A stretch of DNA of 50,275 bases from Bacilli bacterium (GTDB lineage Bacteria; Bacillota_I; Bacilli_A; RFN20; CAG-826). The notes beneath the pieces were generated by a model. The model saw only the letters and a program-made list of their open reading frames with translations. It had not been told where the DNA came from and made no database searches. The position numbers and the translations under genes were made by a program. Positions 1 through 50,275 of the stretch are shown here, piece by piece. Each line of letters begins with the position of its first letter. Position 1 is the stretch's first letter. The stretch is from positions 1 to 50,275 of the forward strand of contig JAZLKX010000008.1 in assembly GCA_045597865.1 (NCBI GenBank), read 5' to 3'.

Positions 1-419
1 CTCCATAAAAATTCCATTATATTTGAATTTAAAGACACGAATTCCTTCGTCTTTTACCTCTAAACATTCAGCCTTAAGTAAACCATCTTTAAAAGAGATA
101 ACTGAACCGAGTTTAATTGGTTTTGCATTACCTGTTAAGCATTCCCAAACGTCCCCTTCGAGTTGTTTTAAAAGAAGAACTTCAACTTTAGCTCCAGTAC
201 CTTCTTTAACACCAAAAATACGTGCAGGTAATACTTTAGTATTATTTCTTACGATTACATCGCCTGGTTTTAAGAAATCGATGATATCATGAAAGATATG
301 ATCTTCATAAGTTTTGTTAGTTTTATCGATAACTAAAAGTCGTGACTCATCACGCTTTTGAGCAGGAAATTGAGCTATAAGTTCTTCAGGTAAATAATAA
401 TCAAACAACGAAATATCCA

Positions 420-420
<1 letters not shown>
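1..420 (-). CDS. queA: S-adenosylmethionine:tRNA ribosyltransferase-isomerase (5' part; runs off window start)
   Basis: Not in ORF track. Manual translation from ATG at 420: MDISLFDYYLPEELIAQFPAQKRDESRLLV...VRNNTKVLPARIFG..., the typical QueA N-terminus. TAATG overlap with the tgt stop. Confidence 0.95.
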
Positions 421-1993
<1,573 letters not shown>

Positions 1994-2003
1994 AATTTTC
2001 CTC

Positions 2004-2507
2004 CTAGAACTTGAAATCTAAGTTCTTGTTTGCACCTATTACATCCATGAAAGGTTTGTTCCTTCTCAAGAGTAGGAACAACATATATCCTAGCACAGTT
2101 ACGCTAATAAATTCACCTAAAGCTACAAAACCAACGCCTAACCAAAGGTTAATTTCTAGAATAAAATGTAATTCTGCACCGATTGCGAACGCATTTATTA
2201 CTACTGGTATCAACGATGCAACAAGTAAATGTTTGCAGAACGAAACTCCAATACAACTTATTAATGTAGCAAGCGTTCCGATTAAAATATCCCACGGACC
2301 AAGGGTTGATAAACAGTTAGCACATAAGCATCCCAATGTGAGTCCAATTGTGAAATCTCTTCTGAAGAAGCAGAGCAAAATTAATGCTTCTGCAATTCTA
2401 AATTGGACTTGCCCAAATGCAATTGGAGTAGATGCAAAAGTCAATAAAAAATATATCGCTGCCACAACCGCGTTTCTTGTAATTGTTTTAACGATATCTT
2501 TTTTCAT
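2004..2507 (-). CDS. queT: QueT family queuosine-precursor ECF S-component
   Basis: AVVAAIY...PIAFGQVQFRIAEAL...GLTLGCLCAN...DILIG signature; hydrophobic; upstream preQ1 riboswitch and downstream tgt/queA. Confidence 0.93.
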   Translation of the reverse strand: MKKDIVKTITRNAVVAAIYFLLTFASTPIAFGQVQFRIAEALILLCFFRRDFTIGLTLGCLCANCLSTLGPWDILIGTLATLISCIGVSFCKHLLVASLIPVVINAFAIGAELHFILEINLWLGVGFVALGEFISVTVLGYMLFLLLRRNKPFMDVIGANKNLDFKF

Positions 2508-2508
2508 A

Positions 2509-2545
2509 TCCTTGTTTTTCTAAGTGGTTTATCAAGGGAACACTT
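2509..2545 (-). ncRNA. preQ1-I riboswitch (translational type)
   Basis: Minus strand reads AAGUG-UUCCCUUGAUAAAC-CACUU-AGAAAAACAAGGA-U-AUG: 5-bp P1 closed by G-C, loop starting UUC and ending AC, A-rich tail, and loop CCUUG complementary to CAAGG overlapping the queT Shine-Dalgarno. Confidence 0.85.
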
Positions 2546-2551
2546 TAAATA

Positions 2552-3439
2552 TTAAAGGTTCTGAGCAATAAGCTCAGCTACTGATAAAACTTTAGCTCCT
2601 TTATATTCTTTTTCAACTGTATCAGTTATAACGAATTCTTTTACTCTAGAATCAATGCTGTTCTTTGAAATAATTGCATGAGTAACTGCAACATAAATTT
2701 CTTTTGCACCTTTTCGGAAGAGTGCTTCAACAGCATTGTTAATTGTTCCGCAAGTATCACAAATGTCATCAACAATGAGACAAACTTTGCCTTCAACGTC
2801 TCCAACAACATTAACAACCTCTGATTGATTTGGTGCTGGACGTCTTTTATCAATAACTGCAAGGCCTGCTCCATTGAGTTCTGAGGAGACATCTCTACCT
2901 CTATTTGCAGAGCCGTGATCTGGTGAAACAACAACAACGTTTTTATGAGCAATTTTTAACTCGTCAAAACGTTTTGCAAAGTATCTTCCAAACAAGACTG
3001 AGGTCTCAAGATTTTCAACTGGAATTGAGAAGAAACCTTGAATCTGCTGAGTATGCAAATCTACGGAAATTACACGGGAAATCCCGCTGTTTTCTAGCAT
3101 TTTTGCCACTAATTTAGCAGTAATTGGTTCTCCTGGTCTTGCGACTCTGTCTTGTCTAGAATAACCATAATAAGGGGTGATCAAAACAATCTCTTTTGCC
3201 CCTGCATTTTTAAGTGCATCAACGAATATCAAAATCTCGAAAATTGTGTCGCTTGAAGGTGCAATTGTGGACTGCACAATAAAGCATTCTTTTCCCTTAA
3301 CTTTGCTTAAACATCTTGCCATAATTTCGCCATCAGAAAACTTCACAACTTCACTCTTTCCGAGTTCAATTTTTGAAGCTGAGGCAATTTCTTTGGCAAG
3401 TTTACAACTTGATGTTAATGAGAAAATTACTTTTTCCAT
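2552..3439 (-). CDS. prs: Ribose-phosphate pyrophosphokinase
   Basis: KFSDGEI, PYYGYSRQDR, DLHTQQIQGFF, SPDHG, DKRR, VDDICDTCGT. Confidence 0.95.
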   Translation of the reverse strand: MEKVIFSLTSSCKLAKEIASASKIELGKSEVVKFSDGEIMARCLSKVKGKECFIVQSTIAPSSDTIFEILIFVDALKNAGAKEIVLITPYYGYSRQDRVARPGEPITAKLVAKMLENSGISRVISVDLHTQQIQGFFSIPVENLETSVLFGRYFAKRFDELKIAHKNVVVVSPDHGSANRGRDVSSELNGAGLAVIDKRRPAPNQSEVVNVVGDVEGKVCLIVDDICDTCGTINNAVEALFRKGAKEIYVAVTHAIISKNSIDSRVKEFVITDTVEKEYKGAKVLSVAELIAQNL

Positions 3440-3765
3440 GATGTTTTGTACTCGTTATATTTCTTTGATGAACCTTTTACCATTTCAGCAGGATATTTTC
3501 TTTCGTTTTGATCCATCTTTTCATTGATAATTTCATCAACGTCAAGATTGTAACGGTCTGCCATAAGCATTGCATACATAAAAACATCAGCTAATTCCTC
3601 TTTGACTTTATCGATTGATTTTTCTTTATCTGACCATTGGAAAACTTCAAGGAGTTCCCCTGCTTCAATCATGATAGATTTTGCAAGATTTTCTCCAGTG
3701 TGAAATTGAGACCAATCGCGGTCGTCTCTAAATTTCATCAATCTATCGTAAGTGGCTTTTTTCAT
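3427..3765 (-). CDS. MazG-like (dCTPase-type) nucleotide pyrophosphohydrolase, copy 1
   Basis: F..DRDW.QFH...NLAKSI.IEAGELLE.FQW...EELADV...N..KYP; ATG 3765 (or TTG 3768). Confidence 0.88.
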   Translation of the reverse strand: MKKATYDRLMKFRDDRDWSQFHTGENLAKSIMIEAGELLEVFQWSDKEKSIDKVKEELADVFMYAMLMADRYNLDVDEIINEKMDQNERKYPAEMVKGSSKKYNEYKTSWKK

Positions 3766-3787
3766 CAAAATTACCGGGAAAACCCTA

Positions 3788-4537
3788 TTATTTCTTGGCT
3801 TTTCCTTGATTTGCGACTGCTTCCATTTCAGCTTTTAAAGCAGCCTCGTCCATTAAATAGTAATGTTTAACAGCTTTCATGTTGTCATCAAATTCGAAGA
3901 CTAGTGGAACACCGGTTGGGATGTTAACACCAACAATTTCTTCTTTTGGACAATTTGTGAAATATTTGTATAAAGCACGGATTGAGTTACCGTGAGCAAC
4001 AATTAAGCAACGTTTGCCTTTTTCCATTTCTGGTTTGATAACTTCTTCATAGAATGGAACTGCACGAGCAACTGTAAGTTCAAGTGATTCAGTAAATGGA
4101 AGATCTGATTTTGGAACATCTCTAAATTGAGCTTGGTTGCCTGGGTATCTTTCATCTTTTGCATCAAGTGCTGGAGGTGGGCAGTCATAGCTTCTTCTCC
4201 AAACCTTAACTTGTTCTTCACCGTACTTTTCTGCTGTTTCAGACTTATTTAAGCCTTGAAGTGCGCCATAGTGACGTTCATTAAGTCTCCAAGTCTTAAC
4301 GACTGGAAGCCATTCTCTGTCAAGTTCAAATAAGACGTTATTCATAGTATGAATAGCTCTCTTGAGTAAAGAAGTATAAACGATATCGAAATCGTAGCCT
4401 TCTTCTTTAAGTGTTTTACCGGCTCTATGAGCTTCCATAACACCTTTTTCGGATAATTCGACGTCTGTCCAGCCTGTAAATAAGTTTAACTTATTCCATT
4501 CTGATTCGCCGTGTCTAATTAAAACTAATTTTGTCAT
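3788..4537 (-). CDS. gpmA: 2,3-bisphosphoglycerate-dependent phosphoglycerate mutase
   Basis: [31 protein letters not shown]. Confidence 0.97.
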
Positions 4538-4552
4538 TGTTTTTCTCCTTAA

Positions 4553-5884
4553 TTAGTCTGCTAATGATCCCATTGGATCCCATGGTTGTAAAACAACTGG
4601 TTCTGCTTCGTATGCAGCAAGTTCCTCTTTGGTTAAATACTTTTTGTTAACAACTGCTTGATATGTGTATTGATCAAACCAGCTTGCTGACATAATAAAG
4701 TAACCTTTATAACCTCTGTCATCGCCCCAGGAGTTTTCAATTTTCCATTTTGATGGAACGCCGTTTGCATCAAATCCAACGCCTGTAATACACATGGCGT
4801 GGTTCATTGCGCTTGCGCGGAAATCAAGGGATTCACCCTTTTCCATCTTTATATCTAAATCCAATAAGGATTTAAAATCAAATTCTTGATCGTTCCAAAC
4901 ACCACGCAATCTATCACCATAGCTTGCGACATCACTACCAAACCAAACGATTTGATTGTCTTTAAGTTGGCGCAAAATGAGTTCTTTAAGTCTTTCCATA
5001 GGAAGATTTAAGTGTTTGACGATTTTGCCATCTGCAACATTGCCTAAATACTTGACTGTGTAGCTCTTCATAAATGGTTTTGATTTAGTTGGGGCATTAA
5101 TACAGCTAACGTATTCATCAATTTCTTTGCCAATATATTTTTCAAAGAATGATTTTGGAGTAAATCCACGAACAACGTGGTATTCATTTTTATCATCTGT
5201 GTATTTGAGATCGAAATTCTTTGGTGGAATTCCATAACAGGAAATAAGTGCTTTGTAGAAACGTTTCATATATGAATCTTTAAGTGCTTCTACTGCATCC
5301 ATTCCATCTTTTCTTAATACAACACGTGATTCGCTAGCGAATCTACGAATTTCAGCATTGAGTAAAGAATTTAAAATTCTTGTGTTATTTGATGTGAATG
5401 TCTCAACAAAGGCGTTCTTTGGGCAAATACCATACTTTTTAACAACGTTAACAAGCATATCCCATTGTCCGCCATCACCAATACCGGATTGGACCAAGAA
5501 TTGAACTGTACGATCATCGTAGTCTTTGTCAATTGTCTCAATTAATGCATTGAGAGCGTAATTAAGTTTTTCAAGTTTATCGTAGAAAGCGATATAGCTT
5601 TGTGAAAGTTTGAAGGTTCCTGCACCAATCTTCTTGCCGATTAACTCACGCATTACGTTACACGCGGCGAAGATCCAACATCTACCAGAAGCTTTTTGGT
5701 TAGAAACAGCCATTGTTTTGATATTAATATCAAAATTAAAGTCCATTTCTTTAACTGAATCTTTTGATGCTGCTGCAACTGCGATGTCGTTAGCTGCAAT
5801 AGCGTGTCTTGCTACTGTGGCAGATTTATCAGCGAAATATTCTTCTTCAATCTTATTTAATTGTTCGATTGTAATTTCTTTCAT
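4553..5884 (-). CDS. pepC: Aminopeptidase C (bleomycin hydrolase family, C1B)
   Basis: Q..SGRCWIF, DGGQW, MNHAM, ENSWG, C-terminal PWDPMGSLA. Start moved to ATG 5884, which has an AAGGAG RBS. Confidence 0.95.
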   Translation of the reverse strand: MKEITIEQLNKIEEEYFADKSATVARHAIAANDIAVAAASKDSVKEMDFNFDINIKTMAVSNQKASGRCWIFAACNVMRELIGKKIGAGTFKLSQSYIAFYDKLEKLNYALNALIETIDKDYDDRTVQFLVQSGIGDGGQWDMLVNVVKKYGICPKNAFVETFTSNNTRILNSLLNAEIRRFASESRVVLRKDGMDAVEALKDSYMKRFYKALISCYGIPPKNFDLKYTDDKNEYHVVRGFTPKSFFEKYIGKEIDEYVSCINAPTKSKPFMKSYTVKYLGNVADGKIVKHLNLPMERLKELILRQLKDNQIVWFGSDVASYGDRLRGVWNDQEFDFKSLLDLDIKMEKGESLDFRASAMNHAMCITGVGFDANGVPSKWKIENSWGDDRGYKGYFIMSASWFDQYTYQAVVNKKYLTKEELAAYEAEPVVLQPWDPMGSLAD

Positions 5885-5944
5885 AATAATCTCCTTAGCG
5901 CATAATATTTTAATATTAAGATTATTGTTTTTCCACAAAAATAG

Positions 5945-5950
5945 TATAAT
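5945..5950 (+). promoter_or_regulatory. -10 box of probable leaderless add transcript
   Basis: TATAAT followed by 6 nt (TTAAGC) then ATG 5957; no SD. Confidence 0.65.
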
Positions 5951-5956
5951 TTAAGC

Positions 5957-6946
5957 ATGAACTACAAAAAATACGCATTGGTCGACTTACATTTACACCT
6001 TGATGGCTCTTTATCAGCCAAAGCAATCTTAAAGGTTGCAAAGGAAGAAAATATCAAGCTGCCAGCCTACACAGTTGAGGAACTAAATCCTTACTTAATT
6101 GTTCCAGAGGATTGCCCTTCTTTAGAAGAATACTTGAAACGTTTTGATTTGCCGAATCTTGCACTTCAAACAAAATTTGGTATTAAAACTTGCACTCTTG
6201 ATTTATTAAAGAGATTAAGCGAGCAAGGTTTGAAGTATGTTGAAGTTAGGATGGCTCCACAACTTTCTTGTGACAAAGGTTTAACCCAAGAAGAAGTTGT
6301 AGAAACTTTAATTGAGGCTTTAACTGAGGGTGAAAAATACGGAATTTATACCAATTTAATCCTCTGTATGATGAGAGGAGAAAATACTCACGAAAAGAAT
6401 CTAAAAACTGTAGAGGTTGCAAAGAAATTTTTAGGATCAAAAGTTGTTGCTCTTGACCTCGCCGGAGCAGAAGCGCTTTTTCCAAATACAATGTTTGATA
6501 ATGAGTTCAAATTAGCAAACAAATATGGCATTCCATTAACAATCCATTGTGGAGAAGCAGACGGGGGAAATTCAGTCCTCACAGCACTAAATTACAACCC
6601 AGTTAGAATTGGCCATGGCATTCATTGTAATGAGAGTGAAGAAGCCATGGATATATTAAAAAAACGCGGGATTTGGCTGGAAATTTGCCCGAAATCTAAC
6701 TTAGACACCAAATCAGTTTTATCATTAAAAGACATACCAATCCGTGAATTTATGAAGCGTGGAATTAAGGTCTCAATTAACACAGATGATGACACCTGTT
6801 CTAACACAACATTAGAAAAAGAATACAAGTCATTGGCTGACATTGGATTTAATGAAAAAGAGCTCCAAGAATTTGCTAGAAATTCGATTGAAGCGTCCTT
6901 TGCAAGTCAAAAAATAAAAGACGAAATTTTAGGATTAATTAAATAA
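5957..6946 (+). CDS. add: Adenosine deaminase
   Basis: DLHLHLDGS, YVEVRMAP, DLAG, HCGE, RIGHG, NTDD. Confidence 0.93.
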   Translation: MNYKKYALVDLHLHLDGSLSAKAILKVAKEENIKLPAYTVEELNPYLIVPEDCPSLEEYLKRFDLPNLALQTKFGIKTCTLDLLKRLSEQGLKYVEVRMAPQLSCDKGLTQEEVVETLIEALTEGEKYGIYTNLILCMMRGENTHEKNLKTVEVAKKFLGSKVVALDLAGAEALFPNTMFDNEFKLANKYGIPLTIHCGEADGGNSVLTALNYNPVRIGHGIHCNESEEAMDILKKRGIWLEICPKSNLDTKSVLSLKDIPIREFMKRGIKVSINTDDDTCSNTTLEKEYKSLADIGFNEKELQEFARNSIEASFASQKIKDEILGLIK

Positions 6947-7808
6947 AGGATTTTAGAGCCCTAATTACCTCATCAGTCTCCTCACAATAACCAATGTGAT
7001 GAGACTTTTTTAATAGGACCCACTCTGATCCTTTAATTTCTCTGTTCATAAGCTCGTTCATGCGTGGTGTTGATTCATCTAAAGCACCGGAAATGATAAG
7101 AGTTGGTACATCGATCTTGTTAAGTTTGTCTTCAACAGACCAATTTTTCAAAGTTCCGGTCCCAAAAAGCTCCGAATCGCCCCACATCAGCTCATAAATT
7201 TCTTTATTTGTCTTTGGAAAGCGTTTTGTCTTGAAATTAAACAACTCTTTTGAACGTTTTCCGACATGTTCTTTATAAAATCTTCTTATTCCAGAAACGT
7301 ATGAATTTTTGTCATATTTTTTGCCTTCAAATTGAGCCAAAATTGCGGTTCTTTCTTCAGCAGGAAAATCATCCAACATTTTGACGTGTTCATCATTCCA
7401 AATTTTAGTACTTGGAAGAGTAGAAAATAAGACTAATTTTTCTAGTCCTGAATGAGGAAAATTACATACCCATTCAAGAGCTAACATGCCACCCCAAGAA
7501 TGTCCTAAAATTGAGAATCTTTTGAGTCCAAAATAATTAATTAAATTTTCGAATTCCTCAAGAAATAGCGGGAAATTCCACGTGATTTCGTGGGTTTTTG
7601 GGACTTTTGAGTAACCGCATCCGAGTTGATCATAAAAGATTAAAGGGATACCAAATTCTGCTAACTTTTCGAGCGGTTCATAACGCTCCACGCAACCACC
7701 AGGACCACCATGCAAAATGATAAGTGGAACACCTTTAGAAAGGTCGCCAAAAGAATAGGCTCTTGTGTAGTAATTTTTGAATGGAATTTTATGAACTTTT
7801 TTGGTCAT
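6939..7808 (-). CDS. Proline iminopeptidase (alpha/beta hydrolase)
   Basis: LHGGPG, YDQLGCGYS, GHSWGG, GTLKNW, catalytic D (ALDE) and H (SHH). Confidence 0.88.
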   Translation of the reverse strand: MTKKVHKIPFKNYYTRAYSFGDLSKGVPLIILHGGPGGCVERYEPLEKLAEFGIPLIFYDQLGCGYSKVPKTHEITWNFPLFLEEFENLINYFGLKRFSILGHSWGGMLALEWVCNFPHSGLEKLVLFSTLPSTKIWNDEHVKMLDDFPAEERTAILAQFEGKKYDKNSYVSGIRRFYKEHVGKRSKELFNFKTKRFPKTNKEIYELMWGDSELFGTGTLKNWSVEDKLNKIDVPTLIISGALDESTPRMNELMNREIKGSEWVLLKKSHHIGYCEETDEVIRALKSFI

Positions 7809-7811
7809 TTT

Positions 7812-8732
7812 TTATTTCTTGTTTTTCTTGATTTCTGCAATCTTTAAAGCTGCTTCTTTATCGATCACTTCAATACCGTTTTCTTCAGCAATTTCTGCGA
7901 TTTGAAGAAGCGCTGCTTTCATGAATGGCCTTGGGATCTTAACGTAGAGTTCGCAAGCCTCTTTTGTAAACTTAACTTTTGTATCAAGTCTTTCAGCACA
8001 ATACATAACACTTTCAACGCTACCTGCATTTGATGTAGCAATAGCTTCTGATTGTGGTTTTCTTGCACCAAATCTCATATACCAGAAATTCTTTGAATCA
8101 TGGTAGCCATAATCAACTGGAACTTTAGGGAATGAATTTTTCTTTAATCCATTCTTTAAATTATCGGCATATTTTTCTTCCATAAGGACTTTATCCATTT
8201 TTAAGATAAAATGGCATCCAAATTTTGAAGTAATTCCGTTGAAGTTATTGTAAGGTCCTTCAACGCCCTCTAATTCACCGATGTGTTTCTTGCATTTATA
8301 TGCATCTTCTAAAGAATCATCCCAAGTACATTCAATAACTTGATATGCATCTTTTAAAATGAGTGGTCTTTCGCCTTCAGCTTCGCCCTTAATGAGTTCA
8401 AAATTACAATCTTTCATCTTCTCTTGTGATGTTTTGCCTGGGAAACCTAAACGAACGACTTCTTTGAAATATTTTGTATCGTCCTTAATAAAATTAAGAG
8501 CGCATTTTCCTGTTCTTAAAATGTTTTGTGCAGTGTTTGATGAATTACGACATTCAAGAATCATTGCGTAGTAATCTTTTCCTGCAATGTAATATGGGAA
8601 GACTAAGGAATAGCTTCCAATAGTTGTTGAGCCATCTTCTGCTAATGTTGATATAGCAACAGTTGGCATTGGAAAAAATAAATTGTTTTGGTAGAAATTA
8701 TCTACAATTTTTAAACTTCTAAACTTAGACAT
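7812..8732 (-). CDS. Flavin reductase-like domain protein with C-terminal PCP_red-like helical domain
   Basis: FPMPTVAISTL.EDG.T.IGSYS...SNTAQNILRTGKCALNF...IEC pattern; C-terminus FTKEACELYVKIPRPFMKAAL..IAEIAEENGIEVID; GGAGGT RBS and TG-T-TATAAT upstream. Confidence 0.65.
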   Translation of the reverse strand: MSKFRSLKIVDNFYQNNLFFPMPTVAISTLAEDGSTTIGSYSLVFPYYIAGKDYYAMILECRNSSNTAQNILRTGKCALNFIKDDTKYFKEVVRLGFPGKTSQEKMKDCNFELIKGEAEGERPLILKDAYQVIECTWDDSLEDAYKCKKHIGELEGVEGPYNNFNGITSKFGCHFILKMDKVLMEEKYADNLKNGLKKNSFPKVPVDYGYHDSKNFWYMRFGARKPQSEAIATSNAGSVESVMYCAERLDTKVKFTKEACELYVKIPRPFMKAALLQIAEIAEENGIEVIDKEAALKIAEIKKNKK

Positions 8733-8789
8733 AAGTTACCTCCAAATGTAATTATAACAACAATATTTCATATCTCAACCCATAATGTC

Positions 8790-8819
8790 AAAAAAAAAAG
8801 ACGCCCATAAGGACGTCTT
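8790..8819 (-). terminator. Intrinsic terminator after GGGtGRT gene
   Basis: Minus strand AAGACGTCC-TTAT-GGGCGTCTT followed by a long T run. Confidence 0.9.
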
Positions 8820-8838
8820 ATAAATCTTTAAGATTTAA

Positions 8839-9843
8839 TTATTTTGCTAATGCTTGAGCAACTGAGACAGCGACTGCGACTGTTGCACCAACCATTGGGT
8901 TATTACCCATTCCAATCAAACCCATCATTTCAACGTGTGCTGGAACAGATGAAGAACCTGCGAATTGAGCATCAGAGTGCATTCTTCCCATTGTATCTGT
9001 CATACCATAGGATGCTGGACCTGCTGCCATGTTATCTGGGTGAAGTGTACGACCAGTTCCACCACCGGATGCAACTGAGAAGTATTTCTTACCTTGTTCG
9101 ATACATTCTTTCTTGTATGTACCTGCAACTGGGTGTTGGAAACGAGTTGGGTTTGTGGAGTTTCCAGTAATGGAAACATCAACACCTTCCATGTGCATAA
9201 TTGCAACACCTTCACGTACATCATCAGAGCCATAGCAACGAACTGCTAATCTGTCTGGGTTGTTACCATATTTGGTTTCTTTAACAATGTTAACTTTGCC
9301 TGTAAAGTAATCAAATTGAGTTTCAACAAGAGTAAATCCGTTGATTCTTGCAATGATCTTTGCAGCATCTTTTCCAAGACCGTTTAAGATAACTCTTAAT
9401 GGTTCTTTTCTAACTTTGTTAGCTTTCTTTGCAATGCCGATAGCACCTTCAGCAGCAGCGAATGATTCGTGGCCTGCTAAGAATGCAAAGCATTTTGTTT
9501 CTTCAGAAAGTAACATTGCACCTAAGTTACCGTGGCCTAAACCGACTTTACGATCATCAGCGACTGAACCTGGGATACAGAATGATTGTAAACCAACGCC
9601 AATCCATTTGGATGCTTCTGCAGCATTCTTTGCGTTGTTTTTAATTGCGAGTGCTGCGCCAACTGTGTATGCCCAGCATGCGTTTTCGAAACAGATGGTT
9701 TGGATGTCTTTTACCATTTGGTAAACATCTAAGCCTTTATCTTTACAAATCTTTTCAGCTTCTTCTAATGAAGCAATGCCATTATCGTTTAAGCATTTGT
9801 TGATTTGTGCGATTCTTCTTTCATAACCTTCAAATAAAGCCAT
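8839..9843 (-). CDS. GGGtGRT family protein (function unknown)
   Basis: Literal ASGGGTGRTLHPDN motif, plus ICFENA, FLAGHESFAAAEGA, GNSTNPTRFQH, GRMHSDAQFAGSSSVPAH. Confidence 0.95.
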   Translation of the reverse strand: MALFEGYERRIAQINKCLNDNGIASLEEAEKICKDKGLDVYQMVKDIQTICFENACWAYTVGAALAIKNNAKNAAEASKWIGVGLQSFCIPGSVADDRKVGLGHGNLGAMLLSEETKCFAFLAGHESFAAAEGAIGIAKKANKVRKEPLRVILNGLGKDAAKIIARINGFTLVETQFDYFTGKVNIVKETKYGNNPDRLAVRCYGSDDVREGVAIMHMEGVDVSITGNSTNPTRFQHPVAGTYKKECIEQGKKYFSVASGGGTGRTLHPDNMAAGPASYGMTDTMGRMHSDAQFAGSSSVPAHVEMMGLIGMGNNPMVGATVAVAVSVAQALAK

Positions 9844-9855
9844 TTTCCGAACCTC

Positions 9856-10548
9856 CTATTCCTTACGTGGGTCAATAAATTTGACACCATCGTTGTAGCG
9901 GCCGTATTGGCCTTTTGCCTTTTCAAGAGCAACTTCTGGTGAATCACCCTTCTTTAAGAAGTCTGTGAATTTACCAAGTGATAAGTATTGATAACCAATG
10001 ATTTCGTTATCTGCGTCTAAAGCCATTGATGTGATGTAACCTTCGGTTAATTCAAGGTAACGTGGGCCTTTTTCTTTGGTTGCAAAGATTGTTCCAACTT
10101 GTGAACGTAATCCTTTACCTAAGTCTTCAAGACCTGCACCAACTGCTAAACCGTCTTCTGAGAATGCTGATTGAGTTCTACCATAAACGATTTGTAAGAA
10201 TAATTCTCTCATTGCTGTGTTGATAGCATCACAGACTAAGTCTGTATTAACTGCTTCAAGAAGTGTTTTACCAACAAGGGCTTCGCCAGCCATTGCTGCT
10301 GAGTGAGTCATTCCTGAACATCCTAATGTTTCAATCAAGGCTTCTTCAATAATTCCGTTTTTAACGTTTAATGAAAGCTTACAAGCGCCTTGTTGTGGAG
10401 CACACCATCCGATACCGTGGGTAAAACCGCTGATATCTTTGATTTCTCTGGAGTAAACCCATTTTCCTTCTTCAGGAATTGGAGCACAACCATGAGAAGC
10501 ACCACAATTGACTTTGCACATATTTTGTACGTCTTTTGTATATTGCAT
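9856..10548 (-). CDS. NifU/IscU-like Fe-S scaffold-fold protein partnered with GGGtGRT
   Basis: GWCAPQQGACKL, ETLGCSGMTHSAAM, LVCDAIN; conserved upstream partner of GGGtGRT; AGGAGG RBS. Confidence 0.85.
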   Translation of the reverse strand: MQYTKDVQNMCKVNCGASHGCAPIPEEGKWVYSREIKDISGFTHGIGWCAPQQGACKLSLNVKNGIIEEALIETLGCSGMTHSAAMAGEALVGKTLLEAVNTDLVCDAINTAMRELFLQIVYGRTQSAFSEDGLAVGAGLEDLGKGLRSQVGTIFATKEKGPRYLELTEGYITSMALDADNEIIGYQYLSLGKFTDFLKKGDSPEVALEKAKGQYGRYNDGVKFIDPRKE

Positions 10549-10580
10549 TCAATATCTCCTCCTAAAATGTGAGCATAATA

Positions 10581-10609
10581 AATATACTTTGTATATGAGT
10601 GTTTGTAAA
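10581..10609 (-). promoter_or_regulatory. Sigma-A promoter of NifU-like/GGGtGRT operon
   Basis: TTTACA (10609-10604), 17-nt spacer, TATATT (10586-10581). Confidence 0.6.
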
Positions 10610-10630
10610 GAAAAATCGGCATTACCGATT
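10607..10630 (-). terminator. Intrinsic terminator after lipoprotein/small-ORF unit
   Basis: AATCGG-TAATG-CCGATT followed by TTTCTTT. Confidence 0.65.
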
Positions 10631-10632
10631 GA

Positions 10633-10809
10633 CTATTTAATAAATGTCAATTTGGTTCTGCCGTTTATTTCTGTTTGTTTATATAATTTCCAACCGCCTT
10701 TTTCGTGTTCTTTTATTATTTCAATGACTTCGTCATTATCTACCAAAACTGTCTTGGAAATTGCATCTTTTGTCATGATTGATGCAATCTGTTCATCGGT
10801 TAATTTCAT
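10633..10809 (-). CDS. Small hypothetical protein, 58 aa
   Basis: Missed by track. MKLTDEQIASIMTKDAISKTVLVDNDEVIEIIKEHEKGGWKLYKQTEINGRTKLTFIK*; GGAGAGGT RBS; starts 1 nt after the upstream stop; terminator follows. Confidence 0.8.
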   Translation of the reverse strand: MKLTDEQIASIMTKDAISKTVLVDNDEVIEIIKEHEKGGWKLYKQTEINGRTKLTFIK

Positions 10810-10810
10810 A

Positions 10811-11776
10811 TTAACCTCTCCAGGTAATTTTCATCTCACTTACAAGCATTCTTCCGCCTGTTGCTTTTAATGTGAAACTATTTGTTCCTTCAACGTATTC
10901 TTTCACAATTGTTTTTGTTACAGGAGCTGCATTACTTGCAATTTCAAATGAGGTGTCAAGATCATCAATGTGTAGATGACCCAAGTTATCAACATTATGA
11001 ATTGTTTGACCGGTTTGCCAATCTTGATAAGGGTTTGAATAGTTAAATGCAGTGATTTCTACCTTGTAGATTTTAACATCAGAAGAATATTTAAAAGTTC
11101 CTTCGTTAAATTTATCCTTGGCTGGTGATCCTGTTCCAATTTGGAAAAAAGTATCACTATCAACTTTTCTTGTAGTGCATTTAACACATGAAATTTCGCT
11201 AATTAATTCGTAATATTCTAATTGGTCATCAATGTATTCAAAAAGCTCTTCAAATTTGGCGGCATTATCAAAGATAGTTGCTTCTGGGAAGTTTGTAGCA
11301 AACTTTGAGCCGTGTAAAACAATTGTTGCTGTATATTCTTCTTCATCAATTGCAGGCTTTTCAACAACAGAAATATTTACTGTTGCTGTAAAACCTTTGT
11401 AACTTATAGTTACTTTTTTATCAGCAAGTGTTAGTTCTTTTTCTGTATAAGTATAATCAGTTACTGATGCATAAGTGCCATCTTTATATTGAGCATTAAC
11501 AACCATTCCATTTGGATCAAAAACTTCACCAACATAATATTTCGTCTTTGCAGGTTGTTTTTTAATGATTATTCCAGTTAAATTTGGATTAAATTCTTTG
11601 CCGCAAATATCACAAAGGCCATCTTCATTTTCGTCAATACAATCTGAAAGTTTTTTGTCGCATACATCACACAAGTGATCTTTGTCATTGTCTGCACAAG
11701 TATGGTTAGGATTTTCTTCACCACCACAACCAGCTAATAATAATGGGAGTAATAAAATTAAAAATGATTTTTTCAT
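10811..11776 (-). CDS. Lipoprotein with Cys/Asp repeats and bacterial Ig-like (Big_3-like) domain
   Basis: Signal peptide with lipobox LAGC; 2x C-x-D-x-[DN]-x-D-x-L-C-D-x-C; IIIKKQPAKTKYYVGEVFDPNGMVVNAQYKDG...VTISY (Big_3-like). Confidence 0.85.
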   Translation of the reverse strand: MKKSFLILLLPLLLAGCGGEENPNHTCADNDKDHLCDVCDKKLSDCIDENEDGLCDICGKEFNPNLTGIIIKKQPAKTKYYVGEVFDPNGMVVNAQYKDGTYASVTDYTYTEKELTLADKKVTISYKGFTATVNISVVEKPAIDEEEYTATIVLHGSKFATNFPEATIFDNAAKFEELFEYIDDQLEYYELISEISCVKCTTRKVDSDTFFQIGTGSPAKDKFNEGTFKYSSDVKIYKVEITAFNYSNPYQDWQTGQTIHNVDNLGHLHIDDLDTSFEIASNAAPVTKTIVKEYVEGTNSFTLKATGGRMLVSEMKITWRG

Positions 11777-11782
11777 GCTTAG

Positions 11783-11791
11783 AGTATATCA
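11783..11791 (-). promoter_or_regulatory. Extended -10 of probable leaderless lipoprotein transcript
   Basis: TG-A-TATACT, 6 nt (CTAAGC), then ATG 11776; no SD. Confidence 0.6.
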
Positions 11792-11811
11792 TAGTTAACG
11801 AGGTAAAAACT

Positions 11812-12366
11812 ATGAAAGGTTTAATGATTTTAGCAGATGGCTTTGAAGATACAGAGGCTTTAACAACTAGAGATGTTCTTATTAGAGCGGGAATTGAAGT
11901 TACAACTTGTTCAATTACAGATAGACTCGAAGTTGAGTCAAGCTTTGGCGTCCATGTACTCGCTGATGCACTATTAAAATTGATATTTGTTTGTGAACCT
12001 TATGACTTCATTATTTTGCCTGGTGGAGGACGCGGAACTCGTAACCTTTCTGAGTGCCAATTTTTGAAACAATATCTTGATTACTTTATAAGCAAAAATA
12101 AACTCGTTTGTGCTATCTGTGCAGCACCTTCAATTTTAGGAAAATACGGATATCTCGAAAATAGAAAATATACGTGTTTTGCAGGGTTTAATGCAGGAAT
12201 TCGTGGTAATTTTACAGGAAGCGAAGTAGAAAAAGACGGAAACATTATCACTGCTAGATCGATGCATTATTCCATTCCTTTTGCTCTTGAAATTATTGCT
12301 TCATTATTAGGCGAAAACGCAAAAGAAAAAGTCCTTGTCGGACTTAATGGTTTAGTAGCCAAATAA
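11812..12366 (+). CDS. DJ-1/PfpI (YajL/ThiJ-like) protein
   Basis: LADGFEDTEA, ILPGG, AICAAP, DGNIITAR. Start moved to ATG 11812 with GAGGT RBS. Confidence 0.9.
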   Translation: MKGLMILADGFEDTEALTTRDVLIRAGIEVTTCSITDRLEVESSFGVHVLADALLKLIFVCEPYDFIILPGGGRGTRNLSECQFLKQYLDYFISKNKLVCAICAAPSILGKYGYLENRKYTCFAGFNAGIRGNFTGSEVEKDGNIITARSMHYSIPFALEIIASLLGENAKEKVLVGLNGLVAK

Positions 12367-13239
12367 TTAATAATTTTTCTTAATTAAATAATCTACATAA
12401 CAACCTGCAACATTAATGCCGGTTGTTTTTTCTATTCCCTCATAGAACGCATTGGAATTAACCTCAGATAAAATTGGTTCTCCGTTCGGTCCTTCAAGGA
12501 TATCTGCACCACAATAATCCAACCCAAGGATTTTCGATGCCTTAACAGCCATGTCTAAATAACTTTGTGGAAGTTTTACAACTGATGCTGTTCCACCTGT
12601 AGCAAGATTAGATAAATAAGAATGTTCGTTCTCGCGCTTCATGTATGCGACAACTTTGTGATTAATTACAATAATTCTATAATCTTTACCTTTTGAAGAC
12701 TTAATGAACTCTTGGTAAATATGAGGAATATGAATTAATTTATTATCGAGTTCTAATAATTGCTCTTTGGTTTCAACAAAATAAACTTGTTTTCCAAGCG
12801 ATCCATAATTTTCTTTAACAATCATTGGAAGACCTACTTTTTCAATAACCTTGTCGAGGTAGTCTCTATTACCATTGTCGGTGTAGCATAAAGTTGAAGA
12901 AATTGTGATAGGCATTTTGATTCCATTATTCGCTAAACAAATGTGTGTTAGCATCTTATCATCACACTTACAAATTGCCTCAATTGAGTTGAATAATTTG
13001 TATCCATTTTTCTCTAATAGACCAGCAACATATCTGTCCTTATCGAGATACAAAACGAAATCACATTTCGGAAGCGAAATCTCCACGTTTTCGCGGGAAA
13101 TCCACGCAAAAACCTTAGTATTTTTAATAATTTCGGTTTCAATTCCGCGCTTCGAAAATTCCTCAGTTAGACGACTAACTTGGTGCTTAATTCCTTCAGC
13201 CAATCCATAGCCATTAATTACTATCAGAACTTTCTTCAT
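12367..13239 (-). CDS. RimK family ATP-grasp alpha-L-glutamate ligase
   Basis: CDDKMLT, PMIVKE.YGS.G..V, YQEFI, DYRIIV, SNLATGG, LDYCGADIL, EVNSN. Confidence 0.9.
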   Translation of the reverse strand: MKKVLIVINGYGLAEGIKHQVSRLTEEFSKRGIETEIIKNTKVFAWISRENVEISLPKCDFVLYLDKDRYVAGLLEKNGYKLFNSIEAICKCDDKMLTHICLANNGIKMPITISSTLCYTDNGNRDYLDKVIEKVGLPMIVKENYGSLGKQVYFVETKEQLLELDNKLIHIPHIYQEFIKSSKGKDYRIIVINHKVVAYMKRENEHSYLSNLATGGTASVVKLPQSYLDMAVKASKILGLDYCGADILEGPNGEPILSEVNSNAFYEGIEKTTGINVAGCYVDYLIKKNY

Positions 13240-13771
13240 GATTCAATAATCCAACAATGTTATCCAATATTCTTTTTACTGCAGAAACAATGAACACAAC
13301 ACCAAAGTAAATAAGGTGTAATCTGATGCCTTCAAACTCATCAATAATTAAGAGAATTGCAATTGCGATTTCTCCAATTGAAATAAGAAGTTCAATGAGC
13401 TCAAGCCACTTGTGTTCTTTGATTTCAGGAATAATATCTGCAATTTCAAATGCAGATCTGCAAATATCAAAACAACCCCAGATAACACAAACCTTATCCA
13501 ATGAAATTGATGATCTAAAAATCGTCACTAATCCAATAACAATTCCAATAAGAGAAAAGAAGAGGAAAGAGTACTTTCTTTCGTTCTTTAATCCACCTTG
13601 TAAAACAAAAATAAGTAAATGTGGAATAGAACTAAGTAAAATTAATACACCTAAAATTACATTATTTTTCTCGCGTGCTTCGTTAGCAAAAACTAAAACA
13701 AAAATGCCAATTGCAAGGTATAAGAGAACAAGACATAAATATAATATATTTAATTTTTTAGATTTTTTCAT
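13214..13771 (-). CDS. HdeD/DUF308-like membrane protein
   Basis: About six hydrophobic segments in a duplicated pattern; TATAAT and GAGG upstream; overlaps rimK-like start. Confidence 0.6.
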   Translation of the reverse strand: MKKSKKLNILYLCLVLLYLAIGIFVLVFANEAREKNNVILGVLILLSSIPHLLIFVLQGGLKNERKYSFLFFSLIGIVIGLVTIFRSSISLDKVCVIWGCFDICRSAFEIADIIPEIKEHKWLELIELLISIGEIAIAILLIIDEFEGIRLHLIYFGVVFIVSAVKRILDNIVGLLNHEESSDSN

Positions 13772-13895
13772 AAAATTACGCCTCGATATATTATAGGCAC
13801 ATTGTATTAATAAAGAAAGAAAAATAAAAATAAAAATTTTTAAGGTTGATTATCTAAAATAAGTCTATAAAATTATAGAGCGTTGGTTAAAAATT

Positions 13896-15746
13896 ATGTG
13901 GCAAAAGATTAAGTTGATATTGAAATCTGTTAGACAATACAAGAAGTATGCATTAATTACTCCTCTTTTTATGATTGGAGAAGCTCTCCTTGAATGTTTA
14001 ATGCCTTTTACAATGTCAATGTTAATCGACTCAGTTGGAAATGCTGTTACAACCGGCATTTTTGACTTAAATGCACCATTCTTTTCCAACTTCAATAAAA
14101 CAATTCCTTATACAAATGCAAACCTAGGTCTTAACTGGAATGTTTCAATCTTAGGCTTAATCCTTACTTTAGTATTAATGGCTGCAGCCTCACTTGCCTG
14201 TGGTATTTTTGGTGGTAAATACGCTGCTAAAGCATCTGTTGGCATGGGAACTAACTTACGTAGTGATCTTTACAAGAAAATTCAAAGTTTCTCATTTGCA
14301 AATATTGATAAATTCTCATCATCATCACTTGTTACAAGACTTACAACAGATGTTAACCAAGTACAAATGTCATTCCAAATGTGCATTCGTATTGTTGTAA
14401 GAGCACCGCTTATGATGATTTTCTCTGCAATTATGGCCTTCTTAGCTGGCGGAATTATGGCGCTTATCTTTGTTGTCTTAGTTCCAGTTGTAGCTGTTGG
14501 ACTTCTTATTATTGGTAAGAAGGCAATGAAAATCTTCATGAGAGTCTTCAAACGTTACGATAAGTTAAACGAATCCGTTCAAGAAAACGTTTCAGGAATT
14601 CGTGTTGTCAAATCATACGTACGTGAGGATTTCGAAAAACAAAAATTCAATGACGCTTCAAATTCTATGACAACTGACTTTGTCAAAGCTGAAAAAATCA
14701 TTGCAATGAACAACCCATTAATCAATACTACAGTTCACGCTTCAAACATCTTGGTTATTGGTTTAGGTTCATACATCATTTGGAGATCAAGTGCAGACGC
14801 AAACTTCTGGACTCACTTAACAGTAGGCCAAATGTCTTCACTTCTTACCTATGGTATCCAAATTTTAATGAACGTTATGATGATTTCAATGATTCTCGTT
14901 ATGCTTGTTATGTCACTCGAGTGTGTACGTAGAATTGGCGAAGTTCTCGAAGAAGAACCAACCATCATTAATCCAGAAAACCCACTTATGGTTGTTGAAA
15001 ATGGCGACATTGAATTTAAAAATGTTAACTTTAAGTATAAAGAAACTGCTGAAAAGAATGCTTTATCAAATATTAATCTTAAGATTAAATCTGGACAATT
15101 TATTGGTGTTCTTGGATCAACTGGTTCTGGTAAGACCAGCTTAGTCAACCTCATTTCACGTCTTTATGATGTCACTGAAGGTGAAATTTTAGTTGGTGAC
15201 CACAACGTCAAAGAATATGATCTCAAAACCTTAAGAGACAATGTTTCAGTTGTTTTACAAAAGAATGTTTTATTCTCTGGAACAATTGAATCAAACCTCA
15301 AATGGGGAAATATAAATGCAACTCAAGAACAAATGACAAGAGCTGCAGAAATTGCTCAATGTTTAGAAAATATTCTAGCAAAACCAGGCGGATTCCAAGC
15401 TGAAGTCGAACAAGGCGGCGCAAACTTCTCTGGCGGTCAAAAACAAAGACTTTGTATTGCTAGAGCAATTTTAAAAGAACCAAAAATAATGATTCTTGAT
15501 GACTCAACATCCGCTGTTGATACAAGGACTGATAAATTAATTCGTAAAGGATTAAAAGAAGACTTACCAAATATGACAAAAATTGTCATTGCACAACGTA
15601 TTTCTTCTATCGAAGATGCAGACCAAATCATCATTATGGACAACGGTCATATCGATGCAATTGGAACTCATGACGAACTTCTTAAATCTAACAGGATTTA
15701 TCAAGAAGTTTATCACACTCAAAATCGTGTTGGAGGTACAAAATAA
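13896..15746 (+). CDS. Heterodimeric ABC exporter, subunit with degenerate Walker B/switch (TM287-like)
   Basis: TMD plus NBD; GSTGSGKT, FSGGQKQR, ILDDSTS (D replaces E), IAQR (Q replaces H). Confidence 0.95.
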   Translation: MWQKIKLILKSVRQYKKYALITPLFMIGEALLECLMPFTMSMLIDSVGNAVTTGIFDLNAPFFSNFNKTIPYTNANLGLNWNVSILGLILTLVLMAAASLACGIFGGKYAAKASVGMGTNLRSDLYKKIQSFSFANIDKFSSSSLVTRLTTDVNQVQMSFQMCIRIVVRAPLMMIFSAIMAFLAGGIMALIFVVLVPVVAVGLLIIGKKAMKIFMRVFKRYDKLNESVQENVSGIRVVKSYVREDFEKQKFNDASNSMTTDFVKAEKIIAMNNPLINTTVHASNILVIGLGSYIIWRSSADANFWTHLTVGQMSSLLTYGIQILMNVMMISMILVMLVMSLECVRRIGEVLEEEPTIINPENPLMVVENGDIEFKNVNFKYKETAEKNALSNINLKIKSGQFIGVLGSTGSGKTSLVNLISRLYDVTEGEILVGDHNVKEYDLKTLRDNVSVVLQKNVLFSGTIESNLKWGNINATQEQMTRAAEIAQCLENILAKPGGFQAEVEQGGANFSGGQKQRLCIARAILKEPKIMILDDSTSAVDTRTDKLIRKGLKEDLPNMTKIVIAQRISSIEDADQIIIMDNGHIDAIGTHDELLKSNRIYQEVYHTQNRVGGTK

Positions 15747-17731
15747 TGCCACCAGTAAGGATTAAAGAAAGAGGAAGAGCCAAGAAAGGCACAATGACCA
15801 GATTACTTAAACAGTTGTTTAAGTTATATCCAGGTCGTCTTGTGACTGTTTTCATCTGCATTGTTTTCAATGTTTTCACCAATCTTTGTTCATCAATTTT
15901 CGCTAACTTTATTACAGTTTGTTTAACAAACGCAATTTCTAAAGGTGCAAACCCATTCGAAGGTTCATACACCTGCGTTGCAATGGGAATTACTGTTAAC
16001 ACAAATATCACTGTATTGTTAATAACAATGGGTGTTATTTACATCGTTGGAATTTTCACTGCTTGGTACTGGAACAGAACCATGGCAATTCTTACTCAAA
16101 AATTCCTCAACGATTTCAGAATCCGTATGTTTGATCACTTGCAAGATTTACCAATCAAGTATTTCGATACACATCAACACGGTGAAGTTATGTCTTTGTT
16201 TACAAACGATATCGATACAATTAGACAATTTATTTCACAAGCAATGCCAAGCTTAATTCAAGCTGGTTTTGCAGTCATTTTCTGCTTTGTAACTATGTTA
16301 ATCAACTCAATTTGGATGACTTTAGTTACAATTCTCTGCACAATCGCAATGTTTATGGTAACTAGAGTTATTGGTGGTCGTTCTTCAAAATACTTCATTA
16401 AACAACAAGTTCAAGTTTCTAAAGTTGAAGGTAACATTGAAGAAGCAATCAATGGCCTTAAGGTTATTAAAGTTTTCTCTCATGAAGAAAAATCTTGCGA
16501 CGAATTTGATGAATTAAATAACAAACTTTGTGAATACTCAACCGAAGCTAACATTTCAGGTAACATTACAATGCCAATCAACGGAAATATTGGCAACTTT
16601 ATGTATGTTTTAACTGCTACAGTTGGTTTCTTAATGTTATTAATCCCATCATTCTATAACGTTACAATTCTTGGAGAAGTCTACTCTGTTGGATCTTCAC
16701 CTGAATCAATTTCAACATTCTGGGGAATGATTGTCGCATTCTTAATGATGTCTAGAATGTTCACAAATAACGTTAATACATTCTCACAACAAATTATCTT
16801 CATTGTCATGGGTATGGCTGGTGCATCCAGATGCTTTGACTTACTCGATGAAATTCCAGAACAAGATGATGGCTACGTTACATTAGTAAATGTCAAGAAA
16901 GATGAAAAGGGTAACTTAGTTGAAACAACTGAACGTACACACATGTGGGCTTGGAAACATCCACATAAAGCAGATGGAACAGTTACTTATACTGAACTCA
17001 AAGGAGATATTCTCCTTGATCACGTTGACTTTAGCTACAACGGCACAAAGATGATTCTTCATGACATCACTATATACGCTCACCCAGGTCAACAAATCGC
17101 TCTTGTTGGTGCAACAGGCGCAGGTAAGACCACAATCACAAACTTAATCAATAGATTCTATCCTCTAGCAGATGGTAAAGTTAGATACGATGGAATTAAC
17201 ATTAATAAAATTAAAAAGGAAGACTTACGTCGTTCTTTAGGCATTGTTTTACAAGATGTTAACTTATTTACTGGCACAGTTATGGAAAACATCCGTTATG
17301 GCCGTTTAGATGCAACCGATGAGGAATGTATCGCAGCAGCCAAGATTGCCAACGCACACGATTTTATTACACGTCTTCCAGAGGGTTATAACACAATGCT
17401 TTCGGGTGATGGCGCTAACTTGTCGCAAGGACAACGTCAATTGCTCTCTATTGCACGTGCTGCAGTCGCAGACGCACCTGTTATGATTCTTGACGAAGCT
17501 ACATCCTCAATTGATACAAGAACTGAAAAACTTGTACAACAAGGTATGGATGGACTTATGAAAGGACGTACAGTCTTTGCAATTGCCCACCGCTTATCAA
17601 CAATTCAAAATTCTAATGCAATTATGTGCATGGAACATGGCCGTATTATTGAACGTGGTGACCACGACGAATTAATTGCTAAAAAAGGTTATTACTATCA
17701 ACTCTATACTGGAGCCTTTGAGCTCGAATAG
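15746..17731 (+). CDS. Heterodimeric ABC exporter, consensus subunit (TM288-like)
   Basis: GATGAGKT, LSQGQRQ, ILDEATS, IAHRLST; TAATG overlap with partner. Confidence 0.95.
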   Translation: MPPVRIKERGRAKKGTMTRLLKQLFKLYPGRLVTVFICIVFNVFTNLCSSIFANFITVCLTNAISKGANPFEGSYTCVAMGITVNTNITVLLITMGVIYIVGIFTAWYWNRTMAILTQKFLNDFRIRMFDHLQDLPIKYFDTHQHGEVMSLFTNDIDTIRQFISQAMPSLIQAGFAVIFCFVTMLINSIWMTLVTILCTIAMFMVTRVIGGRSSKYFIKQQVQVSKVEGNIEEAINGLKVIKVFSHEEKSCDEFDELNNKLCEYSTEANISGNITMPINGNIGNFMYVLTATVGFLMLLIPSFYNVTILGEVYSVGSSPESISTFWGMIVAFLMMSRMFTNNVNTFSQQIIFIVMGMAGASRCFDLLDEIPEQDDGYVTLVNVKKDEKGNLVETTERTHMWAWKHPHKADGTVTYTELKGDILLDHVDFSYNGTKMILHDITIYAHPGQQIALVGATGAGKTTITNLINRFYPLADGKVRYDGININKIKKEDLRRSLGIVLQDVNLFTGTVMENIRYGRLDATDEECIAAAKIANAHDFITRLPEGYNTMLSGDGANLSQGQRQLLSIARAAVADAPVMILDEATSSIDTRTEKLVQQGMDGLMKGRTVFAIAHRLSTIQNSNAIMCMEHGRIIERGDHDELIAKKGYYYQLYTGAFELE

Positions 17732-17741
17732 GAGAAACAAT

Positions 17742-19514
17742 ATGAAAAGCAAACTTCTTTTATTACCTGTATTATTAGCAGGTCTTTTAGCTAGCTGTGG
17801 AAATCAACCTGGCCCAGGACCAAATCCAGATCCTGATCCAGTTGTCCATGTTGAAAGCATTACTTTAAATAGTGATCGAGTTATCATGACTGTTGGAAAA
17901 ACATACAGCATTGCTGCATCAGTTCTTCCTGCAAACGCTACTGATAAATCATTTACATGGTCATCTACTGATGAAACAGTTGCAAAATATGAAGCTGGAA
18001 AAATTCACGGTTATAAACCAGGTGAAGTAACTATTACTGTTACTACAACTGACTTGCATATTACTGATACTTGTTTAGTCACTGTTGAAGAAGACACAGA
18101 CATTCATGTTGAAACAATTAGTTTTGAAACACCTGAAGTTGACTTATACATAGGTGCTACATACTCACAAATGCCTGTAATCACACCTGATGATGCTACA
18201 TGCAAAGATGTAGAATGGTCTTCATCACTTACTACGGTTGCAACTGTAAGCAACACAGGTTTAGTAACCGCCAAAAAAGCTGGAACTACAGTAATTACTG
18301 CAAAAACAGAAGATGGCGGAAAAAAAGCAACTTACAAAGTAAATGTTTCGGAAGAACCTATTAAAGTTTCAACAATTAAAGAAGTTAAAGATTACATTGC
18401 TGCACATCCAGTTACTGTTAATTCACATAAATGTGGAGTTAACAAAGATGTTTCATTTACGATCGCTGGATTTGCAATCGCAAAATTTGACTTAATTAAA
18501 ACAAAAAAGAGCTTTGGCCTTGATGTTTCTTATCCAGGAAAAACAATTATTGCAGATGAGACTGGTTATATTGCCTGCGCATCACTTACAACAAAAGGCT
18601 CAAACTCTTTATATGAAAAAGTTGCTGATCACCAATGTAAAGACACATCAAGATACACAGTTAAAGGTTATATTTCTACCTACTTAGGTCAACCAGAACT
18701 TGTTGTTGAATCATTTGTTTGGGATGAAAAACTTGACGTTAAATGGAACGCTGACAAGCTCATTAAAAAAGAAGTTACTATCTCAGATTTCTTTGATGAA
18801 GCAGCAAATGTTTATTACAACTGTGCAGGACATGGTTATGGTGAAATTTATTCACTCAAAGGACTCACATGTTTTTCAATGGAATCTGACGGTTCTGGTG
18901 TTAGGTACTATCACTTTACTGATGGCACACATCAACTTAGAGTAAATGCTTTTAACATTAGCCAATGCAGTGTTGGTTATGCATACGATATTATTGGTAT
19001 TACATCACTTAAAAACTATTCAGCAATCATTGTTGGTTTAAAAATTAAGAGTTCTACTTCAGAACCTGTTGAACTTGATTACGAATCTGTAGCAACAGAA
19101 CAAACAATTGATAATTTAAGAAAAAACAAAACCAATCAAGATGACACTGATACAAAGTATCCAACCTATATTAAGTCATGGAAAAACGTATACAAAGCAA
19201 CCGGATATTTAACCTCCTGCATTCAAGATGGTAAATACTATTTGGGTATAAGAGATACTTACTATACTGGCAAAGACGAAATTGAAGGAAAAGATAATGC
19301 AAGATCAACCTACAAAATGGCTTTGATTAAAAATGACAACTTCTGGAATTGTACTTGGGAACAATATGAAAGATTTAATCCATATGGCGAATATATTAAC
19401 GTAAATACCCCATGCACTTTCTATTATGTACAAGAACTAATGGGTTATAAATCTGGCGAAACATTGTGGGACATTATGTTAATCCCATCATCATTGCCTG
19501 AACTCGTTGCTTAG
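17742..19514 (+). CDS. Lipoprotein with Pro-rich linker, two Big_2 Ig-like domains and unknown C-terminal region
   Basis: Start ATG 17742 with AGGAG RBS; lipobox LASC; QPGPGPNPDPDP; two VESITL/VETISF...P.[ND]AT.K...WSS repeats. Confidence 0.85.
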   Translation: MKSKLLLLPVLLAGLLASCGNQPGPGPNPDPDPVVHVESITLNSDRVIMTVGKTYSIAASVLPANATDKSFTWSSTDETVAKYEAGKIHGYKPGEVTITVTTTDLHITDTCLVTVEEDTDIHVETISFETPEVDLYIGATYSQMPVITPDDATCKDVEWSSSLTTVATVSNTGLVTAKKAGTTVITAKTEDGGKKATYKVNVSEEPIKVSTIKEVKDYIAAHPVTVNSHKCGVNKDVSFTIAGFAIAKFDLIKTKKSFGLDVSYPGKTIIADETGYIACASLTTKGSNSLYEKVADHQCKDTSRYTVKGYISTYLGQPELVVESFVWDEKLDVKWNADKLIKKEVTISDFFDEAANVYYNCAGHGYGEIYSLKGLTCFSMESDGSGVRYYHFTDGTHQLRVNAFNISQCSVGYAYDIIGITSLKNYSAIIVGLKIKSSTSEPVELDYESVATEQTIDNLRKNKTNQDDTDTKYPTYIKSWKNVYKATGYLTSCIQDGKYYLGIRDTYYTGKDEIEGKDNARSTYKMALIKNDNFWNCTWEQYERFNPYGEYINVNTPCTFYYVQELMGYKSGETLWDIMLIPSSLPELVA

Positions 19515-19521
19515 CAAAAAG

Positions 19522-19551
19522 AAAACTCGAACCAAATGGCTCGAGTTTTTT
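19522..19551. terminator. Bidirectional intrinsic terminator
   Basis: AAAACTCGA-ACCAAATGGC-TCGAGTTTT between convergent genes, A-run before and T-run after. Confidence 0.85.
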
Positions 19552-19556
19552 GTTGA

Positions 19557-20342
19557 TTATTTACCAATCTTTAAGAGGTTTTCCATTAAAGCTAATCTAG
19601 TAAGAAGTCCAACTCCACCAGGAACTGGTGTTTGAAGTCTTACTGGAAGACCTGGTTCGACGTCTCCGTGTAGTCCATCTTCATCTCTATTAATTCCGAC
19701 ATCAACAATAACTGCTGATTCTTTGAATTTGAATGATTTAGTAATTAAGTGTTTTTTGCCAACTGCAACGACAACGATGTCTGCATTAGCAAGATAGTTT
19801 GCCATATCTTCTTTTGAGGTTTTGGAGTGAAGAACTGTAACGTTGCAACTTTCCTTTAAAAGGAGCTTTGCCATTGGCTTACCAACAATGTTGCTTCTAC
19901 CAATTACAACAGCATTTTTGCCCAAAAACTCTATGTTTTCGTGCTTTAAATAGTTCATGATGCCTTGTGGAGTGCATGGATTTAATGCGCTTAATGGATG
20001 GAAGCCATCAACATCTTTTGCTGGTGAAATTGCAAGCTTAACTGTCTCTTCATTAATTTGTTTTGGAAGTGGCATTTGAACAATGAATCCATCAACATGA
20101 CGATCCTTGTTTAATTTTGCAATAACCTTAAGAAGGGCTTTTTCACTCATATCAACTGGGAACTTTAATAACTTTGCGTTGATACCAAGTTCTGCAGCAT
20201 CTTTAAGTTTTCCCTTAACATATGCTTTACTTGCTTCATCTTCATTAAGTTGAACAATAACAAGATTTGGTTTCTTTGCCATTGATGCAACTTCAGCTTT
20301 AATCTCTTCTTTTCTTGCTTTAATGTACTCTTTAATTGTCAT
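19557..20342 (-). CDS. folD: Bifunctional methylene-THF dehydrogenase/cyclohydrolase
   Basis: YVKGK, VQMPLP, KDVDGFHP, PCTP, GRSNIVGKP, DVGINR, TPVPGGVG. Confidence 0.96.
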   Translation of the reverse strand: MTIKEYIKARKEEIKAEVASMAKKPNLVIVQLNEDEASKAYVKGKLKDAAELGINAKLLKFPVDMSEKALLKVIAKLNKDRHVDGFIVQMPLPKQINEETVKLAISPAKDVDGFHPLSALNPCTPQGIMNYLKHENIEFLGKNAVVIGRSNIVGKPMAKLLLKESCNVTVLHSKTSKEDMANYLANADIVVVAVGKKHLITKSFKFKESAVIVDVGINRDEDGLHGDVEPGLPVRLQTPVPGGVGLLTRLALMENLLKIGK

Positions 20343-20399
20343 AATTTTTTACCTCAAAATTAAATGATTGCGAAAATTATAACAAATTACACCAAAAAT

Positions 20400-20408
20400 T
20401 GGTATAAT
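20400..20408 (+). promoter_or_regulatory. Extended -10 of probable leaderless nrdG transcript
   Basis: TG-G-TATAAT, 7 nt, ATG 20416; no SD. Confidence 0.65.
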
Positions 20409-20415
20409 TAGTTAT

Positions 20416-21102
20416 ATGGAGTTCGTTGGAATCGATAAATTTTCACTTCTAGACTACGAAGAAAAGGTATCTGTCGTACTATTTTCGCCAGCTTGTAATT
20501 TCAGATGTCCATTCTGCCACAATGGTGATTCAGTACTCAATTCAAACACGCCAATTCCTTTTGATGAAATTTTATATTTCTTAAAAAATAGAGTTGGTTT
20601 GATCGACGCAGTTGTTTTCACTGGTGGCGAACCTACAATGATGCCTGAACTTGAGGAAAGAATTAGAGAAGTTAAGAAACTTGGTTTCCTTATTAAACTT
20701 GATACAAACGGAACAAATCCAACAATTCTTCAACACCTCATCGATGAAGGGCTTTTAGATTACGTTGCAATGGATATTAAGAACTCTGAAAAAGAGTATG
20801 CAAAGACAACCGGATGTAAAGTTTTAAACCTTGAAAATGTGAAAAAATCCATCAAAATCCTAGTAAATTCCCAAATATCTTACGAATTTAGAACAACTTT
20901 AGTAAAAGAATTTCACACAAAAGAATCCATTACTGAAATGTGTGAATTAGTAAAAGGCGCAAATAAACTTCATCTACAAAAATTTGTTGATAGAAAAGGA
21001 GTCATACAAAAAGGCCTCCACGATATTTCTATCGAGGAAGCCAATTCGTTTAAGGATATTTTATCTGAAGCAGTTACTAATGTAGAGCTTCGTGGATATT
21101 AA
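20416..21102 (+). CDS. nrdG: Anaerobic ribonucleoside-triphosphate reductase activating radical SAM protein
   Basis: SLLDY, CNFRCPFCHN, TGGEPT, KLDTNG, AMDIK, YEFRTT; close to nrdD. Confidence 0.93.
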   Translation: MEFVGIDKFSLLDYEEKVSVVLFSPACNFRCPFCHNGDSVLNSNTPIPFDEILYFLKNRVGLIDAVVFTGGEPTMMPELEERIREVKKLGFLIKLDTNGTNPTILQHLIDEGLLDYVAMDIKNSEKEYAKTTGCKVLNLENVKKSIKILVNSQISYEFRTTLVKEFHTKESITEMCELVKGANKLHLQKFVDRKGVIQKGLHDISIEEANSFKDILSEAVTNVELRGY

Positions 21103-21998
21103 CCTAAGTATTTAACTGCTGACATAGCAGCTACAGCACCATCATTACAGGCAGTGACAACTTGTTTCACTGCTTTTTTTCTTGTGTCACCACAGGCGAA
21201 CAAGCCAGGTGTCTTAGTTTTCATATCCTCATCTGTAACAATAAAGCCTTTATCAAGATCAACTAAGTTGCTGAACTTTTCGTTATCTGGAAGTTGGCCA
21301 ATTGAGACAAAGACATTATCTGTTTTGTACTCGAACACTTCTTTGGTAACGGTATTTTGGAATACAAGACCTTCAAGTCTGTCTGTTCCAACATACTTCA
21401 TAAGGCTCATGTTGTTCATAACTTCAATGTTTTCTCTTGCGTTGACTCTATCTTGAAGGACTTTTTCTCCAAAGAATCCACCAAAGAGAGTAAACATATG
21501 AACTTTTGTACAATAACCAGAGAGAAGAAGTGCATATTGAAGAGCTGTATTTGCATCTCCAATTAAATAAACTTCTTTTCCTTTAAATAGCGGACCATCG
21601 CATGTTGCACAGTAGTAAACACCTTTGCCAATTAAGTGCTCTTCATTATCGAGTCCCATGGTTCTATGTTTGACACCATTTGCGATAATTACAGCCTTGG
21701 CTTCATAAGTGTTATAATTGCCTTTTACTGCGAAAATCTCGCCGTTTTTCTGGATATTTTCAACATTTTCGAGTTCAAACTCTGCTCCAAGATCTGTGAT
21801 TTGTTCAAACATTTTGTCAGACAATTCAAGACCAGAAATTTCCTTAATTGTAGGATAATTTTCTACCTTTGGAGAGTTAGCAATTTGACCCCCGAAATTT
21901 TCTTTTTCGAGGATCAAAACTGACTTGTTTGCTCTTAATGCGTACAAGGCGGCAGTCATTCCTGATGGACCACCACCAATGATAATAATGTCGTACAT
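21099..21998 (-). CDS. trxB: Thioredoxin reductase-family flavoprotein with degenerate NADPH site
   Basis: GGGPSG, GGQI, VENYP, CATCDG, GLFACGD; start ATG 21998, 1 nt after nrdD stop. GDANTA and MFTLF replace GGG[ND]xA and HRR. Confidence 0.9.
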   Translation of the reverse strand: MYDIIIIGGGPSGMTAALYALRANKSVLILEKENFGGQIANSPKVENYPTIKEISGLELSDKMFEQITDLGAEFELENVENIQKNGEIFAVKGNYNTYEAKAVIIANGVKHRTMGLDNEEHLIGKGVYYCATCDGPLFKGKEVYLIGDANTALQYALLLSGYCTKVHMFTLFGGFFGEKVLQDRVNARENIEVMNNMSLMKYVGTDRLEGLVFQNTVTKEVFEYKTDNVFVSIGQLPDNEKFSNLVDLDKGFIVTDEDMKTKTPGLFACGDTRKKAVKQVVTACNDGAVAAMSAVKYLG

Positions 21999-21999
21999 T

Positions 22000-24375
22000 T
22001 TATCTTCTACTTTCAATCCAACCTTTGATGTTTGATGCATTTTCGTAAACATCAAATCCGTCACCATTTGGAACTAAGAGAGTTGGTGCTGATTTAATTT
22101 CAAGCTTCTTTGTGAGTTCGACATTTTCTTCTGCATCAACCCAATCATATTCAATGCCTGCTTTTTCTAAAAGCATCTTTGACATTTTGCAGTTTGGGCA
22201 TGTCTTTGTTCCGAATAATGTTACTTTTGAAATTGTGACATCGCTTTCGCATTCTTCGCAGCAGCATTCATCATGATGTAATTCATGAGTTAAATGTGAA
22301 TTTGCTGGATCATATTCTTTACGATCTGCGAATTCTGCAAGTTTACCATCGTTCCAGTTTTGAACTGGTCTGTAGTAACCTGTAATTCTGGAGTAAACTT
22401 CTGTTTTTGCTCCACATTTTGGACAAACATATTGTTCACCTTCAATATAACCATGTTCCTTACAAATTGAGTAAGTTGGTGACATTGTGTAGTATGGAAT
22501 ATGATAGTTTTCAGCAATCTTTCTAACTAAGTTCATACATGATTTGTATGAAGGAAGTTTTTGACCAAGGAATGCGTGGAAGACTGTGCCTGATGTATAA
22601 AGTGTTTGTAATTGATCTTGAACATCAAGTGCTTTGAAGATGTCTTCTGTGTAACCAACTGGTAAGTGTGAAGAGTTGGTGTAATATGGAGTTTTTGCAG
22701 TTCCTTCGGAAGCACAGATAATGTCTGGATATCTTGCCTTGTCGTGTTTTGCTAAACGATAGGAAGTTGATTCAGCTGGTGTTGCTTCAAGGTTATAAAG
22801 GTCACCATATTGTTCTTGGTAGTCAGAGAGTCTTGTTCTCATATGATTGAGAACTGCTTTTGTAAATTCGACTGCTTCTGGATTTGTTAAATCTTTCTTT
22901 AACCAACGTGCATTTAAACAAGCTTCATTCATACCAACAAGACCAATTGTTGAGAAATGGTTGTTGAATGTGCCTAAGTAACGTTTTGTGTATGGATAGA
23001 GTCCTGCTTCAAGTAAAGTTGTAATGGTATTTCTCTTAACTTTAAGTGATCTAGCAGCAATATCCATAATCTTATCTAAGCGTGCGTAGAAGTCTTGTTC
23101 ATCAGTTGCTAAATAAGCGAGTCTTGGCATGTTAATTGTGACAACACCGACAGAGCCTGTAGACTCACCAGAACCGAAAAATCCACCGGATTTCTTACGT
23201 AATTCACGTAAATCTAAGCGTAAACGGCAACACATTGAACGAACATCACTTGGTTCCATATCAGAGTTGATATAGTTGGAGAAATATGGTGTTCCGTATT
23301 TTGCTGTCATTGTGAAGAGAAGCTTATTATTCTCTGTTTCTGACCAGTCAAAATTCTTTGTAATTGAGTAGGTTGGGATTGGGTATTGGAATCCACGTCC
23401 GTTAGCATCGCCTTCAATCATAACTTCAATGAATGCTTTGTTAACCATATCCATTTCGGCTTTGCAATCTTTGTACTTGAAGTCCATTTCTTTGCCACCA
23501 ACAATACAGTTGAGTTCTGCCATATCATTTGGAACAACCCAGTCTAATGTAATGTTTGTGAATGGTGCTTGAGTACCCCATCTTGATGGTGTATTGACAC
23601 CATAAATGAAGGATTGAATGCATTGTTTAACTTCTTTATAGCTGAGGTTATCAACCTTAACAAATGGAGCTAAATAAGTATCGAATGATGAGAAGGCTTG
23701 TGCACCAGCCCATTCATTTTGCATAATTCCAAGGAAGTTAACCATTTGGTTACAAAGTGTTGATAAGTGAGATGCTGGAGAAGAAGTAATTTTTCCAACA
23801 ACACCACCTAAACCTTCTTGAATTAATTGTTTTAATGACCAACCTGCACAGTAACCTGTGAGCATTGATAAATCATGGATGTGAATATCAGCATTTTTGT
23901 GAGCATCGCCGATTTCTTTATCGTAAATCTCACTTAACCAGTAGTTTGCTGTAATTGCGCCAGAGTTTGATAAAATCAAACCACCGACAGAATATGTAAC
24001 TGTTGAGTTTTCTTTAACTCTCCAGTCATTAACTTTTAAGTAGTTATCAATAACGTTCTTGTAGTCAATGCTTGTTTGTGAGAATTGACGTAATGTTTCA
24101 TGTTGTTTTCTGTAAACCATGTAGGATTTAGCAACATCAATAAATCCTGATTGAATTAAAACGACTTCAACTGAGTCTTGAACGTCTTCGACTGCGACTG
24201 TTTCGTCTGCTTTAATCTTTTGGTTGAAATCAGCTGTTACGCGCAACGCGAGCATCTCTATAATATCTTTAGTGTAGAACTTGTGTTCTTGCATAAATGC
24301 CTTTTCGATGGCATTTTCAATCTTTTCGATGTTGAAGTCTGTAACAGAACCATCTCTTTTTCTGATCTTAATCAT
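22000..24375 (-). CDS. nrdD: Class III (anaerobic) ribonucleoside-triphosphate reductase with N-terminal ATP cone and C-terminal glutaredoxin/NrdH-like domain
   Basis: IRKRDGS...ATP cone; HIHDL, GYCAG, SMCCRL, TPAES, CKEHG...CPKC, glycyl loop SRITGYY; C-terminal LFGTKTCPNCKM...SAPTL. Start ATG 24375 with AAGGAG RBS. Confidence 0.97.
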   Translation of the reverse strand: MIKIRKRDGSVTDFNIEKIENAIEKAFMQEHKFYTKDIIEMLALRVTADFNQKIKADETVAVEDVQDSVEVVLIQSGFIDVAKSYMVYRKQHETLRQFSQTSIDYKNVIDNYLKVNDWRVKENSTVTYSVGGLILSNSGAITANYWLSEIYDKEIGDAHKNADIHIHDLSMLTGYCAGWSLKQLIQEGLGGVVGKITSSPASHLSTLCNQMVNFLGIMQNEWAGAQAFSSFDTYLAPFVKVDNLSYKEVKQCIQSFIYGVNTPSRWGTQAPFTNITLDWVVPNDMAELNCIVGGKEMDFKYKDCKAEMDMVNKAFIEVMIEGDANGRGFQYPIPTYSITKNFDWSETENNKLLFTMTAKYGTPYFSNYINSDMEPSDVRSMCCRLRLDLRELRKKSGGFFGSGESTGSVGVVTINMPRLAYLATDEQDFYARLDKIMDIAARSLKVKRNTITTLLEAGLYPYTKRYLGTFNNHFSTIGLVGMNEACLNARWLKKDLTNPEAVEFTKAVLNHMRTRLSDYQEQYGDLYNLEATPAESTSYRLAKHDKARYPDIICASEGTAKTPYYTNSSHLPVGYTEDIFKALDVQDQLQTLYTSGTVFHAFLGQKLPSYKSCMNLVRKIAENYHIPYYTMSPTYSICKEHGYIEGEQYVCPKCGAKTEVYSRITGYYRPVQNWNDGKLAEFADRKEYDPANSHLTHELHHDECCCEECESDVTISKVTLFGTKTCPNCKMSKMLLEKAGIEYDWVDAEENVELTKKLEIKSAPTLLVPNGDGFDVYENASNIKGWIESRR

Positions 24376-24465
24376 AATTTTCTCCTTTTTTTGCGTTTTT
24401 AAAATATACTCTGCGAGCAGAGTATTTTTTACCAACACCTGGTTAAGTTTGGTGAGAATATTATA
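24376..24465 (-). promoter_or_regulatory. nrdD -10 box and structured 5' leader (two hairpins)
   Basis: TATAAT at 24465-24460; leader ACCAA-ACTT-AACC-AGGT-G-TTGGT, then AAAAAATACTCTGC-TC-GCAGAGTATATTTT. Confidence 0.55.
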
Positions 24466-24558
24466 TATAAGGTTATAAAAAAAGAAAATAGTGACTTAAT
24501 GAAAATATATACACTGTACAACTTTTTACAAAATTGTTTCGATTTTTTCAAAAGTTTT

Positions 24559-24593
24559 AAAAAAATACCCAGTTATGTTAACCAGGTATTTTT
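24559..24593 (-). terminator. Intrinsic terminator after MazG-like copy 2
   Basis: AAAAATACCTGGTTA-ACA-TAACTGGGTATTTTTTT (G-U pairs work on the minus strand). Confidence 0.8.
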
Positions 24594-24612
24594 AATGTCT
24601 ATATAATAGACA

Positions 24613-24927
24613 TTATTCATTATATTTTTTCGCAATTCCTTTAAACTTTTCTACTGGATATTTCTTTTCATTTTGATCCATTTTTGAATTAACGACTTCG
24701 TCGACATCTAATCCAAGTTTGTCGACTAGATTTTGGCAGTTGACTATAACGTCAGCTAGTTCTTCCTTAATTTTCTCAATATTAACATTTTCGTTCCATT
24801 GAAAACATTCAAGTAATTCGGTACCCTCAATTGCAATTGTCTTAGCAAGTGCGTTTGGAGTATGGTATTTATCCCAATCGCGATCTGCTGTAAATTTACG
24901 AATTCTTTGTATTGTTTCTTCTTTCAT
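24613..24927 (-). CDS. MazG-like (dCTPase-type) nucleotide pyrophosphohydrolase, copy 2
   Basis: DRDW..YH...LAKTIAIE..ELLE.FQW...EELADV...KMDQNEKKYP; start ATG 24927 with GAGGT RBS and TG-C-TATAAT. Confidence 0.88.
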   Translation of the reverse strand: MKEETIQRIRKFTADRDWDKYHTPNALAKTIAIEGTELLECFQWNENVNIEKIKEELADVIVNCQNLVDKLGLDVDEVVNSKMDQNEKKYPVEKFKGIAKKYNE

Positions 24928-24997
24928 AGATATCAACCTCAAATATATTATAGCAAAATTAAAAATTTTTGCTAAAATATTACCCAGGTGATACAAA

Positions 24998-26683
24998 ATG
25001 GAACAAGCAATTTACGAAAAATACGAATCCTGGTTGAACGAAATAACCATCACTCCTTCTGAAAAAGAAATTCTTAAGAATTTCTCTCAAGAAGAGATTG
25101 AAAGTTGTTTTGGTGCAGACCTTGAATTCGGCACCGCTGGTATTCGTGGCGTTATGGGTGTCGGAACAAACAGAATGAACATTTATGTTGTAAGACAAGC
25201 AACACAAGGACTAGCAGAATATTTACTCGCTAATTTTAAATCTCCTTCAGTTGCAATTGCTTATGACTCAAGAAACAACTCTGAAAAATTTGCAAAAGAA
25301 ACAGCGTCTGTTTTAGCAGCAAATGGAATCAAAGTTTATATTTATAGAGAATTAATGCCAGTTCCAGCACTTTCGTTTGCAGTTAGAAAACTTAAAACTT
25401 CAGCAGGTGTTGTTATCACCGCTTCTCACAATCCAAAACAATATAACGGTTACAAAGTTTATGGTTCAGATGGATGTCAAATGACACCAGCTGCAGCCAA
25501 GCAAGTTTTGGAAAATATCCGCAAAATACCAGTGTTTTCTGGCGTAAAACGCAGTACTTTCGCAATTGAAATGTCAAATGACCGTATCGCTTACATTCCA
25601 GAAAAAGTTATTGAAAAGTACTATGCCTCAGTTCTTAAACAATCGATTCTTTCGCCAAAAGAAGATGATAGGGTTTTAAGAATTACATACACTCCACTTC
25701 ATGGATCAGGACTTAAACCAGTTACAACAGTTCTCAATCGTGATGGATTTAACTTAATTGATATTGTTGAAGAACAAAAATATCCAGATGGAGACTTTAA
25801 TACATGTCCATATCCAAATCCAGAACTCAAAGAAGCTATGGAACTTGGAATTAAGTTAATGCTTGAAAAAGAAAATGACTTATTAATTGCAACTGATCCA
25901 GATTCTGATAGAGCAGGCGTTGTAGTTAATAATAGAAAAACACCAGTAATCTTAACTGGAAATGAAATAGGAATTCTTCTTTTTGACTTTATAGTCAACG
26001 CTAGACTTAAATCTCACAAAATGCCAAAGAATCCAGTTGTTGTTAAAACAATTGTTTCAACTGATTTAATTAACATTATGGCAAAGAAGTGTGATGTTAA
26101 AGTTATTGATGTTCTTACAGGATTTAAATATATCGGCGAACAAATTCACTTGCTTGAAGAAAAATCTAACGTTAAGAGATTTATTTTAGGCTTTGAAGAA
26201 TCCTGTGGATACTTAACAAATCCTGCAGTTAGAGACAAGGATGCTGTTAATGCAATGCTTCTAATTTGTGAAATGGCTAACTACTACAAACATAGAGGCG
26301 TTACATTAGTTGATAGACTCGAACAACTTTATAAAGAATTTGGAGACTACAAAACAGTAACACTTTCATATCAATTTGAAGGACTTGATGGTAAAGATAA
26401 AATGGCTGATATTATGGCTAACTTCAGAAAGCCAGAAATTCAAAAAATCCTTGGAAATGTCCAATATATTGGCGATTATCTCCAACAAAAGCTCATTTTT
26501 TCAGATCATGAAGAACCAACTAATTTACCACCATCAGACGTTATCAAAATGTTCCTTGATGATGCAGAAACCGTAACAATTCGTCCATCAGGAACTGAAC
26601 CAAAAGTTAAAGCTTATATCTTCGCTCATGGTGAAGAAAGAGTTGAAGCTCTAAAACATATAATCGATAACTTAATGAAGTAA
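24998..26683 (+). CDS. Phosphoglucomutase/phosphomannomutase (alpha-D-phosphohexomutase)
   Basis: FGTAGIRG, TASHNP, DPDSDR, GFEES, RDKD, RPSGTEPK. Confidence 0.95.
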   Translation: MEQAIYEKYESWLNEITITPSEKEILKNFSQEEIESCFGADLEFGTAGIRGVMGVGTNRMNIYVVRQATQGLAEYLLANFKSPSVAIAYDSRNNSEKFAKETASVLAANGIKVYIYRELMPVPALSFAVRKLKTSAGVVITASHNPKQYNGYKVYGSDGCQMTPAAAKQVLENIRKIPVFSGVKRSTFAIEMSNDRIAYIPEKVIEKYYASVLKQSILSPKEDDRVLRITYTPLHGSGLKPVTTVLNRDGFNLIDIVEEQKYPDGDFNTCPYPNPELKEAMELGIKLMLEKENDLLIATDPDSDRAGVVVNNRKTPVILTGNEIGILLFDFIVNARLKSHKMPKNPVVVKTIVSTDLINIMAKKCDVKVIDVLTGFKYIGEQIHLLEEKSNVKRFILGFEESCGYLTNPAVRDKDAVNAMLLICEMANYYKHRGVTLVDRLEQLYKEFGDYKTVTLSYQFEGLDGKDKMADIMANFRKPEIQKILGNVQYIGDYLQQKLIFSDHEEPTNLPPSDVIKMFLDDAETVTIRPSGTEPKVKAYIFAHGEERVEALKHIIDNLMK

Positions 26684-26685
26684 TT

Positions 26686-26716
26686 AAAAAGTGCTCATCG
26701 CGAGCACTTTTATTTT
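26686..26716. terminator. Bidirectional intrinsic terminator
   Basis: AAAAGTGCTC-ATCGC-GAGCACTTTT between convergent genes. Confidence 0.88.
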
Positions 26717-26718
26717 GA

Positions 26719-27627
26719 TTATTTTTCAATAAATTCTAGGAAGTCTTTGAGAACTGAATCTTTATCTGTTTCATTATGAATTTCATGTCTCATATTTGGA
26801 TAAAGTTTTAATGTAACATCTTTGATTCCTAATTTTTGATACATCTTAACAAGTTTGGTTGGTCCTTTTCCTTTATGACCAACTGGGTCTTCAGTACCTG
26901 CTGGAACAAGAATTTGAAGATCTTTATTAATCTTATTAAGGAATTTACCTTTGTACAATCTATGATTGCCTTTTAAAAGTTCTCTATAGAATCCATTTGA
27001 TGAACCTTTGCCACATTTTGGATCTGCAATGTATCTTTCAACGTTGCCTTTATCATAAGATAACCAATCACAATCTGTTTCTCTATGTTTAACTGATTTT
27101 GCATAGGCTCCAATAGCAAGTGATCTAAGGAATTTACCTTTCTTGTTTTCGCCACGCATTTTGCAAACCAATCTAGCAAGTTGATAACCAATTGAATAAG
27201 TAAACTTACTATTTGGACCATCTGTACCACAGATAATTGCTTTGTTGGCGTGTTTTGCGTAACGTTGAATGTAGTCTTGAACGATAAATGAACCCATTGA
27301 ATGTCCAAAAACAATAACTGGAAGTCCCTTAATTGCATATTTCTTAACTAAATCATCAAGAACTCTAACAAACTTAGAGAATGCTGACCTTGGAACAATA
27401 CCAAGTTCATCTAAATTTTGTACGTTTTCACCTTGACCATAATAGTCAATTGAATAAACGTTGTATTTGTTCTCATTAAAGAAATTGGCAAAGAAATCAT
27501 ATCTCTCTGCATATTCTTCCATTCCAGTAGCAATAAAAATGCATCCCTTAGGTTGTTCTACTTCCCAAGCGAATCCAGAAAGAACATCATTATTAACCGT
27601 CTTAATGCTGATCAATCTTTTGCTCAT
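26719..27627 (-). CDS. Lysophospholipase-like alpha/beta hydrolase (Hydrolase_4)
   Basis: GMEEYAERY, GHSMGS, DWLS, EDPVG, RHEIHNE. Confidence 0.88.
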   Translation of the reverse strand: MSKRLISIKTVNNDVLSGFAWEVEQPKGCIFIATGMEEYAERYDFFANFFNENKYNVYSIDYYGQGENVQNLDELGIVPRSAFSKFVRVLDDLVKKYAIKGLPVIVFGHSMGSFIVQDYIQRYAKHANKAIICGTDGPNSKFTYSIGYQLARLVCKMRGENKKGKFLRSLAIGAYAKSVKHRETDCDWLSYDKGNVERYIADPKCGKGSSNGFYRELLKGNHRLYKGKFLNKINKDLQILVPAGTEDPVGHKGKGPTKLVKMYQKLGIKDVTLKLYPNMRHEIHNETDKDSVLKDFLEFIEK

Positions 27628-27637
27628 ATGCTACCTC

Positions 27638-28657
27638 CTATTTTTCATATCCTTTTGGATTGTGTTTTTGCCAGTTCCAAGAGTCACGGCAACAATCCAC
27701 AATTGTGTACTTAGTTTTGAATCCTAATTCGCGATAAGCTTTGTCTGCATTTGCATAACAAGTTGCTATGTCACCAGGTCTTCTTTCTACTATCTTATAA
27801 TTGATTTTTAACCCGTTTGCTTTTTCAAAAGAATGGACCAAATCTAATACTGAAGTACCTACCCCGGTGCCTAGATTATACACTAATAACCCGGGGGCGT
27901 GTGCGATTTTTTTAAGTGCAAGCACGTGTCCGATAGCTAAATCAACTACGTGAATGTAATCGCGAACACCTGTTCCGTCAGGTGTATCGTAGTCATCACC
28001 AAACACTGAAAGTTGTGGTAGTTTGCCTATGGCAACTTGCGTAACATAAGGCATTAAATTATTAGGTATTCCTTGTGGGTCTTCTCCCATTAATCCAGAT
28101 TGGTGAGCACCTATTGGATTGAAGTAACGTAAAATTATAAAATTCCATGAATTATCCGTACCGTGTAGGGCCTTAAGCATGTTTTCTATGCGATATTTAG
28201 TCTCTGCGTATGGGTTAGTTGTAGCCCCAACTGGATCTTCTTCATAAATTGGAACTCTCTTTGGATCACCATAAACAGTTGCACTTGATGAAAAAATTAA
28301 GTTCTTACAACCATGCTTTTCCATGACCTTGAGAAGTACTTCAGTTGAACCAATATTGTTATCAAAATATAGCTCTGGGAATTTGCATGATTCACCCACT
28401 GCTTTTAGTCCTGCAAAATGGATGACAGCGAAGATGTTGTTTTTTTCAAAAATCTTTTCCATTTTTTCTTCATCACGAACATCATTTTCGTAGAAGATTG
28501 GACGCTTACGAGTAATCTTTTCAATTCTATTTAAAACTTCTGGTTTGGAGTTACATAAATTATCAACAATAATTGGTTCGTAACCTGCTGAAATAAGTTC
28601 AACACAAGTGTGTGAACCAATGTAACCCATTCCGCCTGTAACTAAAATCTTTTCCAT
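27638..28657 (-). CDS. galE: UDP-glucose 4-epimerase
   Basis: TGGMGYIGSH, HFAGLKAVGES, SSSATVYG, YAETK, RYFNPIGAH, RDYIHV. Confidence 0.97.
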   Translation of the reverse strand: MEKILVTGGMGYIGSHTCVELISAGYEPIIVDNLCNSKPEVLNRIEKITRKRPIFYENDVRDEEKMEKIFEKNNIFAVIHFAGLKAVGESCKFPELYFDNNIGSTEVLLKVMEKHGCKNLIFSSSATVYGDPKRVPIYEEDPVGATTNPYAETKYRIENMLKALHGTDNSWNFIILRYFNPIGAHQSGLMGEDPQGIPNNLMPYVTQVAIGKLPQLSVFGDDYDTPDGTGVRDYIHVVDLAIGHVLALKKIAHAPGLLVYNLGTGVGTSVLDLVHSFEKANGLKINYKIVERRPGDIATCYANADKAYRELGFKTKYTIVDCCRDSWNWQKHNPKGYEK

Positions 28658-30087
28658 TAGCGTTTCTTTAACTCCTCAAGTAAAACATCAGAGGTCATTT
28701 TTGGGTTAATCTTACCTTGAGTTTTCTTCATGATTTGACCAACCAAGAAACCAAGAGCTCTACCCTTACCTTCTTTATAGTCAATGATTGCTTGTGGGTT
28801 CTCTTTTAAAACCTCATTAACAGCGGCTTGAATGAATGAAATATCCGAGATTTGACTGGAAATTCCACACATTTCCTTGGCTTTTTTGGCATCTACACCT
28901 GCTTCAATCATCTTTGCAAAAATCTCTCTTGCTTGGTTAGAATTGACTTCATTTTTCTCAACCATGTTGACAAGTCCAGCAAGCACTTCTGGCTTCATCG
29001 GGAATGCTTCAATTGTAAGAATATTTTTATTTAAGTATCCCGCAACATCGACATTGATCCAGTTTGCTAAAAGTTTATATGCTTTTGTTGATTTTGTAGT
29101 TTCATCATAATAGTCAGAAACTGCTTTTTCGCTAACAAGTAAAGACGCATCGTAATCATTTAATCCATATTCAGAAATATAACGAGCTTTCTTAGATTCT
29201 GCAAGTTCAGGACATGATGCTATTGCATCATTTACGAATTCATCAGAAATTTTGATTGGTGTGATGTTTGGTTCTGGGAAATATTTGTAATCAACAGCAT
29301 CTGTTTTAAGACGCATTGAAATTGTTTCTCCCTTTTTATCGTCATAACGACGGGTTTCTTGTAAGACTTCACCGCCTTCTTCAAGAATCTTGGCTTGTCT
29401 TGCAACTTCAAAATCAATTGCCTTTTGTATATAGGAAATTGAATTAATGTTCTTAATTTCAACTTTTGTACCGAAAACGTTGCTGCCCTTAGGCATAATT
29501 GAAACGTTAACGTCACAACGAAGTGATCCTTCTTCCATTTTGCCATCGCTCACACCGCTAAAAACAACGATTGAACGAATTCTTTCAACGTATTTCATAG
29601 CCTCTTCACCACTTCTCATTTCTGGTTTAGAAACAATTTCAACAAGTGGAGTTCCAGCACGGTTGTAATTTAATAATGTAAATGCTGGGAAGTGAAGTTG
29701 TTTACAAGTATCTTCTTCGATATGTAATCTTTCAATACCAATACGTTTGGTTTCACCATTAACATTGATTTCAAGATAGCCTTCTGAACCAATTGGGCGT
29801 CTATCTTGAGTGATTTGATAACCTTTTGGAAGGTCACTATAGAAATAATTTTTTCTATCAAAATGTAATTCGTGGTCAATCGACATATGCAAAGCATTAC
29901 ATACACGAATTGCGTATACTACGCCTTGTTTATTGACTGTTGGCATTGTTCCTGGGAATGCAAAATCAAGAGGAACTGTTTGAGTGTTTGGTTCCTCACC
30001 ATAAACGACAGGAGCAGTAGAAAACATTTTTGACTTAGTCTTAAGTTCAACGTGAATTTCAAGACCGATAACAGGTACAAATTCCAT
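28657..30087 (-). CDS. gatB: Asp/Glu-tRNA amidotransferase subunit B
   Basis: IGLEIHVEL, RKNYFYSDLPKGYQITQ, EIVSKP, RCDVNVS, YKYFPEP. Confidence 0.98.
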   Translation of the reverse strand: MEFVPVIGLEIHVELKTKSKMFSTAPVVYGEEPNTQTVPLDFAFPGTMPTVNKQGVVYAIRVCNALHMSIDHELHFDRKNYFYSDLPKGYQITQDRRPIGSEGYLEINVNGETKRIGIERLHIEEDTCKQLHFPAFTLLNYNRAGTPLVEIVSKPEMRSGEEAMKYVERIRSIVVFSGVSDGKMEEGSLRCDVNVSIMPKGSNVFGTKVEIKNINSISYIQKAIDFEVARQAKILEEGGEVLQETRRYDDKKGETISMRLKTDAVDYKYFPEPNITPIKISDEFVNDAIASCPELAESKKARYISEYGLNDYDASLLVSEKAVSDYYDETTKSTKAYKLLANWINVDVAGYLNKNILTIEAFPMKPEVLAGLVNMVEKNEVNSNQAREIFAKMIEAGVDAKKAKEMCGISSQISDISFIQAAVNEVLKENPQAIIDYKEGKGRALGFLVGQIMKKTQGKINPKMTSDVLLEELKKR

Positions 30088-31544
30088 TATTTTTCTTCTC
30101 CTTCCGCATAAATGTTTGCAAGTCCAGTGACTTGTTCAAGAGCATAAGCTACTTGGAACAAATTGCTTTCTTCAAAAGCACGACCCATTAAGTTTGCACC
30201 AAACGGCATGCCTTCTTTAAATCCAATTGGAAGAGTAATTGATGGAAGACCAGCAAAGTTACCCATACACAAATGGTTGTCTGCAATTAAATATTCATCT
30301 GATAGTTTATCAGCGCCAACATTAGCTTTTGGAGCAATGCTTGGTGCAGCTGGTAAATAAATGAAATCATTCTCTTTGAGAATATTGTTAATTAAATCAA
30401 CGATTCTTCTTCTATTCTTTTGAGCTCTAATAAAGAGATCGTTTTTATTTTCTTTCATTAAAGCAAAGCTTCCAATAACAAAACGACGTTTAATAAGTTC
30501 ACTAAAACCTTTTGTTCTAGCGTTTGCCATAACTTCTTCGTAAGTTTCACCATTTGAAAGTGGGCCAAACTTAATTCCGTCAAGGTTGGCGTTGTTTGAT
30601 GTAGCTTCAGCACAAGAAATAACAAAATAAGTTGGAAGTAATGACTCTAAAACTGGTGTTGGCATTGATACTTCATTAACAACAAAACCTTTTGATTTTA
30701 AACCTTCAAGCGTCTTGTTGAAAACATTCAAAACATCCTTATCCGAGATGGTGTCAACAACTTCCTTAATAACTGCAATTCTTGGGGTTTTGCAGGCGAT
30801 TTTTACGTTTTCTGCGTATTTTTCGACTGGTTTTGTGGATGATGTTGAGTCTCTATCATCACGTCCTGCAAGAGCCTCAGTTACGATTGCAATATCCATG
30901 ACGTTTCTTGCAAAATAAGCAACTGTATCAAGGGATGGAGCAAATGGGAATAAACCATATCTAGAAATTCTGCTCCAAGTTGGTTTAAAACCGACGAGTC
31001 CTGCGAGTGATGCAGGCTTACGTACAGAGTCGCCTGTATCTGAGCCTAATGCAAAAGGCACGATGCCTGCGGCAGTAGCGGCTGCAGATCCACATGAGGA
31101 ACCACCCACCAATCTTGTATGCGATTTATCGTATGGATTGTATGTCATTCCTAGGTGTCCGCTTAAGCCTGTTCCGCCCATTGCAAGCTCATCAAGAGTT
31201 GTTTTTGCAATAGCAACAGCCTTCTTTGCTCTAAGTTTTTCAATAACTGTAGCGTCATAGACTGGAATGTAGCCATTCAAAATGTTAGATGATCCGGTTG
31301 TTGGGACATCTTTTGTAGAATAGTTGTCTTTGACAACAAATGGAATACCCCAAAGTGGATTGTCAACTTCTGGTTCACCAAGTTCGCTTGCAAAAGCAAG
31401 CGCTTCGTTTTCCATAATGTATTCAAATGCATTGTTTGAATCTTTCTTAGCAAGTTCGATAGCATCCTTAACTAAGTCAACTGGAGTTACCTTTTTGGAA
31501 ACTAGTAATTCATGTAATTCTAAAATAGACTTACCTTGGTACAT
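30087..31544 (-). CDS. gatA: Asp/Glu-tRNA amidotransferase subunit A
   Basis: KDN, GGSSCGSAA, GSDTGDSVRKPA, FKPT; start moved to ATG 31544. Confidence 0.96.
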   Translation of the reverse strand: MYQGKSILELHELLVSKKVTPVDLVKDAIELAKKDSNNAFEYIMENEALAFASELGEPEVDNPLWGIPFVVKDNYSTKDVPTTGSSNILNGYIPVYDATVIEKLRAKKAVAIAKTTLDELAMGGTGLSGHLGMTYNPYDKSHTRLVGGSSCGSAAATAAGIVPFALGSDTGDSVRKPASLAGLVGFKPTWSRISRYGLFPFAPSLDTVAYFARNVMDIAIVTEALAGRDDRDSTSSTKPVEKYAENVKIACKTPRIAVIKEVVDTISDKDVLNVFNKTLEGLKSKGFVVNEVSMPTPVLESLLPTYFVISCAEATSNNANLDGIKFGPLSNGETYEEVMANARTKGFSELIKRRFVIGSFALMKENKNDLFIRAQKNRRRIVDLINNILKENDFIYLPAAPSIAPKANVGADKLSDEYLIADNHLCMGNFAGLPSITLPIGFKEGMPFGANLMGRAFEESNLFQVAYALEQVTGLANIYAEGEEK

Positions 31545-31545
31545 A

Positions 31546-31842
31546 CTATTGAACCACCTTTGGTAACTTAATTTGACCACCAATCTTACGTTTAGAGTTA
31601 CGCAAAGCAACTTCTCTATTGAGAGGTTCTTCTGGAATGTCCTCTCTTAAATAAGAGGTGGTGCATTCAAATGGAAAAACCATTGGTTCAAGGCTATCGA
31701 GCGATTTATCAGAACCAATAATCTCCATTTGTTTGGTGATAATATCAAACTCTTTAAGCAATGTTTCGTACTCAGAGTCAGACATATCAAACAACAATCT
31801 TTTTGCTGCGTCTTTTAATACATTAATATCGTAATTCTTCAT
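31546..31842 (-). CDS. gatC: Asp/Glu-tRNA amidotransferase subunit C
   Basis: 98 aa, LRED motif, C-terminal LPKVV, directly upstream of gatA. Confidence 0.9.
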   Translation of the reverse strand: MKNYDINVLKDAAKRLLFDMSDSEYETLLKEFDIITKQMEIIGSDKSLDSLEPMVFPFECTTSYLREDIPEEPLNREVALRNSKRKIGGQIKLPKVVQ

Positions 31843-31859
31843 AACGGTTTTATATGATA

Positions 31860-36082
<4,223 letters not shown>

Positions 36083-36148
36083 AAATTAATCTGCTTATTA
36101 CTAAGTAATATTTTATCATAATTATACGTATTACTCAAGATTAAAGAA

Positions 36149-36595
36149 TTATTTTAGAAGGCCCATAATTTTCGCATTTCCAGCTTCATTTTTAACAAGT
36201 GCATTATTGTTTATTTTTAATATTGTTGGATAACCCATTATTGCGAGTTGATCTTCATTTGTAATACCAATCGTATTAGAGACATCGGTTTTAATTACAT
36301 CTTTATTGCTTCCTTTCACAAAATAAATGTCTCCTCGAGATAGTGCGGTCTCAATTATCCAATTTTTAAGTTCTTGGCAATGATTACAAGTTGTTGAATA
36401 AATATAAACATAATATGTCGTCACATTTTGTTTCAAAATACTTCCCCAATTAATAAAATAATTTTCAACTTCAAAATACTCGTGATCAGCGTCAGGAATT
36501 TCGATGTTTGAAACATCAATTTTTTCTTCTTTTTTGTTGAATGTGCAGCCACCGAGAAGAAGCGGGACTGCTAGTAAAAAATAAAATGTCCTCAT
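36149..36595 (-). CDS. Thioredoxin-fold lipoprotein (CNHC)
   Basis: Start ATG 36595 gives signal MRTFYFLLAVPLLLGGC; YVYIYSTTCNHC and GYPT cis-Pro loop. Confidence 0.78.
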   Translation of the reverse strand: MRTFYFLLAVPLLLGGCTFNKKEEKIDVSNIEIPDADHEYFEVENYFINWGSILKQNVTTYYVYIYSTTCNHCQELKNWIIETALSRGDIYFVKGSNKDVIKTDVSNTIGITNEDQLAIMGYPTILKINNNALVKNEAGNAKIMGLLK

Positions 36596-36655
36596 ACTTA
36601 TAATTTCAGGTGAACTTTGCAATTCCGATAAAATTTTTCTAAAATATTACTATTG

Positions 36656-37555
36656 ATGGCACTTTTTTCTAAAAAAGAAACTTTAATAAGATCTATGCCT
36701 TTGATGGCAATGATGGCGGCAATTAACGTCGTTTTTTCGTTGTTTACAGCCTTTGTGCCGTTGCTCTCAGTTATCCTAATAATTTTCATCCCGCTTACTA
36801 GTGCTTTGGTTGAAATTTATTGTAAGGATAGGTACTTCCCAATTTATGCAATAGCAACCCTGGGACTTTCTATTGTAGTTTCATTGAGCGCCATTGACTT
36901 TACCTTATTTTATTTAATACCTTCAATTTTCACTGGTTATATTTTTGGCTTGATGGCAAAGAAAAACTTTCCAAGTCTTTGGGGAATTTTTATTGCATCA
37001 GTCATACAAGCTGGAATCTCGTTTGCGTTTGTTCCGCTAATTGAATTAATTACTCAAAGAAACCTAATTGATGATATTAGAACAATTCTCAAGATTTCAG
37101 ATACCGAAGCCAGCTATTTTAACTACATTATTATTTTCTTGTTTTTTGCAGTAGCTTTAACACAAACAATTTTGTCCTTCATTGTTGTCAATAACGAACT
37201 TAAAAAATTTGGCATAAAAAACGATGAAAATAAAGACTGGAGAATATCGGTTTCTGTTGCAAATATTTTAAGCCTTGGACTGGCTGTTGGAATGAATTTT
37301 GTTTACCCACCAATTTCTCCGTTATGTCTGGGATTTGCGTGGTATTTTGCGGTTTTTTCGGTTATTTTTGAGATTAAAAGCAGGAACAAAATTGGATTAA
37401 TAATTATTGCTGTAATGTTTGTTACAAGTTTGTTCATTTATGTAGGAGTAAATCAATATCTTCCAAGCCGAAGACGAATTCTTCTCCAAGGAATGCCTCC
37501 ATTATGTATTTCTTTAATATCACTTGGATTTTACTTCTTGAAGAAGCAAAAATAA
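36656..37555 (+). CDS. YybS/DUF2232-like polytopic membrane protein
   Basis: About 300 aa, about 9 hydrophobic segments, 'LMAMMAAI...IPL...GYIFG' pattern. Confidence 0.6.
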   Translation: MALFSKKETLIRSMPLMAMMAAINVVFSLFTAFVPLLSVILIIFIPLTSALVEIYCKDRYFPIYAIATLGLSIVVSLSAIDFTLFYLIPSIFTGYIFGLMAKKNFPSLWGIFIASVIQAGISFAFVPLIELITQRNLIDDIRTILKISDTEASYFNYIIIFLFFAVALTQTILSFIVVNNELKKFGIKNDENKDWRISVSVANILSLGLAVGMNFVYPPISPLCLGFAWYFAVFSVIFEIKSRNKIGLIIIAVMFVTSLFIYVGVNQYLPSRRRILLQGMPPLCISLISLGFYFLKKQK

Positions 37556-37571
37556 TAGATAAAATATAAAT

Positions 37572-38063
37572 ATGCTAAGTTTTCTAAAAGTATTCGCTAG
37601 AGGAATTATTTGCACTGTCTTATTACCATTAATTTTGGTAGTGTGGGTTCTTTATGGTGTCTACTGTTTAATTGCATTTACAGTCATGCTTATTAAGAGC
37701 ATTATTGTTTTCTTTGCAGGTGGAAACGCAGCAGGAGAAATGAAAGAAGACATTGAAGCAAAAAGAATTCTTCTTGAAGCCGAACAAGCACAAGTTGAGC
37801 AAGCTCAAGTTATGAATATGATGTATCAAAATATGGCTGTTCAACAACAAATGATGCAACAACAAATGATGCAACAACAAATGCCTCAACCTTCTCCTCA
37901 ACCAGCAGTTATACCTACTCCAGAAGCCGCTCCACAACCACAACCTGCTCAATTTGATCCATTTATTCCAGACCCAGTTCCTGAAGAACCTTTACCAGGA
38001 TCTGAAAATGAAGAACAAATAAATAATGCGGAAGGAGGAAATGACAATGGTCAGTCTTATTAA
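37572..38063 (+). CDS. Hypothetical membrane-anchored protein with Gln/Met/Pro-rich tail
   Basis: Long N-terminal hydrophobic stretch, coiled segment, QQQMMQQQMMQQQMPQPSPQP; TAAAAT 6 nt before ATG. Confidence 0.75.
   Translation: MLSFLKVFARGIICTVLLPLILVVWVLYGVYCLIAFTVMLIKSIIVFFAGGNAAGEMKEDIEAKRILLEAEQAQVEQAQVMNMMYQNMAVQQQMMQQQMMQQQMPQPSPQPAVIPTPEAAPQPQPAQFDPFIPDPVPEEPLPGSENEEQINNAEGGNDNGQSY
37842..37883 (+). repeat. 15-bp tandem repeat (CAACAACAAATGATG) x2.8 encoding QQQMM
   Basis: Exact repeat read in sequence. Confidence 0.9.
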
Positions 38064-38676
38064 ACTTACCGAAAATGACAAAAGACTAATCATTGTTTTG
38101 CTCTTATTAGTCATTCTTCTTTTCGTTATCATTGGTTATATTTCTTTACTTGTAAAGAAAATTATGAACCATCAAGGTTCAAAAGCTGATGAAATGCTCA
38201 AAAATGTTGTTAATGCTAAATTGTTTGACAACGAAAAAGCATTTGTTAAATTTGGCATAAAAAAGAATGTAAGAGTCTTCTTTAAAGAGGCTCGTATTCC
38301 ATTCTGCATTATCGCAGGCGGATTCTTGTTCTTGCTTCTTTATTGTTTGTTCTCTGGAAATTGGCACCCAGGAATCTTTAGTAGGGAAACAGGCTTTGCT
38401 TCGTTGTTCCCAAAATTAAAACCATGGCCAACCGCCAAATTCTTCGGTATTACTTTAGTAAATGGATGGCCAGAAGTTGCTGAACACGCGGCATTAAAAG
38501 CAGCTGCTTGGTACAGCTACATATTGGTTCCAGTTGAGATTGTTGGAATTGTTTGGTTCCTTTTCTGCACACAAGCATACATTGCGCGCTCATTACGTAT
38601 CTATAAGATAGCAAGAGGCATTTATAGAAAAAAATTGGATGAGCAACCTGCAAATCCAACTCCTTCACAACAATAA
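38047..38676 (+). CDS. Hypothetical membrane protein (about 3 TM)
   Basis: GGAGG RBS at 38034-38038 fits ATG 38047; three hydrophobic segments. Confidence 0.75.
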   Translation: MVSLIKLTENDKRLIIVLLLLVILLFVIIGYISLLVKKIMNHQGSKADEMLKNVVNAKLFDNEKAFVKFGIKKNVRVFFKEARIPFCIIAGGFLFLLLYCLFSGNWHPGIFSRETGFASLFPKLKPWPTAKFFGITLVNGWPEVAEHAALKAAAWYSYILVPVEIVGIVWFLFCTQAYIARSLRIYKIARGIYRKKLDEQPANPTPSQQ

Positions 38677-38686
38677 TAACCAGAGG

Positions 38687-38848
38687 TTATTTTGTTAATA
38701 TTACAATTTCATAAATTAGCATTGCTACAAGCAAAACTGCAACAACGCAAAGCAAACCAAAAATACGGTTAAGCGAGCGTTGTTTTTTTAATGCTGCTTG
38801 AGCCTCTGGCGTTAATTCTTCAAGTTCCTTTGATCTATCTCTAAGCAT
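38687..38848 (-). CDS. Small tail-anchored membrane protein, 53 aa
   Basis: Missed by track. MLRDRSKELEELTPEAQAALKKQRSLNRIFGLLCVVAVLLVAMLIYEIVILTK*; starts 2 nt after asnS stop and fills the whole gap. Confidence 0.72.
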   Translation of the reverse strand: MLRDRSKELEELTPEAQAALKKQRSLNRIFGLLCVVAVLLVAMLIYEIVILTK

Positions 38849-38850
38849 AA

Positions 38851-40257
38851 TTAATATTTGATTGGATCACTTGTTCTTGGGAATGGTTGAACATCTCTGA
38901 TGTTACTCATTCCTGTAACGTACATGAGTAAACGGTCAAAGCCAATACCAAATCCTGAGTGTGGGCAGCCACCATATTTACGGGTGTCTAAATACCATTC
39001 AAGACCTTTTGTGATTCCAAGTTCATCCATACGTTTCTTGAGTAAGTCATAGCGTTCTTCTCTTTGTGAGCCACCAACGAGTTCTCCAACATATGGAACA
39101 AGTAAGTCACAAGCTGCAACTGTTTTACCATCATCATTTTGTCTCATGTAGAAAGCTTTCATTTCTTTTGGATAATCAGTTACAAAGACTGGTCCTTTGA
39201 TGACTTGTTCAGTGATATAACGTTCATGTTCTGATTGCATATCCATACCCCAGAAAATATCGTTATTCTCAAATTTATGGCCGTTTTCTTGGGCTTTTTT
39301 GAGTTCTTCGATAGCTTCGGTGTATGTCATTCTCTTAAATTCAGAATGTAAAACATGATGTAATCTGTCCTTTAAAGTTTTGTCGATAAAGTTGTTGAAG
39401 AAGTCCATTTCATCTGGACAACCATGAAGTGCTTTATCAATGCAATATTTGATACATGCTTCAATGCAATCCATGTCGTCTGATAAATCACAGAATGCCA
39501 TTTCTGGTTCAATCATCCAGAACTCTGAAGCATGACGAGTTGTATTTGAGTGTTCTGCTCTAAATGTTGGGCCAAATGTATAAACATCACGGAAAGCCAT
39601 TGCAAATGGTTCAACGTGTAATTGACCTGAAACAGTTAAAGCAACATCTTTACCGAAGAATTCAGTTCTTGAGTTCTTTGGTCCTGTAACAATACCAAAG
39701 GTATTTCCAGCACCCTCACAATCGTTTGCGGTGAAAAGTGGAGTATGAACATACATAAATCCTTCGTTTTGGAAGAATTCATGAATTGCCATAGCCATGG
39801 CATTTCTCATACGGAAGACAGCGTTAAATGTATTTGCTCTTGGTCTTAAGTGAGCGATTTCTCTTAAGAATTCCATTGAGTGAGCTTTCTTTTGAAGTGG
39901 ATAATCTGGATCAACTGCACCAGTAAGTTCAAATTCTTTAACTTGAATTTCAAATGGTTGTTTTGCATCTGGGGTTAAAACCAAATCTCCAATTACAGTT
40001 AATGCAGCACCTGTATTAATGTGGCTTAAAGCGTTGTAATCTTTTACAACTTTTGCATCATAAACTAATTGAACATTTTTAAAGCAAGAACCATCATTTA
40101 AGGCAATAAATCCAACTGAACCGTTATCACGGTTAGTTCTGACCCATCCTTGAACATAGACAGATTTTAATCCGTCTAAGATTTCCTTCATTTCCTTGTC
40201 GTCTTGTGAGTTAACAAGAGTATAAAGGTCTGCTACTAAAACGCTTTTTGTTTCCAT
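38851..40257 (-). CDS. asnS: Asparaginyl-tRNA synthetase
   Basis: GWVRTNR, LTVSGQL, TFRAEHSNT.RH.SEFWMIEPE, MKAFYM, GGSQRE, GFGIGFDR. Confidence 0.97.
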   Translation of the reverse strand: METKSVLVADLYTLVNSQDDKEMKEILDGLKSVYVQGWVRTNRDNGSVGFIALNDGSCFKNVQLVYDAKVVKDYNALSHINTGAALTVIGDLVLTPDAKQPFEIQVKEFELTGAVDPDYPLQKKAHSMEFLREIAHLRPRANTFNAVFRMRNAMAMAIHEFFQNEGFMYVHTPLFTANDCEGAGNTFGIVTGPKNSRTEFFGKDVALTVSGQLHVEPFAMAFRDVYTFGPTFRAEHSNTTRHASEFWMIEPEMAFCDLSDDMDCIEACIKYCIDKALHGCPDEMDFFNNFIDKTLKDRLHHVLHSEFKRMTYTEAIEELKKAQENGHKFENNDIFWGMDMQSEHERYITEQVIKGPVFVTDYPKEMKAFYMRQNDDGKTVAACDLLVPYVGELVGGSQREERYDLLKKRMDELGITKGLEWYLDTRKYGGCPHSGFGIGFDRLLMYVTGMSNIRDVQPFPRTSDPIKY

Positions 40258-40308
40258 ATCTATAACCTCCGATATTGTTATACATTATATCAAACAGTAA
40301 ACTGTTGA

Positions 40309-41319
40309 CTAGAATGTTTTGTATTTATCAATGCGCCAGTTAGGGTCGCATGATATTGTATTTGGGCATGTAATACCCATTTTCCATAAGTGTTCTGCTA
40401 AACGAACAATCATGGCAGCGTTGTCTGTTGTGCACCAAATTGGTGGAACAATTAAATCTACTTTGGTACCATCAAGTCTTTGGTGCATTTGTTCTCTTAA
40501 GTATGAGTTTGCACTAACACCGCCAGCGAGAACAACTTGTCTAATGTCATATCTTTTTAGAGCTCTATCTAAACGATCCATTACCATTCCAACTGCTGTA
40601 TCTTGAAATGATTTACACAAATCTGGAATTCTAATCTCGTTACCACGAGCTTTTTCATTATTAACTAAGTTAATAACTGCAGTTTTAAGACCAGAATAAG
40701 AGAAGTTAAGCGAACCATCATGAAGTGGAGTTGGTAAATCATAGGTGTGTTTACCTTCTTTAGAAAGTCTATCAATTGGAATGCCTCCTGGATAAGGGAG
40801 CCCAACTGTTCTTGCAACCTTGTCAAAGCACTCTCCAATGGCATCATCTTTGGTTTCACCAATAATTTCAAAATCCATATCTTCTTTCATATAAACGAAT
40901 TCGGTGTTGCCACCGCTTACGACTATAGAAAGAAGCGGGAATGTTAATGGTTTTACGTACTCATTAGCATAAATGTGAGCTGCTAAGTGATGAACTGGAA
41001 TAAGTGGCTTATGATACAAAGTTGCTAATGTTTTAGCGACTTGCATTCCTATGTGTAATGCGCCAATTAAACCTGGTCCGCGAGTGAATGCAAAAGCATC
41101 AACTTGATCTAAAGTAATATTCGCTTTACGAAGCGCTTCATCTAAGACGTAAAGAGCATTCTCACAATGAAGTCTACTTGCAAGTTCAGGCATAACACCA
41201 CCAAATTGTTGGTGCATTTCTATTTGAGTTGCAACAACGTTGCTTAAAAGTTCGCCATCTCTAATGATTGCGATACTTGTTTCGTCACAACTTGATTCAA
41301 TTCCTAATATAATTGCCAT
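40309..41319 (-). CDS. tsaD: tRNA N6-adenosine threonylcarbamoyltransferase
   Basis: LGIESSCDET, GGVMPELASRLH, HHLAAH, VSGG, DDAIGE.FDK, SYSGLKT, GGVSAN, DNAAMI; start ATG 41319. Confidence 0.97.
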   Translation of the reverse strand: MAIILGIESSCDETSIAIIRDGELLSNVVATQIEMHQQFGGVMPELASRLHCENALYVLDEALRKANITLDQVDAFAFTRGPGLIGALHIGMQVAKTLATLYHKPLIPVHHLAAHIYANEYVKPLTFPLLSIVVSGGNTEFVYMKEDMDFEIIGETKDDAIGECFDKVARTVGLPYPGGIPIDRLSKEGKHTYDLPTPLHDGSLNFSYSGLKTAVINLVNNEKARGNEIRIPDLCKSFQDTAVGMVMDRLDRALKRYDIRQVVLAGGVSANSYLREQMHQRLDGTKVDLIVPPIWCTTDNAAMIVRLAEHLWKMGITCPNTISCDPNWRIDKYKTF

Positions 41320-41320
41320 T

Positions 41321-41767
41321 TTATAACCTCTTAAGCATGTAGAGGGCGTTCTCTCCATCCTTGTAGTAGTTCTTTTTAACTACAACAAGTTCATAACCGT
41401 TTTTGAGATATAACGCTTTTGCAGCTTCATTGCTTTCCCTAACTTCTAAAGTGATTGTTTCGACTACGTCATCAATCCCTTTTGGGAAAGAATGTTCCAT
41501 TTCACTCAATAATTGAGTGGCAACGCCGCGGCCTCTAAATTCTTTAGTGACTGCGACTTGCATTATTGTGGATGAATTGAAGGTAATTAGAAAGTCAATA
41601 AAACCAATAATTTTTCCTTCAGATTCAGCAACAATAATTTTGTTCACAGGATTCTCTTTGAATTCGTATTCCAATTCCTTACGCGAATAAGGTTGTTTGA
41701 AACATTCATTTTCGATTTCTAGAACCTGTTCGAAGTCTTCTTGCTTTGCAAGTCTGTAATTAATCAT
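41321..41767 (-). CDS. rimI: Ribosomal-protein-alanine N-acetyltransferase
   Basis: GNAT motif A RGRGVA, LEVRESN, NYY..GENA; between tsaB and tsaD. Confidence 0.9.
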   Translation of the reverse strand: MINYRLAKQEDFEQVLEIENECFKQPYSRKELEYEFKENPVNKIIVAESEGKIIGFIDFLITFNSSTIMQVAVTKEFRGRGVATQLLSEMEHSFPKGIDDVVETITLEVRESNEAAKALYLKNGYELVVVKKNYYKDGENALYMLKRL

Positions 41768-42354
41768 TTTCCAAGTTCCTTTAAGTAAACTGGATTTAGA
41801 GTAAAGACATTTTTGACTTCTTCGTCTTTATTAAAATCAGCTAAGTTTGCTAATATATCAAACTCTCCTGACTCTAAACTAATTTGATAGGTGTCTCCAT
41901 TAACTAAATAGTCTGGATGATCCTTGATATATGCCAATACTTCTTCGTTAGTTTTGACACAATCTTTTTCTATAACTTTATGTCCTTCATAGACTGCGAA
42001 ATAGCTTCTTCCGCTTCTTGCATTAAACAGACAAATAGTTGGTTTTTCCGCGTGTTTTAGCAAAGATAATGAGGATTTTGCGTAGATTTTGATCTTTAAA
42101 GCATACGCAATAGTCTTTGCAATTGTGACTCCAATTCTAACGCCTGTGTATGAGCCTGGACCTATGCCTACAACCACTGCGTCGAGTTCTTCTTTTACGA
42201 TTTTGTTTCTTGTTAAAATGTTATCGACTTCGGTTACCATCATTTCGCTTTGTCTTTGCCAAGCTTCATAATAAACCTTGTCGATTACCTTTCCGTCTTT
42301 AGCAATTCCAACGGATAAGAAAACATTTGAGCTATCTAATAATAATTGATACAT
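41764..42354 (-). CDS. tsaB: t6A biosynthesis protein TsaB
   Basis: LLDSS, VGIGPGSYTGVRIG..AK, NAR, P.YL. Confidence 0.95.
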   Translation of the reverse strand: MYQLLLDSSNVFLSVGIAKDGKVIDKVYYEAWQRQSEMMVTEVDNILTRNKIVKEELDAVVVGIGPGSYTGVRIGVTIAKTIAYALKIKIYAKSSLSLLKHAEKPTICLFNARSGRSYFAVYEGHKVIEKDCVKTNEEVLAYIKDHPDYLVNGDTYQISLESGEFDILANLADFNKDEEVKNVFTLNPVYLKELGK

Positions 42355-42816
42355 TTACTTACCTTCTAAAGCATCAAATAAAGCTTTGTAGTTATCGTTC
42401 TTATCAATAATTTCAATTTCGCGAACGTTGTCATCAATTCTCTTGATAGAGATTTCAACATGTTTTGCTGGAATGAGAGGTTCAATAAACACTGGCCATT
42501 CAATGAATGTGATTCCGTTTCCTTCAATAAATTCATCAAGACCAATGTCTATATTTTGATTCTCTAAACGATAGGCATCAATATGGAAAACATTAGGTTT
42601 AACTTCGAAATAACATTTTAAAATGTTAAATGTTGGAGAAATAACGTGGTCTTTATAACCAAGTTCATTTAAAGCACCAGAAACAAACATTGTTTTTCCT
42701 GCACCTAAATCTCCAGTTAAAAGAACAACATCGCCGCCTTTAAGTTGTCTAACAACCTTGGCAGCTAATGCTCTAGTTTCTTCTGATTTTTTTGAAATTA
42801 CTTTGTATTTCAACAT
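42355..42816 (-). CDS. tsaE: t6A biosynthesis ATPase TsaE
   Basis: GDLGAGKT, SPTF, H.DAYRL, IEW. Confidence 0.96.
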   Translation of the reverse strand: MLKYKVISKKSEETRALAAKVVRQLKGGDVVLLTGDLGAGKTMFVSGALNELGYKDHVISPTFNILKCYFEVKPNVFHIDAYRLENQNIDIGLDEFIEGNGITFIEWPVFIEPLIPAKHVEISIKRIDDNVREIEIIDKNDNYKALFDALEGK

Positions 42817-42875
42817 ACCTAAGCCCCGATATATTATAGCAAGTTTGAAAAATTATTATATAATATTTCATAATT

Positions 42876-43763
42876 ATGATGAAAAAAGTTATTATTATCG
42901 GCGCTGGACCAATCGGTTTATACTTCGCATCTTTATGTGAAGAAAGAGGTATTGATTACCTCATTTTAGAAGGCTCAAATAAAGTGGGCGGACAAATCTC
43001 ACATTTGTACCCAGAAAAAGAAGTTGTTGACCTTCCGAATATTGAGTCAATTAAAGCTATAGATTATATAAGATTATTAGAAGGTAAAGTTAACCTAAAA
43101 AATATTGTGTTTGAAGCTCGAGTTGAATCCATCAAAAAAGGCGAAAATATTGAGGTTTCTACGGGAAAATCCACGTATTTTTGCGAGAAACTCGTTATTG
43201 CGGCAGGCCTTGGAGCATCTGTTCCTAGACCACTTGGAGTCGAACACGAAAACGAGGTTTCAAACATCATTTATTCTGTTCACGATTTCAGTCATTTAAA
43301 AGATAAACATGTTGCTATTTTTGGAGGCGGAGATTCAGCCTTAGATTGGGCAAAAGAAATCTCTGCAATTTCTGACCACGTTCATCTCATTCATAGACGT
43401 ATGGAATTTAGAGGAAATCCTGAAACAATAAAAGATTGCAAAAATTTAGCAATCCACCTTCCTTTTGTTCCTGCATCAATTGAAGTAAAGGACGGAAAAG
43501 CTGTTTCAGTTACAATCAACAAAGTGGATGAAGAAGGAAAATCAGAAACTATTCCAGTAGATTACATCTTTGTTAACTACGGTAACGTTGCAAAGCAATC
43601 AGACTTCCCGTTTGAAAAAGAAGGTTTGTTCTTAAAGGTTAATGAAAACTGCGAAATCGAAAAGAATATTTTCGCAATTGGCGATATTTGTGCATACGAA
43701 AATAAAACCAGACGTATGGCGCCTGGTATTAATGAAGCAAATAAGGTAATCAAACTTATTTAG
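42876..43763 (+). CDS. TrxR-like ferredoxin-NADP+ reductase (YumC-like)
   Basis: GAGPIG, GGQ..LYPEK.V.D, GGGDSALDW, IHRR, IGD; no CxxC. Confidence 0.88.
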   Translation: MMKKVIIIGAGPIGLYFASLCEERGIDYLILEGSNKVGGQISHLYPEKEVVDLPNIESIKAIDYIRLLEGKVNLKNIVFEARVESIKKGENIEVSTGKSTYFCEKLVIAAGLGASVPRPLGVEHENEVSNIIYSVHDFSHLKDKHVAIFGGGDSALDWAKEISAISDHVHLIHRRMEFRGNPETIKDCKNLAIHLPFVPASIEVKDGKAVSVTINKVDEEGKSETIPVDYIFVNYGNVAKQSDFPFEKEGLFLKVNENCEIEKNIFAIGDICAYENKTRRMAPGINEANKVIKLI

Positions 43764-44286
43764 AAGTATCTTCTAAAAACTTGTCGTAATATTTATGAAT
43801 TTCCTCATCAACAAAAGGAAATTCTTTTTTATTAATTGCATCATAGATGCTATTAACAGATTTCTCTAAAATCTCTTTAATGTCCTCGCTATAGCCTTGT
43901 TCTTCGGCATGTTTTCTATATTCAGACACGTCTAAAAGACGTGTTGTACCATCGCCATAGAGTTTTACATCAAGATCATAATCAATGTATTTAATGAATC
44001 CTTTGTCAAAGATTGCTGGAGATGCGATGTTTACATAGTAACAGATGCCTGTTTCTTTAAACATTGCAATAACATTGAACCATTTTTTCTTTGAAAGAAT
44101 AAAGATTGCTGGTTCTTTTGTGTGCCATTTACGGCCATCTGATTCAACAACTGCTGCTCTAATAGATGCAAGCACAAAATAATCATCGTTGTCTTCTAGA
44201 CAATAAGAATGAGTCCATTCGCGATGAAGTTGTTCGTTGTGTTTATAAGCTTGGATAATTATCCACTTTTTCTCTAATGAAAACAT
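43756..44286 (-). CDS. DUF402 family nucleoside tri/diphosphate phosphatase (YgaC-like)
   Basis: YKH...HR.W, W.T.EPA, WFNVIAM, YYVNIASP, YIDYDLD.K. Confidence 0.9.
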   Translation of the reverse strand: MFSLEKKWIIIQAYKHNEQLHREWTHSYCLEDNDDYFVLASIRAAVVESDGRKWHTKEPAIFILSKKKWFNVIAMFKETGICYYVNIASPAIFDKGFIKYIDYDLDVKLYGDGTTRLLDVSEYRKHAEEQGYSEDIKEILEKSVNSIYDAINKKEFPFVDEEIHKYYDKFLEDTSK

Positions 44287-45260
44287 TATTTATTCAACGC
44301 CTCCATTACTTTTACAACTTGTGCTAAATCTTTTTTGAATTGCTTAAGTGGTTTTGGATTAAATTGATCACCGTTTGGCGGAACCATTAATGAATCTGAA
44401 CAGCCAATACATGCATAAACTTTTCCATCGTGCATTGAAAATGCAAGATCGCACATAAATTTATTTGTTTTAATTTTATTAAGTTCAGCACGAACTTTTG
44501 GAGAAATGGCTTTTTTAACATCTGTTTTTGAGCCATAAATAATCATTTTATCGTTGTCTTCTGCAACTTTTAAGTTATCGATGTTTGTTGGTGGCAAAGG
44601 CAGCTCAGTTCCTTTGAAGTAAATTGCAACTGTGTTGCCGTCTGTGTATTTGCAAGCACAATGAACAAGTTTTCCTATGAAAACTGGTTGATAACCTCTA
44701 GGGCCTCTTATGTTTCCGGCACAATCAACAATCCTAAAAGGAATGCTGTTATAATTAAATTCAGTTAAACCTCTGGAACGAACTTCAATGAGATTCGCAT
44801 AAAGTCTGGTGTCAACCAATAGATCAAGATCTATTTTCCAAGGTGTTTGAAGTTCAACATCACTAAAACCTTCTCCATCAAAAACATAATCATTGTACTT
44901 TGAAACAATTTGATGAAGATATTCATCAAGTCTTTTTGTATTGAGTTTATGTGTTAATACAAGAACGGCGAAAGCTAAAACAACAATTCCAATAGGAACC
45001 GCTATTCTCCATTTATACTCTGCTGGTATTAAAACCATTGTTAAAATAGCGCCGACTGCAGTAATTGCGGCAAACGCTATGCGAATAGAATTAATCATTC
45101 TATATTTTGAGAAATATTTTGCTCTTGTGTCTTCAATATTTTTTAAAACTTCGTGGTCATAATTAATTGGTTCCACGACAGGTGTGTCTGTAGGAACGTA
45201 GTCGTTTTGAACTTCGTTCTCAACCACTACTTCTTCTTGTTTTTCTTCTTGTTTCTTCAT
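44286..45260 (-). CDS. Hypothetical protein with two TM helices and a soluble domain (DUF3137-like layout)
   Basis: Acidic N-terminus, helical hairpin, about 210-aa soluble region; GGAG RBS; TAATG overlap with the DUF402 gene. Confidence 0.65.
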   Translation of the reverse strand: MKKQEEKQEEVVVENEVQNDYVPTDTPVVEPINYDHEVLKNIEDTRAKYFSKYRMINSIRIAFAAITAVGAILTMVLIPAEYKWRIAVPIGIVVLAFAVLVLTHKLNTKRLDEYLHQIVSKYNDYVFDGEGFSDVELQTPWKIDLDLLVDTRLYANLIEVRSRGLTEFNYNSIPFRIVDCAGNIRGPRGYQPVFIGKLVHCACKYTDGNTVAIYFKGTELPLPPTNIDNLKVAEDNDKMIIYGSKTDVKKAISPKVRAELNKIKTNKFMCDLAFSMHDGKVYACIGCSDSLMVPPNGDQFNPKPLKQFKKDLAQVVKVMEALNK

Positions 45261-45309
45261 AGGTATTTCAACTCCAATGTTGAGATAATATTAAAGTATT
45301 ATCAAAGCA

Positions 45310-45858
45310 TTAGCAAATGCTTTTTACTGGAAAACGAGAATTAACTAACAAAAGCGGCTTATATAATATAAGCATGAGTGCTATTACAAACCCTGCGCTT
45401 GGGCCGATATAAGTGAGATTGTAGATAAGAGCAGGAACAAGAGCATATTCATATAAAACAATAGAAGAAATTGTTGCAAAAACAAGTCTTCCAAAACAAC
45501 TCAAAAGAAGTGCAATTACAACAAAAATGATTCCTTTCCAAATTGACTTGGATTCTAGAATAGGTTTCTTAAAGAAACCTGCTATTGCAATTGAACCATA
45601 TCCAAGTAAGTAATCAAATGGAAATGTTTGTATTCCCCAACCATCAATTCCACAGGTAATAATTCCATAAACAATTCCACATCCAATAAAGCCTTTAAGT
45701 GGGCCTCTTCTAATTGCTAAAACGAAAAGAGGAACCATTGTAAAAGAAATAGATCCGCCATTTTGTCCGATTCTAAATTTTAGAAATGGCAAATCTAAAA
45801 TGATTGCTAATGCCACAAGCATTGCAGTCTCAACCATTTCTTGAACCGAAATTTTCAA
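45310..45858 (-). CDS. thiT: Energy-coupled thiamine transporter S-component
   Basis: E.AM.VALAIILD, QNGGSIS, RRGPLKG, DYLL, YNLTY; TPP riboswitch upstream; TTG start. Confidence 0.9.
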   Translation of the reverse strand: MKISVQEMVETAMLVALAIILDLPFLKFRIGQNGGSISFTMVPLFVLAIRRGPLKGFIGCGIVYGIITCGIDGWGIQTFPFDYLLGYGSIAIAGFFKKPILESKSIWKGIIFVVIALLLSCFGRLVFATISSIVLYEYALVPALIYNLTYIGPSAGFVIALMLILYKPLLLVNSRFPVKSIC

Positions 45859-45886
45859 AATAAAATCCGCCTTTCTTAGCGGACTC
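45859..45886 (-). terminator. TPP expression-platform hairpin (terminator/SD sequester)
   Basis: GAGTCCGC-TAAGAAAG-GCGGATTT-TATTTTG; SD-like AAGGCGG lies in the loop end and 3' arm. Confidence 0.75.
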
Positions 45887-45896
45887 CATGTAAAAC

Positions 45897-45986
45897 ACTT
45901 ACCTCCGCTAGCATTACCTAGATCAGGTTCGGTTTAACTTCGTATCAGAAGTAATCTCAGCAAGGTTACCCAAGCTCCCGTAAAAT
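45897..45986 (-). ncRNA. TPP riboswitch aptamer
   Basis: GGGAGC...GCUGAGA...ACCGAACCUGAUCUAGGUAAUGCUAGCGGAGG consensus elements upstream of thiT. Confidence 0.95.
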
Positions 45987-45999
45987 AATTATAGAATTT

Positions 46000-46656
46000 C
46001 TAGTTATTCCAATCAATCTTTTTTAGATTATTTTTCTCCAAAAATTCATTACACAAATTGAATTGATTTTCGTGGAACCAACCACCGTGATTTGCGCCTA
46101 GTGGAGACGGGTGTGTTCTCTTAATTACAATGTGGTTTTTGTTGGTGATAAATTTCTCATATTTTTGAGCTGGACCACCCCAAAGCATGTATACAATTGG
46201 TTGGTCGATTTTCTCCAAAAATCCCAGTAAATCCCCCACAAAACACGCATATTCTTTAATTTTATGAGACATTGGTTCACCTTCTCTAACAGTCAAAATC
46301 GTGTTCACCAAGAATACTCCTTGCTTGGTCAAATAAGTGAGGTCTCCAAGACGTTTACAAGGCTTGCCAGTTTCGATTTCAATCTCCTTAAAAATGTTCA
46401 CTAAACTTGGTGGACATTTGCAAGAATTTGGCACCGAAAAAGCTAGACCCATCGCTTGTCCTTTTTCGTGATATGGATCTTGCCCAATAACAATAACTTT
46501 TACTTGGTCAAGCGGAGTTAAAATGAATGCATTAAAAATAAGTTCTCTTGGTGGAAAAACTGTGTGATCTGCATATTCCTCATCCAAAAACTGATTAAGG
46601 GTCTTCCAATAATCTTTTGTTTTAACTATTTCAAAGAAATTGTTCCAGGTTTGCAT
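46000..46656 (-). CDS. ung: Uracil-DNA glycosylase
   Basis: GQDPYH, GLAFS, PPSL.NI, LWG, HPSPL; start moved to ATG 46656. Confidence 0.96.
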   Translation of the reverse strand: MQTWNNFFEIVKTKDYWKTLNQFLDEEYADHTVFPPRELIFNAFILTPLDQVKVIVIGQDPYHEKGQAMGLAFSVPNSCKCPPSLVNIFKEIEIETGKPCKRLGDLTYLTKQGVFLVNTILTVREGEPMSHKIKEYACFVGDLLGFLEKIDQPIVYMLWGGPAQKYEKFITNKNHIVIKRTHPSPLGANHGGWFHENQFNLCNEFLEKNNLKKIDWNN

Positions 46657-46715
46657 AACACAATAATTATAACTATCTATTAGACCGAATAACAATGTAT
46701 AATTGTATTAGGTCT

Positions 46716-47789
46716 ATGAAAAAAGTCTTAATTGTCTTCAATCACCCTGCTCCATACAAAGTTAGATTATTTAACGAATTATCTAAAACTTTCGAATTGC
46801 ATGTAATTTTTGAAAGGGAGAAAGCAAGCGATAGAAATAATAAGTTTTATTTTGAAAATGAATACAGGTTTTTCCATCATCATGTGAAAGGTCTTCCTTT
46901 AGGAAGAGAAAATTTTATTTCAAGTAGAATTGTCCGCCACATCAAAAATAGAAAATATGATCTTGTTATTATGAATGGTTATTCAACGTTCGCTGAAATG
47001 AAGACAATTCGCTATCTCAAAAGAAACAAGATTCCATATGTCTTCTACGTCAATGGCGGAATTATTAAACCAAACGAATGCAAATTTAAGAAAAATCTAA
47101 AAACAAAATATATTTCTGGTGCAAAAGCTTATTTATCACCGGACGAAAACTCAAATAAGTATTTAGAGTACTATGGGGCGAACCCAGAAGTAATCTATAA
47201 CTATCCATACTCCACAATCTATGAACACGAACTAGCAAAACTTCCAAAAGCTGAAAGCATTAGAGTCTTTGATAAAGTGTTTGTTTCGTCTGGTCAACTC
47301 ATCAAAAGAAAGAACTACATGAGCTTAGTTAAGGAATGGAAAAACTATCCTGAAAACTATGGTTTATATATTTATGGTGATGGAAAAGAGAAAAACAAAA
47401 TTCAGCGATTTATCCAGGAAAACCATATGAAAAACGTGGTTTTAGCGGGTTTTTTGAATCATCGTAAGATGTTAGATTCCTTCAATGATGCTGACATTTT
47501 TCTCTTCCCATCTAACGAAGATATTTATGGTCACGTCATCAATGAGGCACTATCTCAAGGCATCCCTGTAATCTCCACTAAAAAGGTCAACGCATCCTTG
47601 AAACTTGTTAAAGATAAATATAATGGTTTCTTGCTCGATGAGCTTTCTGGTCAACCACTTAAAGATGCAATTGAATTCTGTTTAAATAATAATCTTTCAG
47701 CAAACTGTGTTGAATCAGCAACACCATATACTATTGAAAAATCTGCAAACGCACATGTTGAGATTCTTAATGAGGTCATGAGCAAATGA
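46716..47789 (+). CDS. Glycosyltransferase family 4
   Basis: NHPAPY, GQLIKRKN, FLFPSNEDIYGHVINEALSQGIPVIST; start ATG 46716. Confidence 0.9.
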   Translation: MKKVLIVFNHPAPYKVRLFNELSKTFELHVIFEREKASDRNNKFYFENEYRFFHHHVKGLPLGRENFISSRIVRHIKNRKYDLVIMNGYSTFAEMKTIRYLKRNKIPYVFYVNGGIIKPNECKFKKNLKTKYISGAKAYLSPDENSNKYLEYYGANPEVIYNYPYSTIYEHELAKLPKAESIRVFDKVFVSSGQLIKRKNYMSLVKEWKNYPENYGLYIYGDGKEKNKIQRFIQENHMKNVVLAGFLNHRKMLDSFNDADIFLFPSNEDIYGHVINEALSQGIPVISTKKVNASLKLVKDKYNGFLLDELSGQPLKDAIEFCLNNNLSANCVESATPYTIEKSANAHVEILNEVMSK

Positions 47790-48955
47790 ATGTACTAGTT
47801 TTTTCAGGAGCTATGGCAGAAAATGATTTTGCAACTTTTCAAAATGAAGCAAAAATTAAACCAAACCCATCAAATCAAAACTTTTATTCAAAACTTATAA
47901 AATGTATTGCTTTAAGAAACAATGTTTCTGTTGTTTCGCATAGACCTTTCGCAAAAGGTATGATCAAAGATAAATATCTTGAATCAGACATTGTTACAGA
48001 AGGTAATGTCAGATTTTTCTATACTTATAGAGAAACATCTAAAGTATATAAAGTTCTTAGAGAGCAAAACGAAATAATTAAAAATGCTCATAGAGCAATT
48101 GAAGAATTCCACAGCAATGATTTTATCATTGTGGTAGATACTCTTCGTTTAAGCTTACTTAAAGCTGCTAAAAAGGTAGCGACTGAATACAACGTTAAGA
48201 TTGTCGGAGTGTTAACTGATAATCCAGACAATCTTTCAAGTTTGTTGAAATCTTATGCTTTGCATATAAAACGTCTTGTTCGTTCTTTAGATGGTTATTT
48301 ATCGTTAACGGACGGACTTGTTCAAGTCTTTAATGGTTACAAACCATCTTATGTTTTTGAAGGACTTGTGGATTCTCCAGATGTTTTCAAAAAAGACCCT
48401 ATTTATGATTACTATTTCTTCGCGGGTTCATTATATGAAAGATACGGAGTTAAGACTTTAGTTGATGCATTCCATGAATCAAATATTAAGTCTAAACTCG
48501 TTGTTGCTGGTGCAGGTCCGCTCGCGAAATATATTGAACATCTTTCATATGATGATTATAGAATCTTGTATTTGCCACAACTTTCAAGAGACAAAATTCT
48601 TGGTTATGAAAGAAATGCAATTGTAAACATTAATCCAAGACCGCTTGATCCTAAATTAGATAACGAATCAGTTCCATCTAAGTTAATTGAGTACCTTTCA
48701 AATGGCCAACCAGTCTTGTCTACAAAGTATCCAAAACTCTATGGACCATTTAAAGATGATGTCTTTTGGATTGAAGATTCGTCTTTAGAAGGTATGAGAA
48801 GAGCACTTGAAGAATTTGCAAAGGCTGATATTAATGATGCCAAAAGAAAAGCCTACATTGCTAAGATGAAGGCTTTCGAATTCTATGGTTTGGAAGTGCA
48901 ATCAGAATCAATTAATCACTTCTTAACTTCCATTAATTCATCTAGTAATAATTGA
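47786..48955 (+). CDS. Glycosyltransferase (GT-B, family 4-like)
   Basis: FAGSL.ERYG, GAG, INPR, PSKLIEYLSNGQPVLST; ATGA overlap. Confidence 0.85.
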   Translation: MNVLVFSGAMAENDFATFQNEAKIKPNPSNQNFYSKLIKCIALRNNVSVVSHRPFAKGMIKDKYLESDIVTEGNVRFFYTYRETSKVYKVLREQNEIIKNAHRAIEEFHSNDFIIVVDTLRLSLLKAAKKVATEYNVKIVGVLTDNPDNLSSLLKSYALHIKRLVRSLDGYLSLTDGLVQVFNGYKPSYVFEGLVDSPDVFKKDPIYDYYFFAGSLYERYGVKTLVDAFHESNIKSKLVVAGAGPLAKYIEHLSYDDYRILYLPQLSRDKILGYERNAIVNINPRPLDPKLDNESVPSKLIEYLSNGQPVLSTKYPKLYGPFKDDVFWIEDSSLEGMRRALEEFAKADINDAKRKAYIAKMKAFEFYGLEVQSESINHFLTSINSSSNN

Positions 48956-50103
48956 GTTAGTTTTTCGGTAGTAAAATTAGCTTCAAAATATTGTTTATTA
49001 TTAAGACCTAGCTGGTCTTTTTCTTTTTGATCCATCACAATGATTTTATTGATAATTTCCCCAATTTCCTGGGCATTTTCCCCTGCAAAAACCGCACCTT
49101 TTGCATTTTCGAGCAATATTTTGGAGTCTCCTTGAACAACGCCAATGATAGGTTTTCCGTACTTCAAATATTGAATTGCTTTATTAGGTATTGTCTTGCC
49201 TACATAACCATCATTTTTAAGGGAAACAATTAAGGCGTCTGCATTTGCAAAATAAGCCTCAGCTTTTTCGATTGGAAGATTACCGTGGTATTCAACCTTA
49301 TCTCCAAGTCCATCCACCACAATTTGTTTCTCAACTTGTTTAAGTAAACTTCCTGTTCCAAGCAAATGTAATTTAATGTCGTAACTCTTAACAAATCTCA
49401 TTGCTTTTACAAGAGTATCAATCATTTGCATGCTTCCAATATTGCCAGCGTACACTAGATTTGTTTTATTTTGGTATTTAATAGGCTCTTCTTCTTTAGA
49501 GGACTTAATGACTGGTTGATTTACCACATTGAAAACTTTGTCTTCTATATGGAGCTCTTTTTCAAAATATTCTTTGAATGATGGAGAGGAAATAACAATA
49601 CGATTAAATTTGGAATAAATAGATTTGCTCCATTTATATAAAATCTTATGTGCAAGAGAGTTTCTTCTAACTTGTCCAGTTACCACTGCAGCTTCTGGCC
49701 AAAGGTCTTGGCAATAAAGAACGCTTGGGACTTTATGTTTCTTTGCATAAAGTAAAGCAGGTGCTACTGAAATGATTGGAGAGAGTGAAACACCTAAAAC
49801 AACATCAAATTCTTCTTTGAAATGTCTTACAAATCTTTTGGCGTTTCTATGAAATGATAAATAGTTTCGTATTAAAGATCTTCTAGAGTCTTTTCTTGCA
49901 ACTAATTTAACACGGTGAACTTTGACACCATTAATTTCTTCATACTTAATATCTTTGTATTCAGGAAGTATTTCCTTAAAGCCATAATTTGGTTTACCGG
50001 TTAAAACTGTTACTTCATGCCCAAACTTCACTAAAGTTTCAGCAAAATCAGTAACAGAGAATCTCTCTGGATAATAATACTGGCTTACAAGTAATATTTT
50101 CAT
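48916..50103 (-). CDS. Glycosyltransferase family 4 (WbuB/Cap-like)
   Basis: SQYYYPE, TGKPNY, NYLSF, QDLWPE, YAGNIG.MQ, TIPNK...Y...GKPI. Confidence 0.9.
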   Translation of the reverse strand: MKILLVSQYYYPERFSVTDFAETLVKFGHEVTVLTGKPNYGFKEILPEYKDIKYEEINGVKVHRVKLVARKDSRRSLIRNYLSFHRNAKRFVRHFKEEFDVVLGVSLSPIISVAPALLYAKKHKVPSVLYCQDLWPEAAVVTGQVRRNSLAHKILYKWSKSIYSKFNRIVISSPSFKEYFEKELHIEDKVFNVVNQPVIKSSKEEEPIKYQNKTNLVYAGNIGSMQMIDTLVKAMRFVKSYDIKLHLLGTGSLLKQVEKQIVVDGLGDKVEYHGNLPIEKAEAYFANADALIVSLKNDGYVGKTIPNKAIQYLKYGKPIIGVVQGDSKILLENAKGAVFAGENAQEIGEIINKIIVMDQKEKDQLGLNNKQYFEANFTTEKLTQLLLDELMEVKK

Positions 50104-50167
50104 ATCTGTCTAGTATTATATACTACATAAATATTATTTAATATAAAGAAAGTGCTTATACGCATAA

Positions 50168-50212
50168 TAAAAGATCAACTTGCGAGTTAATCGTAGAGGT
50201 TGATCTTTATTT
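50168..50212. terminator. Hairpin/terminator upstream of last GT gene
   Basis: AAAGATCAAC...TGCGA-GTTAA-TCGTA...GTTGATCTTT inverted repeat with A/T flanks. Confidence 0.6.
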
Positions 50213-50220
50213 GCATTAAA

Positions 50221-50275
50221 TTATTTTGCAAAAGAGAAGGTAACAGAAACCCCAGAAACAGTTCCGGAAGTAAAC
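50221..50275 (-). CDS. 3' end of a CDS entering from beyond the window
   Basis: Open frame ...FTSGTVSGVSVTFSFAK* ending TAA at 50221, followed by a terminator-like hairpin; too short to identify. Confidence 0.4.
   Translation of the reverse strand, partial: FTSGTVSGVSVTFSFAK

What the first reader, a model, noticed from the sequence alone, without database searches (positions are those of the whole stretch)
21099..24375. NrdD-redoxin fusion coupled to a thioredoxin reductase lacking the NADPH site: candidate ferredoxin-driven class III RNR relay
Seen: NrdD ends in an about 75-aa glutaredoxin/NrdH-like domain (LFGTKTCPNCKM...SAPTL; CPNC at 22189-22200) and has a Cys-Cys finger loop (SMCCRL). 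trxB starts 1 nt after its stop. This TrxB keeps the FAD motifs and CATC, but GGG[ND]xA is GDANTA and HRRxxxR is MFTLFGGFF, whereas the FNR at 42876 retains GGGDSA and IHRRMEFR. Known: E. coli and T4 NrdD use formate; Neisseria bacilliformis NrdD uses Trx/TrxR/NADPH; Methanosarcina uses NrdH with a ferredoxin:disulfide reductase; some clostridial flavin TrxRs lacking these motifs are ferredoxin-linked. Inference: electrons flow ferredoxin/flavodoxin to flavin TrxR to fused CPNC domain to active-site disulfide. I do not know of this combination being characterised.
Basis: partly seen in the sequence, partly recalled or inferred. Interest (0 to 1): 0.78.

Follow-up and report, generated by a model that had tools for sequence, protein, structure and literature searches.

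The report
Anaerobic RNR with tethered redoxin and reductase
The only DNA-precursor enzyme of this gut anaerobe carries its own small redox domain and is followed by a private thioredoxin-reductase-like gene whose NADPH pocket has been rebuilt, a widespread but unstudied module that hints at a new way of feeding electrons to DNA synthesis.

Summary
NrdD (22000-24375, minus strand) has an ATP-cone, a class III core (Cys176, Met-Cys-Cys finger loop, Glu530, Gly666) and a C-terminal CPNC thioredoxin-fold domain. A 299-aa TrxR-like gene starts 1 nt after its stop. It keeps the FAD motif and CATC, but has GDANTA for GxGxxA and TLFGGFF for HRRxxxR.

This is not a one-off. In 151 genomes of the same order, 64 NrdDs are fused and 41 of those have this reductase directly downstream. 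None of the 41 keeps HRRxxxR. The same module occurs in many Clostridia. The NrdD-linked reductases form one clade. Its sister group still has HRR, and two of those three members are also NrdD-adjacent.

NrdD is the only RNR found in this genome, and no pyruvate formate-lyase was found. PFOR, an [FeFe]-hydrogenase and a small ferredoxin are present.

Best reading: a dedicated reductase to tethered redoxin to NrdD disulfide relay that no longer uses NADPH. Ferredoxin as donor is plausible but untested. The enzyme is not a member of the clostridial FFTR group. I rate it a new variant of known kinds.

The parts
22000..24375 (-). nrdD, 791 aa: class III ribonucleotide reductase fused to a C-terminal redoxin domain
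   Evidence: ORF. Pfam NRDD E 8.7e-191. NCBIfam NF006126 scores 1132.5 bits against a 548 cut-off. RBS AAAGGAGA lies before the ATG at 24375.
24097..24372 (-). ATP-cone, residues 2-93
   Evidence: Pfam PF03477, 70.6 bits.
22312..24012 (-). NrdD catalytic barrel and glycyl-radical domain, residues 122-688
   Evidence: Pfam PF13597 matched over 1-562 of 562 positions. C638, H641, C651 and C654 (Zn site) and R663-Y668 are invariant in 36 of 36 sequences.
23848..23850 (-). Cys176 (with Tyr175), the conserved beta-A cysteine
   Evidence: Aligns with Tyr124-Cys125 of T. maritima NrdD (4coi). Invariant in A3.
23221..23238 (-). Finger loop S-M-C-C-R-L, residues 380-385
   Evidence: Read from the sequence. 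SDVRSMCCRLRL is identical in 41 of 41 loci. MCCR class of PMC9669993.
22786..22788 (-). Glu530, putative proton donor
   Evidence: Aligns with Glu495 of T. maritima NrdD. That column is defined in the methods of PMC9669993. Invariant in A3.
22372..22389 (-). Glycyl radical motif R-I-T-G-Y-Y, Gly666
   Evidence: Invariant in 36 of 36 sequences. Lies at the C-terminal end of the NRDD Pfam match.
22225..22311 (-). Variable acidic linker, residues 689-717. In this genome it holds ECCCEEC.
   Evidence: The alignment shows variable length and sequence, and the Cys cluster is not conserved. AF2 pLDDT is below 50 for 699-712.
22003..22224 (-). Redoxin domain, residues 718-791, minimal thioredoxin fold. 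CPNC lies at 22189-22200 and the cis-Pro loop is APTL.
   Evidence: Pfam Glutaredoxin, 33.1 bits. AF2 of the domain alone gives pLDDT 90.9 with beta-alpha-beta-alpha-beta-beta-alpha topology. Foldseek finds thioredoxins at TM 0.6-0.7. C726, P727 and C729 are invariant.
21099..21998 (-). trxB-like gene, 299 aa: NrdD-linked flavin disulfide reductase of the TLFD class
   Evidence: ORF. TIGR01292 scores 319.6 bits, below the 343.45 cut-off. Best solved relatives are NTRs. Falls in the TLFD clade, support 1.0.
21960..21977 (-). FAD-binding G-G-G-P-S-G, residues 8-13
   Evidence: Read from the sequence. G8 and G10 are invariant.
21600..21611 (-). Redox-active C-A-T-C, residues 130-133
   Evidence: CxxC is present in 41 of 41 adjacent reductases.
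21543..21560 (-). G-D-A-N-T-A in place of the pyrophosphate loop GxGxxA
   Evidence: Alignments. In the TLFD class Asp148 is 100% and Ala149 is 82%, against Gly 100% in HRR-type sequences.
21471..21491 (-). T-L-F-G-G-F-F in place of H-R-R-D-x-x-R, the 2'-phosphate site
   Evidence: Alignments. 0 of 41 adjacent reductases keep HRR.
20416..21102 (+). nrdG activase. It is convergent with the trxB-like gene and overlaps its end by 4 nt.
   Evidence: TIGR02495 scores 198.9 bits against a 131.15 cut-off. A convergent nrdG is found in 28 of 40 related loci.
24376..24531 (-). nrdD leader: promoter-like TTGTAA-16-TATATT (24504-24531), palindrome ATACTCTGC-N2-GCAGAGTAT (24406-24425) and RBS
   Evidence: Consensus scan only; the number of sites is no higher than in shuffles. 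Sequence read. No Rfam match.

Best explanation
nrdD, the trxB-like gene and the convergent nrdG encode a self-contained electron supply for the cell's only ribonucleotide reductase.

Proposed steps:
1. After each turnover NrdD is left with an active-site disulfide between Cys176 and a finger-loop cysteine, as in the thioredoxin-dependent NrdD of Neisseria bacilliformis. (Inferred.)
2. The CPNC thioredoxin-fold domain, tethered by a flexible linker of about 30 residues just behind the glycyl-radical domain, reduces that disulfide. (Inferred.)
3. The co-translated flavoenzyme re-reduces the CPNC domain through its CATC/FAD centre, as TrxR does for Trx, NrdH and glutaredoxin-like proteins. (Inferred from conserved gene order, conserved residues and a weak complex prediction.)
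4. The flavoenzyme belongs to a single NrdD-linked clade that arose from NADPH-type TrxRs. (Shown by sequence and tree.) Both parts of its NADPH pocket have been rebuilt: HRRxxxR to TLFxxFF, and GxGxxA to GDANTA. (Shown.) It therefore very probably no longer uses NADPH.
5. The physiological donor is most likely a low-potential protein such as the genome's small [4Fe-4S] ferredoxin, which would be reduced by PFOR or the hydrogenase. (Inferred, not tested.)

My odds: relay 0.8; NADPH-independence of this protein 0.75; ferredoxin as donor about 0.4.
For: Gene unit.
- The gap is 1 nt, with a purine-rich stretch before the ATG.
- 41 of 64 fused NrdDs in 151 genomes of the order have the reductase directly downstream, at match gaps of 4-85 nt.
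- Among 80 loci from other taxa, all 10 TLF-type reductases (plus 2 TLFD variants) and 28 of the 33 QNL-type ones with readable upstream DNA are adjacent to NrdD+redoxin. Two more QNL-type ones lie 854 and 935 nt away. Only 4 of 26 HRR-type ones are adjacent.
- Two of those four HRR-type reductases (L111, L150) sit apart from the NrdD-linked clade in the tree, so adjacency probably arose more than once.

Selection.
- CxxC of the reductase is kept in 41 of 41, and CxxC of the redoxin in 41 of 41.
- Class-specific differences between TLFD and HRR reductases fall almost only at positions 148, 149, 154, 170-172 and 176, all in the NADPH site.

Phylogeny (FastTree, 162 sequences).
- TLFD clade of 44 sequences, support 1.0; QNL clade of 45, support 0.845; both together 0.91.
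- The sister group is three HRR sequences, two of them NrdD-adjacent; parent node support 0.977.

NrdD chemistry. Cys176, the Cys-Cys finger loop and Glu530 are all present and invariant.

Need for a non-formate route.
- No class I/II RNR and no PFL-like gene was found in this 96.9%-complete genome.
- PFL was found in 7 of 41 genomes with the module, against 13 of 23 genomes with a fused NrdD but no adjacent reductase. These genomes are related, so the comparison is descriptive only.

Low-potential metabolism. PFOR, HydA with a NuoF-like subunit, and a 55-aa Fer4_15 ferredoxin (36.3 bits, cut-off 22.4) are present.

No NADH-type acid. E. coli AhpF has Glu at the position of TrxB His175; the window protein has Thr there.

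Structure.
- The redoxin domain folds confidently (pLDDT 90.9).
- In the full NrdD model the linker 699-712 has pLDDT below 50.

Complex prediction of reductase, redoxin domain and FAD: weak support.
- Score 0.50, best of 3 controls 0.00.
- The mark was reached by 58 of 80 solved complexes and 2 of 110 mismatched pairs. At 0.60 or under it was reached by only 7 of those 80 and by both mismatches.
- The runs agree in at least 96% of contacts, and the partner pLDDT is at least 79.
- TrxR-Trx complexes are solved, so the pass may come from memory.

RNA libraries. Contigs bridge the nrdD/trxB junction in three runs from two studies: X16 21145-23506, X10 21751-22270 and X17 21463-22135. This is a hint only.
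Against: - The finger loop keeps Met381. PMC9669993 says such MCCR enzymes hold the components for either formate or thioredoxin, so formate chemistry is not excluded. Gut formate could be taken up.
- No donor is identified. No Flavodoxin_1 was found, and no ferredoxin gene is conserved near the module.
- The enzyme is not close to proven ferredoxin-dependent FFTRs.
- The sister QNL class keeps GGGN[ST]A, so a dinucleotide such as NADH remains possible there. Some residual binding here cannot be excluded from sequence alone.
- 23 of 64 fused NrdDs have no adjacent reductase. In the 20 of these inspected there was none within 3 kb downstream. A dedicated reductase is therefore not obligatory.
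- Seven genomes with the module also have PFL.
- The complex prediction passed only weakly.
- RNA-library contigs cannot prove a single transcript. One contig also crosses the convergent nrdG/trxB ends, which suggests DNA or read-through in that library.
Confidence: 0.5

Rival explanations
1. The relay is the same, but the reductase still takes electrons from a pyridine nucleotide: NADH, or NADPH bound in a new way. The loss of HRRxxxR would then be a change of coenzyme specificity, not a change of donor class.
For: - The clade descends from NADPH-type enzymes, and its sister group still has HRR.
- The sister QNL class keeps an intact GGGN[ST]A pyrophosphate loop in 43 of 43 sequences. It often has Asn or Asp one residue after the end of the second beta strand.
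- NADH-preferring TrxRs exist. T. maritima is cited in PMC5627308 (passage).
Against: - In the window's TLFD class the second Gly of GxGxxA is Ala (82%) and the residue before it is Asp (100%). Both are unfavourable for a pyrophosphate (the stereochemical argument is established Rossmann-fold knowledge).
- There is no acidic residue at the AhpF Glu position.
- The four basic residues are replaced by Thr, Leu, Phe and Phe.
Confidence: 0.2
2. NrdD turns over with formate, as E. coli and T4 NrdD do. The redoxin and reductase pair then serves another purpose, such as keeping the Cys-Cys loop or the Zn-site cysteines reduced after oxygen exposure, or gating activity by redox state.
For: - Met381 is kept in 41 of 41 loci, and most Cys-Cys-type NrdDs keep it (83% in PMC9669993).
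- 7 of 41 genomes with the module, and 13 of 23 with a fused NrdD alone, have PFL.
- folD lies next to nrdG, so one-carbon metabolism is nearby.
Against: - No PFL-like gene was found in this genome or in 34 of 41 genomes with the module.
- Glu530, held to be needed for formate-independent reduction, is invariant.
- T. maritima NrdD, also a Cys-Cys type, was inactive with formate and needed a protein fraction (PMC4493059, passage).
- A fused Grx in F. ignava NrdB is a true catalytic reductant (PMC6187632).
Confidence: 0.15
3. The TrxR-like gene is a decaying duplicate or a non-catalytic partner, and its degenerate NADPH site simply reflects loss of function.
For: - The NADPH motifs are lost.
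- The window copy is the only one of the 41 order-level reductases with Gly-Gly in place of the usual Asp plus Lys/Arg/His in TLFDKFF.
- The housekeeping TrxBs of relatives show many unrelated degenerations.
Against: - The frame is intact in 41 of 41 loci.
- The FAD motif, CxxC and about 30 invariant columns are kept.
- The replacement motif is itself conserved across Bacilli and Clostridia: Leu171, Phe172 and Phe176 are each 98% in the TLFD class. That is the reverse of drift.
Confidence: 0.03

Closest known systems
Thioredoxin-dependent class III RNR of Neisseria bacilliformis (NrdD2; Wei et al. 2014, known to me only through passages in PMC9669993 and PMC4493059)
   Same: Cys-Cys finger loop, beta-A cysteine and active-site Glu. 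A disulfide is re-reduced by a thioredoxin-fold protein that is itself reduced by a TrxR.
   Different: - Here the redoxin is fused to NrdD.
- The reductase is a dedicated, adjacent paralogue without the NADPH motifs.
- The finger loop keeps Met (MCCR rather than SCCR).
Methanosarcina barkeri NrdD3 with NrdH and ferredoxin:disulfide reductase (Wei et al. 2015; I saw only the title in a reference list and the table entry 'Glutaredoxin-like NrdH (NrdD3)' in PMC9176816)
   Same: A gene-linked chain from a low-potential donor through a disulfide reductase and a small redoxin to NrdD.
   Different: - From recall, that reductase is an Fe-S enzyme of the FTR type, not a flavoenzyme.
- The redoxin is a separate protein.
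- The NrdD3 loop is QCCR with neither Met nor Glu (PMC9669993).
Ferredoxin-dependent flavin thioredoxin reductases, FFTR (Clostridium, Gloeobacter; PDB 6gna, 6gnc, 6gnd, 5j60)
   Same: TrxR fold, FAD, CxxC, and loss of the GxGxxA and HRRxxxR motifs.
   Different: - Sequence similarity is lower than to NTRs: 128-155 bits against 226.
- The clostridial FFTR chains are about 10-20 residues shorter.
- This clade lost the site independently, from an NrdD-linked NTR ancestor.
- The donor here is unknown.
DvTRi of Desulfovibrio vulgaris (PDB 5nii; PMC5627308)
   Same: A NAD(P)H-independent TrxR paralogue of anaerobes with an unidentified physiological reductant. It arose from TR1 by duplication.
   Different: - TRi has TQ/NGK in place of HRRD, whereas this protein has TLFG.
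- It scores only 86 bits to 5nii.
- TRi is not linked to NrdD.
Grx::ATP-cone::NrdB fusion of Facklamia ignava (PMC6187632)
   Same: A redoxin fused to an RNR subunit, shown there to act as the RNR's reductant. The same paper lists one grx::nrdD fusion (Lachnospiraceae bacterium TWA4) from a RefSeq search.
   Different: - That is a class I RNR with an N-terminal fusion to the radical subunit, and it depends on glutathione.
- The nrdD fusion was only listed, not studied.
- No dedicated reductase was noted.

Membership tests
Class III RNR catalytic subunit (NrdD) | NRDD domain with C-terminal glycyl radical motif and Zn site | tested here: met
   PF13597 E 8.7e-191. NF006126 1132.5 bits against 548. 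RITGYY and C638/H641/C651/C654 are invariant.
Class III RNR catalytic subunit (NrdD) | Partner radical-SAM activase NrdG | tested here: met
   TIGR02495 198.9 bits against 131.15, at 20416-21102.
Thioredoxin-only NrdD2 subclade (N. bacilliformis / T. maritima type, as defined in PMC9669993) | Double-Cys finger loop | tested here: met
   SMCCRL, 41 of 41 loci.
Thioredoxin-only NrdD2 subclade (N. bacilliformis / T. maritima type, as defined in PMC9669993) | Active-site Glu (T. maritima Glu495 column) | tested here: met
   Glu530 aligns with it and is invariant.
Thioredoxin-only NrdD2 subclade (N. bacilliformis / T. maritima type, as defined in PMC9669993) | No Met at the start of the finger-loop motif | tested here: not met
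   Met381 is present. The protein belongs to the larger MCCR+Glu group, whose reductant is open.
NADPH-dependent thioredoxin reductase (NTR, TIGR01292) | FAD GxGxxG and redox CxxC | tested here: met
   GGGPSG and CATC.
NADPH-dependent thioredoxin reductase (NTR, TIGR01292) | GxGxxA pyrophosphate loop and HRRxxxR 2'-phosphate site | tested here: not met
   GDANTA and TLFGGFF.
NADPH-dependent thioredoxin reductase (NTR, TIGR01292) | Score over the curated cut-off | tested here: not met
   319.6 bits, below 343.45.
Ferredoxin-dependent flavin TrxR (FFTR) | Absence of the NAD(P)H motifs | tested here: met
Ferredoxin-dependent flavin TrxR (FFTR) | Clusters with characterised FFTRs | tested here: not met
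   Scores to 6gnc, 6gna, 6gnd and 5j60 are 155, 132, 128 and 128 bits, against 226 bits to the NTR 7aaw. No FFTR sequence could be placed in my tree.
Ferredoxin-dependent flavin TrxR (FFTR) | Reduced by ferredoxin, not by NADPH | not testable with these tools
   Needs enzyme assays.
TRi (DvTRi type) | TQ/NGK motif in place of HRRD | tested here: not met
   TLFG here. Motif taken from PMC5627308.
Glutaredoxin / NrdH-like redoxin | Thioredoxin fold with CxxC and a cis-Pro loop | tested here: met
   PF00462 33.1 bits against 22.9. AF2 pLDDT 90.9. C726, P727 and C729 are invariant; P764 and T765 are at least 90% conserved.
Glutaredoxin / NrdH-like redoxin | Membership of a named subfamily (NrdH TIGR02194, YruB TIGR02196, Grx3 TIGR02181) | tested here: not met
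   Scores are 20.6, 30.2 and 20.9 bits, against cut-offs of 85.75, 88.55 and 90.

The most novel reading that the evidence does not exclude
The NrdD-linked TLFD and QNL reductases are a new class of pyridine-nucleotide-independent flavin disulfide reductases. They arose separately from FFTR, TRi and DFTR. They wire deoxyribonucleotide synthesis of many gut Firmicutes directly to the low-potential ferredoxin pool (PFOR, hydrogenase) through a redoxin tethered to the RNR. DNA precursor supply would then follow the cell's fermentative redox state rather than NADPH or formate.
Probability: 0.35. Interest if true: 0.75.

Novelty: new variant of a known kind. Interest (0 to 1): 0.62.

Why it matters
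Which reductant serves the large majority of double-cysteine class III RNRs is an open question. PMC9669993 notes that 83% of them keep the components for both formate and thioredoxin.

A redoxin fused to NrdD, with a private reductase, gives that question a direct experimental handle. The module is conserved across many uncultured and some cultured gut Firmicutes. In many of the genomes searched no pyruvate formate-lyase was found, and in this one NrdD is the only RNR found.

The reductase clade also shows stages that suggest stepwise rebuilding of an NADPH pocket: HRR, then QNL with GGGNSA, then TLFD with GDANTA. This is a natural series for studying how TrxRs change electron donor, and it adds a fourth or fifth lineage of NAD(P)H-motif-less TrxRs whose donor is unknown.

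NrdD is the only RNR found in this genome. If that holds for other carriers, the module would be essential and might serve as a selective target or marker for them.

Tried and rejected
1. Cys-rich linker as a shuttle. The window's linker has ECCCEEC, which recalls the C-terminal Cys pairs of class I/II RNRs. It is not conserved in the 40 relatives, so I dropped the idea.

2. Guilt by association for the donor. I scanned the 120 related loci for small ferredoxin or rubredoxin ORFs. There were only 2 hits: one rubredoxin-like ORF in L090 and one ferredoxin beside a non-NrdD canonical TrxB in L163. No conserved donor gene emerged.

3. Flavodoxin. PF00258 was not found in the genome. Other flavodoxin families were not searched.

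4. Classic 2x[4Fe-4S] ferredoxin. A pattern scan found no small ORF of this kind. One single-cluster ferredoxin and one rubredoxin-like ORF turned up with a looser pattern.

5. Riboswitch or known RNA in the nrdD leader. No Rfam match at E up to 0.1. Promoter and terminator scans gave no more sites than shuffles.

6. Naming the redoxin subfamily by fold. Foldseek gave generic thioredoxins at TM 0.6-0.7, with no preference for NrdH or Grx.

7. Placing FFTR, TRi or DFTR reference sequences in my tree. PDB chains are not stored as usable sequences, so I compared bit scores only.

8. Papers not held. Wei 2014 and Wei 2015 could not be read. Supplements are closed, so Table S1 of PMC6187632, which may list more grx::nrdD fusions, and the TrxB alignments in S1 Fig of PMC10880999 were not seen.

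10. Full-length NrdD model. Mean pLDDT is only 72.7, so I draw nothing from how the domains are placed.

11. Literature searches for the combination. None returned a paper describing an NrdD-redoxin fusion with a dedicated reductase.

Full report
**1. What is there**

The window is contig C8 of a 1.74-Mb genome in 58 contigs, about 35% G+C, 96.9% complete. The nearest named public records are 'MAG: Bacilli bacterium'.

Three genes make up the locus on and around the minus strand.

- nrdD, 22000-24375, 791 aa. Its ATG is preceded by AAAGGAGA. It has an ATP-cone (2-93), the NRDD core (122-688, E 8.7e-191) and a Glutaredoxin-family match (718-762). NCBIfam places it in NF006126 at 1132.5 bits against a 548 cut-off.
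- A 299-aa TrxR-like gene, 21099-21998. Its ATG follows the nrdD stop after a single base.
- nrdG, 20416-21102, plus strand. It converges on the TrxR-like gene and overlaps it by 4 nt.

**2. NrdD type**

Aligned with T. maritima NrdD (4coi), the protein has Tyr175-Cys176 at the beta-A position (Tm Tyr124-Cys125) and Glu530 at Tm Glu495. Burnim et al. use that column for the putative proton donor (PMC9669993, methods passage).

The finger loop is Met381-Cys382-Cys383-Arg384. [quoted passage not shown] It is therefore not the Met-less subclade of N. bacilliformis and T. maritima.

The loop SDVRSMCCRLRL is identical in 41 of 41 related loci. Cys176, Glu530, the glycyl motif RITGYY and the Zn ligands are invariant in 36 of 36 full-length sequences.

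**3. The fused domain**

Folded alone with 36 sequences, residues 706-791 give a confident minimal thioredoxin fold: pLDDT 90.9, topology beta-alpha-beta-alpha-beta-beta-alpha. Foldseek matches are thioredoxins at TM 0.6-0.7. No named subfamily model reaches its cut-off; NrdH, YruB and Grx3 score 20.6, 30.2 and 20.9 bits.

C726, P727 and C729 are invariant, and the cis-Pro loop (A)PTL is nearly so.

The linker (689-717) varies in length and sequence, and the window's ECCCEEC cluster is not conserved. In a full-length model of only moderate quality (mean pLDDT 72.7), residues 699-712 fall below pLDDT 50. The finger loop 380-386 is also below 50. The domain behind the linker scores 88-94. This fits a tethered, mobile redoxin.

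**4. The reductase**

It scores 319.6 bits on TIGR01292, just under the 343.45 cut-off.

| Solved relative | Type | Bits |
|---|---|---|
| 7aaw | NADPH-type TrxR | 226 |
| 4zn0 | NADPH-type TrxR | 213 |
| 4gcm | NADPH-type TrxR | 212 |
| 6gnc | clostridial FFTR | 155 |
| 6gna | clostridial FFTR | 132 |
| 6gnd | clostridial FFTR | 128 |
| 5j60 | Gloeobacter enzyme | 128 |
| 5nii | DvTRi | 86 |

Against 7aaw and E. coli TrxB, GGGDSA/GGGNTA aligns with GDANTA, and HRRDxxR aligns with TLFGGFF. E. coli AhpF, an NADH user from recall, has Glu at the TrxB His175 column. The window protein has Thr there. It therefore shows neither the NADPH signature nor the usual NADH signature.

**5. How general is it**

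- The C-terminal region 690-791 finds 914 protein clusters (90% identity) of NrdD length at E up to 1e-3, among 975 candidates. The best 120 all carry PF13597 plus PF00462.
- In 151 genomes sampled from the window's order, 71 have an NrdD match and 64 of those reach residue 773 or beyond, meaning they are fused.
- In 41 of the 64, a TrxR-like gene lies directly downstream (match gaps 4-85 nt).
- Of the other 23, I inspected 20. All have nrdG-nrdD with no reductase within 3 kb downstream.
- In the 41 adjacent reductases, CxxC is kept in 41 and HRRxxxR in 0. The glycine loop is GDAN[ST]A in 27, GDGNxA in 5 and GGGN[ST]A in 9. The HRR region reads [TA]LFD[KRH][FL]F in most, or QNLxxLT.
- nrdG is convergent downstream in 28 of 40 loci.

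**6. Beyond the order**

A scan of one genome per species with the reductase alignment returned 80 loci. They come from Bacilli, Oscillospiraceae, Ruminococcaceae, Lachnospiraceae, Christensenellaceae, Erysipelotrichaceae and others. Their NrdD cores are 71-93% identical to the window's. Adjacency by motif class:

| Reductase class | Adjacent to NrdD+redoxin | Near | Not adjacent | Upstream unreadable |
|---|---|---|---|---|
| TLF-type (10) | 10 | 0 | 0 | 0 |
| Other (4) | 2 (variants ALFNRLF, TWMDKFF) | 0 | 2 | 0 |
| QNL-type (35) | 28 | 2 (854 and 935 nt away) | 3 | 2 |
| HRR-type (31) | 4 | 0 | 22 | 5 |

**7. Phylogeny**

A FastTree (LG+gamma, midpoint-rooted) was built from 162 sequences: 41 adjacent reductases of the order, 41 second or sole TrxBs, and the 80 loci.

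- The TLFD class is one clade of 44 sequences, support 1.0.
- The QNL class is a clade of 45 (43 plus two variants), support 0.845.
- The two together have support 0.91.
- Their sister is a trio of HRR enzymes (L152, L159, L135), of which two are NrdD-adjacent. Parent node support is 0.977.
- The other two adjacent HRR enzymes (L111, L150) sit among ordinary clostridial NTRs. That suggests independent recruitment.

The class-specific differences between TLFD and HRR enzymes are positions 148, 149, 154, 170, 171, 172 and 176, all in the NADPH site, plus two conservative changes at 18 and 42.

The simplest history has three steps. An NADPH-type TrxR became linked to a redoxin-fused NrdD. It then lost the 2'-phosphate site. 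One branch, which includes the window, also lost the pyrophosphate loop. The root is a midpoint root and no outgroup was used, so the order of events is an inference.

**8. The rest of the genome**

- No class I/II RNR large subunit (PF02867) was found, so NrdD is the only RNR found.
- No PFL-like gene was found with PF02901 or TIGR01255.
- Across the order, PFL was found in 7 of 41 genomes with the module, 13 of 23 with a fused NrdD only, and 39 of the other 87. Related genomes are not independent, so this is descriptive.
- There is one WCGPC thioredoxin (C25:130-429).
- A second TrxB lies in the uvrA...rapZ-whiA housekeeping cluster (C28:8841-9743). It also lacks both motifs, reading GNNNIC and CPDEKLN. 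No TrxB in the genome reaches the TIGR01292 cut-off.
- Among 29 relatives that have the module, the second TrxB is canonical in 12 and degenerate in 17, with unrelated replacement sequences. The contrast is informative. The housekeeping copies drift in many ways, whereas the NrdD-linked copies carry a conserved new motif.
- Low-potential metabolism is present: PFOR, an [FeFe]-hydrogenase with a NuoF-like subunit, a 55-aa single-cluster ferredoxin (Fer4_15, 36.3 bits against 22.4), and the TrxR-like FNR of the window, which keeps GGGDSA and HRRMEFR.
- No Flavodoxin_1 was found.

**9. Interaction and expression**

Complex prediction of reductase, redoxin domain and FAD gave 'weak support'. The score was 0.50 and the best of three controls was 0.00. 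The mark was reached by 58 of 80 solved complexes and 2 of 110 mismatched pairs. At 0.60 or under it was reached by only 7 of those 80 and by both mismatches. The runs agree in at least 96% of contacts, and the partner pLDDT is at least 79. TrxR-Trx complexes are solved, so the pass may reflect likeness only.

Contigs from RNA libraries of two studies bridge the nrdD/trxB junction: X16 21145-23506 with 66 other letters, X10 21751-22270 with 8, and X17 21463-22135 with 24. Contigs cannot prove one transcript. One X10 contig also crosses the convergent nrdG end, which suggests DNA or read-through in that library.

**10. Mechanism and odds**

The relay from reductase CATC/FAD to the CPNC domain to the NrdD disulfide rests on five things:
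- tight and repeatedly evolved gene linkage;
- conservation of all three redox centres;
- the precedent of TrxRs reducing Trx, NrdH and glutaredoxin-like proteins;
- the precedent of a catalytically competent Grx fused to NrdB (PMC6187632, passages);
- the lack of a formate source in most carriers.

I put the relay at 0.8. Loss of NADPH use by the window's enzyme I put at 0.75. All four basic residues are replaced by Thr, Leu, Phe and Phe, the second Gly of the loop by Ala, and an Asp is added.

The donor is open. Ferredoxin is the best candidate (about 0.4), because the cell has PFOR, a hydrogenase and a ferredoxin, and because other motif-less TrxRs use it (PMC10880999 and PMC12796991, passages). 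However, DvTRi shows that such enzymes can have a still-unknown donor (PMC5627308, abstract and passages). NADH cannot be excluded either, least of all for the QNL class.

**11. Comparison and novelty**

The system works like NrdD2 with Trx and TrxR, and like NrdD3 with NrdH and a ferredoxin:disulfide reductase. It differs from both in three ways: the redoxin is fused, the reductase is a private flavoenzyme clade with a rebuilt NADPH site, and the NrdD is of the MCCR+Glu type.

It is not a member of the FFTR or TRi groups by sequence.

[quoted passage not shown] None of the seven searches returned a paper on the module. Wei 2014 and Wei 2015 and all supplements were not available to me and may hold relevant neighbourhood notes.

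Verdict: a real, widespread and uncharacterised variant of known kinds. Interest 0.62.

Noticed in passing
G000:C28:8841-9743 (own genome, outside the window); relatives L045-L073: The housekeeping trxB, which sits in the uvrA...rapZ-whiA cluster, also lacks GxGxxA and HRRxxxR (it reads GNNNIC and CPDEKLN). No TrxB in the genome reaches the TIGR01292 cut-off. In relatives that have the module, the second TrxB is canonical in 12 of 29 and degenerate in 17 of 29, with unrelated replacement sequences. The whole thioredoxin system of part of this lineage may therefore be independent of NADPH.
   Followed up: partly
window 24406-24425 (minus-strand leader of nrdD): Perfect palindrome ATACTCTGC-N2-GCAGAGTAT between promoter-like hexamers (24504-24531) and the RBS. 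It could be an operator or a leader hairpin. There is no Rfam match. Conservation in relatives was not checked.
   Followed up: no
window 22225-22311 (NrdD linker): This genome's linker has a cluster of five cysteines (DECCCEECESD) just before the redoxin domain. It is not conserved in the 40 relatives, some of which have other scattered Cys or His residues.
   Followed up: yes
relatives G007, G008, G026, G038, G080, G089, G107, G110: The pyruvate formate-lyase match is split near residue 665. The last ~80 residues, which hold the glycyl-radical part, lie in a neighbouring frame or ORF. Several family-f7 genomes also show in-frame TAA or TAG stops inside PFL. These may be split genes, decay or assembly errors.
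   Followed up: no
L111, L150, L152, L159 (genome-contig loci): Four NrdD+redoxin genes are followed by a TrxB with intact GGGxxA and HRRxxxR. These are natural NADPH-type versions of the same module and would make useful comparison enzymes.
   Followed up: partly
window 42876-43763: TrxR-like ferredoxin-NADP reductase (YumC type). It has GGGDSA and HRRMEFR but no CxxC, and would link NADPH and ferredoxin in this cell.
   Followed up: partly
window 19557-20342: folD lies directly beside nrdG. One-carbon metabolism next to an RNR locus may be coincidence.
   Followed up: no
L085-L164, NrdD cores: NrdD cores from Bacilli and from many Clostridia families are 71-93% identical to the window's, while the adjacent reductases are only 40-74% identical. 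NrdD is either unusually constrained or has moved between lineages.
   Followed up: no
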